Assembly: GCA_963769025.1 (NCBI GenBank)
Contig: CAVYKI010000003.1
Location: 256,001 to 320,000 of the forward strand
Length of the DNA: 64,000 nucleotides
DNA from: an uncultured Verrucomicrobiae bacterium
GTDB lineage: Bacteria; Verrucomicrobiota; Verrucomicrobiia; Chthoniobacterales; Chthoniobacteraceae
Reading direction: 5' to 3'
Numbering within the stretch: position 1 is the first letter of the stretch; every line of letters begins with the position of its first letter. The notes under the pieces were generated by a model. That model was not told where the DNA came from. It did no database searches and was given only the letters and a program-made list of their open reading frames with translations. Shown here piece after piece: positions 1 to 64,000 of this stretch. The translations under genes were made by a program, and so were the position numbers.

Positions 1-163
1 TTGCCGACAAATTTCCCGGTGACCGTCGGCTTCACCGGCGGATCGAGCTTCGCGCCGGAGCCGCCGGGTTCGCCGGCGGGCTGTGCGGTGGCGAAGTCAC
101 GACGAAGAACGCGACAAAAGCCGCTGAGATCTGCAAGAATCGAAGAGAAGGAGAGGTCTTCAT
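1..163 (-). CDS. 5' part of a probable secreted protein running off the window edge (likely frameshifted)
   Basis: ATG at 163 gives MKTSPSLRFLQISAAFVAFFVV, a signal-peptide-like N-terminus; the frame breaks near position 32. Confidence 0.35.
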
Positions 164-270
164 GGGTTGGAGTGGTTGATGGATGCCATGGGTTTTGGCG
201 TATTCGCGATCCTTTGCGAGCGAACATTCCTCCCGCGTCGCTGCCATCAAAATGCCCTCCTGGCAGGGAG

Positions 271-357
271 CGGATGGGGAGGGATTCGAACCCTCGTAGA
301 CGGTTAAGCCTAACACGCTTTCCAAGCGTGCGCATTCGACCACTCTGCCACCCATCC
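271..357 (-). tRNA. tRNA-Ser(GGA)
   Basis: Minus strand GGATGGG...CCCATCCG acceptor stem, anticodon arm CACGC-TTGGAAA-GCGTG, long variable arm, GGTTCGAATCC T-loop. Confidence 0.96.
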
Positions 358-496
358 TGAAAGCTGCGCACATCCTGCGCGGAATTTGCAGCGGCGCAAG
401 GAAGTTGTTCATCGGATCAGCCATCACGGATTCACCGTCGACGCGAAGTTCCCTCCTTCCGAAGGCGCGCCCGGAAATGAAAGCACGGCCAAGCGG

Positions 497-1129
497 TTAG
501 GATACCCTTCCGACGATTGAGTCGAGAAGGACGCCCGCCTGTTTGATTCCGAGGGCATTCAGAATCGCTTCGTCTTCTAATCCAAGATCGCGAAGATAGT
601 CCTTTTGCTTCTGCGTAGCTGGCCGTTCATCGGGCAATGCCTGCGGTATGGAGCGTAAAGCGTTTTCGATACGGGCAACTGCCAGCCTCTTCATCTCGCG
701 GTCCATGTTTCGATCCGTCTCGACTTCACACCTCCCATCTTCGGTAAGGAACTCAGGAAAATGGTCGGCGATTACCCTAAACGCACCAACATCGCCGCCA
801 CGGTTCCTGATGGTCTCAACTTTTTCGAAAATCGCCGCTTTTTCTTCCGGTTTGAGGCGCCTCACGAGTCTTGGCTCGGGATCATCGCTCTGAAGTTCAC
901 GAAGATCCGACTTCAGATCGCGAAGGGCTTCTCTTCGCTTTTTTTCTTTCGCGCGATTCTTTTCCTCAGCGAAGAACGATTTGATCGGCTTCCATTCACT
1001 AAGTCCCTCGTGCCAGCCCCATTCTTCGCCGTTGAACGTGCGATTAGCCAGGCACTCACGCACATGGGATAATGAATAGCGCCCGAACTCTTGACCATTG
1101 CGCGCAAGATGCAGGTGAGAAGGTTTCAT
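497..1129 (-). CDS. GYF_2 (DUF4339)-like domain protein
   Basis: N-terminal LARNGQEFGRYS...WHEGLSEWKPI matches the GYF_2 pattern; C-terminal PATQKQKDYLRDLG motif; lower GC than neighbours. Confidence 0.65.
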   Translation of the reverse strand: MKPSHLHLARNGQEFGRYSLSHVRECLANRTFNGEEWGWHEGLSEWKPIKSFFAEEKNRAKEKKRREALRDLKSDLRELQSDDPEPRLVRRLKPEEKAAIFEKVETIRNRGGDVGAFRVIADHFPEFLTEDGRCEVETDRNMDREMKRLAVARIENALRSIPQALPDERPATQKQKDYLRDLGLEDEAILNALGIKQAGVLLDSIVGRVS

Positions 1130-1247
1130 CGTTTGGGGGACAGGTGAGATTTTTATTCGCAGCAACAGTGGACAGCAATGTGATTACACATGCTTTTCGC
1201 GAAGCGAAACTCGACACCGCAACCAATCCTTCCGAAAGTGCGCGACA

Positions 1248-2054
1248 ATGTTTCACGTCACCATCCTCGGCAGCGGCAGCGCGGGAAATTGCGCGCTCGT
1301 CGAGTCGGCGACGGCCCGCGTGCTGCTCGACGGCGGGCTGAGCGCAAAGCAGATGCGCGAGCGGCTCGCGCTGTGCGGCGTGAACCCGATCGAGATCGAC
1401 GCCATCCTGCTCACGCACGAGCACAGCGACCACGCGGGCGGGGTCGAGGTGTGGTGCCGGCAATTTGGCACGCCGGTGTACGCGAACGGCCTCACCGCCG
1501 AGGCGCTGCGCCGGGCGTCCGGCGAATCGAAGACCGACTGGCGCGTGTTCACGACCGGCGGGGATTTTCAAATCAAGGACATCACGGTGCAGACCTTCAG
1601 CGTGCCGCACGATGCGATGGACCCGGTCGGATTCATGATGCACCACGGCGGGGAATCGCTCGGCTTCCTCACCGACCTCGGCTTTGCCACGAAGCTCGCG
1701 TGCGAACGCGTGAAGGCGGCGCACACGCTGTTCATCGAGGCGAATCACGACGAGAAACTGCTCCAGCTCGACACGCGCCGGCCGTGGGCGACCAAGCAGC
1801 GCATCATGTCCCGCCACGGCCATCTCTCGAATGCCGCCGCCGCCACGGTGCTCGCCGAAATGCTCGGCACCAATCTCCGGCGCGCCGTGCTCGGGCACCT
1901 GAGCCGCGACTGCAATTCGCCGGACCTCGCGGCGCAGGCCGTGAGGGATCGTATCGCTGCGGCGGGTGCGGCGCCGGAGAGTGTGGAGGTCTTTGTCGCC
2001 ACGCAGCGCGAGGTCAGCCCGCGCTTCGCGGTCGGCGGCGCTGCGGTCGCGTAG
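1248..2054 (+). CDS. MBL-fold metallo-hydrolase (YycJ/WalJ-like)
   Basis: LGSGSAGN, THEHSDH, VPHDA, EANHD, GHLSN and LGHLS motifs. Confidence 0.9.
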   Translation: MFHVTILGSGSAGNCALVESATARVLLDGGLSAKQMRERLALCGVNPIEIDAILLTHEHSDHAGGVEVWCRQFGTPVYANGLTAEALRRASGESKTDWRVFTTGGDFQIKDITVQTFSVPHDAMDPVGFMMHHGGESLGFLTDLGFATKLACERVKAAHTLFIEANHDEKLLQLDTRRPWATKQRIMSRHGHLSNAAAATVLAEMLGTNLRRAVLGHLSRDCNSPDLAAQAVRDRIAAAGAAPESVEVFVATQREVSPRFAVGGAAVA

Positions 2055-2174
2055 TGCTGCGTGGCGGCCGGGCTTCCCTTCGTCCTGAATCACCATTCGC
2101 CGGAAAGGGAATCGCCACGGCGCATGCGTTGCGGAAAGGCCTCCGGCGGCGTATCCTAAGCGGCAGGATAACCC

Positions 2175-4250
2175 ATGAACCCGACCCCTCGAAAATTCAT
2201 CCGCTTTCTCGCCGATGAATTTCACAGCGAGAGCTGGTCGCTTTCGGCGAAACGCGCCGAGGAATTTGCGCCGGACGATCCGCTGAGTTCCTCCTACTCG
2301 CGTGCCGCCGAGGCGCTCGCCGCGCGGGACTTCACCGTGCAGCGAAACCGCGACACGCCCCTCACGCCGGAGCTCCTGGCGGAGGCGGACGTGCTCGCGC
2401 TGCTGCATCCCTGCGACCAGCGGTGGGAGCGCACGACCTCGTCCGCATCGCCGGCGCTCGCGCCGGATGAAATCAAGGCCGTGCTCGCATGGGTGCGCGC
2501 AGGCGGCGGGCTGCTCGTGGTGACCGAGTACGAGCACGACAAGTACGGCGACAATCTCAATGACCTCCTCGCGCCGGCCGGGCTGCGCATCGAGAACACG
2601 CGCGTCTTCGACCGCAGCGCGTGCGTCCCTGGGAATCCCGAGTGGATTTTTGGCGAAGCCGCGTCCGCCACTCCGCTCGCGCACCTCGCGACGCGCGCGT
2701 GTTTTTTTCGCGCCGGGTCCTGCACGATGACCGGCGACGGCGCGCGCGTGGCGTGGCGTGCGTCTGCGAACGCGCACCCGCCGGGTGCCTGTGTGATCGC
2801 GTGCGCGGAACTCGGCAGCGGGCGCATTGTGGTCGTCACGGACTCGCTGCTTTTTGGCGACGAACACGTCGGCGAGCACGACCACCTGCAGCTCTGGCTG
2901 AACATCGTCCATTGGCTCGCGGCACCGTCCTACGATCGCGCCGGCGAAACCGAGGCGCTGCGGCAACAAAGCGTCTCGCCGACCGTGACGTCGCCGTCGT
3001 GGACGCGGTTGAAGGGGATCATCAATACGCTGCGCGCAATTCAGGACAAGGACGGGAGCGTGGGCCTAGCGAACCACGACGGGGCGACCAAGCTCGTCGA
3101 GGCGGCGACCGGTGAAATCGCCGCGCTGGCCCGCCACTTTCCGCATCAGGCGGATTACTTCGCACGGCTGCCGGAGGATCTCGCGGCATGGCAGCGCGAC
3201 GGCTTTGGCCGACCGGATTTTGCCGCATCACTGGCTGCCTTCCGGCCGGAACTGAACCGCCGCGACGGCATCGAGCATCTCGTCGTCTTCCCGATGTACA
3301 CGCCGAATGCGTCGGCGGACATCCGCTTCGAGGCGCTGATCATCCGCACGCAATGGCCCGACTGGCTCGCGGCGCTCGAGGGCGGGCCTTATCCGGATTC
3401 GAAATTCGTCCCGCTCGGACTCGTGGACTTCACGGACGGATACGCGAGCGAATGCGCGGTGCTTTTCCCGGAAACGGTCTCCGTCGCGGGCCGCGCGACG
3501 AATCACTTCGGCGGCATTTTCTGCGACCGCGAGGCCCGCCGGCTGCAGTCCACCGCGGTGCGCGCTGCTTCCGAAATGGGCATGCGGCTTTTCCCGGAAC
3601 TGGAGTGCCTGCTTGCGTGCCGTCCGCTGCTCGAGTCGGTCTGCGCGCTCTGGGATCTCATCCACGACCAGTCGCACTCGCTCGGCGAACTCCCGTTCGA
3701 CCCGTTCATGATCCGCCAGCGCGCGCCATTCTGGATGTATGCCATCGAGGAGCTCCGCGTGGATGTGCGGGCGTTCGGCGAGGCGCACCGGCTCGCGCGC
3801 GAGGGGTTCCCATTCGCGCGCTACGTCTGCTGGGCCATCGTGCTCGACCGCATCCTGCGCTTCCCGATCACCGGGACCCGCGTGCGGAATTACGACGCGC
3901 TCGGCGGGCAGATCCTTTTCGGCGCGCTCCATCAAAGTGACGCCGTGGTGTGCCGCGACAACCATTTGGAAATCCGCTGGGAAGCCCTGCCCGATGCGGT
4001 GCGCTCGCTCGAAGCGGAACTCCACGCGCTTTACAAAACCGGCGCGGAGTGCTCGCGCGTCGCCCTGTGGATGGCCGCGCACGAACTCGTGAGCCGCCAC
4101 GTCCACCCGAACATCGGCTCCCGCTGGAAATCCGATGCCCTCCCCGACGAGGGCGACCCGAAGGCGTGGCTCGCGCTGGTCCACGAGGACGAGTTCCCGC
4201 TCGGGAATTTCCACCTGCTGCTGGGGAAAAGGTTGAGAGTCGAGGGTTGA
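2175..4250 (+). CDS. Two-domain protein: N-terminal GATase-like/DUF4350-like domain plus C-terminal DUF6421-like domain
   Basis: DEFHSESW...GGGLLVV N-domain; C-domain with FPMYTPN, VLFPETV, HDQSH, EELRVD and RNYDALGGQ. Confidence 0.65.
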   Translation: MNPTPRKFIRFLADEFHSESWSLSAKRAEEFAPDDPLSSSYSRAAEALAARDFTVQRNRDTPLTPELLAEADVLALLHPCDQRWERTTSSASPALAPDEIKAVLAWVRAGGGLLVVTEYEHDKYGDNLNDLLAPAGLRIENTRVFDRSACVPGNPEWIFGEAASATPLAHLATRACFFRAGSCTMTGDGARVAWRASANAHPPGACVIACAELGSGRIVVVTDSLLFGDEHVGEHDHLQLWLNIVHWLAAPSYDRAGETEALRQQSVSPTVTSPSWTRLKGIINTLRAIQDKDGSVGLANHDGATKLVEAATGEIAALARHFPHQADYFARLPEDLAAWQRDGFGRPDFAASLAAFRPELNRRDGIEHLVVFPMYTPNASADIRFEALIIRTQWPDWLAALEGGPYPDSKFVPLGLVDFTDGYASECAVLFPETVSVAGRATNHFGGIFCDREARRLQSTAVRAASEMGMRLFPELECLLACRPLLESVCALWDLIHDQSHSLGELPFDPFMIRQRAPFWMYAIEELRVDVRAFGEAHRLAREGFPFARYVCWAIVLDRILRFPITGTRVRNYDALGGQILFGALHQSDAVVCRDNHLEIRWEALPDAVRSLEAELHALYKTGAECSRVALWMAAHELVSRHVHPNIGSRWKSDALPDEGDPKAWLALVHEDEFPLGNFHLLLGKRLRVEG

Positions 4251-4328
4251 AGGTTGAGAGGAGCAGGGATGCCACGGGCGCGACAACCAACGCCTAGGCT
4301 CTGCCTCTCAACCTTCAACTCTCAACTC
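4229..4328. repeat. Inverted pair of heptamer tandem repeats (GGTTGAR / YTCAACY)
   Basis: gttgaaggttgagag at 4246-4260 is the reverse complement of ctctcaaccttcaac at 4305-4319. Confidence 0.8.
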
Positions 4329-4381
4329 GCGCCGCTTTCCCCTTCCCTTGCGGAAATGCTTTCGCTTTCCTTCACGGCCCG

Positions 4382-5128
<747 letters not shown>

Positions 5129-5146
5129 CTCAAACACCCACGACTT

Positions 5147-5709
5147 ATGGACCCCGACGAAATCCTGCTGAACACCGAGGAAGGCGATGGAAAAGGCGTC
5201 CGAATACATGTCGCACGAATTCGCCTCCGTCCGCACCGGCAAGGCCTCGCCCGCGCTCGTGGAGAACATCGATGTCGAGGCCTACGGCTCGATGATGAAG
5301 CTCAAGCAGCTCGCGCTCATTTCCACGCCGGAGCCGCGCATGCTCGTCATCAGCCCGTTCGACGCCGCGACGACGCAGGACGATCGAAAAGGCGATCAAG
5401 GAATCCAAGCTCGGCATCAAGCCGATCGTCGATGGCAAGATCATCCGCCTGCCGATTCCCGCGCTCAGCGAGGAGCGCCGCCGCGACCTCGTGAAGACGG
5501 TGAAGCAGATCGCCGAGGAGACGCGCGTGCGCATCCGCTCGGCGCGCCGCGAAGGGATGGATCAACTCAAGAAAGCGCAGAAGGAAGGCGTCATCACCGA
5601 GGACGATCTCAAGCACTCCGAGAAGGAGGTGCAGAAGCTCACCGACGACTACGTGAAGAGAGTGGACGACGCCTTCGCACTGAAGGAAGCGGACATCATG
5701 AAAGTCTGA
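5147..5709 (+). CDS. frr: Ribosome recycling factor (frameshifted)
   Basis: [24 protein letters not shown]...KEADIM motifs; follows pyrH. Confidence 0.92.
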
Positions 5710-5711
5710 CG

Positions 5712-6230
5712 ATGAGCATCCGACGAATCGTGCTTCCGTGCATCGCCGCGCTGGCGCTGCTCGCCACGCCGTCCCCGACCGTGCATGCAGCCGTCGTGCG
5801 CCCCGCACCGGCGTTCACGTTCGGCGGTGCAGGCGGGAAGAACTCGCTCGGCAGCCTGCGCGGGCAGCCGGTCGTGCTGGTCATCGCACAGGCCGGCAAA
5901 ACGAAGACTCTGCGCACGCAGCTCAAAAGCCTGAAGGCGGTCTATCACGACACGGCGAGCCGCGGCGCGGTCTTCATCGCGGCGATTGCCGATGGCAGCC
6001 CAGTGCCGAGCGACATCCCTTTCGCCCTCGCCAACAACGCCGCGGCAGTCGCGTCCGCGTACGGGATGCGCGGCGATTTCCTCATCGCAGTCATCGGGCG
6101 CGACGGGAACCTCGACCTCGTCACCGACCAGCCAATCCCCGGGATGCGCGTGCTCGAAGTCATCAGGAACAACTTCGACGTCCAGGACAAGGCGCGCCGC
6201 GAACTGCCCAAGGGACCGCCGGCACGCTGA
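5712..6230 (+). CDS. Secreted thioredoxin-like/redoxin-fold protein lacking CxxC
   Basis: Signal peptide, then PAPAFTF...[10 protein letters not shown]...VIGRDG. Confidence 0.5.
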
Positions 6231-6236
6231 CCGGCG

Positions 6237-6665
6237 ATGCGCATCGCGGTCATCGCCGACACCCACGACCGGCTGCCGGAGAGCGTGTGCGGCGTCCTTC
6301 GCCACGCGGATGAAATCTGGCATCTCGGCGACGTGTGCTCGCCGGCGATTCTCGTCACGCTGGGACGCATCGCCCCGCTGCGCGTCGTGCGCGGCAACTG
6401 CGATTCCGAGACGGACTGGCCGCTGACGCTCGACTTCAAGCTCGCCAGCCTGCGCTTCCATCTCGAACACATCCCCTCGCGGAAGCCGCCGAAGTGCGAT
6501 TTTTTCCTCCACGGCCACACGCACGTGCCGCGCGATGAAACGGTGGGCGGCGTCCGCTTCCTGAATCCCGGCTGCATCACGCGCCCGAATCGCGGCGCGC
6601 CCGCGAGCCACGCGTGGCTCACGCTCGGCGACGGCGAGCCGATGTGGAAAATCGTGCCTGTCTAG
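6237..6665 (+). CDS. YfcE-like metallophosphoesterase
   Basis: ADTH, HLGD, GNCD, HGHTH and NPG motifs. Confidence 0.88.
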   Translation: MRIAVIADTHDRLPESVCGVLRHADEIWHLGDVCSPAILVTLGRIAPLRVVRGNCDSETDWPLTLDFKLASLRFHLEHIPSRKPPKCDFFLHGHTHVPRDETVGGVRFLNPGCITRPNRGAPASHAWLTLGDGEPMWKIVPV

Positions 6666-6991
6666 GCTCGGCGATCCGTCTGCGCGGCGACCCACGCGAG
6701 GTAGTCCGGCCAGCCGTCGCTCACCGGCAACTGCAGGATCTCCGGCACCTCGTACGGATGCAGCGCACGCAACCGCGCCTGCGCAGCGGGCGCTGAACCG
6801 ACGGTCGTCTTGCACATGACCATGGCCTCCGCCGCCGTCTCCAGCTTGCCCTTCCATTCGTAGATGGACTCGACGCCGGGGACGATGTTGCCGCAGGCGA
6901 TGAGCCGTTCCTCGACGAGCGTGCGCACCGCATTCCGAGCCGCCGCGACATCGGGGAAGTTGCTGAGAAGGATGACGACTTCGCAGCTCAT
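6662..6991 (-). CDS. cutA: Divalent-cation tolerance protein CutA
   Basis: LVEERLIACGN, SIYEWKG, HPYEVPEI and YLAW. Confidence 0.92.
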   Translation of the reverse strand: MSCEVVILLSNFPDVAAARNAVRTLVEERLIACGNIVPGVESIYEWKGKLETAAEAMVMCKTTVGSAPAAQARLRALHPYEVPEILQLPVSDGWPDYLAWVAAQTDRRA

Positions 6992-6992
6992 G

Positions 6993-9251
<2,259 letters not shown>

Positions 9252-9254
<3 letters not shown>

Positions 9255-9360
9255 GAAGGATGAAGGGTGAAGGCTAAAGGATGAAGAAAGGCGGGCGAAG
9301 CGACATGGTGAAGAGCGAAGGAGAAGTGCGCCTGCTTCATCCTTCATCCCTCATCCTTCT
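9252..9360. repeat. Inverted pair of heptamer tandem repeats (GATGAAG / CTTCATC)
   Basis: About 5 GATGAAG-like units at 9252-9286 face CTTCATC units at 9335-9360. Confidence 0.8.
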
Positions 9361-9370
9361 ACCTTTGCCA

Positions 9371-10663
<1,293 letters not shown>

Positions 10664-10697
10664 TATCGGCGGCTATAAAGCGGGAAGTGTTCCCAAA

Positions 10698-11396
10698 TCA
10701 GTCGTTTTTACTCTTTGTCAATTCAGCGAAGTTCGGAACCTGCTTCCGGGAGTTCACCACCTCGTCCACAAGGCCGTATTCCTTCGCCTCCCCAGCGCTC
10801 ATGTAGTAGTCGCGATCGGAGTCGTCGTGGACCTTCTTTTCGTCCTGCCCGGTGTGGTGCGCGAGGATTTTGATCAGCCGCTTCTTCAGCTTGAACATGT
10901 ATTCCACGGTGCGCTCGACGTCGCTCGCCTGTCCCTGCGCGCCGCCGCTCACCTGGTGAATCATGATGTCGCTGTTCGGCAGCGCGTAGCGTTTGCCCTT
11001 CGTCCCGGCGGAGAGCAGAACTGCGCCCATCGAGGCCGCCATGCCGATGCAGTAGGTGTTCACGTCGGGCGTGATGAACTGCATCGTGTCGTAAATCGCG
11101 AGACCCGCCGTCACGCTGCCACCGGGGCTGTTGATGTACACGTGCACGTCCTTCTTCGAGTCATCCATCTGGAGGAAGAGAAGCTGGGCGATGACGATGT
11201 TCGAAATCCAGTCATCGATCGCCGTGCCGATGAAGACGATGCGATCCCGCAGGAGGCGGTCGAAGACATTGTGGCCGCGCTCGCCGCGCGCGTCGGTCTC
11301 ATAGACGCCCGGGACGATTGGCCAGTTGCCCTGGGGTGATTGGAAGCGATTGTTGGGTTGGATGATCATTTCGTTGTTTTCCTTGCGAGCCGTCAC
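10698..11396 (-). CDS. clpP: Clp protease proteolytic subunit
   Basis: YINSPGGSV, GMAASMGA, MIHQ and DRD catalytic motifs. Confidence 0.96.
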   Translation of the reverse strand: MTARKENNEMIIQPNNRFQSPQGNWPIVPGVYETDARGERGHNVFDRLLRDRIVFIGTAIDDWISNIVIAQLLFLQMDDSKKDVHVYINSPGGSVTAGLAIYDTMQFITPDVNTYCIGMAASMGAVLLSAGTKGKRYALPNSDIMIHQVSGGAQGQASDVERTVEYMFKLKKRLIKILAHHTGQDEKKVHDDSDRDYYMSAGEAKEYGLVDEVVNSRKQVPNFAELTKSKND

Positions 11397-12751
11397 TCCT
11401 TCGCCGGTTCCGCCGCGGGAGCCGGTGAATCAGGCGAACCCGCTTCGGAGGAGACGCTAGCCTGCGAGGCCACGAAATCAAGAGCCTTGGCGGTGATGAG
11501 CTCCTCGCGGACCTGATCCAGCACGCCGCGCTTCTGGAGTTCCTTCAGCATTTTTTCGAAGGTCATCTGCGAACGCTGCGCGAGCTGGGCGATGCGCCGG
11601 CGCATGTCCATCTCCGTCACGCTGATGTTTTCCTTCTCCGCGATGCGGAGCAAAATGAACGTGCCCTTGATGCGGTCGCGCGCGCTCTGTGCCGCGCTGC
11701 CGACGAGGTCCTTCTCGTGTTCCCGCAGGATTTCGTCGGCCACGCCGCGCTCCTGGTTTTCCTTCACGATTTCGTCGAGGATGCTCTGCGTCTGCTGCCG
11801 GACGAGGTTGGTGGGCAGCTCGCATTCGACCTTGGAGGTCAGGTGGGTCATCACGCTCGTGCGCTTCGAGGCATCGGCCTGGCGCTGCTTCTGGCGCTGG
11901 AGTTCCTCGCGCGCCATCACGCGCAGCTCCGCGAGCGTCTTGCCTTTCGCAATCGTCTCCGCAAACGCGTCATTCACCTCGGGCAGCTTGCGCTCCTTCA
12001 CTTCCTTCAGCGTCACCTTGTAGTGGACCTTGCTGCCGGGCATTCCCTCGACCGGGAAATCCGCAGGCACGTCCACGTCGAACTCCCGCGTCTCACCGAT
12101 GTTCGCACCGACGAGGTTTGCGCAGTAGCCGGGGAAGAACGCCTCCTCCGTCATCTTGATCCAGAAATCCTTGTTGTGCGAAAGCGGCTTGCCCGCCTTC
12201 GGGAATTTCACATGCACGGGCTCGCCGTCGATGGTGCCGTCGTAGTCCACCACGACGTAATCTTCCATCGCCGCGGGCCGGGCCGGAGTCACATCCGGGA
12301 AATCCGCCTGCTGCTCGCGCAGCCCTTCGATGGACTCGTCCACCTCCTTGTCCGTCACCTCGATGCTCGGGACCGACACCGGGATGCCCTTGTAGTCCGG
12401 AACGTCAAACTCCGGCTGCAACACGAGCGTCGCGCGGAACTTCAGCGACTTGTCGTCGCCCCACTCCACGTCCTCGATTTCCGAGAGCGAGAGCACGCGC
12501 AGGTTGCGCTCCTTGATGGCATCGCGGCACGCATCGCTGAGCACCTGCCGCGTCACTTCCTCGCGGATTTCCTTGGTGAATTTCTTCTCCACGACCGACC
12601 GCGGAGCCTTGCCGGGCCGGAAACCGGGGAGCCGCGCCTGCTTCGTGTACTGGCTCGTGATCTCGCCCATCTTTTTCTGCACGTCCGGCGGTTCCACCTC
12701 GATTTTGAGGTTCGCGAGACAGTTCGGTAGTGGTTCAAATGCGACGTTCAT
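11393..12751 (-). CDS. tig: Trigger factor
   Basis: GFRPGKAP ribosome-binding motif, FKBP domain, position upstream of clpP-clpX. Confidence 0.95.
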   Translation of the reverse strand: MNVAFEPLPNCLANLKIEVEPPDVQKKMGEITSQYTKQARLPGFRPGKAPRSVVEKKFTKEIREEVTRQVLSDACRDAIKERNLRVLSLSEIEDVEWGDDKSLKFRATLVLQPEFDVPDYKGIPVSVPSIEVTDKEVDESIEGLREQQADFPDVTPARPAAMEDYVVVDYDGTIDGEPVHVKFPKAGKPLSHNKDFWIKMTEEAFFPGYCANLVGANIGETREFDVDVPADFPVEGMPGSKVHYKVTLKEVKERKLPEVNDAFAETIAKGKTLAELRVMAREELQRQKQRQADASKRTSVMTHLTSKVECELPTNLVRQQTQSILDEIVKENQERGVADEILREHEKDLVGSAAQSARDRIKGTFILLRIAEKENISVTEMDMRRRIAQLAQRSQMTFEKMLKELQKRGVLDQVREELITAKALDFVASQASVSSEAGSPDSPAPAAEPAKE

Positions 12752-13027
12752 GATGGTTTTCGGGCGAATTAAAGGGGCGCGAAAATAGCGGTCTTCGCGC
12801 GCTTGCCAAGCGGGGACTTTGCCTAAAACGAGCGTCCTCGCGCGAAGTGCCGCAAGCGGCCACCTCTGAGAAAACCTGTTGCATTCCCGCATGGGCTGCG
12901 CTTTTCTCCGCGGCTCTTGTAAGCGCACCCATAAATAGCGCTGTTGGTCCTCGGGCCCCGGTCGTCAGATCGCGGGTCGCATGCGCCGAGGGAAACCCAG
13001 CGACAGTAAATAAAGGAAACAAACACC

Positions 13028-14050
13028 ATGGCCGTACGTCTTGGCCGATTCGAACTACCCAAGCTGCCCGTCAAGGACGAGGCAACCGCAACACCCAACT
13101 ACGCCAAATTTGTGGCCGAGCCCTTCGAGGCCGGCTACGGCGTCACCATCGGCAACGCGCTCCGTCGCGTGCTGCTCAGCTCCGTCGAAGGCGGCGCGAT
13201 CACCAACGTCAAAATCACCGGCGCGAACCACGAGTTCCAGACGCTCCCGGGCGTCGTCGAGGACGTGACCGACATCATCCTCAATCTCAAGCAGGTGAAG
13301 TTCAAGTGCGCCGACCACGAGCCGCGCACGCTTTCCATCTCCGTGAACAAGGAAGGCAACGTCACCGCCGGCGACATCGAGGAAGTCACGGGCGTGGAAG
13401 TCGTGAACCGCAAGCAGATCATCTGCACGCTCGACAAGAAGACGAAGTTCGAGGCCGAACTCACCGTCCGCGTGGGCCGCGGTTTCGCGACCGGCGACGA
13501 AAACAAGTATCCCGACATGCCGATCGGCGTGATTCCGATGGACTCGATTTTCTCGCCCGTCACCCGCGTGAAGTACGCCGTCGAGGCGACGCGCGTCGGC
13601 CAGCGCACTGACTATGACAAGCTCATCGTCGAGATCTGGACCGATGGCCGCATCGATCCCGAGGAGGCGCTGAAGCAGGCCTCGAGCATCCTCCGCAAGC
13701 ACATCGAGCCCTTCTACAACTACGACGAGGCCCTCGTGCAGTTCGACGAGACGGCGCCCGCGCAGAACCAGGAAAACCAGAAGATGAAGAAGCTTCTGAA
13801 CATGTCCGTGAACGAGATCGAACTCTCCGTCCGCGCGGCAAACTGCCTGAACAACGCGAACATCACCACCGTCGGCCAGCTCGCGCAGAAGTCCGAGCAG
13901 GAGATGCTGAAGTACCGCAACTTCGGCAAGAAGTCGCTCAACGAAATCAAGGAAAAGCTCACCGGACTCGGCCTCTCACTCGGCATGAAGTTCGAGAGCG
14001 GGCTCGTCGAGCCGAACACCGCCGAAGCGCGGCCTGCCACCGAAGGCTAA
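13028..14050 (+). CDS. rpoA: RNA polymerase alpha subunit
   Basis: GNALRRVLLSS, RVGQRTDYDKL, ELSVRAANCL and NFGKKSL. Confidence 0.98.
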   Translation: MAVRLGRFELPKLPVKDEATATPNYAKFVAEPFEAGYGVTIGNALRRVLLSSVEGGAITNVKITGANHEFQTLPGVVEDVTDIILNLKQVKFKCADHEPRTLSISVNKEGNVTAGDIEEVTGVEVVNRKQIICTLDKKTKFEAELTVRVGRGFATGDENKYPDMPIGVIPMDSIFSPVTRVKYAVEATRVGQRTDYDKLIVEIWTDGRIDPEEALKQASSILRKHIEPFYNYDEALVQFDETAPAQNQENQKMKKLLNMSVNEIELSVRAANCLNNANITTVGQLAQKSEQEMLKYRNFGKKSLNEIKEKLTGLGLSLGMKFESGLVEPNTAEARPATEG

Positions 14051-14074
14051 ACCAGGAATCGGGAACCAACTGAA

Positions 14075-14593
14075 ATGCGTCACCAACGAAAAACCGTAAA
14101 ACTCGGCCGCACCCAGGGGCACCGCAACGCGCTGCTCTCGAACCTGGCCGTGAGCCTCATCGACCACGGGAAAATCAAGACGACCGTCGCAAAGGCGAAA
14201 GCCGTGCGTCCATTCGTCGAGAAGCTCGTCACCAAGGCGAAGACCGGCACGCTTCACGCGCGCCGCATGGCCCTCGCCGACCTCCGGCACAATGAAATCG
14301 CAGTCCGCAAGCTCTTCACCGAGATCGGCCCGCTCAACGCGGAACGCAAAGGCGGCTACACGCGCATCGTGAAGCTCGGCATGCGCCGCAGCGACGCCGC
14401 CGAAATGGCGATCATCGAGTGGGTGGACATGCCCGCATCCTCGCAACCCGAGGCGAAGGCCGAACCCAAGGCCAAGGCCGCGAAGCCCGCAAAGGCAGCG
14501 AAGGCCGAAGCCGCCGACGCCCCCGCCGGCGAGGCTGAAGCGAAGCCCAAGCGCACGCGCAAAAAGAAGACCGAAGGCGAAGCGGAAGGCTAA
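14075..14593 (+). CDS. rplQ: 50S ribosomal protein L17 with an Ala/Lys/Glu-rich C-terminal tail
   Basis: MRHQRK...KLGR, IKTTVAKAK, GGYTRI and DAAEMA. Confidence 0.97.
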   Translation: MRHQRKTVKLGRTQGHRNALLSNLAVSLIDHGKIKTTVAKAKAVRPFVEKLVTKAKTGTLHARRMALADLRHNEIAVRKLFTEIGPLNAERKGGYTRIVKLGMRRSDAAEMAIIEWVDMPASSQPEAKAEPKAKAAKPAKAAKAEAADAPAGEAEAKPKRTRKKKTEGEAEG

Positions 14594-14615
14594 GCCGAAG
14601 TCATCATCAACTCAC

Positions 14616-14650
14616 AAAGGGCGGGTCTGCGAAAGCGGGCCCGCCCTTTT
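14616..14650 (+). terminator. Rho-independent terminator after rplQ
   Basis: aaagggcgggtctgc-gaaa-gcgggcccgccc-tttt hairpin plus T-run. Confidence 0.85.
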
Positions 14651-14666
14651 CATGCGGTAGCGGATT

Positions 14667-14792
14667 TTTTGAAACGCAGAGACGCGGAGACGCAGAGGTT
14701 TTCGGAGTTGTTGCGAGCGTCCTGAGGTTTCAATGGGCGCGCAACGTCAGTCCGCTCTCTTCTCTGCGTCTCCGCGTCTCTGCGTTTCAAAA
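14667..14792. repeat. Perfect 31-bp inverted repeat with 64-bp spacer (REP/MITE-like)
   Basis: ttttgaaacgcagagacgcggagacgcagag (14667-14697) pairs with 14762-14792. Confidence 0.85.
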
Positions 14793-14836
14793 TTGCATCC
14801 TTTGCAACTGCGCCGAGCCGGGTATGCAGGGCGCGA

Positions 14837-16019
14837 ATGAATTCCGGCTTCCTCGACAAACTCCTCGAACGCCTCGGCCGCGTCCGCCCCGAGGAGATCC
14901 GCGACTACGTCGTGCGGCTCGCCGACGAAAAGGGATTCTTCGAGACGATTTTCGACGCGCTGCACGAGGGAGTCATCGTCACCGACCCGACGGGCGCCAT
15001 CACTTATCTCAACCGTACCGCGTGCGGGTTTTTCGGCATCGAACGCGACGCCGCGATGGGGCGTCCGCTCGCCGAGCAGCTCCGCGGCCTCGACTGGAAC
15101 GCCATCGCCGCCTCGGAAAAATCCGTGTCGCGCGACATGGAGGTCTTCTATCCGCAGAACCGCTTCCTCAATTTCTACGTCGCGCCTCTGCGGGTGGAAA
15201 AGGCGCCTGCGAAAAAGGGCGGAACCGCCGAGCAGGAACTGATCGGCTACGCCGTCATCCTGCGCGACATCACCGAGAGCCGGAAGAGCACCGAGGAGAC
15301 GATTCAAAGCGAACGCCTCAACGCGCTCACGATGCTCGCCGCCGGGGTCGCGCACGAAATCGGAAACCCGCTCAACTCGCTGAACATCCAGCTCCAGCTC
15401 CTCGCGCGCCGCATGCGAAAACTGCCGGACAGCCAGCGCAAGGATCTCCTGAAAAGCGTGGACGTGGCGAAGGAGGAAATCTCGCGGCTCGACACGATCA
15501 TCCGCCAGTTCCTCGGCGCCATCCGCCCTGCGCGGCTCGAACGCCGCCTCGAAAACGTCAACCATCTCGTCCAGGAAAGCGTCCGCTTTCTCGATGCCGA
15601 GACCACGGACCGCAACATCATCGTCGAGACCGAACTGCGCGCCGATCTTCCGCTGCTCGAACTCGACCGCACCCAGATCAAGCAGGCGTTCTTCAACGTG
15701 ATCCGGAACGCCTTCCAGGCGATGAAAAGCGGCGGCATCCTGCGCATCCGCACGGACATGGACGACCGCTTCGTGAGCATCACCTTCGCCGACACCGGCG
15801 GCGGAATCCCCGAGGCGGAGATGAGCAAAATCTTCGAGCCCTACTTCACCACCAAGGCCGCCGGCAGCGGCCTCGGCCTGCTCATCGTCCGCCGCATCGT
15901 CCGCGAGCACGGCGGGCGAGATCGAGCTCATGAACGACTCCGGCAAAGGCCTCGCCCTCACGATGAAGCTCCCCATCGGCGACCAGCGCCTGCGGATGCT
16001 GCCCGCGCCGGCGGCGTAG
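14837..16019 (+). CDS. PAS-domain sensor histidine kinase (NtrB-like; frameshift near 15915)
   Basis: PAS region, AHEIGNPL H-box, NAFQAM N-box, DTGGGI, FEPYFTTK and GSGLGL. Confidence 0.9.
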
Positions 16020-16236
16020 GGCCGTCCGACGCCCACCGTCTCCCGGATTCCGGATGCCGCGACCATGCCACACGTGCCGCGTCCCGGTGCGGTGCGCCCG
16101 CTTTCCCGACCGAAGTTCCGATCCAATTTTCCGTTGACATTGCTTCCGCACGCCTGCTAGTCGCGCCGCCGCTGGTCATAACTTTTGTCTTTGGTCATGA
16201 ATCTTACCCCCCCCCGAACATTCCCGCTCATCGCGC

Positions 16237-19200
16237 GTGTCGCATTCCCGTCGCTGGCTTCGCGCCTGCCGAGTCTTCGCCATCTTTCTCTTCCTCTGCG
16301 CGCTTTGCTCGCGGGCGGACACGGAGGTTTTTGAGATTCGTACTTCAGCACCGTTTTTCGGGCGGACGCTTACTCAGACCGAGAACGTGGACAACACGAG
16401 CTGGCAGGTAGGGACGCTCGCATTTTCCCAGAGCTGGAATGGCCAGGCTGGCGTGTGGGACGGCTACGCGACGCTGCCCGGCATTGAATTCGACCTGAAT
16501 GCATACAACCACTTTACCTTCTCCCTGTCCGACTCGGACCTGCGCTGCGCGATAGGCCCCCTTGCCATTCAGGAGGCGCGGAACTCGGATCATGTCCTCT
16601 GGCTGGATTTCAAGCCGCAGTTTACCGGCCCCGCAACGTGGAGCTTCATGGTCCACGCCGATCTCGTCGGTCACGCACTCGGAGTCGCGCAGCCGGTGGA
16701 GGGCGGAGGCCCGCCCGTGGTTTCTCCCCTGTCTCTTGGCAGCGACTGGTTCTCGGCCTATCGGCTGGAAGGCGGCGGTTCGCCATTTTACGGGGTGCGC
16801 GCCTCGGCCCCCGTGGATCCCGCGAAGCCGTTCTGGGTCGTGGATTTCACCACCGGGCTGCGCGCCCCGGCCGGCGCGACGTATCTCCGGGAGGGGTGGC
16901 TGCCCGACACGGCCTCGTATCCGCTGGTGTCGGTTTCCATCCATCTCGACGCGAACTCCGCCGGCGATCGCTTCACGCTGCACTGGCAGTCGCCCGGACA
17001 GCCGGAGATGGTCCAGTCGCTGCTCGCCGCTCCGGGGGACACCGGCTGGCAGCAGATGGGCAATTGGGCCTGGGAGGATCTGGGCGGCACCGTCTCCGTG
17101 ACGGGGAGCGTCGCCCTCGGGGCAAACTATTGGCTGACACGCGACTCGGACGGCTGGACCTACGACTTCGGGATGCTGGATCCGTTTGCCCAGCGGCCCG
17201 ATCCGCTCCGGTGGTCGTTGCGCGGCATGGCCGCCCCGCCCGTGCAGTGGCAGACGGTGACGTTCCATATCGCCACCGGCTACGGATGGTCCGCGGGCGT
17301 GGTTCAGCCCGGCGGCATGAGATCGCTCAGCCCCACGTACAGCGGCACGTTCACACTGCCGGATGCCGACGAGTGGGGCAATCCGCACGACTTCTACTAC
17401 GAGGAATGGACGGCGCAGATCGACCCGCGCGAACCGTACTGGCTGTCGGTCTCGGGCACGCAACTCAGCTACGGCGACACCTGGTTTTTCAATGGCTGGA
17501 CGGCGATGGGCGGCGCACCGAGGGACATGCAGTCGGTCACCTTCGGCATCGAGAGCGGATTCCGGTGGATCAGCCCCTATGTGAGTCAGAGTTCCGGATC
17601 CCAAAATCTCACGCTCTCCGGGGAGGGATATCAAATCCAGGACTTCACCGCCGACGGCACACCGAATGATTTCCACTACGACCTGTGGAATGCCACGGTG
17701 GATGTGAACCGCCCCTACTTCCTCACCGTCAATGGCACCACGCTCGATGCCAACCAGACATGGTTCACCAACGGCTGGCAGTGGCAGGGCGGCAGTCCGG
17801 CACCGCAAAACTGGCAGACGCTGTATTTCACCATCGCGAGCGGCTGCGGCTGGTGGGGTTCCTACGTCACCCAGGGGAACAACTCCTGGGCGCTGAACTA
17901 TTCGGGCACCGGCGGCTACATCGAGGACTACTGGAATGACGGCAGCGGCACCCCGAATTTTTTCTACTACGATGTTTTTTCCGCGAATGTGAACCTGAAC
18001 CTCCCCTTCACGCTCACCGTCAACGGCCAGCAACTCGCACCCGGCGACACGACCTTTTACAATGGCTGGACGTGGCAGGGCGGGCAAAGGACCACCACCT
18101 TCACGCTCAATCTCACGGTGCCATCCGAGCGCGCCAGCCACGATTTCACCCTCACCGCACCGGACGGTGCCTCGGTCACGTGGACGCCCAATGGCTGGAC
18201 GAGCTGGCAGTGGATTTCCCTCTACGATCCGTGGAGGCTTCATTCGTGGGGAATGTGGGGCTCGCTCAGCAACATCTCGCAGACGCTCGACTGGAATGGC
18301 TCCGCCGGCTCTGGACGCTCACGGATACGGTGACGGGGGAAAATGTGCAGTTCGACCCCTCCGGCGCTGCGAGCCATGCGCTGGACCTCAGCCAGTGGTG
18401 GCTCCCGGCCACGCCCATCCAGTTCCAGGTATCCCTCTCCCGCTGGGGCCACGATCTCCGTCTCCGGCAAAAGGACGGCGGCGAATACTTCCTCACGCCC
18501 GGCAGCAGCCAGGGCGGGCTCGTGCAGACTCCCGACGGCTCGTGGGTGGAGAGCTACTACTATTTCGATGCCACCGGCTACCGCCGCGACATGCCCGGAG
18601 TCGACTGGTGGATTTACGACGCCACCACCGCCGAATACGCCCCCGCGAACACCTCGGACCTCACCGGCTGGTGCTGCACGCCAAGCCCGTGAACCTCGCG
18701 GCTGTGCAAAACGGGCTCGGCAGCGTGGACATCACCTGGGATTTGCTCCCGGCTGCGGCTCGGAACTTCTCGCGGGCTCCTTCACCATCACGCGCACTGA
18801 TGGCGGGCTGACCTATTCCACCGCCGCGACCGCGTTTCTCCGGGAAGATGGGAGCTTCGCGTTTCACTACACCGACGCCAGCCTGCAACCCGGCACCTAC
18901 ACCTATCACATCCGCTACTCGTACGGCTCGCAGACCGGCGAGGCCGCCGTGGTGGACGCCCCGGTGCTCGACGCAGAAGGCTACCTCAAGACCGTGGACA
19001 GCGACGGCGACGGCATCAGCGACTGGGATGAAATCCGCCTGGGCAGCGATCCGAACGACCCGGAGAGCGTGCCGCCGACCGACCCGCAACCAACAGAGCT
19101 GCCACCCCATCCGCCAGAGTGGCGGGCGATCACACGCGCGGTGGGAACGATCTTTCGGGACTATTCAGTAGAATCGGGAGGACCATACGGATTCGCAGGC

Positions 19201-20572
19201 ACTTGGATTCGGGGTGAGGACACCTATTGGTCCCTGCGTTCGCCCCTTGCCTGGACTTCGCTGGGAGCACTTCTGCAACGGAAGTCCCGTTTGATGGGGC
19301 TACTCCGGATTCGGAGAATCCAATTCCTGGGAGCCGGTGGCTACGCCGAGACATGGCCGGACCCTGACGGGCAGTATTACAACGCCCCAGGGTTGACCCA
19401 TCGCCGCGTCTGGCTCGAAGTGCAGCCCGCCGCCACCGAGGCCATCACTCGGCAAATGCTTAAGGTGACCAAGCGAACCATTGACGGCAGGGATCCTGGT
19501 GCTACAAGTGGAACCTGTGACGGTCACCATTCCAGCGGAAGCGACCAAATCCGCGCCAATAGACCTCCTTCCCGCATTCACCACATCCCCGACAGACGGT
19601 ACCCACACGGAGACTGTGAATGTGAGCCTCCTCCCGGTGGACATAACGGTGAGGAAGAAGGGTGAGGCGGTCGATCCGAAAGGAGCCTTGGTCAAGATGT
19701 TTGACACCGCTGAAATTGGGCTGAACCCAGGCTGCTTAGATCAAGACAAGCAGCTTGCGAATTTGATCACATGGGAATATCGCAGACTGTGGGGAGATGG
19801 CACCTTCACTGGGTGGGAAAACTTTGGGACGACCAACGCCAGCAAAGGAACAAAATTTGAATATAAATTCTATTCACCGGGTATCTACCAGATTCGGGCC
19901 AACATTACCTCTACCAATGGGCAACAAATATTTGATTACGTCAGAAAGAATGACGACCCTTTTGGGGCTGATTCCCACGGCACCTATAACAAACTCTACC
20001 GAAGAGGACAGGTGGATTACATTGGCGTCGCAAGGGCAGAACGTGACGCCGCGACTGGAGAAGGTGGCGCGAGCACGGCATTTGAGATTGTGAAGTCCGC
20101 ACGAGGAGCCCTCGATTCGAAGGCATGGGCAGAAGCTCCGGCATATACACTTTCAAACGGTTTTGTCGTACCGCCAGGAGCGTCGAAATGTAATATTTTC
20201 ATTTACGAAATTCTCAACCCATTAAAAGCGGTACCGGTTGACTCTGCAGGTGCTCCGCCGCGGGCGTATGAATGGTGGAAAGTTGATAAGAATATAAACG
20301 GCTGGACATGGCATGGAGGATCATGGTATGCGGAACCAGGAGTTGAAGTGGCCAGATACCAAGGAGGATTTCTGCAATTTAGACTCCCGATATTACCTGG
20401 CCATTGTGGCATTCTCGATTACGATGGCGCTTGGATTAGCGCTGGCTCCGCTAACGTGAATCGCAATCCGCATATTACGGATAAGGGCTTTCACTACTCA
20501 AATAATGGCATGAGCTATAATCAAACCACGCTTCTAGAAATCCACTATCAAACTGCCACGTTCCGTGACTAG
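16237..20572 (+). CDS. Large secreted repeat protein (about 1400 aa when stitched across about 4 frameshifts): W/G-rich repeats, FN3-like domain, TSP3-like Ca-binding motif and C-terminal Cys/His papain-like domain; candidate polymorphic toxin
   Basis: Continuous protein-like sequence across ORFs 16237, 18072, 18062, 18343 and 19481; signal peptide; DSDGDGISDWDEIRLGSDPNDPES; KCNIF...GHCGI. Confidence 0.65.
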
Positions 20573-20580
20573 ATTACAAT

Positions 20581-21189
20581 ATGCAACCAATCCTCCTTCT
20601 CTCAGCCGCATGTGCTATGATTTCTACCGGGCTCGTCCGTGCGGTGCCTCCTGAAACCATCAATTTCCTCTCGAATACAGAGAATAAAGTCTCCGAGGAC
20701 GGAATTCTACCGGACGAGGATCTCGACGTATTACCTTGCGCTCGCTATGTCGTTGCAAACTGGCAATCGGTTTTGACGAGTTTCGCGCAGCTTGCGCCCG
20801 ACACGCGCCGTCAGCGCTTAGTGGTGGTCGCGGCCGAGTTTCTGCCTCCGCGTGACTACGTCTCTTTTGTGAGTGGAATCGCAGACCTCCAAACCACGGG
20901 AAACGCTACGCTGCAAACGATCAAAACCGTCGCGATAGCGAAGATGTTCAAGAACGGGTTCCTAGCGTACAACTTTGACAAGCCAGAGGTCGTTGGTCTT
21001 ATCGCGAAACTTGAAACTATCCTGCAAGCTGGGGAACCGGGGACGTGGACAGCATTCTTCACGGCCATGAAGGCCGGAACGCTTAAACAAGCCATTGTAG
21101 CTGAACGAACACGCGACGGCAACCCCATGCCCGAAGCCCTCGCCGATGGACCCAGTGAAGCATATCGACAGCTAATGGGTAATCAGTGA
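20581..21189 (+). CDS. Secreted hypothetical protein, candidate immunity protein
   Basis: Starts 8 bp after the upstream stop; signal peptide MQPILLLSAACAMISTGLVRA; low GC. Confidence 0.6.
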   Translation: MQPILLLSAACAMISTGLVRAVPPETINFLSNTENKVSEDGILPDEDLDVLPCARYVVANWQSVLTSFAQLAPDTRRQRLVVVAAEFLPPRDYVSFVSGIADLQTTGNATLQTIKTVAIAKMFKNGFLAYNFDKPEVVGLIAKLETILQAGEPGTWTAFFTAMKAGTLKQAIVAERTRDGNPMPEALADGPSEAYRQLMGNQ

Positions 21190-21214
21190 GGTAACGCGGC
21201 TGAATACGAAACTC

Positions 21215-21598
21215 ATGCAACTTCATCGGTTGCCAGCCAGGAGCCGTGCTCTTATTGTGTGCATCGTGTGGCTTTCAACAGCTCTTGCATTTCAAGTATT
21301 CGTGAAGCCGGAAGCGGTAACTGTAACAGATCTGAGTGAGATACAACAGAGAATTCAATGGCTGTTCCTTACGCCGATGATGGCGGCCGCCGGTCTTGCT
21401 GAAGCGCTTGCGTGGCCTAGTGAGTTCACCGTCGGAGGTCTCTTAGTCTCACTTGTGTGCCTCTCCGCACTTTCAATTAACACGCTTATCGTAAGTAGCC
21501 GCAGAGCTTTTGTCGTAATGATCTGTATTAACGCCGTAGTTCTTGCGATCGCCGTTATTTACTTCATCCGATTTTCGCGACTGCCTTCAGCCGGATAA
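21215..21598 (+). CDS. Small multi-TM membrane protein, candidate second immunity/accessory protein
   Basis: 127 aa with 3-4 hydrophobic segments; low GC; co-oriented. Confidence 0.55.
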   Translation: MQLHRLPARSRALIVCIVWLSTALAFQVFVKPEAVTVTDLSEIQQRIQWLFLTPMMAAAGLAEALAWPSEFTVGGLLVSLVCLSALSINTLIVSSRRAFVVMICINAVVLAIAVIYFIRFSRLPSAG

Positions 21599-22146
21599 CG
21601 CAAATTGAAGCGCCCGATGCAACCGCCTTGCCATTCAAGTGTGGCGGCGTCCCGCCGCGGCAACTGCCTGCGCAGCCGCCCGCCGTGCAGGCAGCTGCGC
21701 CGCCGCAGCGAGCCGCCCACTTAACCACCGGCACCCTGCGCCGTCACTCTCCTGCTAGCCGCGCCGCAGACCCCAACCCCCGCCCGCTCCGCCCACCGCG
21801 CGGCTGTCACGCCGGCTGCTTGCGCGAACCGCTGCGCGCGGCACTGGCCCGCCCATCATTCCGCCGGGCCAGTGCCGTGCTCGCTCAGCATACAACAGCG
21901 GTAAGGCAAAGTGCCGGCAGGCCGCTCCGCCGCTTCTCCACGCACCGGCGCCGCGCTCCAAGGGAGTCCTCCGGCGCCCCCGGCACTTTACCTTACCGCG
22001 CGTTGTATGCTGTAGCGCGGCAGCCGTCGCGCCAGCCGCCCCGGAGGTGGAGCATCCGGCATTCACCCGCCCCGACACCACCGCTGCCGTTCATGAAGCA
22101 CAATTGGCTTTTGACGGCGGCATTACATCTGGCCATTCTCCCGGCG

Positions 22147-22773
22147 ATGCCGAAGCCGCTCACATGGGATTCCGATGACCCATCCCTCACCTGGGATGCG
22201 CCGGGGCTCACGTGGGACGGATTCGTGCCTGAAGACAACAACCCCAACCCACAGACTAATACCATGCTGCAAGACCTGATAGACCTGAACCTGAGCGATG
22301 CGGACTGGGCGGAGATTGATGCCGCCCTGACCACATTGGAAACCAAACTCGGCGCGAACCTGCTCGACCTGACGACCGAGCAGCGCATGAGCCTCAACAA
22401 GATGGGCGACCGGAGCGAGCCCTTCTGCCGCCAGTCGCTCATCATCGGCCGGCAGAACGCCGCCGAACTGACCGCGCGCGCCGCCGCCGCGCTGGCCAAG
22501 GCCGAGGGCGACCTGGCCGCCTGCGAAAAGCTGCGCCTGCGCCTGACCCGGCTGACTTCCCTGAACGAGAAGGCCAATGACTCGGAAATGGCGCTCGGCA
22601 GCGACGTGATGGAATACGCGCTCTTCCAATACGGCTTCCTGAGCGCCATCGGCGCCGGGGCCGGGCTGGACGATCTCTACGCCCAGCTCGGGCAGCGTTT
22701 CGCCAAAGGCTCCCCGCAGCCCGCACAGCCCGCACAGCCCGCACCGACGCCCACGCCCACGCCGCCCGCGTAG
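22147..22773 (+). CDS. Conserved hypothetical helical protein with N-terminal LTWD repeats (start could be 22264)
   Basis: High-GC codon usage; IDAALTTLE...KMGDRSEPFCRQ...LGSDVM resembles a widespread uncharacterised family. Confidence 0.65.
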   Translation: MPKPLTWDSDDPSLTWDAPGLTWDGFVPEDNNPNPQTNTMLQDLIDLNLSDADWAEIDAALTTLETKLGANLLDLTTEQRMSLNKMGDRSEPFCRQSLIIGRQNAAELTARAAAALAKAEGDLAACEKLRLRLTRLTSLNEKANDSEMALGSDVMEYALFQYGFLSAIGAGAGLDDLYAQLGQRFAKGSPQPAQPAQPAPTPTPTPPA

Positions 22774-22840
22774 CAAGGCAGCGGGTCGGTTTGCACCACC
22801 AAGGCGCCAAGGTCGGGAGGTGGGAAATCGACATCGCAAC

Positions 22841-22935
22841 GTGTCCCCGAGAGACGAAGGAAATTTGCCGGTGGTGGAGCGAGCGCAGCGAGTGAGAACC
22901 ACCGGATCCCGTCCAACAAAACGATGCATCCCGGC
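22841..22935. repeat. REP/BIME-like palindrome cluster, left part (interrupted by IS110)
   Basis: ccggtggt...accaccgg hairpin unit and half of the catccc-ggca-gggacg palindrome. Confidence 0.6.
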
Positions 22936-22963
22936 AGCAACTGTGAGGTTGAGCAAGGATTTT

Positions 22964-24120
<1,157 letters not shown>

Positions 24121-24186
24121 GGTTTTGCTAACCGTGCAAGCAACTCACTAAAGCCGCCGCGCAATCAACGAATTCCGTCATACAAG

Positions 24187-24315
24187 GGACGGGGGAATTC
24201 CGGACGCGAGGCAGTTCCCCTCGCCCCATCCGGGGCGGATGACGTGTGTTGCATGGATCCGGTGGTGTTCGCTTCGCTCGACCACCGGCTAATTTCCGCG
24301 ACGCCTCCGGCGTCA
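24187..24315. repeat. REP/BIME-like palindrome cluster, right part
   Basis: cgcccc-atcc-ggggcg (24222-24237), ccggtggt...accaccgg (about 24259-24288) and gacgcc-tcc-ggcgtc (24300-24314). Confidence 0.65.
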
Positions 24316-24671
24316 GAAGGTGCATGACACGGTCTAGGCGGAAGGTGTTCCACGGGCGCGTGGAACGCATCGGAGGCGCATTTTTCAGGAAATGCGCAAA
24401 GTGTTGAAAACTCGGGGCTTTAACCTCCATCGTCGGAGGTAGAACTGCCAACGACGGGGGTAAGACTCCCATCGTCGGAGCCCCGGACCGCCGCGCTTGG
24501 GGCTTTGGACGCCGCCGCCGGGCCTCCGACTGTCGTCGCCGGGGGTCGGAGCCTCCGGGATCGGCACATTGAACCTCCGAAGCAGGAGCCTGTGACCCCC
24601 GGCCCTCGGGCAAAAAGCTCCGTCGCCGACATTCCGAACGCCGGCCCCGGAGCCGGGAACGCCGTGGGATC

Positions 24672-25147
24672 TCAGTAGCCCAGCTTCGCGAGCTGCTGGT
24701 CGAGGGCGACCTGGAATTCCTCCACTTCGCCGTCGGGCGGGCGGTAGCCCTGCTCCGGCGGGACCATCCCGAGGCGGCCCTGCTGGTCGAGATACCACGA
24801 GGCCGTCTTGGCGTCGCTGAAGGTCACGCTGCCGCTGACGATCGCACCGGGACGGGCGATCTGATCGACCTGCAGCGAGATTTTCCCCGCTGGCTTCGCG
24901 GCGGCGTCGGCGGCGAGCGGCGAGGGCTCCGCCGGTGCGGGCGCGGGACGCCGGCGGGCTCGGGAGCGGGGGGCGGGGCGGGCGGGTCGTTCGGGACGAG
25001 CTTCAGGTCGTCCATGAGGAAGCGCACGTCCATGTAGGTCAGCCGCAGGTCCCACTCCGCGGCGAGCCGGTCCTGGATGTCGGAAAGCTTCAGGCCGTCG
25101 GCCATCCACGCGGCGACTTTTTGTTTCTGCTCGTCGGTAAGTTGCAT
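24672..25147 (-). CDS. Conserved hypothetical protein (frameshift in the Pro-rich linker)
   Basis: MQLTDEQKQKVAAW...YMDVRFLMDDL joins VDQIARPGAIVSGSVTFSD...WYLDQQGRL. Confidence 0.7.
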
Positions 25148-25206
25148 TCGCGGATCGGGCTGAATCCCGCGCTCACTGGCAAGCGCCGATTTCGATTCGG
25201 CGCGTT

Positions 25207-25662
25207 TTACTCGACCTCTGTCGTCACGTTGCCGCCGGGCTCATGGAGCGCCTGCTCGAATGCGCGCCACGCGAGCATCGCGCATTTCACGCGCTGCGGG
25301 AATTTCCGCACGCCCTTCAGCAGGATCAAATCGCCGAGGCCTTTCACCGCGGGCTCGGTCTCGGAGGTCACGAGCTGATGGAATGCGCGGAGAAACTCCT
25401 CGGCCTCGGCGCGCGGCTTGCCCTTGAGCTTCATCGTCATGAGCGAGGCGGATGCCAGGCTGATGGCGCATCCGCTGCCGGTGAATTTCAGGTCCTCGAC
25501 GCCGCCATCCGGGCGGAATTTCACGTGGAGATCGATCTCGTCGCCGCAGGATGGATTGTCGCCGTGGACGCTCACCGCGCCGGGGAGTTCGCCGTAGTTC
25601 CGCGGGCGCTTGGAGTGGTCGAGGATGACCTGCTGGTAGAGTTCTTCGAGTTCGGTATTCAT
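25207..25662 (-). CDS. sufU: SUF-system Fe-S scaffold/sulfur-transfer protein SufU
   Basis: LYQQVILDH, NPSCGD, GCAIS and RVKCA. Confidence 0.92.
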   Translation of the reverse strand: MNTELEELYQQVILDHSKRPRNYGELPGAVSVHGDNPSCGDEIDLHVKFRPDGGVEDLKFTGSGCAISLASASLMTMKLKGKPRAEAEEFLRAFHQLVTSETEPAVKGLGDLILLKGVRKFPQRVKCAMLAWRAFEQALHEPGGNVTTEVE

Positions 25663-26885
25663 CGGTCAAAAAAGCGGTGCGCGTCGCGGAGGATGGCACC
25701 CATGCGGTCCACTTCTCCGAGCGTGTTGTAGAAGTAGAAGCTCGCGCGGGTCGTGCCGGGGAGCTTGAGCTTGCGCATGAGCGGCTGGGTGCAGTGGTGG
25801 CCGCCGCGAAGCGCGAGGCCGTGCTCGTTCGCGTAGGTCGTGAGGTCGTGCGGGTGCGCCCATTCGGCGTGGAATGCGGCGAGCGCGCCGCGCTGGGTCT
25901 TCGGGCCGAGGACGCGGACGCCGGGGATTTCCTCGAGGTGCCGCACGGCACGCTCGGCCAGCTCCGCGTCGTGCGCGAAAATATTCTGCCGGCCGATGGC
26001 TTCGAGGTAATCGATCGCGGCGCCGAGACCGATGGCACCCGCGATGTTCGGCGTGCCCGCCTCGAATTTCCCCGGCGGCTGCTTGTACGTCGCGCGCTCG
26101 TAGGTGACGCTCACGATCATCTCCCCTCCCCCGTGCCACGGCGGGATTTTCTCCAGCAGCTCACGCCGCCCGTACAGCGCGCCGATGCCCGTGGGCGCGC
26201 AGACCTTGTGGCCGGAGAACACGTAAAAATCGCAGCCGATTTCGCGGACATTCACCGGCATGTGCCCGGCGGATTGCGCGCCATCCACGAGCGTCACCGC
26301 GCCGACTGCGCGGGCGGCACGGCAGAGTTCGGCTGCGGGATTGATGGTGCCGAGCGAGTTCGACACGTGCACGAAGGCGAACAGTTTCACCTCCGGCGTG
26401 AGCAGTTCGCCGAGCTTGTCGAGCGCGAGCGAGCCGTCGTCCGCGACGGGCACGAAACGCAGCTTCGCGCCCGTTTTCCCGGCGAGGATCTGCCACGGGA
26501 TGAGATTGCTGTGGTGCTCCATCTCCGTGAGCAAAATCACGTCGCCGGCCTTGAGGTTCGCCGCGCCCCACGTGTTCGCGACGAGGTTGATGCCCTCGGT
26601 CGTGCCGCGCGTGAACACGATTTCCTCCGCGCTCTCCGCGCCGAGGTAGCGGGCCACCTTCCCGCGCGCGCCCTCGTAGGCATCCGTCGCGCGCGAACTC
26701 AGCTCATGCAGCCCGCGATGCACGTTCGCGTTGTCGTTTTCGTAGTAATGGACGAGCGCCTCGATGACGGCGCGCGGCTTCTGCGAGCTGGCGGCGTTGT
26801 CGAGGTAGAGCAACGGCTTGCCATTCACCTCCTGCCGGAGAATCGGGAAATCGTCGCGGACTTTCGTCCAGTCGGTCTTGGTCAT
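25659..26885 (-). CDS. sufS: Cysteine desulfurase, SufS class
   Basis: YLDNAASSQKP, NVHRG, EHHSN, SGHK, FEAGTP and RGGHHC. Confidence 0.95.
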   Translation of the reverse strand: MTKTDWTKVRDDFPILRQEVNGKPLLYLDNAASSQKPRAVIEALVHYYENDNANVHRGLHELSSRATDAYEGARGKVARYLGAESAEEIVFTRGTTEGINLVANTWGAANLKAGDVILLTEMEHHSNLIPWQILAGKTGAKLRFVPVADDGSLALDKLGELLTPEVKLFAFVHVSNSLGTINPAAELCRAARAVGAVTLVDGAQSAGHMPVNVREIGCDFYVFSGHKVCAPTGIGALYGRRELLEKIPPWHGGGEMIVSVTYERATYKQPPGKFEAGTPNIAGAIGLGAAIDYLEAIGRQNIFAHDAELAERAVRHLEEIPGVRVLGPKTQRGALAAFHAEWAHPHDLTTYANEHGLALRGGHHCTQPLMRKLKLPGTTRASFYFYNTLGEVDRMGAILRDAHRFFDR

Positions 26886-27024
26886 CGCCGGCACCTTCTC
26901 ACCCCCGCGCCGCGGATTCAACTTCGGGCAGCGGATACTTTCCCAAAACATCGCGTCCCGGCAGCATGACACTGGCATTTTCGCGGGAGCGGGGTTATAC
27001 GGACACCCCTCCGCATTTCCCTAT

Positions 27025-27735
27025 ATGAACCCGCTCACCCGCCGCGACGCCCTCAAAACCCTCGTTCTCACCACCGGCGCAATCGCCACTTCGGGCGCCT
27101 TTGCGCAGCCCGCCGCCACGCCGCCGGAAGTCTTCAAGCTCCCCCCGCTCGGCTACGACTACGACGCACTGGAGCCGATCATCGACGCCGAGACGATGAA
27201 GATTCACCACGACAAGCACCACGCGGCGTACGTGGCGAAGCTGAACGCCGCCATCGCCAAGGAGCCGTCGCTCGCAAGCAAGACCATTGAGGATCTGCTC
27301 ACCAAGCTCGATGCCGCGCCGGAAGGTGTTCGCAACGACATCCGCAACCACGGCGGCGGACACTTCAACCACATGCTTTTCTGGCAGCACCTGAAAAAAG
27401 GAGCCGGCGGCGCACAGGGCGATCTGCTCAAGGCGATCGAGAAGACCTTTGGTTCGTTCGCAAAATGGCAGGAGCAGTTCGGTGACAGCGCGATGAAAGT
27501 TTTCGGCAGCGGCTGGACATGGCTCGTTCTCCGCAAGGGTGCGCTCGCCATTGAAAACACGCCCAACCAGGATTCACCGCTGAGCACCGGCGGCCAGCCG
27601 TTGCTCGGCATCGACGTATGGGAGCACGCGTACTACCTGAAGTACCAGAACCGGCGCGTCGAATACGTGAAGGCATTCCAGGACGTCATCCACTGGGAGT
27701 TCGTCGGCGCGCGCTACAAGAAGCTGAAGGCCTAG
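27025..27735 (+). CDS. Mn/Fe superoxide dismutase with Tat signal peptide
   Basis: TRRDALK Tat motif; HHDKHH, GGGHFNH, FGSGW and DVWEHAYY. Confidence 0.93.
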   Translation: MNPLTRRDALKTLVLTTGAIATSGAFAQPAATPPEVFKLPPLGYDYDALEPIIDAETMKIHHDKHHAAYVAKLNAAIAKEPSLASKTIEDLLTKLDAAPEGVRNDIRNHGGGHFNHMLFWQHLKKGAGGAQGDLLKAIEKTFGSFAKWQEQFGDSAMKVFGSGWTWLVLRKGALAIENTPNQDSPLSTGGQPLLGIDVWEHAYYLKYQNRRVEYVKAFQDVIHWEFVGARYKKLKA

Positions 27736-27772
27736 GCGCGGCGAGGGAGTCCCGGCGGCGTTTCCGAGACCG

Positions 27773-28639
27773 ATGACCAGCCCTGCGATCTCGATCGAGA
27801 ACCTGACCAAGGAGTTCACGAACCCCTCGGTGTTCCGCCGCGGGAAAATCACGGCCGTCAACAACCTGACGCTCAGCGTCGAGCCCGGCAGCGTGTACGG
27901 CCTGCTCGGGCCGAACGGCTCCGGGAAGAGCACCACGATGAAGATCGTGCTCGGCCTCGTCACGCCGACCTCGGGCCGCACGTTCATCTTCGGCCGCGAC
28001 AGCCGCGACGTGGAGAGCCGCGAGGCCGTCGGATTCCTGCCGGAGAATCCGTACTTCTACAAATTCCTCACCGGCTCCGAGACGCTCGATTTCTTCGGCA
28101 GGCTCTGCGGGCTCGGCGGGAAAATGCTGCGCGACCGCTCGCGGGAACTCCTCGCGCTCGTCGGCCTGGAGGAGGCGGCGGATCGGCGCGTCGGCGGATA
28201 TTCGAAGGGCATGCTCCAGCGCATCGGCCTCGCGCAGGCGCTCGTGCAGGAGCCGCGGCTGCTCGTGCTCGATGAACCGACCGCCGGCGTGGATCCGGCG
28301 GGCTCGCGCGAGATTCGCGACCTGATTCTGAAGCTCAAGCAGCGCGGCATCACCGTCATGCTCTGCTCGCACCTGCTCAGCCAGGTGCAGGAAATCTGCG
28401 ACCGCATCGGCATCATGCACTACGGCAAACTCGTCCGGGAAGGGCCGCTCGATGAACTCATCACCATCGAAAACCAGACCGAGCTCGTCCTCGAAAACGC
28501 CACGCCTGCGCTGCTCGCCGAATTGCGCGAGCGCGCCGCAGCCGGCGGCGCGCGGGTGCTCGGCACGAACAAGCCGCAGCAAAACCTCGAGCGCTACTTT
28601 CTCGGCGTGACCGGCGAGGCGAAGGGCGAATACAAATGA
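27773..28639 (+). CDS. ABC transporter ATP-binding protein
   Basis: GPNGSGKST, YSKGM and LDEP. Confidence 0.93.
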   Translation: MTSPAISIENLTKEFTNPSVFRRGKITAVNNLTLSVEPGSVYGLLGPNGSGKSTTMKIVLGLVTPTSGRTFIFGRDSRDVESREAVGFLPENPYFYKFLTGSETLDFFGRLCGLGGKMLRDRSRELLALVGLEEAADRRVGGYSKGMLQRIGLAQALVQEPRLLVLDEPTAGVDPAGSREIRDLILKLKQRGITVMLCSHLLSQVQEICDRIGIMHYGKLVREGPLDELITIENQTELVLENATPALLAELRERAAAGGARVLGTNKPQQNLERYFLGVTGEAKGEYK

Positions 28640-29556
28640 CTCCCGAAAGCTCCACCACCGTCGCGACGGTCCACGCCTCCGCGCACAAGCTCTTCTCCGG
28701 CCGGCGCACGTGGGCCATCGCGTCGAACACGTTCCGCGATCTCGTCCGGCAGAAGGTGTTCTACTTCATGCTCGTCTTCGCGCTGATCCTCATCGCGACC
28801 TCGCTCGCGATGGCCTCGATCTCCTTCCAGGGCCAGCTCCAGACGGTGATGGATGTCTGCCTCGGCGCGATGTCCGTTTTTACGATGCTCCTCGCAGTGC
28901 TCTCGACGGCGATGCTGCTGCCGAAGGACATGGAGGACCGCACGCTTTACACCATCCTCGCGAAGCCGGTCGCGCGCTTCGAATACGTCCTGGGGAAGCT
29001 CATCGGCGTCACGATGATCCTGCTCGTGGCCACGCTGCTGATGACGGCGGCATTCTGCGTCGTGCTCTACTACTGGCAGGGCCGGGAGATCGAAAACCTC
29101 CGGCTCACGGAAGCGCCCGAGCGCGCCGCGGCAGAGATCGCAGCCCTGAAGACGGGCACATTCACGCCGACGCTGTTCGGCGGCATCGGCGTGATTTTCC
29201 TCCGCTCCATCGTGTGCGCGACGCTGACGCTGATGCTCTCGTGCTTCTCGACCTCATGGCTGTTCACCGTGATCACCTCGCTGATGATGATCCTCATCGG
29301 CCACCTCGTGCCGATCGCACGGAGCGTCTGGCAGGGACCGTTCGGCGCGGCGGATGTGGCATTCCCCGTCGCGATCCTGCTGCGCTTCATCACGGTTTTT
29401 TTCCCGGACATGCAGCTTTTCAATGTGGTGGATGACATCGCCGTCGGCGTCACGGTGAGCGCGGACGTCTTCCTCCGCGTCGGCGCGCTCGGGGCCGGCT
29501 ACATCGCGATCTACCTGCTCGTCGGCTATCTCTTTTTTGCGTGGCGGGAGCTATGA
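28636..29556 (+). CDS. ABC-2-type permease (PilI/XapB-like)
   Basis: Multi-TM; RTLYTILAKPVAR..YVLGK motif. Confidence 0.8.
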   Translation: MTPESSTTVATVHASAHKLFSGRRTWAIASNTFRDLVRQKVFYFMLVFALILIATSLAMASISFQGQLQTVMDVCLGAMSVFTMLLAVLSTAMLLPKDMEDRTLYTILAKPVARFEYVLGKLIGVTMILLVATLLMTAAFCVVLYYWQGREIENLRLTEAPERAAAEIAALKTGTFTPTLFGGIGVIFLRSIVCATLTLMLSCFSTSWLFTVITSLMMILIGHLVPIARSVWQGPFGAADVAFPVAILLRFITVFFPDMQLFNVVDDIAVGVTVSADVFLRVGALGAGYIAIYLLVGYLFFAWREL

Positions 29557-29575
29557 AGCCGGGAGCTGAACTCCG

Positions 29576-30436
29576 ATGAAGGGCCGCATCCTCGGCATCC
29601 TCGTGTTGCTCGCGTGGGGGATCATCAAGTCGCCCATCGAGGCGCACCTCGAGCAGAAGATGGAGGACGCGCGGCTCGGCGGGTTCAAGCCGACCGCGAG
29701 CCTCCGCCAGCAGGCGGGGCAGGCGGGATTCCTCGCGGCGCTCGGCGGGTTGCGCGCGGCGGTCGCCGACATGCTTTGGATCCGCGCGACCGTCGCCTGG
29801 CAGGATGTGCAGTACGGCCGCATGAAGCTGCTCTTCGACACGTGCACCGCCATGCAGCCGCGGCGCGTGAATTTCTGGGACATCAGCGCGTGGCACATGG
29901 CCTGGAACGGAGCCGCGTACATCGAAAACCACGAGCCGGACCCCGTCGCTCGGAGGGTGAAAATGATGGAGTTTTTCAAGCTCGGCGAAGATTTCCTGCT
30001 GCGCGGAATCGAGAGCAACCCGGACAGCTGGGAGCTCTACGACAAGCTCGGCCTGCTCTACCGGGACAAGTTCAAGGACATGGCGAAAGCCTCGGCGGCG
30101 TACGACGAGGCGTCGAAGCGCCCGGGCCGTCTCGATTACACGCGCCGCTTCGCCGCCTACACGCTCGCCGAGGTCCCCGGCCGCGAGCAGGAAGCGTATG
30201 ACAGGCTGATGGCGCTTTTCCGCGAGAGCGAACACGAGTGGCTGCCGACGCTCTTCCGCCAGATCCAGAAACTCGAGGCGCGGCTCGACATCCCGGACGA
30301 AAAGCGCATCTACCACGTCATCGTGAAACTCGCCGACATTCCGGGAAAGGAGGACTCCGCTTACACCGCGCTGCGCGATCTCATCAAGACCGGCGCGCGC
30401 CAGCCGGCGGTGCTCGATGCGATGCGGCAGTCTTGA
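29576..30436 (+). CDS. Membrane-anchored TPR-like hypothetical protein
   Basis: N-terminal TM; LGGLRAAVADMLW, AWHMAWN and GIESNPDSWELY helical repeats. Confidence 0.7.
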   Translation: MKGRILGILVLLAWGIIKSPIEAHLEQKMEDARLGGFKPTASLRQQAGQAGFLAALGGLRAAVADMLWIRATVAWQDVQYGRMKLLFDTCTAMQPRRVNFWDISAWHMAWNGAAYIENHEPDPVARRVKMMEFFKLGEDFLLRGIESNPDSWELYDKLGLLYRDKFKDMAKASAAYDEASKRPGRLDYTRRFAAYTLAEVPGREQEAYDRLMALFRESEHEWLPTLFRQIQKLEARLDIPDEKRIYHVIVKLADIPGKEDSAYTALRDLIKTGARQPAVLDAMRQS

Positions 30437-30509
30437 ACAAAAGATGGACATCCCCGCCGAGCGCCGGATTAAGTTGCCCGCTCACGACTAGCCCCCTCAG
30501 ACAGAACCG

Positions 30510-31235
30510 ATGCGAATCGCCATCTTCGGAGACATCCACTCAAACCTCGAAGCCCTCCAGGCAGTGCTGGCGGACGCCAAGGCGCATCACTGCACTCACT
30601 TCGTCTGCCTCGGCGACATCGTCGGCTACAATGCGAACCCGAAGGAGTGCCTCGACATCGTCCGCGCGCTGGAATGCCCGACGGTGAAAGGAAACCACGA
30701 CGAGCTCGCGTGCATGAGCAACCATCCGAGCAACGTCTCGGGCCTCGCCAACGAAGGCATCACCTTCACCCGGTCGCAGCTCACGCCCGAGGATCTCGTG
30801 TGGCTCGACTCGCTGAAATTCGTCCGGCAGGTGCGCGACTTCACGGTCGTCCACGCGACGCTCGATACGCCGACCAAGTGGGGCTACGTCCTGAACCAGC
30901 TCGATGCGGGCGCAAGCTTCAGCTACCAGCACACGCAGCTGTGCTTCTTCGGCCACACGCACGTCCCGCGCGCCTACATCCGCGATCACCATGTGCGGAC
31001 CGTGGATAGCTGGGACACGATCATCGTCGAAGCGGGGAAGAAATATTTCCTCAATGTCGGCAGCGTCGGGCAGCCGCGCGACGGCAACTGGCGCGCATCG
31101 TACGCGATTTATCATCCAAAAGAGCACCATGTCGAACTCCGGCGGCTGGATTACGACGTCGAAACCGCGCAGAAAAAAATCATCGCCGCCGGACTGCCGC
31201 CACGGCTCGCCACGCGCCTGGGCGAAGGACGCTGA
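30510..31235 (+). CDS. Metallophosphoesterase family protein
   Basis: GDIHSN, LGDIVGY, GNHD, GHTH and GSVGQPRD. Confidence 0.9.
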   Translation: MRIAIFGDIHSNLEALQAVLADAKAHHCTHFVCLGDIVGYNANPKECLDIVRALECPTVKGNHDELACMSNHPSNVSGLANEGITFTRSQLTPEDLVWLDSLKFVRQVRDFTVVHATLDTPTKWGYVLNQLDAGASFSYQHTQLCFFGHTHVPRAYIRDHHVRTVDSWDTIIVEAGKKYFLNVGSVGQPRDGNWRASYAIYHPKEHHVELRRLDYDVETAQKKIIAAGLPPRLATRLGEGR

Positions 31236-31271
31236 ATTGCGGCGCTGGCGCTGCGGTGAACCGGCATTTTT

Positions 31272-32237
31272 GTGACGGACCCGCGATCCATCCTCATCAT
31301 CAAGCCGAGTTCGCTCGGCGACGTGGTGCATGCGCTGCCCGCCGTCGCGCGCGTCCGCAGACGCTGGCCCGCCGCGAAGCTCCGCTGGCTCGTAAACACG
31401 GAGTGGGCGCCCATCCTCGAAGGGAATCCCGACATCGATGAGATCATCGAATTCCCACGGCAGCGCTTTCGCGGCCTCGCGGGATGGGCCAGGCTCCCGC
31501 GTTGGATTCGCGAATTACGCGAGCGGACAAGCCCGGACCTGACGCTCGATTTCCAGGGACTGCTGCGCAGCGCGTGGATCGCGCGCGGCGTCGGCGGCGA
31601 GTGCTGGGGAACTTCCGACTCACGGGAATGCGCGCGCCTTTTTCACCGCCGCATGGTCAGCGTCCCGCCGCGCTCCGAACCGGTCCACGCGGTGAAGCGT
31701 TACCTTGCGCTCGTCGCGGCGCTGGGCTGCGACGTTTCGGAGCCGCTCGAATGGAGGCTGCCCGCCGGCTCGGCACCCGCGGGCTGCCCGTCCGGATTCA
31801 TTCTGCTGCACCCCTTTTCCCGCGGCGAAGGCAAATCGCTCACCGCCACGGAAGTCACCGAGTTTTGCCGCTCGCTCGCGCCGGCAAAAGTCGTGCTCGC
31901 AGGCCGCTCCGATCTCGCGATTTCGCCGCTGGAAAACACGACCAACCTGCTCAACCGGACCACGCTGCCCGAACTGTGCTGGCTGCTGCGGCGGGCAGCG
32001 TTCGCCGTCAGCGTGGACAGCGGCCCCATGCACATCGCGGCCGCGTTATCCCAAAATTTGCTCTCCATCCACATGTGGAGCGACCCGCGGAAAGTCGGGC
32101 CTTATGCGCCGGGTGCGTGGGTCTGGAAGGACGGCAAGGTCGGACGAATGGCCGATTTCCCCGCGGGCGCCGACGTGGCGCGGAATGATCTCGGACGCTG
32201 GGTCGCGGAAAAATCACGCCAGATGCGAAACGGCTGA
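31272..32237 (+). CDS. Glycosyltransferase family 9 (LPS heptosyltransferase-like)
   Basis: KPSSLGDVVH, DFQGLLRS and DSGPMHIAAA. Confidence 0.9.
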   Translation: MTDPRSILIIKPSSLGDVVHALPAVARVRRRWPAAKLRWLVNTEWAPILEGNPDIDEIIEFPRQRFRGLAGWARLPRWIRELRERTSPDLTLDFQGLLRSAWIARGVGGECWGTSDSRECARLFHRRMVSVPPRSEPVHAVKRYLALVAALGCDVSEPLEWRLPAGSAPAGCPSGFILLHPFSRGEGKSLTATEVTEFCRSLAPAKVVLAGRSDLAISPLENTTNLLNRTTLPELCWLLRRAAFAVSVDSGPMHIAAALSQNLLSIHMWSDPRKVGPYAPGAWVWKDGKVGRMADFPAGADVARNDLGRWVAEKSRQMRNG

Positions 32238-32302
32238 ATCGGCTGGTAACGGCCGTCACAGTTTGCGGCAACTTGGAAGGCGCCGCCTCATCCGCGACGG
32301 GA

Positions 32303-32611
32303 CTACTTCGGCTGCTTCAGTTTTGCGCCGAGCCTTTCGCCAAATGTCGTGAACTGGTTCACCACGTCCGGGATCCGCTGAAGCACCGCCTTGGCGAGTT
32401 TCTCGAGGTGCGCCGGGTTGCGCTGACCGAGTTCGCTGAGCGCCATGATGACCGCAAAGGTGTTGTTTATCCCGTGCTTCATCTCGCGATAATGCGCGTG
32501 GAGTTCCTCGAGTTCGGTGCGATTCAGGAGCGGGTCGCTGGGATCCATGAGATTGGTGGCTGGGACTTGGTCGAGGGTCATGGGCGCGCTTTCGGCTGTC
32601 GGTAGTGACAT
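32303..32611 (-). CDS. Small protein with a HisKA/H-box-like helix pair
   Basis: EMKHGINNTFAVIMALSEL resembles an H-box; no ATPase domain. Confidence 0.5.
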   Translation of the reverse strand: MSLPTAESAPMTLDQVPATNLMDPSDPLLNRTELEELHAHYREMKHGINNTFAVIMALSELGQRNPAHLEKLAKAVLQRIPDVVNQFTTFGERLGAKLKQPK

Positions 32612-32746
32612 TGGGATGACCCCTGCAAGCGCAGGAACAGTGCCAGCTCCAAGGCTTTCTGCCAAGGCCCCCGCCTCATTCAAGATTCCGCTTTTCCAGA
32701 GGTTCCCGCGAGTGCTTCACTGGGCGGTTACACAGATGCGCCCCGA

Positions 32747-35656
<2,910 letters not shown>

Positions 35657-35660
<4 letters not shown>

Positions 35661-38119
35661 AGACGCCGAAACTGCCACAATTTGCGCTCGCGTTCCTGCT
35701 TGCCGCGGCGACGGCCGGCGCGGCTGAGCGCGCCTTGATCGGCGAAGCGCGGGAGGCGATTGAGGAAAACATCCCGGCGGTCGCGATTGAAAAACTGCGC
35801 CAGGCGCTCACCGACCTTCCCGCCGGGGACGCAGACAGAAAAGCGGCCCTCGCGCTGCTGGCGGAGGCGCAGCTGAATGCCGGCCAGCCCGCGGACGCCC
35901 TCGACACGCTCGCGCAATTTTCCGACGCCGGCCCCGCAGCCACGAAGCTGCGCGCGATGGCGCTCACCGCGCTGGGCCGCTGGACCGAGGCGCTGCCGCA
36001 TTTCCGCACGCTCGCCACCAGCGCGCCGGATGCCGCCGCGGCGCATGCCGGGGAATCCGAATGCCTCCAGGCGCTCGGGCGCACGCAAGAGGCGGCGGAT
36101 GTGCTGCGGCCCGTCGCGCTCGCGAGCGACGCACCGTGCGCGCTCCGGCTCCGTCTCGCCTCGCTCCTCGTCGAACTCGGCCAGGCCGACGAGGCCCGTC
36201 CGCTCCTCCAATCGATGCACGCCCCCACGCCGACGGAGGATCACTGGCGGTGCTACATCCAGGCGCGCATCCATCTTCAGGAAAACAAGCCGCTCGCCGC
36301 GCTGGAGGATCTCGCCCCTCTCCGTGGGCGATGCGACCGGCCTCGCACCCCGCCGGTCTCACGCAGAATCTCCGCGCCGCCGCCACGCTCGCCGAGGCCG
36401 ACGCCCGGCTCGCCGCGAGCGGGCCGGAGACAGCGGAAAAGGTGCTCGAGGCCTTCATCCGCCAGAACCCCGAAAGCCCGCACGTCGAGACGATCTTTCG
36501 CCGGCTCGATCAGATTTACGCAGTCGATCCCAGCACCGACGAAGGCCCGCTCACCCGCATGGCCGCCGAGCTTCCGCCGCAGACCGCAGCCATTGCACAA
36601 TTCTACCTCGCGCGCGCACACATGCGCGCGAAGCGCAACCGATCGTTCCGACGACGCGCTTAAGACGTTCCTCACGCGCTTCCCCGACAACCGGCTGACA
36701 CCTTACGTCCATGCCATGCTCGCGGAAAATGCCCAGGCCCGCGGCGATCTCACGGGTGCGGAGACGGCGCTCGATGCCGCCTCGCGCACGGCGCAGACGG
36801 AATCGCTGCGCGGCGAACTCGCCCTCCAGACCGCGCTGCTCAATCTCCAGCAGGGCGAATTCGTCCGCGCTTCCACGGGCTTCCGCAATGCGGCGCTGCG
36901 CTCGCCGGCTTTGAAAACCAGCGCCCGCTACGACTCGGCGCTCGCCTGGTTGCGGCAGAAAAACTACGCGCGCTTCCGCACCGAGCTCGCGGCATTCACA
37001 GCCGAGTCCACCGACCCGGTGCTCGCCGGGAATCTCCGGATCGAGGAAGGCCTCGTCCACGCGCGCGCCGGGGGCAGGGAGGCGCAGCCGGCGCTCAGGG
37101 CGTTCCTCGTTGATTTCAAGACGCACCCGCGCCGCGCCGAGGCACAGCTCGCGCTCGCCGAGCTCGCGCTGAACGACGGAAGCGTCGCCGATGCGCAAAA
37201 GCTCCAGCGTGCCGTCGTCGCGGCCGACACGACTCCCGAGCTGCGCGAGCAGGCGGAGTACCTCGGCATTTTCCTCGATGCCGCGCAGACGCCGCGCAAC
37301 GAGGAGCAGGCCATCGCCCGGGCGCGCGACTTCATCCGGCAGCACCCTGCATCCGCCGTCCTCGGCGAAGTGCGCATGAAGCTCGGGGAGATCTATTTTC
37401 GCCGCGAGGACTACCTGAGTGCTCAGGAGCAATTCGAGACCCTCGCCCGCGAGCACTCCGACGGCCCGCATGCGACCGCCGCCCTTTTCCTCGCCGGTCA
37501 GTGCTCGATGAAGCTGCTCAACACGGCCTCGCTCAACCGCGCGCTGGAGCTCTTCGGCGCCGTCGTGGAAAAGCGCGGGCCGCTCGAGGCGCACGCGCGG
37601 CTCCACCAGGCCCTTGTGAAATCGAAACTCGGCGCGCCCGACGACGCCGTGAAAATCTACGACAGCATCCTCTCCGCGCAGCCGCCCGTGGAGCCGGAGC
37701 TGCGCCTCGCCGCGCTCACCGGCAAGGCCGACAACCTCGTCACCCTCGGCAAGACGGACCCCAAGCAGTTCGCCGCCGCCATCGCCACCTACGATCAGAT
37801 CATCGCGACGGAAAAGGCCCCGCCTTCGTGGCGCAACCAGGCCGCGTACAAAAAGGCGAAGATCCTCGAGCAGCAGGATCAGCGCGACGCCGCGCTCGTC
37901 ATTTTCTACGACATCCTCAAGGGGGCCGCGACCGGGCCGCGCGAGACGTTCTGGTTTGCGAAGGCGGGCTTTGACGCCGCCGCTCTCGTCGAAGCGCGCC
38001 AGCAGTGGAAGAGCGCCGTCGGCATCTACGAAAAGATGGCGGCCATTCCCGGCCCCCACGCCGAGCAGGCGAGGCAGCGCGTGCGCAAGCTGCGGCTGGA
38101 GCACTTCCTGTGGGATTAG
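35657..38119 (+). CDS. Secreted TPR-repeat protein (compensating frameshifts about 36330-36645)
   Basis: Signal peptide; many TPR/BamD-like helices ([21 protein letters not shown]). Confidence 0.8.
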
Positions 38120-38238
38120 CGCGCGATGCCCTTGCGAGGGGGGGCCGCCCACCGAATTTTCAGTTTCCACCGTCACTTTTTCCACGTATCTCCGCCGCCC
38201 CCAAGGACAGCACTCTGACTCCAACCTTCATCCATCCC

Positions 38239-39309
38239 ATGCCGAAACTTTTCATCCCCGGTCCCGTCGAAGTCTCCGAAAAAACCTTCCGCGCCATGTG
38301 CCGGCCGATGATCGGGCACCGCAGCAACGATTTTAAAAAGCTCTACGGGGGCATCCAGCCGCGGCTGAAGGAGCTCTTCGGCACGACGCAGCCGGTGTTG
38401 CTTTCCACGTCGAGCGCGTGGGGCGTGATGGAAGGCTCGGTGCGCAATCTCGTTGGCACGGGCAAGGTGCTGAACTGCATGTGCGGCGCGTTTTCGGACA
38501 AGTGGTTCGACGTTTCCAAGAAGTGCGGCAAGGACGCGGTGTCGCTCGCGGTCGAGTGGGGCCAGCCGATTCGCGGCGAGCAGATCCGCGCGCATCTCAA
38601 GCAGGGCGGCTTCGACGCGGTGACGCTCATCCACAACGAGACCTCGACGGGCGTGATGTCGAACATCGAGGAGATCGCGGCGGTGATGCGGGAGTTTCCC
38701 GGACGTGTGCCTGATCGTGGACACGGTGTCGTCGTTCAGCGTGGTGCCGATGCCGATGGACGAACTGGGCATCGATGTGCTGCTCACCGGCTCGCAGAAG
38801 GCGCTCGCGATGCCGCCGGGGCTCGCGCTTTTCGCCGCGAGCAAGAAGGCGATGGACAAGGCGGCGACGGTGAAGGGTCGCGGCTACTATTTCGACTTCG
38901 TGGAGTTCGCGAAGAACCAGGCCGAGGACATGACGCCGAGCACGCCGAGCATCGCGCACATCTACGCGCTGCGAATCGAAGCTCGACGACATTTTCACCG
39001 AAGGCGTGGAGCGCGCCACGCGCGGCACGCGGAGAACAACGCGATGGTCCACGACTGGGTGCGCGCGGCACGGGTTCGAGTTCTTCGCGCCGGAGGGCTT
39101 CCGCTCGAAGTCGCTCACGTGCATCGCGAACAACAAGGGCATCGACGTCGCGGAACTCGGCAAGAAGGCGAAAGACCGCGGGTTCATCATCGATGGCGGC
39201 TACGGGAAGCTGAAGGGAAAGACTTTCCGCCTTTCCAACATGGGCGACGAGACGCCGGCGACGATGCAGCGAGCTGCTCACGGCGCTCGACGCCTGCCTC
39301 GCCGCCTGA
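38239..39309 (+). CDS. Class V aminotransferase (alanine-glyoxylate/serine-pyruvate type; frameshifted)
   Basis: LFIPGPVEV, IGHRS, HNETSTG, DTVSS, GSQKALAMPPG and FRLSNMG. Confidence 0.88.
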
Positions 39310-39363
39310 CGGCACCCGCTCCGCCCTCGACAGTCGGCATGGCAGGAGACAGAGTCCCGCGAA

Positions 39364-40287
39364 GTGCCCAAGGTCCGACGCGCAAAATCCAGACCTGCCC
39401 GCAGCGATGACGGCCAGCTAGAACTGGCCGACCAAACCCGTCTCGACGTGTCAGCCCGTGCCCCGGCGGCGCCGGAGGATGCGGACTTTGAAATGCCGCG
39501 CCGGAGGTGGCGCGACCGGCTGTGGAATGCGCTGGCGGGGCTGAGCCTCGTCCCGTTTGCGTGGATTCTCACCGACGCGCTCTTCAATGCCTTCACCCAC
39601 GCGCCGATCGGCTCGCATCACGTGCCGTTCTGGATGTCGCATGTGTTCCTCATGTTCTGCCTCGGCGCGGCGTTCTGGCTGAGCTGGTGGTGCTGCAGTT
39701 TCCTGTTTTGGAGGCGCCCGACCCCGGTGCGCGCCTACGTGCTCGGGCATGAACTCATGCACATGCTCATGGCGAGGCTGTCGCGCGGCCGCATCAAGGA
39801 CTACCACATCAGCCCCGAGGGCGGCTACATCGTCACGAACAAGTACAATTTCCTCATCGCGCTGGCGCCATACCTTTGGCCATTCTACTCGGTGCCGGTG
39901 CTCGCGGCGTGGGGCCTCGTCTCCATCTGGAAGGGCGCTCCGTTCATGCGCGAGTTCTTCCTCGCCGCGCTCGGGTTCACGTGGATGTTCCACCTCACCT
40001 TCACGCTCTGGGTGCTCCCGCGCGGACAGAGCGACTTTCACGGGCCGGGCCGCGTTTTTTCCATCACGATCATCTATCTCGCAAATGCGCTGCTCCTCAG
40101 CGGCGCGCTCATCGTCCTCGCGCCGGAGGTGAGCTGGCATTCCTACGGGCGGGAATTGTGGGCGAGCACGCTGGCGTTCTACCAGTGGGCGGGCAGCACG
40201 GTGGGTCAGTGCGTGAGCTTCATCAGCGGGATCTGGCAAAGCCATGCCGCAATGCCGCGCGAGGCGATCCAGTTGGCAGGCATTTGA
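39364..40287 (+). CDS. Membrane metalloprotease-like protein (M50B-like); start uncertain
   Basis: YVLGHELMH in a hydrophobic context, IALAPY and QSD. Confidence 0.7.
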
Positions 40288-40366
40288 GCGCGCATCCGCG
40301 CGGTGGCCCGGCAGCCCTGCACTAAGCGCTGGCTACTCACCCGCGCCCCTGCAAACTCTGACAACG

Positions 40367-41847
40367 ATGAACACGATCCGACTCCTCCTCCTCGCGCTCG
40401 CGCTCCCCTTCCCCGCCGCAGCCGCCGCCCCGAAGCAGCCGAACGTCCTATTCATCCTCTGCGACGACATCCGCCCGGCCGCCATCGGCTGCTACGGGTC
40501 AAAGCACGTGAAGACGCCGAACATGGATCGCCTCGCGAAGGAGGGCGTGCTTTTCCAAAACACCTTCTGCACGACTTCGCTCTGCTCGCCGAGCCGCGCC
40601 TCGATCCTCACGGGACTCTACGCGCACGCGCACGGGGTGCGGGACAATTTCACCGAACTGCCGACGAACCTCACGCACTGGCCGCAGCGCCTGCGCGAGG
40701 CCGGCTACGAGACGGCCTACATGGGAAAATGGCACATGGGGGAGGACAACGACATGCCGCGCTGGGGCTTCGACTTCTTCGCGACGCACAAGGGGCAGGG
40801 GAAATATTTCGACACGGAGTTCAACTTCGACGGCAAGGATCGCCGCGTGGTGAAGGGCTACTACACGACGGTCGTCACCGACATGGCGCTGGACTGGCTG
40901 AAGAAGGATCACTCGGGCAAGCCGTGGGCGCTGTGCGTCGGGCACAAGGCGCCGCACAGCTTCTACACGCCGGAGCCGAAGTACGAGCACACGTTCGACA
41001 GCGTGCGCGTGGCGTATCCGCAGACGGCATTCGAGCTGGACGACAAGCCGGCGTGGATGAAGGAGCGGCTCTACACGTGGCACGGGATCTACGGGCCGCT
41101 GTTCGAGTGGCGGAAGAAATTCCCCGACGACTCGCCGGCGGCGGTGAAGGATTTCGAGGCGATGGTCCACGGCTACTGGGGCACGATCCTGAGCGTGGAT
41201 GACAGCATCGCGCGTCTCGTCACTTTCCTCGAGGGAGCGCAACCAGCTCGACAACACGATCATCGTCTTCATGGGGGACAACGGCCTGCTCGAAGGCGAG
41301 CACGGCATGGTGGACAAACGCACGATGCACGAGGCGAGCATCCGCATCCCGCTCATCGTGCGCTACCCGGGTCTCGCAGCGGGGAAAGTGATCCCGCAGC
41401 AGGTGCTCACCGTGGACATCGCGCCGTCGCTGCTCGAACTCTGCGGCGCGCCGCCGCTCGAAAAGATCCACGGCAAGTCGTGGGCGAAGCTCGTGCGCGA
41501 GGGCGACGCCGGATTGGCGCAAGGCGTGGTTTTACGAATACAACTACGAGAAGCAGTTCCCCTACACGCCGAACGTCCGCGGCGTGCGCACCGACGAGTG
41601 GAAGTACATGCGCTACCCGCACGGCGACGGTTCGCCGGACCGGCACATGGCCGAACTTTACGACGTGAAGAACGATCCCGAGGAGCGGAAGAACCTCATC
41701 GCCGATCCGCATTACGCCGCGAAGATCGCGGAGCTGAAGGCGCTGCTCGCGAAGACGATGGCCGACTCCGGCCTCACGCCCGAGAACGACAAAATGCCGC
41801 TCGACGCAGGCATCGGCAAAGAACTTCCCGACGCGAAGATCCGATAA
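40367..41847 (+). CDS. Sulfatase (frameshifted)
   Basis: [26 protein letters not shown] and ELYD. Confidence 0.92.
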
Positions 41848-41850
41848 CCC

Positions 41851-41926
41851 GTAGCCGCCGACGGAAGGAGGCGGGCTGATCTCGAAACCGGCATCAGCAT
41901 GCCCGCCTCGTTCCCTCGGCGGCTAC
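41851..41926. repeat. GTAG-type REP-like palindrome between convergent genes
   Basis: gtagccgccga...gaggcgggc pairs with gcccgcctc...tcggcggctac. Confidence 0.75.
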
Positions 41927-41942
41927 CAAGGATGCCGCCGCC

Positions 41943-44900
41943 TCACCGCGTCCGGTCCGTGTAGGTAGGCTTTGCCGGGCGCCGCGGCGGATTCTTCGCG
42001 AGCAAGGCGAGTGTTTCCTGGATGCCCCGCTCAAGCTGCGGATCCCCGCCCTTCGCGATGAGCGCGGGGTCGTCGAGCACCTCGATGTCGGGCTTCACGC
42101 CCTCGCCCTCGATGATCCATTTGCCGGTCGTGTCGTAGATGGCGAACGTGGGCACCGTGACCTTGCCGCCGTCGCTGAGCGGCGGGCAGCCCGTCATGCC
42201 GATCAGCCCGCCCCACGTGCGCGTGCCGATCACCGGCCCGAGCTTTTTCTGCTGGAAGAGGAACGGGAAACAGTCGCCACCCGAGCCGCTCCAGCCGTTC
42301 GCGAGCATGACCTTCGGCCCGTCCGCGGTGACGAACGGCGAGGACCAGTCGCGCCCGTCGCGCACCGCGTAGAAATTGGTCACCGGGCGGTTGAGCAGCT
42401 CGATGAACCGATCGGGAATGTGCCCGCCGGAATTCCAGCGTTCGTCGATGATCAGCCCGTCCTTCTGCACCTGCCCGCGCCATTGCCGGAAGAGCTCCGC
42501 CTGGCCCTCGTCGCCGGTGTTCTTCACGTAGATGTAGCCGATGCGCCCGCCGCTCGCCTTGTCCACGCGCTGGCGGTTCTGCTCGATCCACGCGTGCTGC
42601 CGCAGTGCGGACTCGCTGCCGAGCGTTTTCAAAATCACCTCGCGCGCGCCTTCGAGCACCGGCTTGTCGTTCACGGTGAGGATGACCGTCTTCTCCGAAA
42701 GGCCCATGAATGCCGCGGCGGGCTCGACCTTCGGGTCGAGCTTGCGGCCGTTCACGGCGAGCAACCAGTCGCCCTCCTTCACCTTCGCGCCGGGCCCGCG
42801 CAGCGGTGAGCGGAACGCGGTGTCCCACGGCGCGACGTCGAGGATGCGCTTGATCCGATACGCGCCCTGCTCCAGCGCGTAGTCGCAGCCGAGATAGCCG
42901 ACGCGGCGGTGCGTGGCCTCCTGCAGATCGCCTCCGCTCCGGTACGTGTGTGAGCTGTTCAGCTCGCCGAGCAGTTCGCCGAGGACGTAGTTCACGTCGT
43001 AACGGGTCGCGCAGGCATCGATCATCTTGCGGTAGCGCTCGCGCATGTCCTGCCAGTGGACGAGATGCAGGTACGGGTCGTAGAAAAAGTCGCGCTCGAT
43101 GCGCCACGCGTCGTCGAACATCTGCCGCCACTCGGCGACGGGGTCCACGGTGGCCTCCATCGCACCGATCTGCAGGACACGGTCCGCCTTTTGCCCCTCG
43201 GCGGCGGCGACGACATGCCAGCTGCCGCTGCGCGCGACGAGGAGCTTGTGCCCGTCGGCGCTGATTTCGTAGCCGCCGACATCGTCGAGGATCATCCGCT
43301 CCGCGTGCGCCTCCACGTCGTAATAGCTGAGCGGTGAAGTCTTGTTGTTCGATCCCGTGCGGGGCGGCCAGCGGAAGATCACCTTGCCCGGCAGCGCGCC
43401 GAGCTGGTCGATGCGCCCGCTGCCGACCGGCAGCACGATGGCGCGCCCCTCGAAGTCATCGAGGTCGATCTTCACGTCCGTCGGCCTCGGCGGCACGGCG
43501 GGATTCCCCAGCATGCGCACCGGGCCCTTCGGGGTCTGGACGACGACGCTGCGGGTCGGCGGCTGCGGGATCGCCCTGGGGTCCTCGGGCTTCAGCTCGC
43601 CCTTTTTGGAATCCTCCGGCTTCTTCGCCGGATCGGTGCTCTTCGGCGCGTCCTTCGGTGCCTCCTTTTTCGGCTCGTCCTTTTTCAACGGCTCCTCGTC
43701 GTTCTTCGGCGCGAGCGGCGAAGGCATGTCCTTCCGCAGCGGAACGCAGATGAGCGCGTGGCTGTTCACGTAGGCCCACGTGTTGTCGAACTCGCTCCGG
43801 TGCTGCGTGAAATTCCGCTTGCTGCGGTAGTAGAGATATTTCCCGTTCGGATCGAAAACCGGCAGATCGTCGTCGTAAAATGCACTGGTCACCTGATGCC
43901 GTTTCCGGTCCTTCGTGTCGTAGATTACGATGCCCTGCTGGCGGTTTTCCGTGTCGCCCGCGTAGGCGAGCCAACGGCTGTCGGGGCTCCAGCTGAAGGC
44001 AAAATTCTCGAGCTCGCCGTGGTAGAGCCACATTTCCCGGTCGATGGCCGTCGTCTGCCTCGTCTCGATCTCGTGCAGCCAGATGCGCATCGCGGAATCG
44101 ACGAACACTATCTTTTTGCTGTCGGGCGACCAATGCGGCTGGTAGCGCCAGCCCGAGCACAGCTCCGTGAGCTGCCGCTCCTCGCCCTGGCCGTCCGCGC
44201 TGCGCAGCGTGAGTTCGTATTCGCCGCTGCGGTCGCTGAAGTAGGCGATCCATTTCCCATCCGGCGACCACGCGGGGTAGCGCTCGGCCACGCCCTGGGA
44301 CTCGGTGAAATTCCGCACGATGCCATTTTCCGCGGGCACGGAATAAATCTCGCCGCGCGCCTCGAACAGCACGCGCTTGCCCGTCGGCGAAATCGATCCG
44401 CTGCGGATCAGCCCGCCGACATTCATCACCCGCGGGCGCAGAGTCGCCTTGTCGGTGATCACCTCGATCTTCACCTGCCGCGACTGCTCGGTCGCGAGGT
44501 CGAGGAGGAAGAGCGACCCGCCGTTCTCGAACACGATCTCGTTCGGCCCGACGGACGGGTAGCGCACGTCGTAGCCGGTGAAATTTGTCACCTGCCGCAG
44601 CTTTTTCGTGGCGGCCTCGTAGCACCAGAGGTTCGCGCGTTTCCGCTCGCCGCGGTCGGAGAGAAAATAGACGCGGTCGTTGCCGACCCACATCGGCTGC
44701 GAGTCGCACGCCTCGTTGTTCGTGATGTTCTCCGCCGCGCCCGTGTCGAGGTGGAAGAGCCACACGTCCGGTGCCATGCCGCCGCGGTAGCGTTTCCACG
44801 ACGCGCGGTCCGTGTCCGTCATCGTGTAGGCGAAGGTATTCCCGTCGGGGGATATCGCGCCGAATTCACCGTAGGGAATCGGCAGCCGCTGCGGCAGCCC

Positions 44901-45335
44901 GGCCTGCGCGTTCACGCGGAAGAACTGCCCGACGCGATCCGTGAAGCTCTCGCGGCGCGACGCGAAGACGATGCTCTTGCTGTCCGGCCACCAGCACACC
45001 ATGCGATCCGCGGCACCGTGGTACGTCACCCGGCGCGGCTCGCCGCCGCTCACGGGCATCACGTAGATGCACTCGCCGCCGTCGTAGTTCGCGGTGAACG
45101 CGATCTCGCGGCCGTCCGGCGAAAAACGCGGGAACATTTCCTCGCCCGCCGGCGAACTGAGGCGGATGGCCGTGCCGCCTTCCTTCGGCGCGACCCAGAT
45201 GTCGCCTGCATAGACGAAGGCGATCTGCTTTTCGGACACCGCGGGCATCCGCATGAGACGCGCGTCGAGAACCTCCTCGGCCACGGCCGGGCAGACGAGC
45301 GCGATGATGAGTACGATGAAAGTGGGGAGCTTCAT
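41943..45335 (-). CDS. Tricorn protease homolog (S41 family)
   Basis: PD40 propeller repeats, GELNSSHTY, PDZ, DERWNSGG, GSGGD and GTRTWGG. Confidence 0.93.
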   Translation of the reverse strand: MKLPTFIVLIIALVCPAVAEEVLDARLMRMPAVSEKQIAFVYAGDIWVAPKEGGTAIRLSSPAGEEMFPRFSPDGREIAFTANYDGGECIYVMPVSGGEPRRVTYHGAADRMVCWWPDSKSIVFASRRESFTDRVGQFFRVNAQAGLPQRLPIPYGEFGAISPDGNTFAYTMTDTDRASWKRYRGGMAPDVWLFHLDTGAAENITNNEACDSQPMWVGNDRVYFLSDRGERKRANLWCYEAATKKLRQVTNFTGYDVRYPSVGPNEIVFENGGSLFLLDLATEQSRQVKIEVITDKATLRPRVMNVGGLIRSGSISPTGKRVLFEARGEIYSVPAENGIVRNFTESQGVAERYPAWSPDGKWIAYFSDRSGEYELTLRSADGQGEERQLTELCSGWRYQPHWSPDSKKIVFVDSAMRIWLHEIETRQTTAIDREMWLYHGELENFAFSWSPDSRWLAYAGDTENRQQGIVIYDTKDRKRHQVTSAFYDDDLPVFDPNGKYLYYRSKRNFTQHRSEFDNTWAYVNSHALICVPLRKDMPSPLAPKNDEEPLKKDEPKKEAPKDAPKSTDPAKKPEDSKKGELKPEDPRAIPQPPTRSVVVQTPKGPVRMLGNPAVPPRPTDVKIDLDDFEGRAIVLPVGSGRIDQLGALPGKVIFRWPPRTGSNNKTSPLSYYDVEAHAERMILDDVGGYEISADGHKLLVARSGSWHVVAAAEGQKADRVLQIGAMEATVDPVAEWRQMFDDAWRIERDFFYDPYLHLVHWQDMRERYRKMIDACATRYDVNYVLGELLGELNSSHTYRSGGDLQEATHRRVGYLGCDYALEQGAYRIKRILDVAPWDTAFRSPLRGPGAKVKEGDWLLAVNGRKLDPKVEPAAAFMGLSEKTVILTVNDKPVLEGAREVILKTLGSESALRQHAWIEQNRQRVDKASGGRIGYIYVKNTGDEGQAELFRQWRGQVQKDGLIIDERWNSGGHIPDRFIELLNRPVTNFYAVRDGRDWSSPFVTADGPKVMLANGWSGSGGDCFPFLFQQKKLGPVIGTRTWGGLIGMTGCPPLSDGGKVTVPTFAIYDTTGKWIIEGEGVKPDIEVLDDPALIAKGGDPQLERGIQETLALLAKNPPRRPAKPTYTDRTR

Positions 45336-45424
45336 GGCGCGGGAGCAAACACGGGGTCCCCGTCGTCGGCAACGGGCAAGTGGAGGCGACGATCGCGCGG
45401 GCAACCGGGCCGTTGGCGCTGGCT

Positions 45425-46531
45425 TCAGACCGTCAGCCGGCGTGCACGTGCCTCGATGGGCCACGTTCCGGTGACGCTCCCGCCCTCGACGACGAGCGCC
45501 TCGGCGTGCAGCGCGACCGTCGGGCAGATGTGGCGCGGGATGCCGTGCAGCGTCTGGCCGATCGCGAATTCCCCCGCGCGCGGCGTCTCGATGACGAGGT
45601 GCTCCTCGCTGTGCATCACGGCGGCGGCATCGGGCAGCTCGAAGAAGCGCACGCGCGGATGCGGATTCTCGGCGGCGACCGCCTTGTGCCCGAGGTCGAT
45701 GCAGAGCCGATCGACCCCCGGCTTGCTGACGACGCGCGCGAGCAGCACGGCGGCGTGCTGGAATGCGAGGTCCGCATATCTGTCGCCGTAGCCGAAGTCC
45801 CAGAGCACCGTCGTGCCCGGCGAGCATTCGCGGTCCGTCTGCGATGCGTGGACGGGGAAAGTCGGCGTGCCTCCGGCGACGAGCGCCGGCACGGGCAGCC
45901 CCATGCCTTCGAGTTTCGCGCGCAGCGCGAGCACGGGGGCAAATGCCGCCTCGCACTGCGCACGGCGCGCGACGGGATCGGGCTCGGTGATGTGGCCGTC
46001 GTAGGCGTGCAGCCCGCCGGCTCGGAGGCCGCGCGAGCCGGATATCCACTGGTAAAGTTCCGCCGCGCGATCGCCCGGTTCGATGCCGGTGCGGTGCATC
46101 CCGCAATCCAGATCGATGAAGACGCCGAGCGTGACCCCGGCGGCGAGTGCGGCGGAACCGAGGGCGCCGACTGTCGTGGGATCATCCGCCACCACGCTGA
46201 AGGATGTCTTTGGAAACCGCCGCGCGAGTTTGCAGAGGCGCGCGATGTTCGGCCCGGCCTGCGGGAACGCGAGCAGGACATCCGGAGCGCCGGCCGTGGC
46301 GCACATCTCCGTCTCGGCGATGGTCGAGGTCTTGAATTTCGTGATGCCGAGTTCCACCTGCCGCGCGACGATCTGGCCGAGCTTGTGCGTCTTCACGTGG
46401 GGACGCAGGCGCTCCGGTCCGCCGGCGATCTCGATCATCAGCCGCAGGTTGTGCTCGATGCGGTCGCGGAAAAGCAGCAGCGCCGGCGAGGGGATCGCGG
46501 CTTCGTCCAGGAGGCGGAACCATTCGTTCAT
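45425..46531 (-). CDS. D-threonine aldolase/D-serine dehydratase-family PLP enzyme
   Basis: RPHVKTHK, RTGI, HAYDGH, SEEH and PRHICPTV. Confidence 0.88.
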   Translation of the reverse strand: MNEWFRLLDEAAIPSPALLLFRDRIEHNLRLMIEIAGGPERLRPHVKTHKLGQIVARQVELGITKFKTSTIAETEMCATAGAPDVLLAFPQAGPNIARLCKLARRFPKTSFSVVADDPTTVGALGSAALAAGVTLGVFIDLDCGMHRTGIEPGDRAAELYQWISGSRGLRAGGLHAYDGHITEPDPVARRAQCEAAFAPVLALRAKLEGMGLPVPALVAGGTPTFPVHASQTDRECSPGTTVLWDFGYGDRYADLAFQHAAVLLARVVSKPGVDRLCIDLGHKAVAAENPHPRVRFFELPDAAAVMHSEEHLVIETPRAGEFAIGQTLHGIPRHICPTVALHAEALVVEGGSVTGTWPIEARARRLTV

Positions 46532-46682
46532 CCCACGAGGAAATGCGCGCGCTCCGCGGCTGTCACTTCATTTTCCCCGATCCCGGGCGTCGCGGATGGG
46601 TGATGATAACACTCTTCTCACCCGGTTCGCTCTAAGCTGGCGTCCCCTGCCCCTCTCTATATGTTCGCGCCTCCTTTTTCCG

Positions 46683-49600
46683 ATGAAACGTCCGCTCGCA
46701 TTCTCCGTCGCCACGCTGCTCGCTGCAGCCGCCCCCGTTTTCGCCGCGCCGCCGCCGGCACCCGCTGGCGCGCCTGCGCCTGTCTCGCATGGCGACGGAA
46801 AGGCCGAGGCCGGCGCAAAGGACGGGGCGAACGCGATCAAGACGTTCAAGTACGATGCGGGGATGAAGGTCGAGCTCTGGGCGAATGAGCCGCTGCTCTC
46901 GAATCCGGTGGCGTTTTCGACGGACGATCGCGGACGTTGGTTCGTCGCGGAAAGCTACCGGCAGGAGGGACGCCAGGTGAATGGCAAGCCCACGATCGGC
47001 GGCGTGGTGGACAACCGCGGCCACATGAACTGGCTGGATGCGGACATCGCGGCGCGCACGACCGACGAGCGGCTCGCGATGATGCGCAAGTTTTACCCCG
47101 ACCCGAAAAAGTTCACCGAAGCGTTCGAGACGCATGAGGACCGCGTCGTCGTCGTCGAGGACACAAAGGGTGCCGGGCGCGCGGACAAGAGCACCATATT
47201 CGCCGACGGCTTCCGCGATCCGCTCGACGGCACGGGGGCGGGCATCCTCGCTCGCGGGAATGAAGTGTGGTGGACATGCATCCCGAACCTCTGGCGTTTC
47301 ACCGACTCGAACGGCGACGGCAAGGCCGACACGAGGGACAAGCTGCTCTCGGGCTTCGGCGTGAAGTTCGCCTTCCGCGGGCACGACATGCACGGGCTGC
47401 GCTTCGGGCCGGACGGGAAGCTCTACTGGAGCATCGGCGACCGCGGGCTGAACGTGAAGAGCAAGGAAGGCAGGCAGTCCGAGGTGACAGACACCGGAGC
47501 GATCATGCGGTGCAATCCCGACGGCACGGACTTCGAGGTGTTCGCGACGGGCGTGCGCAATCCGCAGGAGCTGGCGTTCGATGAGTTCGGCAATCTCTTC
47601 ACCGGCGACAACAACTCGGACAGCGGCGACAAGGCGCGCTTCGCGCAGCTCGTCGAGGGCGGCGACTCCGGCTGGCGCATGACTTTCCAATACCTCGAGG
47701 ATCGGGGCCCGTGGAACCGCGAGCTGCTGTGGGATGAGAAGGAAGGGCAAAAGGCGCGCTACATCGTGCCGCCGATCGCGAATCTCAGCAACGGCCCGAG
47801 CGGGCTCACTTACAATCCCGGCACCGGCCTTTCGAAAAAATACGCGGGCAAATTTTACCTGAGCGATTTCCGCGGCGGCGCGAGCGCGAGCGTGGTGCAC
47901 GAGATCGCGCTGGAGCCGGCAGGCGCGTTTTTCAAACTGAAGAATCGGCGCGATGTCATCAAGGGCGTGCTGACGACGGACGTGGAGTTTGGCACCGACG
48001 GGGCGCTCTACGTGCTCGACTGGGTGGAAGGCTGGAGCGGCGTGGACAAGGGCCGCATCTTCAAGTTCACGACACCCGACGCCGACGCGGCGAAGCAGGC
48101 CGAGGTAAAGAAACTGCTCGCCGAAGGCATGGCCGCGCGCCCGGCGGCCGAGCTCGAAAAACTCCTCGCGCACGACGACCAGCGCATCCGGCAGGGCGCG
48201 CAATTCCAGCTCGCGGCAAAGGCCGACACGGAGACGCTCACGCGCGCGGCAACATCCGGGCCGTCCACGCTCGCGCGCGTGCATGGCGTGTGGGGCCTCG
48301 GGCAGCTCGCGAAGAAGCAGCCGCAGGCGCTCACGACGGTGGCGGCGCTGCTCGGCGACAAGGATGGCGAAGTGCGCGCGCAGGCGGCGCGGGTGCTCGG
48401 CGATCACCATTTCAAGGGCGCCTATGACCGGCTCATCGCACTGCTGAAGGACGCGTCCCCGAGGGCGCGCTTCTACGCGGGCATCGCGCTCGGCAAGACG
48501 GGATACAAGCCCGCGGTCGATCCGCTTTTTGCCATGCTCGCGGAAAATGCGGACAAGGATCCCATCCTCCGGCACGCGGGCATCATGGGCCTGACGGGTT
48601 GCGCGGACGCGGCGACGCTCGCGGCGCGGGCGAACCACGCCAGCGCATCCGTGCGCGGGGCCGCGGTCGTGGCGTTGCGCAGGCTGCAGAGTCCGCAGGT
48701 CGCGGCGTTCCTGAAGGACGCGGATCCGTCGGTGGTCCTCGAAGCGGCCCGTGCGATCTACGATATGCCGATCCCCGAGGCGATGCCGGCGCTCGCGGCA
48801 CTGCTCGGCGACAGGAAAATCGCGGACCGCAACATCCTGCTCCGCTCGGTGAATGCGAACTACCGCCTCGGCCATGCGCCGAACGCCAAGGCGCTCGCGG
48901 CCTATGCGGCGGACAACGCCGCGCACACCGCCGGCCGCAGGGAGGCGCTCACCGCCCTCGCGGCATGGGCAAACCCGAATCCGAAGGACCGCCTGCTCTA
49001 CCTCTGGCGTCCGCTGCCGGCGCGCACGAACGCCGATGCCGTGGCGGCACTGACGCCGGTGATTTCCGCGATCCTCCAAAGCGCACCCGGCAACGTGCAG
49101 GAGAGCGCCGCGCTGGCTGCGGCAAAGCTCGCGCTTCGCAGCGGCAACGACGCGCTGTTTGCCCTCGTGAACGACGAGAAGGCCACCAAGGCGGCCCGCA
49201 CCGAAGCCCTTCGCACGCTCGCCTCGCTGAAGGATCCGCGCCTCGCTCAGGCGGCGAAGGAGGCCCTCACGGACCGCGATCCGAAATTGCGCGCCGAGGG
49301 GCTGAAGGCGCTTGTGGCCGCCGATCCCGTCGCCGCGCTGACGACGGTGAGCGAGGTCCTTTCCTCAAACGCGCCGGTGATGGAGAAGCAGGGCGCCGTG
49401 GCCGCACTCGCGGAAAGCCGCACGCCCGAAGCGGAGAAGCTCCTCGCGGGTCTGATGGACAGCCTCATCGCCGGCAAACTCGCCGCCGAGGTGCAGCTCG
49501 ACGTGTATGAGGCGGCGAAAAAGCGGCCCGGCCTGTCGGCGAAAATCCAGCAGTGGACGGCCTCGCTTCCCAAGGCCGATCCCCTCGCGAACTACCGGCT

Positions 49601-50042
49601 CTCGCTCGCGGGCGGCGACGCGGAGCGCGGAAAGAAAATCTTCCGCGAGCACCAGACCGCACAGTGTTTCAAGTGCCACCAATGCGAGGGCGGCGACAGT
49701 CTCGTCGGTCCCGACCTCACGAAGATCGGCGCGACCAAGGACCGCAACTCGATCCTGGAGAGCATCGTCTTTCCAAACCAGGCGATCTCCGAGGGATTCC
49801 AAATCGTCGTGCTCGAACTGACCGACGGCGCGACGGTCGTCGGCCGGCTGATGCGAGAGACGAAGGATCAGCTCCAGGTCGTGACGGTCGATGAGACCGG
49901 CAAGCAGCAGACCGTCAACGTCCCGGCGAAGAAGGTGAAGAGCCGGGTCAGCGCGCCCTCGCCGATGCCGGAGATCATCCGCGATCAACTCAGCCGCACG
50001 GAGCTCCGGGATGTCCTCGAATACCTCGCCAACAGGAAGTAG
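46683..50042 (+). CDS. PVC-type membrane-bound dehydrogenase-like protein with HEAT repeats and a c-type heme (CxxCH)
   Basis: Propeller (HGLRFGPDG, GVRNP), HEAT repeats, CFKCH, GPDL and SPMP. Confidence 0.88.
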   Translation: MKRPLAFSVATLLAAAAPVFAAPPPAPAGAPAPVSHGDGKAEAGAKDGANAIKTFKYDAGMKVELWANEPLLSNPVAFSTDDRGRWFVAESYRQEGRQVNGKPTIGGVVDNRGHMNWLDADIAARTTDERLAMMRKFYPDPKKFTEAFETHEDRVVVVEDTKGAGRADKSTIFADGFRDPLDGTGAGILARGNEVWWTCIPNLWRFTDSNGDGKADTRDKLLSGFGVKFAFRGHDMHGLRFGPDGKLYWSIGDRGLNVKSKEGRQSEVTDTGAIMRCNPDGTDFEVFATGVRNPQELAFDEFGNLFTGDNNSDSGDKARFAQLVEGGDSGWRMTFQYLEDRGPWNRELLWDEKEGQKARYIVPPIANLSNGPSGLTYNPGTGLSKKYAGKFYLSDFRGGASASVVHEIALEPAGAFFKLKNRRDVIKGVLTTDVEFGTDGALYVLDWVEGWSGVDKGRIFKFTTPDADAAKQAEVKKLLAEGMAARPAAELEKLLAHDDQRIRQGAQFQLAAKADTETLTRAATSGPSTLARVHGVWGLGQLAKKQPQALTTVAALLGDKDGEVRAQAARVLGDHHFKGAYDRLIALLKDASPRARFYAGIALGKTGYKPAVDPLFAMLAENADKDPILRHAGIMGLTGCADAATLAARANHASASVRGAAVVALRRLQSPQVAAFLKDADPSVVLEAARAIYDMPIPEAMPALAALLGDRKIADRNILLRSVNANYRLGHAPNAKALAAYAADNAAHTAGRREALTALAAWANPNPKDRLLYLWRPLPARTNADAVAALTPVISAILQSAPGNVQESAALAAAKLALRSGNDALFALVNDEKATKAARTEALRTLASLKDPRLAQAAKEALTDRDPKLRAEGLKALVAADPVAALTTVSEVLSSNAPVMEKQGAVAALAESRTPEAEKLLAGLMDSLIAGKLAAEVQLDVYEAAKKRPGLSAKIQQWTASLPKADPLANYRLSLAGGDAERGKKIFREHQTAQCFKCHQCEGGDSLVGPDLTKIGATKDRNSILESIVFPNQAISEGFQIVVLELTDGATVVGRLMRETKDQLQVVTVDETGKQQTVNVPAKKVKSRVSAPSPMPEIIRDQLSRTELRDVLEYLANRK

Positions 50043-52140
50043 GCCCCGGCGCGCGTCGGTCGCGTTGGCGCTGGCGTTTGCCTGCCTGCTGCCCGCGTTG
50101 CAGGCCGCGGAACCGGCGAACACTCCGCGCGCGAACCGGCAGCTTGCGGATTACTTCTCCCGCGCAGTCACTCGGATCGAAAGTCTTCCGCTCGCCGAGC
50201 CGGCTTCTGCCGAGCAGTGGGAGACGACGCGCACCGCGATGCGGCGGCAGCTCGCGGAGATGCTCGGCCTGGACCCGATGCCGGAGCGCACGCCGCTGAA
50301 GGTGGAGAAAACGGGCGAGGTGCGCGGCGAAGGCTTCACCGTGGAGAACCTGCACTACCAGTCGCTGCCGGGGCTCTACGTGACGGCAAATCTTTACCGC
50401 CCGGAAAAATCCGAAGGCCGGCTGCCCGCGATCCTCTACGTCTGCGGCCACAGCAACGTGATGAAGGACGGCGTGAGCCTCGGCAACAAGACGGGCTACC
50501 AGCACCACGGCGAATGGTTTGCGCGGCACGGCTACGTGTGCCTCGTCATCGACACCGTGCAGCTCGGCGAGATCCGAGGCGATCACCACGGCACGTATTC
50601 GAAAGGACGCTGGTGGTGGTTTTCGCGCGGCTACACGCCCGCGGGCGCCGAGGCGTGGAACGGCATCCGCGGGCTCGACTACCTCGTATCGCGTCCCGAC
50701 GTGGATCCCGAGCGGCTCGGCGTGACGGGCCGCAGCGGCGGCGGCGCCTATTCGTGGTGGATCGCCGCGCTCGATGACCGCGTGAAGGTCGCCGCGCCGA
50801 CCGCGGGCATCACGACGCTGCACAACCACGTGGTGGACGGCGCGGTCGAGGGACACTGCGACTGCATGTTCATGGTGAACACGTATCGCTGGGACTACGA
50901 CCGGGTCGCCGCGCTCGTCGCGCCGCGCGCACTGCTGATTTCCAACACGGACAAGGACTCCATCTTCCCGCTCGATGGCGTGGTCTCCATCTACAACAGC
51001 ACGCGCCGCATTTACCGCGCGCTCGGCGCGGAGGCAAAAATCGGGCTCCAGATCGCCGAGGGGCCGCACAAGGACACGCAGCCGCTGAACGCGGGCGCGT
51101 TCCACTGGTTCGAGCGCTGGCTCAAAGGCGCGGACCCGATGGCGGTGCTCGACGAGGGCGCGACCAAGCGCCTCCAGCCGGAGCAGCTCCGCGTCTTCAC
51201 GAAGCTGCCCGACGACGAAAGGAACACGTCCATCGACACGGAATTCGTCCCTGCGGCACGCTCGCCCGCGGCACCCGCCGACGGAGCGGCGTGGGGGAAG
51301 CTCCGCGACTCGTGGATGAAGGCGCTGCGCGAGAAAAGCTTCGCCGCATGGCCGGCCAGTCCCGCCGACCTGAACCTCCGCGACGCCGGCACCGCCGAGC
51401 ATGATGGCGTGGTCCTGCGCGCGTGGGATTTCACCCCGCAGGCGCCGTGGACGCTGCGGCTCTACATCGCGCACCCCGCCAAGATGAAGCCCGAGGACCT
51501 CGACCTCGTGGCGCTCAATGTCCTCGACGAAAATGCGTGGCAGGACTTCCGGCACATGATGGCCGGGCATTTCCCGAAACTCTTCCCGCCGTCCGAGCGG
51601 ACGGGGGCAGACGGGCAGGGATTCGCCGACGAGAAGAAGATGTTCGAGGCCTCGAAATGGGCGATGGCCTACGTGTGCCCGCGCGGCATCGGCCCCACGG
51701 CGTGGACCGGCTCGGACAAGCAGCAGGCACACCGCCTCCGCCGCTTTTACCTGCTCGGCGAGACGCTCGACTCCATGCAGACTTGGGACATCCGCCGCGC
51801 CATCGCCGCATTGCGCGCGACGCCATTCGGCAGGCCCGCGCTCTGGCTGCAATCGCAGCAGACGATGGCCGGCAACACGCTCTACGCATCCCTCTTTGAA
51901 GATGGAATCGCGCGGCTCGACCTGCACCGGCTCCCGGCGTCGCACGAGATCGGGCCGGTCTATCTGAACGTCCTCAAGTACCTCGACATCCCGCAGGCCG
52001 CGGCGATGGCGGCGGAACGCACCCGCGTGCGGATCTACACGCCGCAGAAGTCCGCATGGACCTTCCCCGCGCAGGTCGCGGAAAAGCTCGACTGGAAAAA
52101 GGCCTTCGAGCTGCGCGACCCCCTCGCCCCGCCGCAGTAA
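50011..52140 (+). CDS. Secreted alpha/beta hydrolase (acetylxylan-esterase-like)
   Basis: VCGH, GVTGRSGGG nucleophile elbow, APRALLI; start uncertain. Confidence 0.8.
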   Translation: MSSNTSPTGSRPRRASVALALAFACLLPALQAAEPANTPRANRQLADYFSRAVTRIESLPLAEPASAEQWETTRTAMRRQLAEMLGLDPMPERTPLKVEKTGEVRGEGFTVENLHYQSLPGLYVTANLYRPEKSEGRLPAILYVCGHSNVMKDGVSLGNKTGYQHHGEWFARHGYVCLVIDTVQLGEIRGDHHGTYSKGRWWWFSRGYTPAGAEAWNGIRGLDYLVSRPDVDPERLGVTGRSGGGAYSWWIAALDDRVKVAAPTAGITTLHNHVVDGAVEGHCDCMFMVNTYRWDYDRVAALVAPRALLISNTDKDSIFPLDGVVSIYNSTRRIYRALGAEAKIGLQIAEGPHKDTQPLNAGAFHWFERWLKGADPMAVLDEGATKRLQPEQLRVFTKLPDDERNTSIDTEFVPAARSPAAPADGAAWGKLRDSWMKALREKSFAAWPASPADLNLRDAGTAEHDGVVLRAWDFTPQAPWTLRLYIAHPAKMKPEDLDLVALNVLDENAWQDFRHMMAGHFPKLFPPSERTGADGQGFADEKKMFEASKWAMAYVCPRGIGPTAWTGSDKQQAHRLRRFYLLGETLDSMQTWDIRRAIAALRATPFGRPALWLQSQQTMAGNTLYASLFEDGIARLDLHRLPASHEIGPVYLNVLKYLDIPQAAAMAAERTRVRIYTPQKSAWTFPAQVAEKLDWKKAFELRDPLAPPQ

Positions 52141-52539
52141 GAAAACTCCGCCCCGAAGGCGGCAAATCGGAAGCCGGAAGCACCCGCCGTCACACGCGCA
52201 TCCGTTCCCTACGCGTGCTCAGGCGACGGCCCTTCTAGTTGGACTTCTTCTTCTCCAAGTCAGTGAGCCGCTGACGCAACTCTCGCAATTCCCGTTGCAT
52301 CTGCGCTGCGCACCTTCCCCCGAAGAACCAAACCAACCACCAAACAGCCCCAACCAACCAAGAACTCTCATAGCGAGTGGATCAAGAACCGGGGGCAGGC
52401 CAGGGGGTTCGCCGGCGAAATGACAACGACGGATGCCTCCCCGGCAATGAGCCGTCCGGCCAAACCCAAGCACCGACCCAACACAATCCACTCAGTTCAC
52501 CAAACTTCCATCTTGCCCCCTTTCATAGGGGTTAGGCCC

Positions 52540-53518
52540 CTATTCGCCATTGGCGGCACGAAGTTGCTGCGCGGCGGTCAGATAGTAGTTCCGGCCGGTG
52601 GCAGTCACCAAATGTTCAGCGAGCACTTCAAGGGCATCTGCCTTGAGCAACTTCGGCACCTTCGATTTCGGGTCGAGCGCAATCAAGTGGTCGCACAACT
52701 GGGCGCACCACTGAGCGTCCCCCGTCTTCAGAGCTTCGCGCGCACGATCTCCCAACTGCTCAACGCCGCCCGCGAGTTCCGCCATCCGCTTGGCTTCCTC
52801 CGCTGGGGGAAGCGAAAGAGATGCGTCGGGTTGCCGTCGAACCAGCCCAGAGTTCCCGCGAAGATGGATCGAACCGCCCATTCGACGTTCCCGTAGAATT
52901 CGCGGAGGTAATCCTGCGACGCGAGTTCCGGCGGCAGTTTCACCGAATGCACCAATTCGTCGGGCGTCATTCCCTTGTTCATCCCGGCAATCGTGGCGTC
53001 GAAGACATGGCGAATCGCTTTGATGTAGTTTCCCAGCACTTCCGTCGTCTCCGCCTCTCCGACGACGGGGAGAGTATGCCCCGGCACGGCGTGCATCGGC
53101 TTTTCAGCGAGCATCATTTCGAGGCTGCGAATCCACTCGAGCACATCGCGATAGGCGGCGCCTCGGATGGCATAGATGTTCGGCCATGAGCGATAGAAGT
53201 TGTCGCCGGTAAAGACGACTGGGTAAGGATGACTCCCGCCACTAGCAATTGGGTGACCTTGCGAAACTCCTTCATTACCGCCCGCGCGTGATCCGGAAAC
53301 ATCCCGGTATCCACGATCACAATGCCCTCGGTGCCGATGATCATTGAGATGTTCGCAGGGCTGTAGCCGGAGGCGCAATACACGGACTTGGATACCTGCG
53401 TGATGGTGGGGAGCAGAGCTTTCGAGCGCTCCTTGAGCAGCTTCGTCGCGACAGTTTCCTCGGAGCGGGATGCGAGGGACAGCGTGAGTAAGGCAACGGT
53501 GATTAAGATAAGTTTCAT
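52540..53518 (-). pseudogene. Alkyl/aryl sulfatase (BDS1/SdsA-like) remnant with internal deletion
   Basis: IVIVDTG...GVILT jumps directly to VFTGDNFY...NIYAIRG; VPGH, EFYG, GWFDGNP and RNYYL follow; HxHxDH segment missing. Confidence 0.7.
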
Positions 53519-54119
53519 GCTAGAATGGGGGGATGATGCTCAGTGGCCTTGTATCCCGCTTTCATGCCGGAAACGAGATGTCAGAGCGGGGCGATTTCGG
53601 GGACGGTGGGAACGCTTTCGGGAGGCTACAGATACCTGAGGTCACCGCGGCAGCAGCCCCGCCGCGACACTGTTCGTTGGATCGGTCCCCCGGCTTCTTT
53701 GTCCACGCCGGAGAGTATCTGAGGCCACCGCGGCGTTGCTGCTGCGGCGAGCCCGCATTGACAAGGTCGGTCGAGGACATCTGCACGGAGTCGGGTTCGC
53801 GAAGGCTGCACACTAAACCCAAATCCACCGCATGAAACAACCCGTAAAACCGCTTCCGAAATCATGCGAACGGGGGGCCGCGATGGACACGCCTTTCACC
53901 AATGACCCGCCGACGCTCGCGGACATCGAACTGCTGGCGGCGCTGCGGAGGTAGGGGATCCGCCGAGGTAGGGCGGCTTCGCGGAAGCCGCCGATGTCGA
54001 GAGGTGGAGGCGTGCGGCACGGAGGCTGAACTTGAGGAAGTGGGCTCTTTCGGCGAAAGCGCCCTGCCTTGGGCACGTTCGTGCTTTGCGGGGCGGCGGT
54101 TTTGCGGCAACGGGGATGG

Positions 54120-54899
54120 GTGAACCGCCGATCGCTCCTCCTGCTGCTGCCGATGTTGCTTTTCGCCGCGTGCGAAAAATCCGGCCCCGCGCCGCTGCGC
54201 GTGGGGATGGACATGAGCTATCCGCCCTTCGAGATGCGTGACACGAAGGGCGAGCCGGCGGGCGTGAGCGTGGACCTCGCACGGGCGCTGGGCGAATACC
54301 TCGGGCGGCCGGTGGTGTTTGAAAACATGCCGTTCAGCGGGCTGGTGGTGGCGCTGAAGACGGGGCGCATCGACACGATCATTTCATCGATGACCGCGAC
54401 GGAGGAGGGCGGGCGCAGCGTGGAATTTTCCGAGCCGTACGTGCGCACCGGGCTGTGCCTGCTCGTCGGCGCGAAGAGCGATGTGGGTGGCATCGGCGAC
54501 CTCGACGCGGAGGGGAAAAGGATCGCGGTGGTGCGCGGGACGACGGGGCAGCTCTGGGCGAAGGCGAATCTGAAAAAGGCGGCGGTGCTCGATCTCGAAA
54601 AGGAGACGGCGTGCGTGCTCGAGGTGACGCAGGGGAAGGCCGACGCATTCATCTACGACCAGATGTCCACGTTGCGAAACTGGGAGGCGAATCCCGACAC
54701 GACGCGGGCGCTGCTGAAGCCGTTCCGCGAGGAGGCGTGGGCCGTCGCGATGCAGAAGGGCAACGTGGAGCTGAAGGCGAAGGTGGACGCGTTCATCGCG
54801 AAGTTCCGCGCCGACGGGGGCTTTGAGCGGCTCGGCGAAAAGTGGCTGAAGGAGCAGCGCGCGACCTTTGCGAGGCTCGGGGTGCCGTTTGTGTTTTAG
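54120..54899 (+). CDS. Amino-acid ABC transporter substrate-binding lipoprotein
   Basis: Lipobox FAAC, YPPFE, SSMT, FSEPY and GTTG. Confidence 0.88.
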   Translation: MNRRSLLLLLPMLLFAACEKSGPAPLRVGMDMSYPPFEMRDTKGEPAGVSVDLARALGEYLGRPVVFENMPFSGLVVALKTGRIDTIISSMTATEEGGRSVEFSEPYVRTGLCLLVGAKSDVGGIGDLDAEGKRIAVVRGTTGQLWAKANLKKAAVLDLEKETACVLEVTQGKADAFIYDQMSTLRNWEANPDTTRALLKPFREEAWAVAMQKGNVELKAKVDAFIAKFRADGGFERLGEKWLKEQRATFARLGVPFVF

Positions 54900-55792
54900 C
54901 GGTCTGCCTGGAAGTCGCTGAGCAGGATTTCGAGCGGCTCCGGAGTCACGGAGAGATCCAGCCATTCGAGGCCGCGCTCCTTGCGGAACCAGGTGAGCTG
55001 GCGGCGCGCGTACTGGCGCGTGGACTGGCGGATGGCTTCCTGGCATTCGTCGCGCGTCAGCTTTCCTGCGAGGTGCGCGCGGATCTCGGCGAGGCCGAGC
55101 ATCTGCGCGGCGGTGGGGCCGGTTTCGCCGATGGCGGCGACTTCGTCGATCACGCCTGCGGCGAACATGGCTGCGGTGCGCGCGTGGATGGCCGCGTGCA
55201 GTTCGTCACGCGACCGCGTGAGGACGAAGCCGCGCGGGGCGACGTCACCGGACCATTCGGTGCGGAAGCTGGAAAACGGGCGGCCGGTGAGCAGGCAGAC
55301 TTCGAGCGCACGGATGACGCGGCGAGGATTCCGCATGTCCACGGTGCTCGCGGGATCGAGCGAAAGCAGCCGCGCGACGAGCGCGGGAAGCGGTTCCTTT
55401 TCGAGCGAAGCGCGCAATTCCGCATCGGCGCCGGGCAGCGGCGCGAGGCCGTGCGTGAGCGCGCGGATGTAGAGCCCGGTGCCGCCGCAGACGACGGGCA
55501 CGCGGCCGCGCGCGGAGATCTGCGCGATGCATTCGCGGGCGCGGGCGAGCCACTGCGCGACATCGAAGGCCGCGGTGAGCGGCACCTCGCCGATGAGGTG
55601 ATGCGGGACGCGGGCGCGCAATTCCGGCGGCGGCTTTGCGCTGAGCAGATCGAGCCCGGCGTAAACCTGGAATGCATCGGCACCGACGATCTCGCCGCCG
55701 ATCCGCTCCGCGAACTCGACGGCGATCCGGCTTTTCCCGACGGCAGTCGGGCCGGGCAGGAAGAATGGGGCGTGGGTGTTATCCGCAGGCAC
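54896..55792 (-). CDS. miaA: tRNA dimethylallyltransferase
   Basis: GPTAVGKS, DAFQVY, PHHLI, GGTGLY and YARRQLTW. Confidence 0.95.
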   Translation of the reverse strand: MPADNTHAPFFLPGPTAVGKSRIAVEFAERIGGEIVGADAFQVYAGLDLLSAKPPPELRARVPHHLIGEVPLTAAFDVAQWLARARECIAQISARGRVPVVCGGTGLYIRALTHGLAPLPGADAELRASLEKEPLPALVARLLSLDPASTVDMRNPRRVIRALEVCLLTGRPFSSFRTEWSGDVAPRGFVLTRSRDELHAAIHARTAAMFAAGVIDEVAAIGETGPTAAQMLGLAEIRAHLAGKLTRDECQEAIRQSTRQYARRQLTWFRKERGLEWLDLSVTPEPLEILLSDFQADR

Positions 55793-55857
55793 ATGTCCCT
55801 CTCGCGGGAAAGGCGGCGCATTTCAACCACGGAGCGGAGCCGCGGCGGAATCCGTAC

Positions 55858-55899
55858 AAAAAGAAACGGGAGCCCCGCAGGTCGCAGGGCTCCCGTTTT
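55858..55899 (-). terminator. Intrinsic (probably bidirectional) terminator after the RRM gene
   Basis: aaacgggagccc...gggctcccgttt stem with a T-tract on the minus strand. Confidence 0.8.
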
Positions 55900-55921
55900 G
55901 AAGAATCGCGATGCAGGCCGG

Positions 55922-56458
55922 CTACACGCGCGGGTCGCGCACGCCGTCGGAGCGGGAGCCGGTCACGACGAGCTTGCGGCCCATGAAGTCCTTGTCGTGC
56001 AGCGTATCGACGGCGCGGACGGCTTCGTCCACGGTCGTCATCGTGACGAAGCCGAAGCCTTTCGAACGATAGGTGTCCTTGTGCGTGACGATTTCGGCGT
56101 TCTGGACCTTGCCGACGCCGTTGAAGAGCTCGGACAGATCGCTCTCGGTGGCTTCGTAGTTGAGGTTGCCGACGTAGAGCTTCGGCGAGGTGACCTCGAC
56201 GCGCTCCGGCGGGCTGGCGCGCCGGCGATCGCCCTGCGGCCGATCCGCCTGCGAACGGGTCTGCTCAGAACGGGCCGGGGCCTTGGTTTTCTTCGCCGGT
56301 CCGGCTCCGAAAAAGGCGAGGATCTTGTGCCAGAACGAAACTTTCTTCGGCTGCTCGGGGCGTTGGTCGCGCCGGTTTTCTGAATCGCGGTATTGGGGGC
56401 GGCGGCGTCCGCCGTTGTTGCGGCGGGGGCCACGGGCCCGTGTGTCGTTGGATTTCAT
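55922..56458 (-). CDS. RRM-domain RNA-binding protein with Arg-rich N-terminus
   Basis: RNP2 LYVGNL and RNP1 KGFGFV. Confidence 0.9.
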   Translation of the reverse strand: MKSNDTRARGPRRNNGGRRRPQYRDSENRRDQRPEQPKKVSFWHKILAFFGAGPAKKTKAPARSEQTRSQADRPQGDRRRASPPERVEVTSPKLYVGNLNYEATESDLSELFNGVGKVQNAEIVTHKDTYRSKGFGFVTMTTVDEAVRAVDTLHDKDFMGRKLVVTGSRSDGVRDPRV

Positions 56459-56871
56459 GCGTTGCGTGATGAGTTGATGTTGAGTGACAGAAACCGCCGG
56501 CCGTTCCCTCGCGGGAATGGCAACCGGCGGTTTCGCGGCGCACGCAGATGGCAAGGAGGACAGCGACATTTTCCAAAATCCGACCCGACACCGAGGAAGC
56601 GAACGCCTGCACCGATGAGAGGCTCCGCTGAAGAGAATTCAGTAGATGAAGGAAGAGAACCGGCATCGTGAGTCGGAGTTTTGGGGAAATGAACGCGGGC
56701 TTGCCACCCGGCGCGCCGCAGCACCCTTACCCGCATCCTTGCACGCCGCAAGGGTTGAATCCGGCACGACGCGAGCGCTTCCGGTCCGTAAGCGAAAGTG
56801 CGCGGGACACCGGAGGCATCCCGCGCACTGGAGAATCGATGCACGCCGCGGGGCGCGCCGATGAACGCCAC

Positions 56872-57171
56872 TTACTTGTTCTTCTTCTTTTTCCTGCCCT
56901 TTTTCCCGCCCGCCGCGGCAATTTCCTCGTCGGAGAGTGAGTTGTCGCCGCTGGCGTCGAGCGCCTTCGCCGCGGGAACGCCGGAGGCAAAGTCCTTCTT
57001 CAGGGCATCAATTTCGGTGCCGTCGATCTTGCCGTTGCCGTCCTTGTCATACTGCGCGAGGGCTGCCGCCCCAGCCTTCTTGTTGCCTTTGCCGGGCTTC
57101 TTGGCTTCTGCAGGGAGGGTGAAGGTGGCGCCGATGGCCGCGATGGTGAGGATCGTGAGGATTCGTTTCAT
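56872..57171 (-). CDS. Small secreted EF-hand protein
   Basis: Signal peptide; DKDGNGKIDGTE and DASGDNSLSDEE. Confidence 0.8.
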   Translation of the reverse strand: MKRILTILTIAAIGATFTLPAEAKKPGKGNKKAGAAALAQYDKDGNGKIDGTEIDALKKDFASGVPAAKALDASGDNSLSDEEIAAAGGKKGRKKKKNK

Positions 57172-57449
57172 GGGTTTGCTTGAGGTTTGTTGTTGATGGG
57201 GAAATCGCGACATCTCACCCTCACTGACGGAAGGGATGGGGCGACTCGTTCCGGGGTGTCATAGCACGCGCCGCTTCGGCTGGGACACCAAACGGCAACG
57301 AGGCTGGACAAAAAAGCGGCGGCAGTCTCGCGAGCGGCCCTTGCGCACGACAGCCCTCCCTTTCCATGCCGGCGCCGGGAGAAAGTTGACAAAGCTGTTG
57401 ACACCCCGGAGCCCCACTGAGATAGGAAAATCGTTCCCACAATCACGCC

Positions 57450-58178
57450 ATGGCCGACGAAAATCCCGCACCATCCCAGGACCCGAACGAGGAAGCCGAC
57501 AAGAAGGAAACGATCCGTATCACGCTTCCGTCGAAAACGGAAAGCCCCGTCGCCAAGCGCGAGACGGTCCGGATCAACATTCCCGAAACCACGGTCACTC
57601 CGAAGAAGGAAACCTCCAAGGTCACCGTCCCCACCTCCGGCGCAGTCCCGCCGCCGCCCATGTCCCGCCCTTCGGCCCCGCCCGCACCGCCACCACTTTC
57701 CAAACCCATCAGCGGCATGACCCCACCCCCAAAACCCCCACCACTCTCCGGCAAGCCGACCGTCCCGCTGAAACCCGCGCCGTCCGGCATCGTTCCGCCG
57801 GCGGCACCGGGAGGTTCCGGCATCGTCGCAAAGCCCGCATCGCCGAAGAAGGAAACCGCGCGCATCAGCCTGCCGGGCGATGCACCGAAGAGTTCCGCCC
57901 CGGCGTTGCCGAAAGCCACGGTCAAAATGCAGCAGACCCAGCCGCTGATGAAAACGCAGCCACCACCGGCGAGCGGCATCCAGCAGCAGTCCTCGGCTTC
58001 CGGCATCCGGAAGGCCGCCAGCCCTTCCAGCGTCGCACCGGTGATTTCCTCGTCCCCCGCGAAGTCGGACGCTCTCTCGGTGGTCTTGAGCATCCTCGCA
58101 CTAGGCGGCGCGATCGCCGCGGTCGCCTTCGCCTACCTCGTTTACCAGGCGGCAACGCTGCCGTCTTGGGTCCAATAG
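57450..58178 (+). CDS. Pro-rich disordered protein with repeated K(K/R)ETx(R/K)(I/V) motifs and a C-terminal TM anchor
   Basis: KKETIRI, KRETVRI, KKETSKV and KKETARI; hydrophobic tail. Confidence 0.75.
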   Translation: MADENPAPSQDPNEEADKKETIRITLPSKTESPVAKRETVRINIPETTVTPKKETSKVTVPTSGAVPPPPMSRPSAPPAPPPLSKPISGMTPPPKPPPLSGKPTVPLKPAPSGIVPPAAPGGSGIVAKPASPKKETARISLPGDAPKSSAPALPKATVKMQQTQPLMKTQPPPASGIQQQSSASGIRKAASPSSVAPVISSSPAKSDALSVVLSILALGGAIAAVAFAYLVYQAATLPSWVQ

Positions 58179-58197
58179 GACGCAACCCGATTTCACC

Positions 58198-58527
58198 ATG
58201 GCCAGCCAAAACGTACTCAACCTGTCGGATTCCAACTTCGAATCCGAACTCTCAAAGTCCACCCTTCCCGTCCTCGTGGATTTTTGGGCGCCTTGGTGCG
58301 GCCCGTGCATTCAGCTCGCACCGGTGATCGACGAAATCGCCGCCGAACGCGTCGGCAAAGCGCTCGTCGCAAAAGTCAACGTGGACGAGAGCCCTGCGCT
58401 CGCGGGAAAATTCCGCGTCAACTCCATCCCGGCCCTCCTTTTCTTCAAGGGCGGACAGCCGGTGGGCCAGTTGGTCGGACGGCAGCCAAAATCGGAGATT
58501 TTGGCAAAGCTCGACTCCATCGCATAG
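58198..58527 (+). CDS. trxA: Thioredoxin
   Basis: DFWAPWCGPC and SIPAL. Confidence 0.93.
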   Translation: MASQNVLNLSDSNFESELSKSTLPVLVDFWAPWCGPCIQLAPVIDEIAAERVGKALVAKVNVDESPALAGKFRVNSIPALLFFKGGQPVGQLVGRQPKSEILAKLDSIA

Positions 58528-58621
58528 TACCACGCCCGAGCCTGAAGGCTGCAGCGGTCCGTTACGGTGGATTTTGTAGCCCGGCGGGAACTGCCACAAA
58601 GCAACGCGCAACGTGATCGCG

Positions 58622-60358
58622 TCACGCCCCGGCGGTGCCGAAACCGCTCAACGCGGCCGAGCACCGTCCGAGCTTCGTCTCCAGTGCGCGCACGGAAGCC
58701 AGCGAAGGCTCCATCGTCTTCTTCTGCGCTTCGGAAAACGCCTCGATCGGCTGGAAGACCTGCCCGAGCTCCACGTAAAACCGCTTCACCGCATGCCGCA
58801 GGTGGTCTTCCACCGCCTGCACCATCGCCTCGCGCTTCTCGTTCATCTGCTGCCGGTACTCGCGAAGGATCTTCCGGCGCTTCGCCACCGCCACCAGCGT
58901 CCCCGTGAGCGCCCCTAGCCCGGCGATGGTCCCAGTGATGTCGAGGATCGTCGCCTTCGTCAGCGCCACCGCCACGACCGCGCCGATCCCGCCCGCCGCA
59001 AAAACTCCCGCCGGCACGCGCAGCCAGGTCGCCGTATCCGCGAATGCACTCTGCATGTGCCGCTGAAACTCCGCGCCATCCGTCCGCTCGACGAGCGTGA
59101 GGTCGATCCGGTCCAGCAGCTCCTTGCGCTGGTGCGCAAAGTCGGGCAGCAGCGGCAGCTCGCGCATGGAAAACGACCGCTGCATGAGCTCGTGCACCTG
59201 CTTCCAGACGCTCTTCAGATCCGCCTCGATGAGTTCCATCGACTCGCGAACGATCTTCGTCAGCGTCTCTCGCTGGCGGCTTTCGAGTTCCTCTTGGAAA
59301 AAACTTTCCCAGCCGCGCTTTCCGAAAATCAGCTTCACCGTGCCTGCGAACGTCAGCTTTTTCTTCAGTAGATCCTCGCCGCGCCTTTGCGTGCGCTCGG
59401 AGGCCTGCGCGATCGTCCACAGCACCCCGCCGACCTGCCGGAAACTCTGATCCTGGCGCTCCTCGAGCACGTGCTTGAGGTCGCGCAGCTTTTCGAGATC
59501 GGCATTCACTACATCCGCCGCCGCCGACACCTGCTGGCTGAAATCCGCCAGGATCACCTGCGCGCTGCGGCACACGCTGCCGAGCTTATCCGAGCGCGTC
59601 GAGCCGCTCGTGATGCTGCCGGAGACGTATTCCTCGAGCGCATCGAACCCGCTTTCGCGCCACAGTGCCCCGCGCGCAGCCACATCGTCGGTGTGCTTCG
59701 CAGTCCACGCCTGCTTTGCCGACACCGGGAAAATCGGGCAGCTCTCGCCGATCTTTTGCAGCATCGTCTGCTGCATGTGGGCGACGATGGATGCGACTTC
59801 CGCAGGCGAGCGCAGGTCCCGCTGCTGAAGGACGAAGACCACCTTCTTCAGCCACTTCCGGTGCAGGTGCTGGAGAAACTGCCACGCGGTCGCGCCCCAC
59901 GGATTCGTCGCTGAAAAGACGCACAGGCACAGATCCGCGAGCGGCAGGAACTGGCGCGTGATCGCCTCGTGCTCCGGCACGATCGTGTTCGTGCCCGGCG
60001 TGTCCACGATGTTGAACTCGTGCAGGAAGGGCGAGGTCCGGTAGCACTCGGTGAGCTGCGGCGACACAGGCACGTCGCGTTCCTCGTCCGCATGCTTGAA
60101 GACGTAGATTTTGTCCGTCGTCGGGAGCACGTCCACCTTGCAAAACTCCCGGCCAAACAGCGCGTTCAGGAGCGAGGACTTTCCGGCCTTCACCTCGCCG
60201 ACCACGACGAAAAGGAACGGCTCGCGCAGGCTCGTGCCGAGTTCGTTCAGCGTGCGGACTGTCTCCTGCGGCGCGCGCAGGTCATGCGCGAGCGTGCTCA
60301 GCGTGAAAAGCGCCGTCCCCAAATCCGCACGGGCCTGGAAAAAAGCGTCGCTGAGCAT
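58622..60358 (-). CDS. Bacterial dynamin-like GTPase
   Basis: GEVKAGKS, PTT, DTPG, helical stalk and paired hydrophobic paddle near the C-terminus. Confidence 0.85.
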   Translation of the reverse strand: MLSDAFFQARADLGTALFTLSTLAHDLRAPQETVRTLNELGTSLREPFLFVVVGEVKAGKSSLLNALFGREFCKVDVLPTTDKIYVFKHADEERDVPVSPQLTECYRTSPFLHEFNIVDTPGTNTIVPEHEAITRQFLPLADLCLCVFSATNPWGATAWQFLQHLHRKWLKKVVFVLQQRDLRSPAEVASIVAHMQQTMLQKIGESCPIFPVSAKQAWTAKHTDDVAARGALWRESGFDALEEYVSGSITSGSTRSDKLGSVCRSAQVILADFSQQVSAAADVVNADLEKLRDLKHVLEERQDQSFRQVGGVLWTIAQASERTQRRGEDLLKKKLTFAGTVKLIFGKRGWESFFQEELESRQRETLTKIVRESMELIEADLKSVWKQVHELMQRSFSMRELPLLPDFAHQRKELLDRIDLTLVERTDGAEFQRHMQSAFADTATWLRVPAGVFAAGGIGAVVAVALTKATILDITGTIAGLGALTGTLVAVAKRRKILREYRQQMNEKREAMVQAVEDHLRHAVKRFYVELGQVFQPIEAFSEAQKKTMEPSLASVRALETKLGRCSAALSGFGTAGA

Positions 60359-60361
60359 CTG

Positions 60362-61252
60362 CTACTTCCGCGCCGGACCGCCGACGGCAGGCGCGGGCGA
60401 TTCGTGCGCAGGTTGCGGCTGCTTCTGCAAATCCTCGAGCGTCGTGGCTGCATTCGCCGCTTCCTTCGCCGTGCCAGTTTTCGCGACCGGCCCCTTCTTT
60501 TGCGCGACCGGCTCACGGTGCATCTTCAGGAGCTCGGTCACCGTGACAAATTTGAACCCCTTGGCGATCAGCGCATCGAGCGTCGCGGGCATCGCATCCA
60601 CGGTCGCTTTGTGGATGTCGTGACAGAGGATGATGGATCCCTTTTTCGTCTCCGCGAGGATGATGCTCTCCGTCTTCGCCGGCGAGCGGTGCTTCCAGTC
60701 GAGGCTGTCCACATCCCAGAGGATCGTCTTGTAGTTCCACACCGCGTTCGCCCACGCACGCTGGCGCACCGTGAATCCGCCATACGGCGGGCGCAGCAGA
60801 GTCGGCGTCACACCGGTCGTCTGCTTGATGACGTTGTGCGTGCGGTCGATCTGGTCCTTCACCGCCGCCTCGCTCATCTTCGTCAGCAGCGGGTGATTCC
60901 ACGAGTGGTTCGCGATCTCATGACCTTCCTCGACGATCTGCCGCGCAATTTCCGGGTTTTGCGCGACGCACTGCCCGACACAAAAGAACGTGGCTTTGAT
61001 GCCCCGATCCTTCAGCATTTTCAAAAGGCGCGGCGTCTGCACGTCCTGCGGACCGTCGTCAAAAGTGATCGCAATGTACGGCCCCTCGACATGGCAGTCG
61101 GTGAACGTGATCCTCGCCTGTCCCATGCCGGGTTCCGGCGACGGAGCGACCGGCTGGCCGTATCCGGCGTCGGGGGCGGTCCCCAGGTTTGATTCCGCGG
61201 CGCACGCGGTGAGGCTGCACACGAGGAGCGAAAGAAAAATGGAGCGAAGCAT
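60362..61252 (-). CDS. Polysaccharide deacetylase lipoprotein (NodB/CE4)
   Basis: Lipobox LTAC, TFDDGP, HSWNH, RPPYG and LCHD. Confidence 0.92.
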   Translation of the reverse strand: MLRSIFLSLLVCSLTACAAESNLGTAPDAGYGQPVAPSPEPGMGQARITFTDCHVEGPYIAITFDDGPQDVQTPRLLKMLKDRGIKATFFCVGQCVAQNPEIARQIVEEGHEIANHSWNHPLLTKMSEAAVKDQIDRTHNVIKQTTGVTPTLLRPPYGGFTVRQRAWANAVWNYKTILWDVDSLDWKHRSPAKTESIILAETKKGSIILCHDIHKATVDAMPATLDALIAKGFKFVTVTELLKMHREPVAQKKGPVAKTGTAKEAANAATTLEDLQKQPQPAHESPAPAVGGPARK

Positions 61253-61312
61253 CGTGGAGACGAAGGGAACCCGTTCGCGAAGGATTCCGCAAGCCCGCAA
61301 CTGCCCGGGCCT

Positions 61313-62656
61313 TCACACCGCAAACGTCAGGCGCACCTTTGGAAAATCGTACTCATCACGGCCCGTGAACTCCACGCGAACTTGGTCACCGGTGTCGCTC
61401 ACATTCACCGAGCCGAAACATCCCTCGCCCGGCTCCGGGACGTGGAAGCCGGCACTGTACGGCCCGCCCTTGTACCTGCCATTCTGGTCCAGCGCCGAGC
61501 CGTGCAGCACCGGGATGCGCAGGCCGCCGGCGTCCGAGTAATCGCTGTTCGTCCCGTCATCCGCCGCAAGCATGTGCGCGTCGCCGCAGAGGATCACGAG
61601 ATTCCGGATTCCGTTTTCCGCGATGAAGTTTGCGATCTCCTTCCTCTCGGCGGCGTAACTTTCCCACCCGTCCCCGTCCCCCGCTCCGCCGATCCATGGC
61701 ACGCTGCTCGCCCAGAAAATTACCGCGTGCGACCGCGACGACCCGGCAAGTTCGCGCTTGAGCCATTCCTTTTGCGAAACGCCCAGCATCGTCTTCGCAG
61801 AACCATCGGGCACCGTCGCCGGCGAGCGCGCGCTGCGGAGATCCGTCATGATGAACCGGGCGCGGCCGACGCTGAATGCCTGATAAATCAAAGCGTCCCC
61901 GTCGCCCGCCGGCAGCGGATAATGCGGCGCATACTCCCGGTAAACCCGCCTGGCCGCCGCGCGCGACGGTGAGCGCCCATCCGCGTCGTTCGGGCCGAAA
62001 TCGTGATCGTCCCAAACGTACGCCAGTGGCACCGAACGGTAGAGCGCGCCCTGCGTGGCCGATGCGAGCACCGTGTCCCATGAGGCGCGAAAATACCGCG
62101 GATCATCGCGGGAAATATTCACGTAGTGCATGTCCCCGAGGTGCAGAAAAAACGCCGGATCACGCCTGCGGATCGTGTCGAAGACCTCGTGCTCGGATCC
62201 CGTCCGCGCACAGGACCCAAACGCAAACGCGAACGAGGCGGCATCCCCCGGCGCCGGGAAAGTGCGGAACGTCGCGGGCGGGTACGTCGCAGGCCTGCCA
62301 TCCACCTCGAGCGAGCACGTGTAGCGCGTCGTCACCGCAAGGCCGCGCAGCCGGAACATCCGCACGGTCCCCGAAGGTCCCGAGAGCGGCTCTGGCTGGA
62401 AAGCAAACGCTTCCCCACCCTGCGCACTCACGAGCAGGCGCGCCTCCGCCTGCGGCGGCAGCTTCGTCTTCAACACGGCGCCCTCGTGCGTCACCGCGCC
62501 AAGCCACATCGTCGGGATCCCTGTCGGCCTGTCCGGCATCCGCATTTCCTCCTGCCCCCATGCGGGCAACACCGCCGCACCGACGCCCGCAATAGTCACC
62601 CGCGCAAACTCCCGCCGGGAAATCGCGCGGATTCGGGAGGAGCGGTGTGGATTCAC
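61313..62656 (-). CDS. PhoD-family alkaline phosphatase with Tat signal
   Basis: SRREF Tat motif; FGSC, HLGD, WDDHD, DLRS and GDAH. Confidence 0.88.
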   Translation of the reverse strand: MNPHRSSRIRAISRREFARVTIAGVGAAVLPAWGQEEMRMPDRPTGIPTMWLGAVTHEGAVLKTKLPPQAEARLLVSAQGGEAFAFQPEPLSGPSGTVRMFRLRGLAVTTRYTCSLEVDGRPATYPPATFRTFPAPGDAASFAFAFGSCARTGSEHEVFDTIRRRDPAFFLHLGDMHYVNISRDDPRYFRASWDTVLASATQGALYRSVPLAYVWDDHDFGPNDADGRSPSRAAARRVYREYAPHYPLPAGDGDALIYQAFSVGRARFIMTDLRSARSPATVPDGSAKTMLGVSQKEWLKRELAGSSRSHAVIFWASSVPWIGGAGDGDGWESYAAERKEIANFIAENGIRNLVILCGDAHMLAADDGTNSDYSDAGGLRIPVLHGSALDQNGRYKGGPYSAGFHVPEPGEGCFGSVNVSDTGDQVRVEFTGRDEYDFPKVRLTFAV

Positions 62657-62727
62657 ATCGCGAGCCTTCGGACGACGCCCTCCCCTGTCAAGCCAAGCAC
62701 CGGCTGTTCATCCACTCCCGGGAGGAG

Positions 62728-62804
62728 TGGTCGGGGCGACAGGATTCGAACCTGCGACCTCTTGGTCCCAAACCAAGCGCTCTACCAAGCTAAGCTACGC
62801 CCCG
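62728..62804 (-). tRNA. tRNA-Pro(TGG)
   Basis: CGGGGCG...CGCCCCGACCA, anticodon arm CTTGG-TTTGGGA-CCAAG, GGTTCGAATCC. Confidence 0.97.
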
Positions 62805-63181
62805 ATTTCACACGCATCCGACGCCAAGAGACGAAAAACAGACTGAAAAAACTCCCGTTCTCCACCTTTGCAGGCATCGGCGATTGGAGGGCACTATGCC
62901 CGCGACGAGGTGCGCCGCAAGGACATTCGCCGCAGCATGGAGACATCCGACCCACGCAAACGCAGCGAGGTCGCGCAACAGAGCGTCTGCAGCCGGACTC
63001 CTCCCTTTCGCGATCCGCGGAGCTGGAATGGTGAGCGCGTGCCCTTGAATCTGGACGCGTGATTTCATCGCATGGTGCCCACTGCCTTTCGGCAAACCGC
63101 AGGACGCGTCCGGGCGCGCGATCTTGTCCGACCCGGACTCTCGGACCGACGTGGATGATTTTGTGACACGCGCCTGTGTCG

Positions 63182-63613
63182 TCAGACGTCGATGATCGGC
63201 CCGCCGCCGTCGTCATTTCGTTTTGGCGGCTTGTTACGATGGACCATGACGCGGGTATTTCCGCTGCCGGTTACAGCGTGGAGCACGAGTGAGATGATTC
63301 CGATCCCCAAGGCGCCCCAAAAGGCCGCGCCGAAAGTGTCCACGTGGAAATCACGCACGAGGCTGCCGACCCAGTAGAGCAGCACCGCGTTGATCACGAG
63401 GATGAAGAAGCCGAGGGTGAAAAACAGCAGGGGCAGCGACAGGACCAGCAGGAGCGGACGCAGGACTGCGTTGAGAATGCCGAGGACGAGCGTCGCGACG
63501 ATCAACCCGGTAATCGTGTCGTAGTGGATGCCGCGGACGATCTGGGCGACGAGCAGCACGGCGATCGTGTTTATGAGCCAGCTCTGCAGGAATTTTTTGA
63601 CCGCGGGGGACAT
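63182..63613 (-). CDS. YvlD/phage_holin_4_2-family membrane protein
   Basis: LGILNAVLRPLL...TLGFF..VINA and F.V..FGAAFWGAL. Confidence 0.85.
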   Translation of the reverse strand: MSPAVKKFLQSWLINTIAVLLVAQIVRGIHYDTITGLIVATLVLGILNAVLRPLLLVLSLPLLFFTLGFFILVINAVLLYWVGSLVRDFHVDTFGAAFWGALGIGIISLVLHAVTGSGNTRVMVHRNKPPKRNDDGGGPIIDV

Positions 63614-63714
63614 TCTACTTCCGGCGACAGTCGTGCATGGGTCCGGTCGGGGTCAAAATCGAATTCAAGCTTTTGAACGAATGCGGGATTGGGACACCGC
63701 ACCCCCAGGCGCCG

Positions 63715-64000
63715 TCAGTGATAAGCCTCAATCGGCTCCGCGCCGATGGTGCCGCGCAGCGTGTCCAAGTAGCCGGGGGATTCCACATCCTCCAAGGTTT
63801 TCCGGGCGCGGTCCAATCGGGCGGCGATATCGAGCCGCCTCGCTTCGTCGGCGTGGCTGGTGCGCTTCATGAATCGGTCGAGGTAATCCACATGGCGGTG
63901 CCAGAGCTTGCGGTCGATGCCCTGCTTCGCCGTCAGCCGCGCGGCATACCAGTCGCTCGCCAGAAGGTGCTCGCGGGTGAACAGCTCGCGCACTTCCGGA
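63715..64000 (-). CDS. C-terminal end of a large protein, possibly PPi-type PEP carboxykinase (partial)
   Basis: FTREHLLASDWYAARL..KQ...YL..LRGTIGA resembles that family's C-terminus from memory; not verified. Confidence 0.45.
   Translation of the reverse strand, partial: PEVRELFTREHLLASDWYAARLTAKQGIDRKLWHRHVDYLDRFMKRTSHADEARRLDIAARLDRARKTLEDVESPGYLDTLRGTIGAEPIEAYH

Follow-up and report, generated by a model that had tools for sequence, protein, structure and literature searches.

The locus between positions 16237 and 21598 of the window (the whole stretch of 64,000 nucleotides analysed here) is best read, at a probability of roughly 0.7, as a polymorphic toxin-immunity locus, in which a Sec-exported carrier bears an acquired tip, predicted to be a peptidoglycan hydrolase, and is followed by a gene for a likely periplasmic immunity protein. 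A layout of this kind had been proposed in the first-pass annotation and is supported by the swapped tips of the carrier family, the linkage of the downstream gene to the tip, the fold of the tip and a model of the complex. According to the proposed mechanism, a recombination event past the TSP3 motif would have replaced an earlier tip. The exported tip would reach the periplasm of a competitor and cut peptide or amide bonds of its cell wall; the 202-aa protein encoded next would reside in the periplasm of the producer and cover the active site of the tip, thereby keeping the producer safe during passage of the toxin as well as against attack by kin. The features of the locus are as follows.

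16237-20572, + strand: candidate toxin gene of ~1,440 codons (five frame segments, four single-base frame breaks)
16237-16317, + strand: Sec-type signal peptide (read by eye; equivalent N-termini in P0022-P0024)
16261-19101, + strand: conserved carrier region, common to P0022, P0023 and P0024 (homology stops just past the TSP3 motif)
17239-18084, + strand: three tandem 93-aa W-rich repeats (40-44% identity, 28 invariant columns)
18690-18990, + strand: FN3-like beta-sandwich segment (read by eye; split by two frame breaks)
18997-19062, + strand: TSP3 repeat of the calcium-binding type, DSDGDGISDWDE (Pfam TSP3_bac; the conserved carrier ends here)
19102-19479, + strand: linker, matching neither the carrier family nor the module family (GC3 intermediate, 0.66)
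19550-21600, no strand: low-GC island holding the module and both small ORFs (GC 0.511 vs 0.645 for the genome)
19631-19945, + strand: Ig/PKD-like beta-sandwich, first half of the mobile module (AF2 model, Foldseek neighbours)
20072-20569, + strand: divergent CHAP/NlpC-P60-like predicted hydrolase domain (AF2 fold, invariant residues, structural neighbours)
20581-21189, + strand: 202-aa signal-peptide protein, predicted periplasmic immunity protein (downstream conservation, complex model)
21215-21598, + strand: 127-aa ORF with at least three hydrophobic segments (orphan)

Carrier region and exchange of its tips

The large signal-peptide protein seen in the first-pass annotation is borne out: the N-terminal secretion signal is of the Sec type (MSHSRRWLRACRVFAIFLFLCALCSRA/DTE) and was recognised by eye in the window as well as in P0022-P0024, three homologs with 51-58% identity to the carrier over the first 650 aa. 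It is followed by an N-domain, the three W-rich repeats, a middle domain, the FN3-like segment and the TSP3 motif. The W/G-rich repeats noticed earlier thus correspond to the 93-aa units, and a 698-aa piece of the gene product contains 6.2% W and 10.9% G. The TSP3-like motif matches TSP3_bac (PF18884) over its cut-off (E 2.1e-7, 31.1 bits where 25 are required). No Pfam match to fn3 (PF00041) was obtained in the window pieces, which two frame breaks split at that place; fn3 was detected below threshold at a comparable place in P0040, a distant carrier homolog. Such a motif is not confined to toxins, a second TSP3 protein of the genome bearing PA14, CHRD and DUF1800 domains. The carrier family is small (65 representatives at E<=0.001 among 1.84 billion sequences) and has no name in the libraries searched.

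With regard to export and delivery, the reported absence of RHS, haemagglutinin, PAAR, VgrG and LXG domains holds, as none gave a Pfam match in the window pieces or in 41 related full-length or long proteins. Likewise, Pfam assigned no dedicated trafficking domain to the window pieces, and nothing known to serve in outer-membrane export or delivery was found. Rhs and CDI toxins are characterised by YD/RHS repeats, or by haemagglutinin repeats with a TpsB partner, and by a PxxxxDPxGL or VENN boundary motif. Assignment to the Rhs/CDI toxins was rejected, since neither YD/RHS nor haemagglutinin repeats were matched by Pfam in the window or its relatives.

Homologs of the N-terminal carrier keep this architecture up to the TSP3 motif and continue into unrelated C-termini. 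P0022, P0023 and P0024 match the window from 16261 to ~19100 and no further; their tails beyond the TSP3 motif have no similarity to that of the window and share among themselves one weak Ig-like stretch and nothing more. Differing C-termini among N-terminal homologs had been set beforehand as a check on the toxin proposal, and the last 350 aa of the 17 long homologs (>=1,200 aa) among the 65 carrier-family representatives do fall into 12 tail groups (four small clusters and eight singletons). P0063, one of these 17, has the same C-terminal module as the window (E 5e-102). Tips that could be named include an alpha/beta hydrolase in P0023 (sub-threshold) and P0033, and an Amidase_3 domain (E 5e-13) in a congeneric but more distant relative of the carrier, i.e. 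hydrolases of kinds known as antibacterial effectors. The family therefore combines a shared N-terminal and central region with unrelated C-terminal domains, the arrangement by which polymorphic toxins are recognised.

The tip of the window also stands out by its composition. The fall in GC noted earlier was confirmed, from 0.61-0.67 to 0.47-0.55 between ~19.5 and 21.6 kb, with GC3 falling from 0.82 to 0.51 at the island; the 0.511 of the island is matched or undercut by only 0.02% of the 2.05-kb windows of the genome (n = 10,628). The module and the two small ORFs after it make up the GC-poorest 2 kb of the genome. Homology to the module begins at 19469-19630, where GC drops. The module is patchily distributed, occurring in 10 of the 401 genomes sampled from the phylum and in 7 of 185 genera, and it forms the C-terminal end of many unrelated carriers (250-1,717 aa) with differing domains. 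Horizontal acquisition of the C-terminal module is likely. Signs of cassette exchange are present in the form of foreign composition and of decayed tips with kept immunity genes; an orphan cassette was not seen in the window. Many of the loci with module homologs come from gut metagenome bins.

The C-terminal module and its adjoining gene

The module, earlier put at about 310 aa, is a conserved unit of 313 aa (19631-20569), and its AF2 model (pLDDT 90.9) suggests an Ig/PKD-like domain joined to a papain-like domain that is predicted to be a peptidoglycan hydrolase. Foldseek neighbours of the Ig/PKD-like half are PKD, CARDB and FN3 domains, all at E>=1e-3, along with a weak match to designed Ig domains. 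In the second half, the predicted catalytic positions are Cys187 (20189-20191), His258 (20402-20404) and Asp265 (20423-20425), invariant in 65 of 65 module sequences. Cys187 opens helix 187-195 of the model and His258 lies near the start of strand 257-262, so that a Cys at a helix start, a His on a strand and a third polar residue are all in place. A papain-like alpha+beta fold is indicated by the AF2 model together with VIA-align, in which the ~40 best neighbours (of 48,161 chains) are all cell-wall hydrolases of the NlpC/P60 or CHAP type, with Z from 8.9 down to 7, an rmsd of about 3 A and 110-127 aligned residues. The foremost is LytE (8i2f_B; rmsd 3.0, 110 residues aligned), whose Z of 8.9 is barely above the level that VIA-align calls common for unmatched models. 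T6SS amidase effectors are also among the neighbours (Tae3, Z 7.3; Tse1, Z 4.9).

Foldseek returned no hydrolase at E<=1e-3 for the module model. The module of the window has no Pfam match over cut-off, CHAP appears below threshold in 12 of 65 module relatives (best E 2e-4), and profile-profile comparison (hhalign) with 14 canonical NlpC/P60 domains was not significant (probability 0.13%). Membership in the NlpC/P60-CHAP group was accordingly rejected at the level of sequence, in view of the Pfam and hhalign results. PF00877 matches only another gene of the genome, a canonical NlpC/P60.

The two small, tightly linked low-GC genes of the first-pass annotation are present at 20581-21189 (starting 8 nt past the toxin-gene stop) and 21215-21598 (25 nt past the stop of the former), and only the first keeps its place in the system. 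A homolog of the 202-aa protein lies directly 3' of the module in 37 of the 51 module loci with enough downstream DNA when a one-round profile is used (32 at E<1e-5), and in 44 after two profile rounds, whatever the carrier; six of the seven remaining loci have an adjoining signal-peptide ORF of ~270 aa. The gene thus travels with the toxin domain and not with the carrier, a tie expected of polymorphic toxins. Signal peptides occur in nearly all homologs of the protein. Furthermore, the immunity-gene homolog is doubled in tandem at four loci (L015, L034, L035 and L043), and at two others (L053 and L054) it is intact beside a toxin gene without the catalytic region. A role of 21215-21598 in the system is not supported, because this orphan has no detectable relatives. 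An IS110 transposase gene is located 1.4 kb downstream.

Modelling of the module with the 202-aa protein gave a score of 0.73 (median of three runs), whereas the highest of three controls scored 0.34; 116 of 157 solved complexes attain the mark used for such models, compared with 2 of 215 mismatched pairs, a calibration that holds only roughly here because the input alignments were self-made. At least 63% of contacts agree between runs, and the pLDDT of the partner is at least 87. On the toxin side, the modelled interface takes in residues 181-184 and 247-258, a set that flanks Cys187 and contains His258, and the model supports binding of the 202-aa protein over the active site of the module. 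20581-21189 likely encodes a protective partner of the candidate toxin.

Alternative roles and integrity of the candidate toxin gene

A secreted or surface hydrolase acting in remodelling of the cell's own wall, or in scavenging of peptidoglycan from dead cells, could also be paired with such a protein, which would then be a regulatory inhibitor without any antagonism. The best structural neighbour is an autolysin (LytE) solved with its inhibitor IseA, and a hydrolase with a dedicated inhibitor can be a housekeeping pair. In addition, secreted hydrolases abound in the genus (esterase, sulfatase and peptidase genes lie in the window itself), and delivery machinery was not found. Nevertheless, this role is unlikely for a cassette of foreign DNA that is patchy (10 of 401 phylum genomes) and whose module is fused to many unrelated carriers. 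It also fits poorly with a single carrier family that swaps its tips, amidase and lipase-like ones included, with immunity genes that are doubled or retained beside decayed toxin genes, and with the presence of a canonical NlpC/P60 gene elsewhere in the genome.

The candidate toxin gene is read through the open frames 16237-18330 (frame 1), ~18300-18689 (frame 0), ~18690-18760 (frame 2), ~18765-19662 (frame 1) and 19469-20569 (frame 2), with single-base breaks near 18295, 18683, 18765 and 19487. Across these frames, the match to three full-length homologs is colinear. The breaks are probably assembly errors, because the essential neighbours frr and pyrH are broken too, and the toxin gene is therefore probably intact in the organism. 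Frame breaks or truncations in the window also affect uvrA and the genes of a GDP-mannose dehydratase and of the histidine kinase next to the locus, and the assembly (13 contigs, 5.3 Mb) has a marker completeness of only 83%. A decaying gene would also fit four frame breaks in 4.3 kb. If it were a real pseudogene with four frameshifts, the locus would be dead and at most the immunity gene would work in this strain, as in those members of the family where decayed toxins stand beside intact immunity genes, and the IS110 transposase nearby would suit such a history. This outcome is still less likely than a housekeeping hydrolase, given that the essential frr and pyrH and several housekeeping genes of the window share the defect, that completeness is low for an assembly near-complete in size, and that the breaks are single-base shifts only, with neither in-frame stops nor deletions in a gene whose homology to intact relatives is complete and colinear.

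A toxin or adhesin directed at a eukaryotic host or prey, with the Cys-His-Asp domain acting as a protease, deamidase or acyltransferase, is very improbable: papain-like folds do include transglutaminase-like and deamidase toxins, transglutaminases occur low in the fold lists (3s3p at Foldseek rank 5; 7c9j at VIA-align Z 5.6) and many homolog loci are from gut metagenome bins, but an adjoining signal-peptide partner would not be expected without a target in the producer, bacterial cell-wall hydrolases fill the ~40 top places among the fold neighbours and related carriers bear a peptidoglycan amidase.

Comparison with known toxin and hydrolase systems

The preferred reading, an exchanged toxin tip with its immunity gene, has a counterpart in the signal-peptide-only ('T2SS') class of polymorphic toxin systems in the catalogue of Zhang et al. 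2012 (PMC3482391). As that class is outlined there, both have a conserved N-terminus, diverse toxin tips and an immunity gene directly 3', together with mobile-cassette tips and toxin remnants with kept immunity genes. In contrast to the outlined class, the carrier described here is without RHS, filamentous haemagglutinin, LXG, MafB-N, PrsW or a releasing peptidase (by Pfam), and its constant/variable boundary falls at the TSP3 motif. The same catalogue includes a Tox-NLPC/P60 tip with C, H and D, which its relevant part places in Bacteroidetes and delta-proteobacteria only, with T6SS, PVC or TcdB/TcaC trafficking and with no immunity protein (PMC3482391).

The TANFOR-domain polymorphic toxins of Bacteroidetes (Jana, Salomon, Bosis 2020, PMC7073777) provide a precedent for a phylum-restricted N-terminal carrier without assigned function that has diverse C-terminal toxins and immunity genes downstream, a relation in sequence not being expected. 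In the account given of them, TANFOR carriers have T9SS-linked neighbourhoods and a characterised DNase tip (PMC7073777), whereas the tips that could be named here are hydrolases of the cell-wall and alpha/beta kinds, and the present taxa comprise Verrucomicrobiota, Kiritimatiellia and Lentisphaerae.

The T6SS Tae-Tai pairs (Tae3-Tai3, 4hz9; Tse1, 3vpi) share with the module a papain-like Cys-His cell-wall hydrolase fold (Z 7.3 and 4.9) and an adjoining gene for a signal-peptide protein, the cover over the active site being predicted in the present case. However, Tae proteins are small, stand-alone, T6SS-loaded effectors, while the domain here ends a ~1,440-aa Sec-exported protein with no detectable sequence similarity to them. 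Assignment as a Tae-type T6SS effector was rejected on the lack of TssC/VipB (PF05943) in the 83%-complete genome and of PAAR or VgrG domains in the protein or 38 related carriers.

With the CHAP/NlpC-P60 autolysins and endolysins (LytE-IseA, 8i2f; CwlO, 8wt3; LysGH15 CHAP, 4olk), the module has in common the fold, a Cys at the helix start, a His on the next sheet and a third acidic residue, as well as an Ig-like domain before the catalytic domain, which many CHAP/NlpC-P60 members possess (Atlas leads). The module differs from these enzymes in falling below all Pfam cut-offs, with a non-significant profile-profile comparison, and in being carried on foreign DNA along with a co-travelling partner gene.

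Architecture of the carrier gene and its frame breaks

The locus consists of one long gene of about 1,440 codons, which is followed by two small ORFs.

Features of the locus (window positions)
16237-18330, ~18300-18689, ~18690-18760, ~18765-19662 and 19469-20569 (+): five frame segments of the long gene
Gene N-terminus: Sec signal peptide, read by eye
17239-18084: three W-rich repeats in tandem, 93 aa each
18997-19062: TSP3_bac repeat, behind the FN3-like segment
19631-20569 (+): C-terminal module of 313 aa
20581-21189 (+): partner gene, 202 aa
21215-21598 (+): third ORF, 127 aa, inside the low-GC island (GC 0.50), with at least three hydrophobic segments

The first-pass annotation had described a large signal-peptide protein with W-rich repeats and a TSP3-like motif. 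This description stands, with the repeats at 40-44% identity and TSP3_bac matched over the Pfam cut-off (E 2.1e-7). RHS, haemagglutinin, PAAR, VgrG and LXG, which it had listed as absent, were without a Pfam match in the window protein, and NCBIfam searches of six window proteins returned zero matches. The FN3-like segment was seen by eye and stays a by-eye reading because two frame breaks split it; Pfam fn3 likewise gave no match.

Since three full-length homologs match colinearly across the window segments, the latter are read as one gene with four single-base frame breaks (near 18295, 18683, 18765 and 19487). These interruptions may mark a true pseudogene. Nevertheless, comparable damage is found in essential genes of the same window, as in the stretch 4258-5709 pyrH is out of frame and frr is split between 5172.. 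and 5299-5709, at ~5380. Furthermore, the match to uvrA (32609-35657) is split over two frames, that to GDP-mannose dehydratase (8331-9350, -) covers only profile positions 1-225 of 332, and the histidine kinase adjoining the locus shifts frame near 15915. The genome (13 contigs, 5.3 Mb) reaches a marker completeness of only 83%. From the broken frr, pyrH and other housekeeping genes, together with this completeness, we infer frequent single-base indel errors in the assembly and, in the organism itself, a toxin gene that is probably whole. Gene calls from this assembly thus need care.

Exchange of C-terminal tips in the carrier family

When the 698-aa N-terminal piece was used in a word-indexed search for longer proteins, three were matched (1,533-1,893 aa, 51-58% identity). 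Each of them has the signal peptide, W-rich repeats, conserved middle region, FN3-like segment and TSP3 motif of the window protein. Their similarity to the window stops at ~19100, right behind the TSP3 motif; none of the tails past this point resembles that of the window, and among themselves they have only one weak Ig-like stretch in common. Scanning all 1.84 billion representatives with HMMER recovered 65 carrier relatives at E<=0.001, of which 17 are at least 1,200 aa long. The last 350 aa of these 17 sort into four small clusters, with eight remaining as singletons (12 tail groups in all). Different C-termini on N-terminal homologs were the check that the first-pass annotation had proposed for its idea. 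One of the 17 (P0063) bears the same module as the window protein (E 5e-102).

Tips to which a family name could be given are hydrolases. Two are alpha/beta hydrolases, found in P0023 (Hydrolase_4/PGAP1 below threshold, plus GHSRGG read by eye) and in P0033 (DUF900). A more distantly related carrier within the same genus (1,780 aa; L062, G022:C320, 4521-10705, -) ends in Amidase_3, an N-acetylmuramoyl-L-alanine amidase (E 5e-13). The 281-aa ORF that comes next, whose start overlaps the stop of the amidase gene, has a signal peptide and is anchored at its C-terminus, and the two genes likely constitute a second toxin-immunity pair of the carrier family.

Within its own genome, neither the carrier nor the module has a paralog; among 40 relatives, the carrier was matched once, distantly, and the module twice, weakly. 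The same genome encodes two other large TSP3 proteins (G000:C3, ~236-240 kb, L088 3117-7445, -; G000:C9, L089 4862-9208, -), one with PA14, GLEYA, CHRD and DUF1800 domains and the other of 1,448 aa with TSP3 only and an IS200-like transposase nearby. Both were considered as further toxins and set aside, the former being a PA14/CHRD/DUF1800 protein and the latter having no assignment. With such content in other TSP3 proteins, TSP3 alone is no toxin marker.

The module, its low-GC island and the partner gene

Searching 5.8 billion proteins with the 363-aa last frame segment yielded 20 relatives besides its own entry, all of them devoid of a Pfam domain. Across 185,579 species genomes, scanning by pattern located 56 module loci (27 Verrucomicrobiota, 14 Kiritimatiellia, 3 Lentisphaerae, 1 Planctomycetota and 11 others, including 9 bins). 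In every locus, the module is the C-terminal end of its ORF (250-1,717 aa), and similarity to the window begins at 19469-19630, the point at which the GC content falls. Among the 19 full-length module carriers scanned, seven have TSP3 repeats, single ones have RCC1, Laminin_G_3 or Big_1, and none has a known toxin-trafficking domain. The distribution is patchy, as only 10 of 401 sampled genomes of the phylum, representing 7 of 185 genera, contain the module. Seven residues are invariant in the 65-row alignment (W48, C187, P209, H258, G260, Y264 and D265), and the motifs KCNIF and GHxGIxDYDG characterise the module.

AlphaFold2 modelled the module confidently from this alignment (pLDDT 90.9, pTM 0.89, as against a pLDDT of 32 for the 363-aa piece from single sequence). 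The predicted structure comprises a beta-sandwich (residues 1-105) and a second domain of alpha+beta type; in the latter, Cys187 would open a helix and His258 a strand. Foldseek against the PDB retrieved neighbours of the first domain only (Ig, PKD and CARDB, all with E of at least 1e-3). In an exhaustive VIA-align search, the first ~40 places were all occupied by NlpC/P60 or CHAP cell-wall hydrolases, with LytE (8i2f_B) as the best (rmsd 3.0 over 110 aligned residues; Z 8.9, which by itself is modest according to VIA-align's own note), followed by CwlO (Z 8.0), the T6SS effector Tae3 (Z 7.3) and Tse1 (Z 4.9). The fold assignment is credible because the neighbour list is uniform and the catalytic layout matches. 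At the sequence level, PDB searches with the protein and with the profile gave no hydrolase, Pfam gave nothing at cut-off for the module (12 of 65 members have CHAP matches below threshold), and an hhalign comparison with 14 canonical NlpC/P60 domains taken from relatives was not significant (probability 0.13%). Since membership fails at this level, the predicted catalytic part is filed as a divergent CHAP/NlpC-P60-like domain, a member of neither Pfam family.

The visible drop in base composition reported earlier is confirmed, as GC declines from 0.61-0.67 to 0.47-0.55 between ~19.5 and 21.6 kb. The island (19550-21600) has a GC of 0.511 as compared to 0.645 for the genome, and only 0.02% of 10,628 same-size genome windows are equally low; GC3 is 0.51 in the module versus 0.82 in the carrier. 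Scans for promoters, terminators and repeats at the island borders gave no signal. Two small linked ORFs follow the toxin gene as described, one (20581-21189) 8 nt past its stop and the other (21215-21598) 25 nt past the next stop. The latter retrieved only itself among 5.8 billion proteins and has no homolog in the 56 related loci.

Several features surround the island. Right behind it, a stretch of very high GC (21600-22100, 0.73) contains inverted repeats at 21836-21880 (16-nt arms) and 21898-21999 (20-nt arms, 95% complementary). The ORF at 22102-22773 (+), which matches no Pfam or NCBIfam family, starts with MKHNWLL... and has a hydrophobic N-terminus and short repeats with TWD ends. An IS110-family transposase (DEDD_Tnp_IS110 and Transposase_20; 22964-23992, -) lies 1.4 kb downstream of the island. 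Farther upstream in the window, a 692-aa protein (2172-4247, +) contains DUF4350 and matches DUF6421 strongly (E 5.5e-136).

Conservation of the partner gene was assessed in the 51 loci with at least 700 nt of downstream DNA. With a profile made from the first-round hits, a homolog of 20581-21189 was found directly 3' of the module in 37 loci (32 at E<1e-5), and a second profile round raised this to 44. Six of the other seven have an adjoining signal-peptide ORF of ~270 aa, while the seventh (L027, a short gut-bin contig) holds module and partner homology in one ORF (2-1222, 406 aa), through either gene fusion or loss of a stop codon. Members of the partner family have diverged strongly (mean column identity 14%), and Pfam assigned no consistent family to 48 immunity homologs. 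Nearly all members start with a signal peptide, and longer forms also carry a hydrophobic anchor at their C-terminus. Tandem pairs of partner genes occur in four loci. In two others (L053, 3477-5636; L054, 5656-7004), the carrier N-terminus runs straight into the final 60-80 module residues, the catalytic region is gone, and an intact immunity gene stands behind the decayed toxin gene. L053 shares its record set with L015, a locus with a full toxin and two immunity genes.

A complex of toxin residues 106-313 with partner residues 22-202 was modelled in three runs alongside three controls, and scored 0.73 (median of the three runs) versus 0.34 for the best control. Of 157 solved complexes, 116 attain this score mark, as do 2 of 215 mismatched pairs; the counts apply only roughly here because own alignments were used. 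The runs shared at least 63% of contacts, with a partner pLDDT of at least 87. The confident part of the predicted interface (residues 181-184 and 247-258) adjoins Cys187 and includes His258. The model supports binding of the module by the 202-aa protein.

Proposed mechanism and relation to known systems

The polymorphic toxin-immunity layout put forward in the first-pass annotation is supported by the swapping of tips within the carrier family and by the partner homolog beside the module in 44 of 51 loci. What the analysis shows is the architecture, the exchanged tips, the foreign composition of the island, the partner gene that accompanies the module, and the modelled fold with its invariant Cys-His-Asp triad. 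The carrier (of the PVC superphylum), the CHAP-like tip and the immunity family are all unnamed. We assign a probability of roughly 0.7 to the following mechanism: Sec would export the precursor, the carrier would display or release the tip, and the tip would hydrolyse peptidoglycan in the periplasm of a competitor, while the 202-aa protein would occupy the active site in the periplasm of the producer; the cassette would have entered by recombination downstream of the TSP3 motif. A broader reading, which we consider rather doubtful, would make the carrier a PVC-superphylum-specific, Sec-exported vehicle for antibacterial enzymes that is independent of T5SS, T6SS, T7SS and Rhs shells. On this reading, the W-rich repeats would attach the carrier to the surface of a target cell, and tips (cell-wall amidase, CHAP-like, lipase-like and others) would be swapped at the TSP3 motif, which would act as the site of recombination and hand-over. 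If true, this would add a further trafficking class of polymorphic toxins, needing its own route over two outer membranes. TssC was not found in the genome (83% complete).

Soil, water and guts commonly harbour Verrucomicrobiota, Kiritimatiellia and Lentisphaerae, and the proposed mechanism, if it holds, would show how these bacteria compete as well as provide a compact enzyme-inhibitor pair for cell-wall studies. One locus yields three unnamed, testable families (the carrier, with 65 representatives in 1.84 billion, the CHAP-like module and the immunity protein), none of which falls within the T6SS, Rhs or CDI frameworks already known. It also raises the question of how a giant Sec-exported protein delivers an enzyme into the periplasm of a competitor.

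The literature searched contained no description of the carrier, module or immunity family, nor of their use as an inter-bacterial weapon, which is no proof of absence. The polymorphic toxin catalogue (Zhang et al., 2012; PMC3482391) includes a signal-peptide-only class and lists a Tox-NLPC/P60 tip with C, H and D; there, the tip is listed only for Bacteroidetes and delta-proteobacteria, has other trafficking modes and is without an immunity protein. The locus layout fits the catalogued systems. The TANFOR toxins of Bacteroidetes (PMC7073777) offer a precedent for a phylum-restricted carrier. The T6SS Tae-Tai pairs are alike as enzyme and inhibitor, but differ from the present locus in delivery and size.
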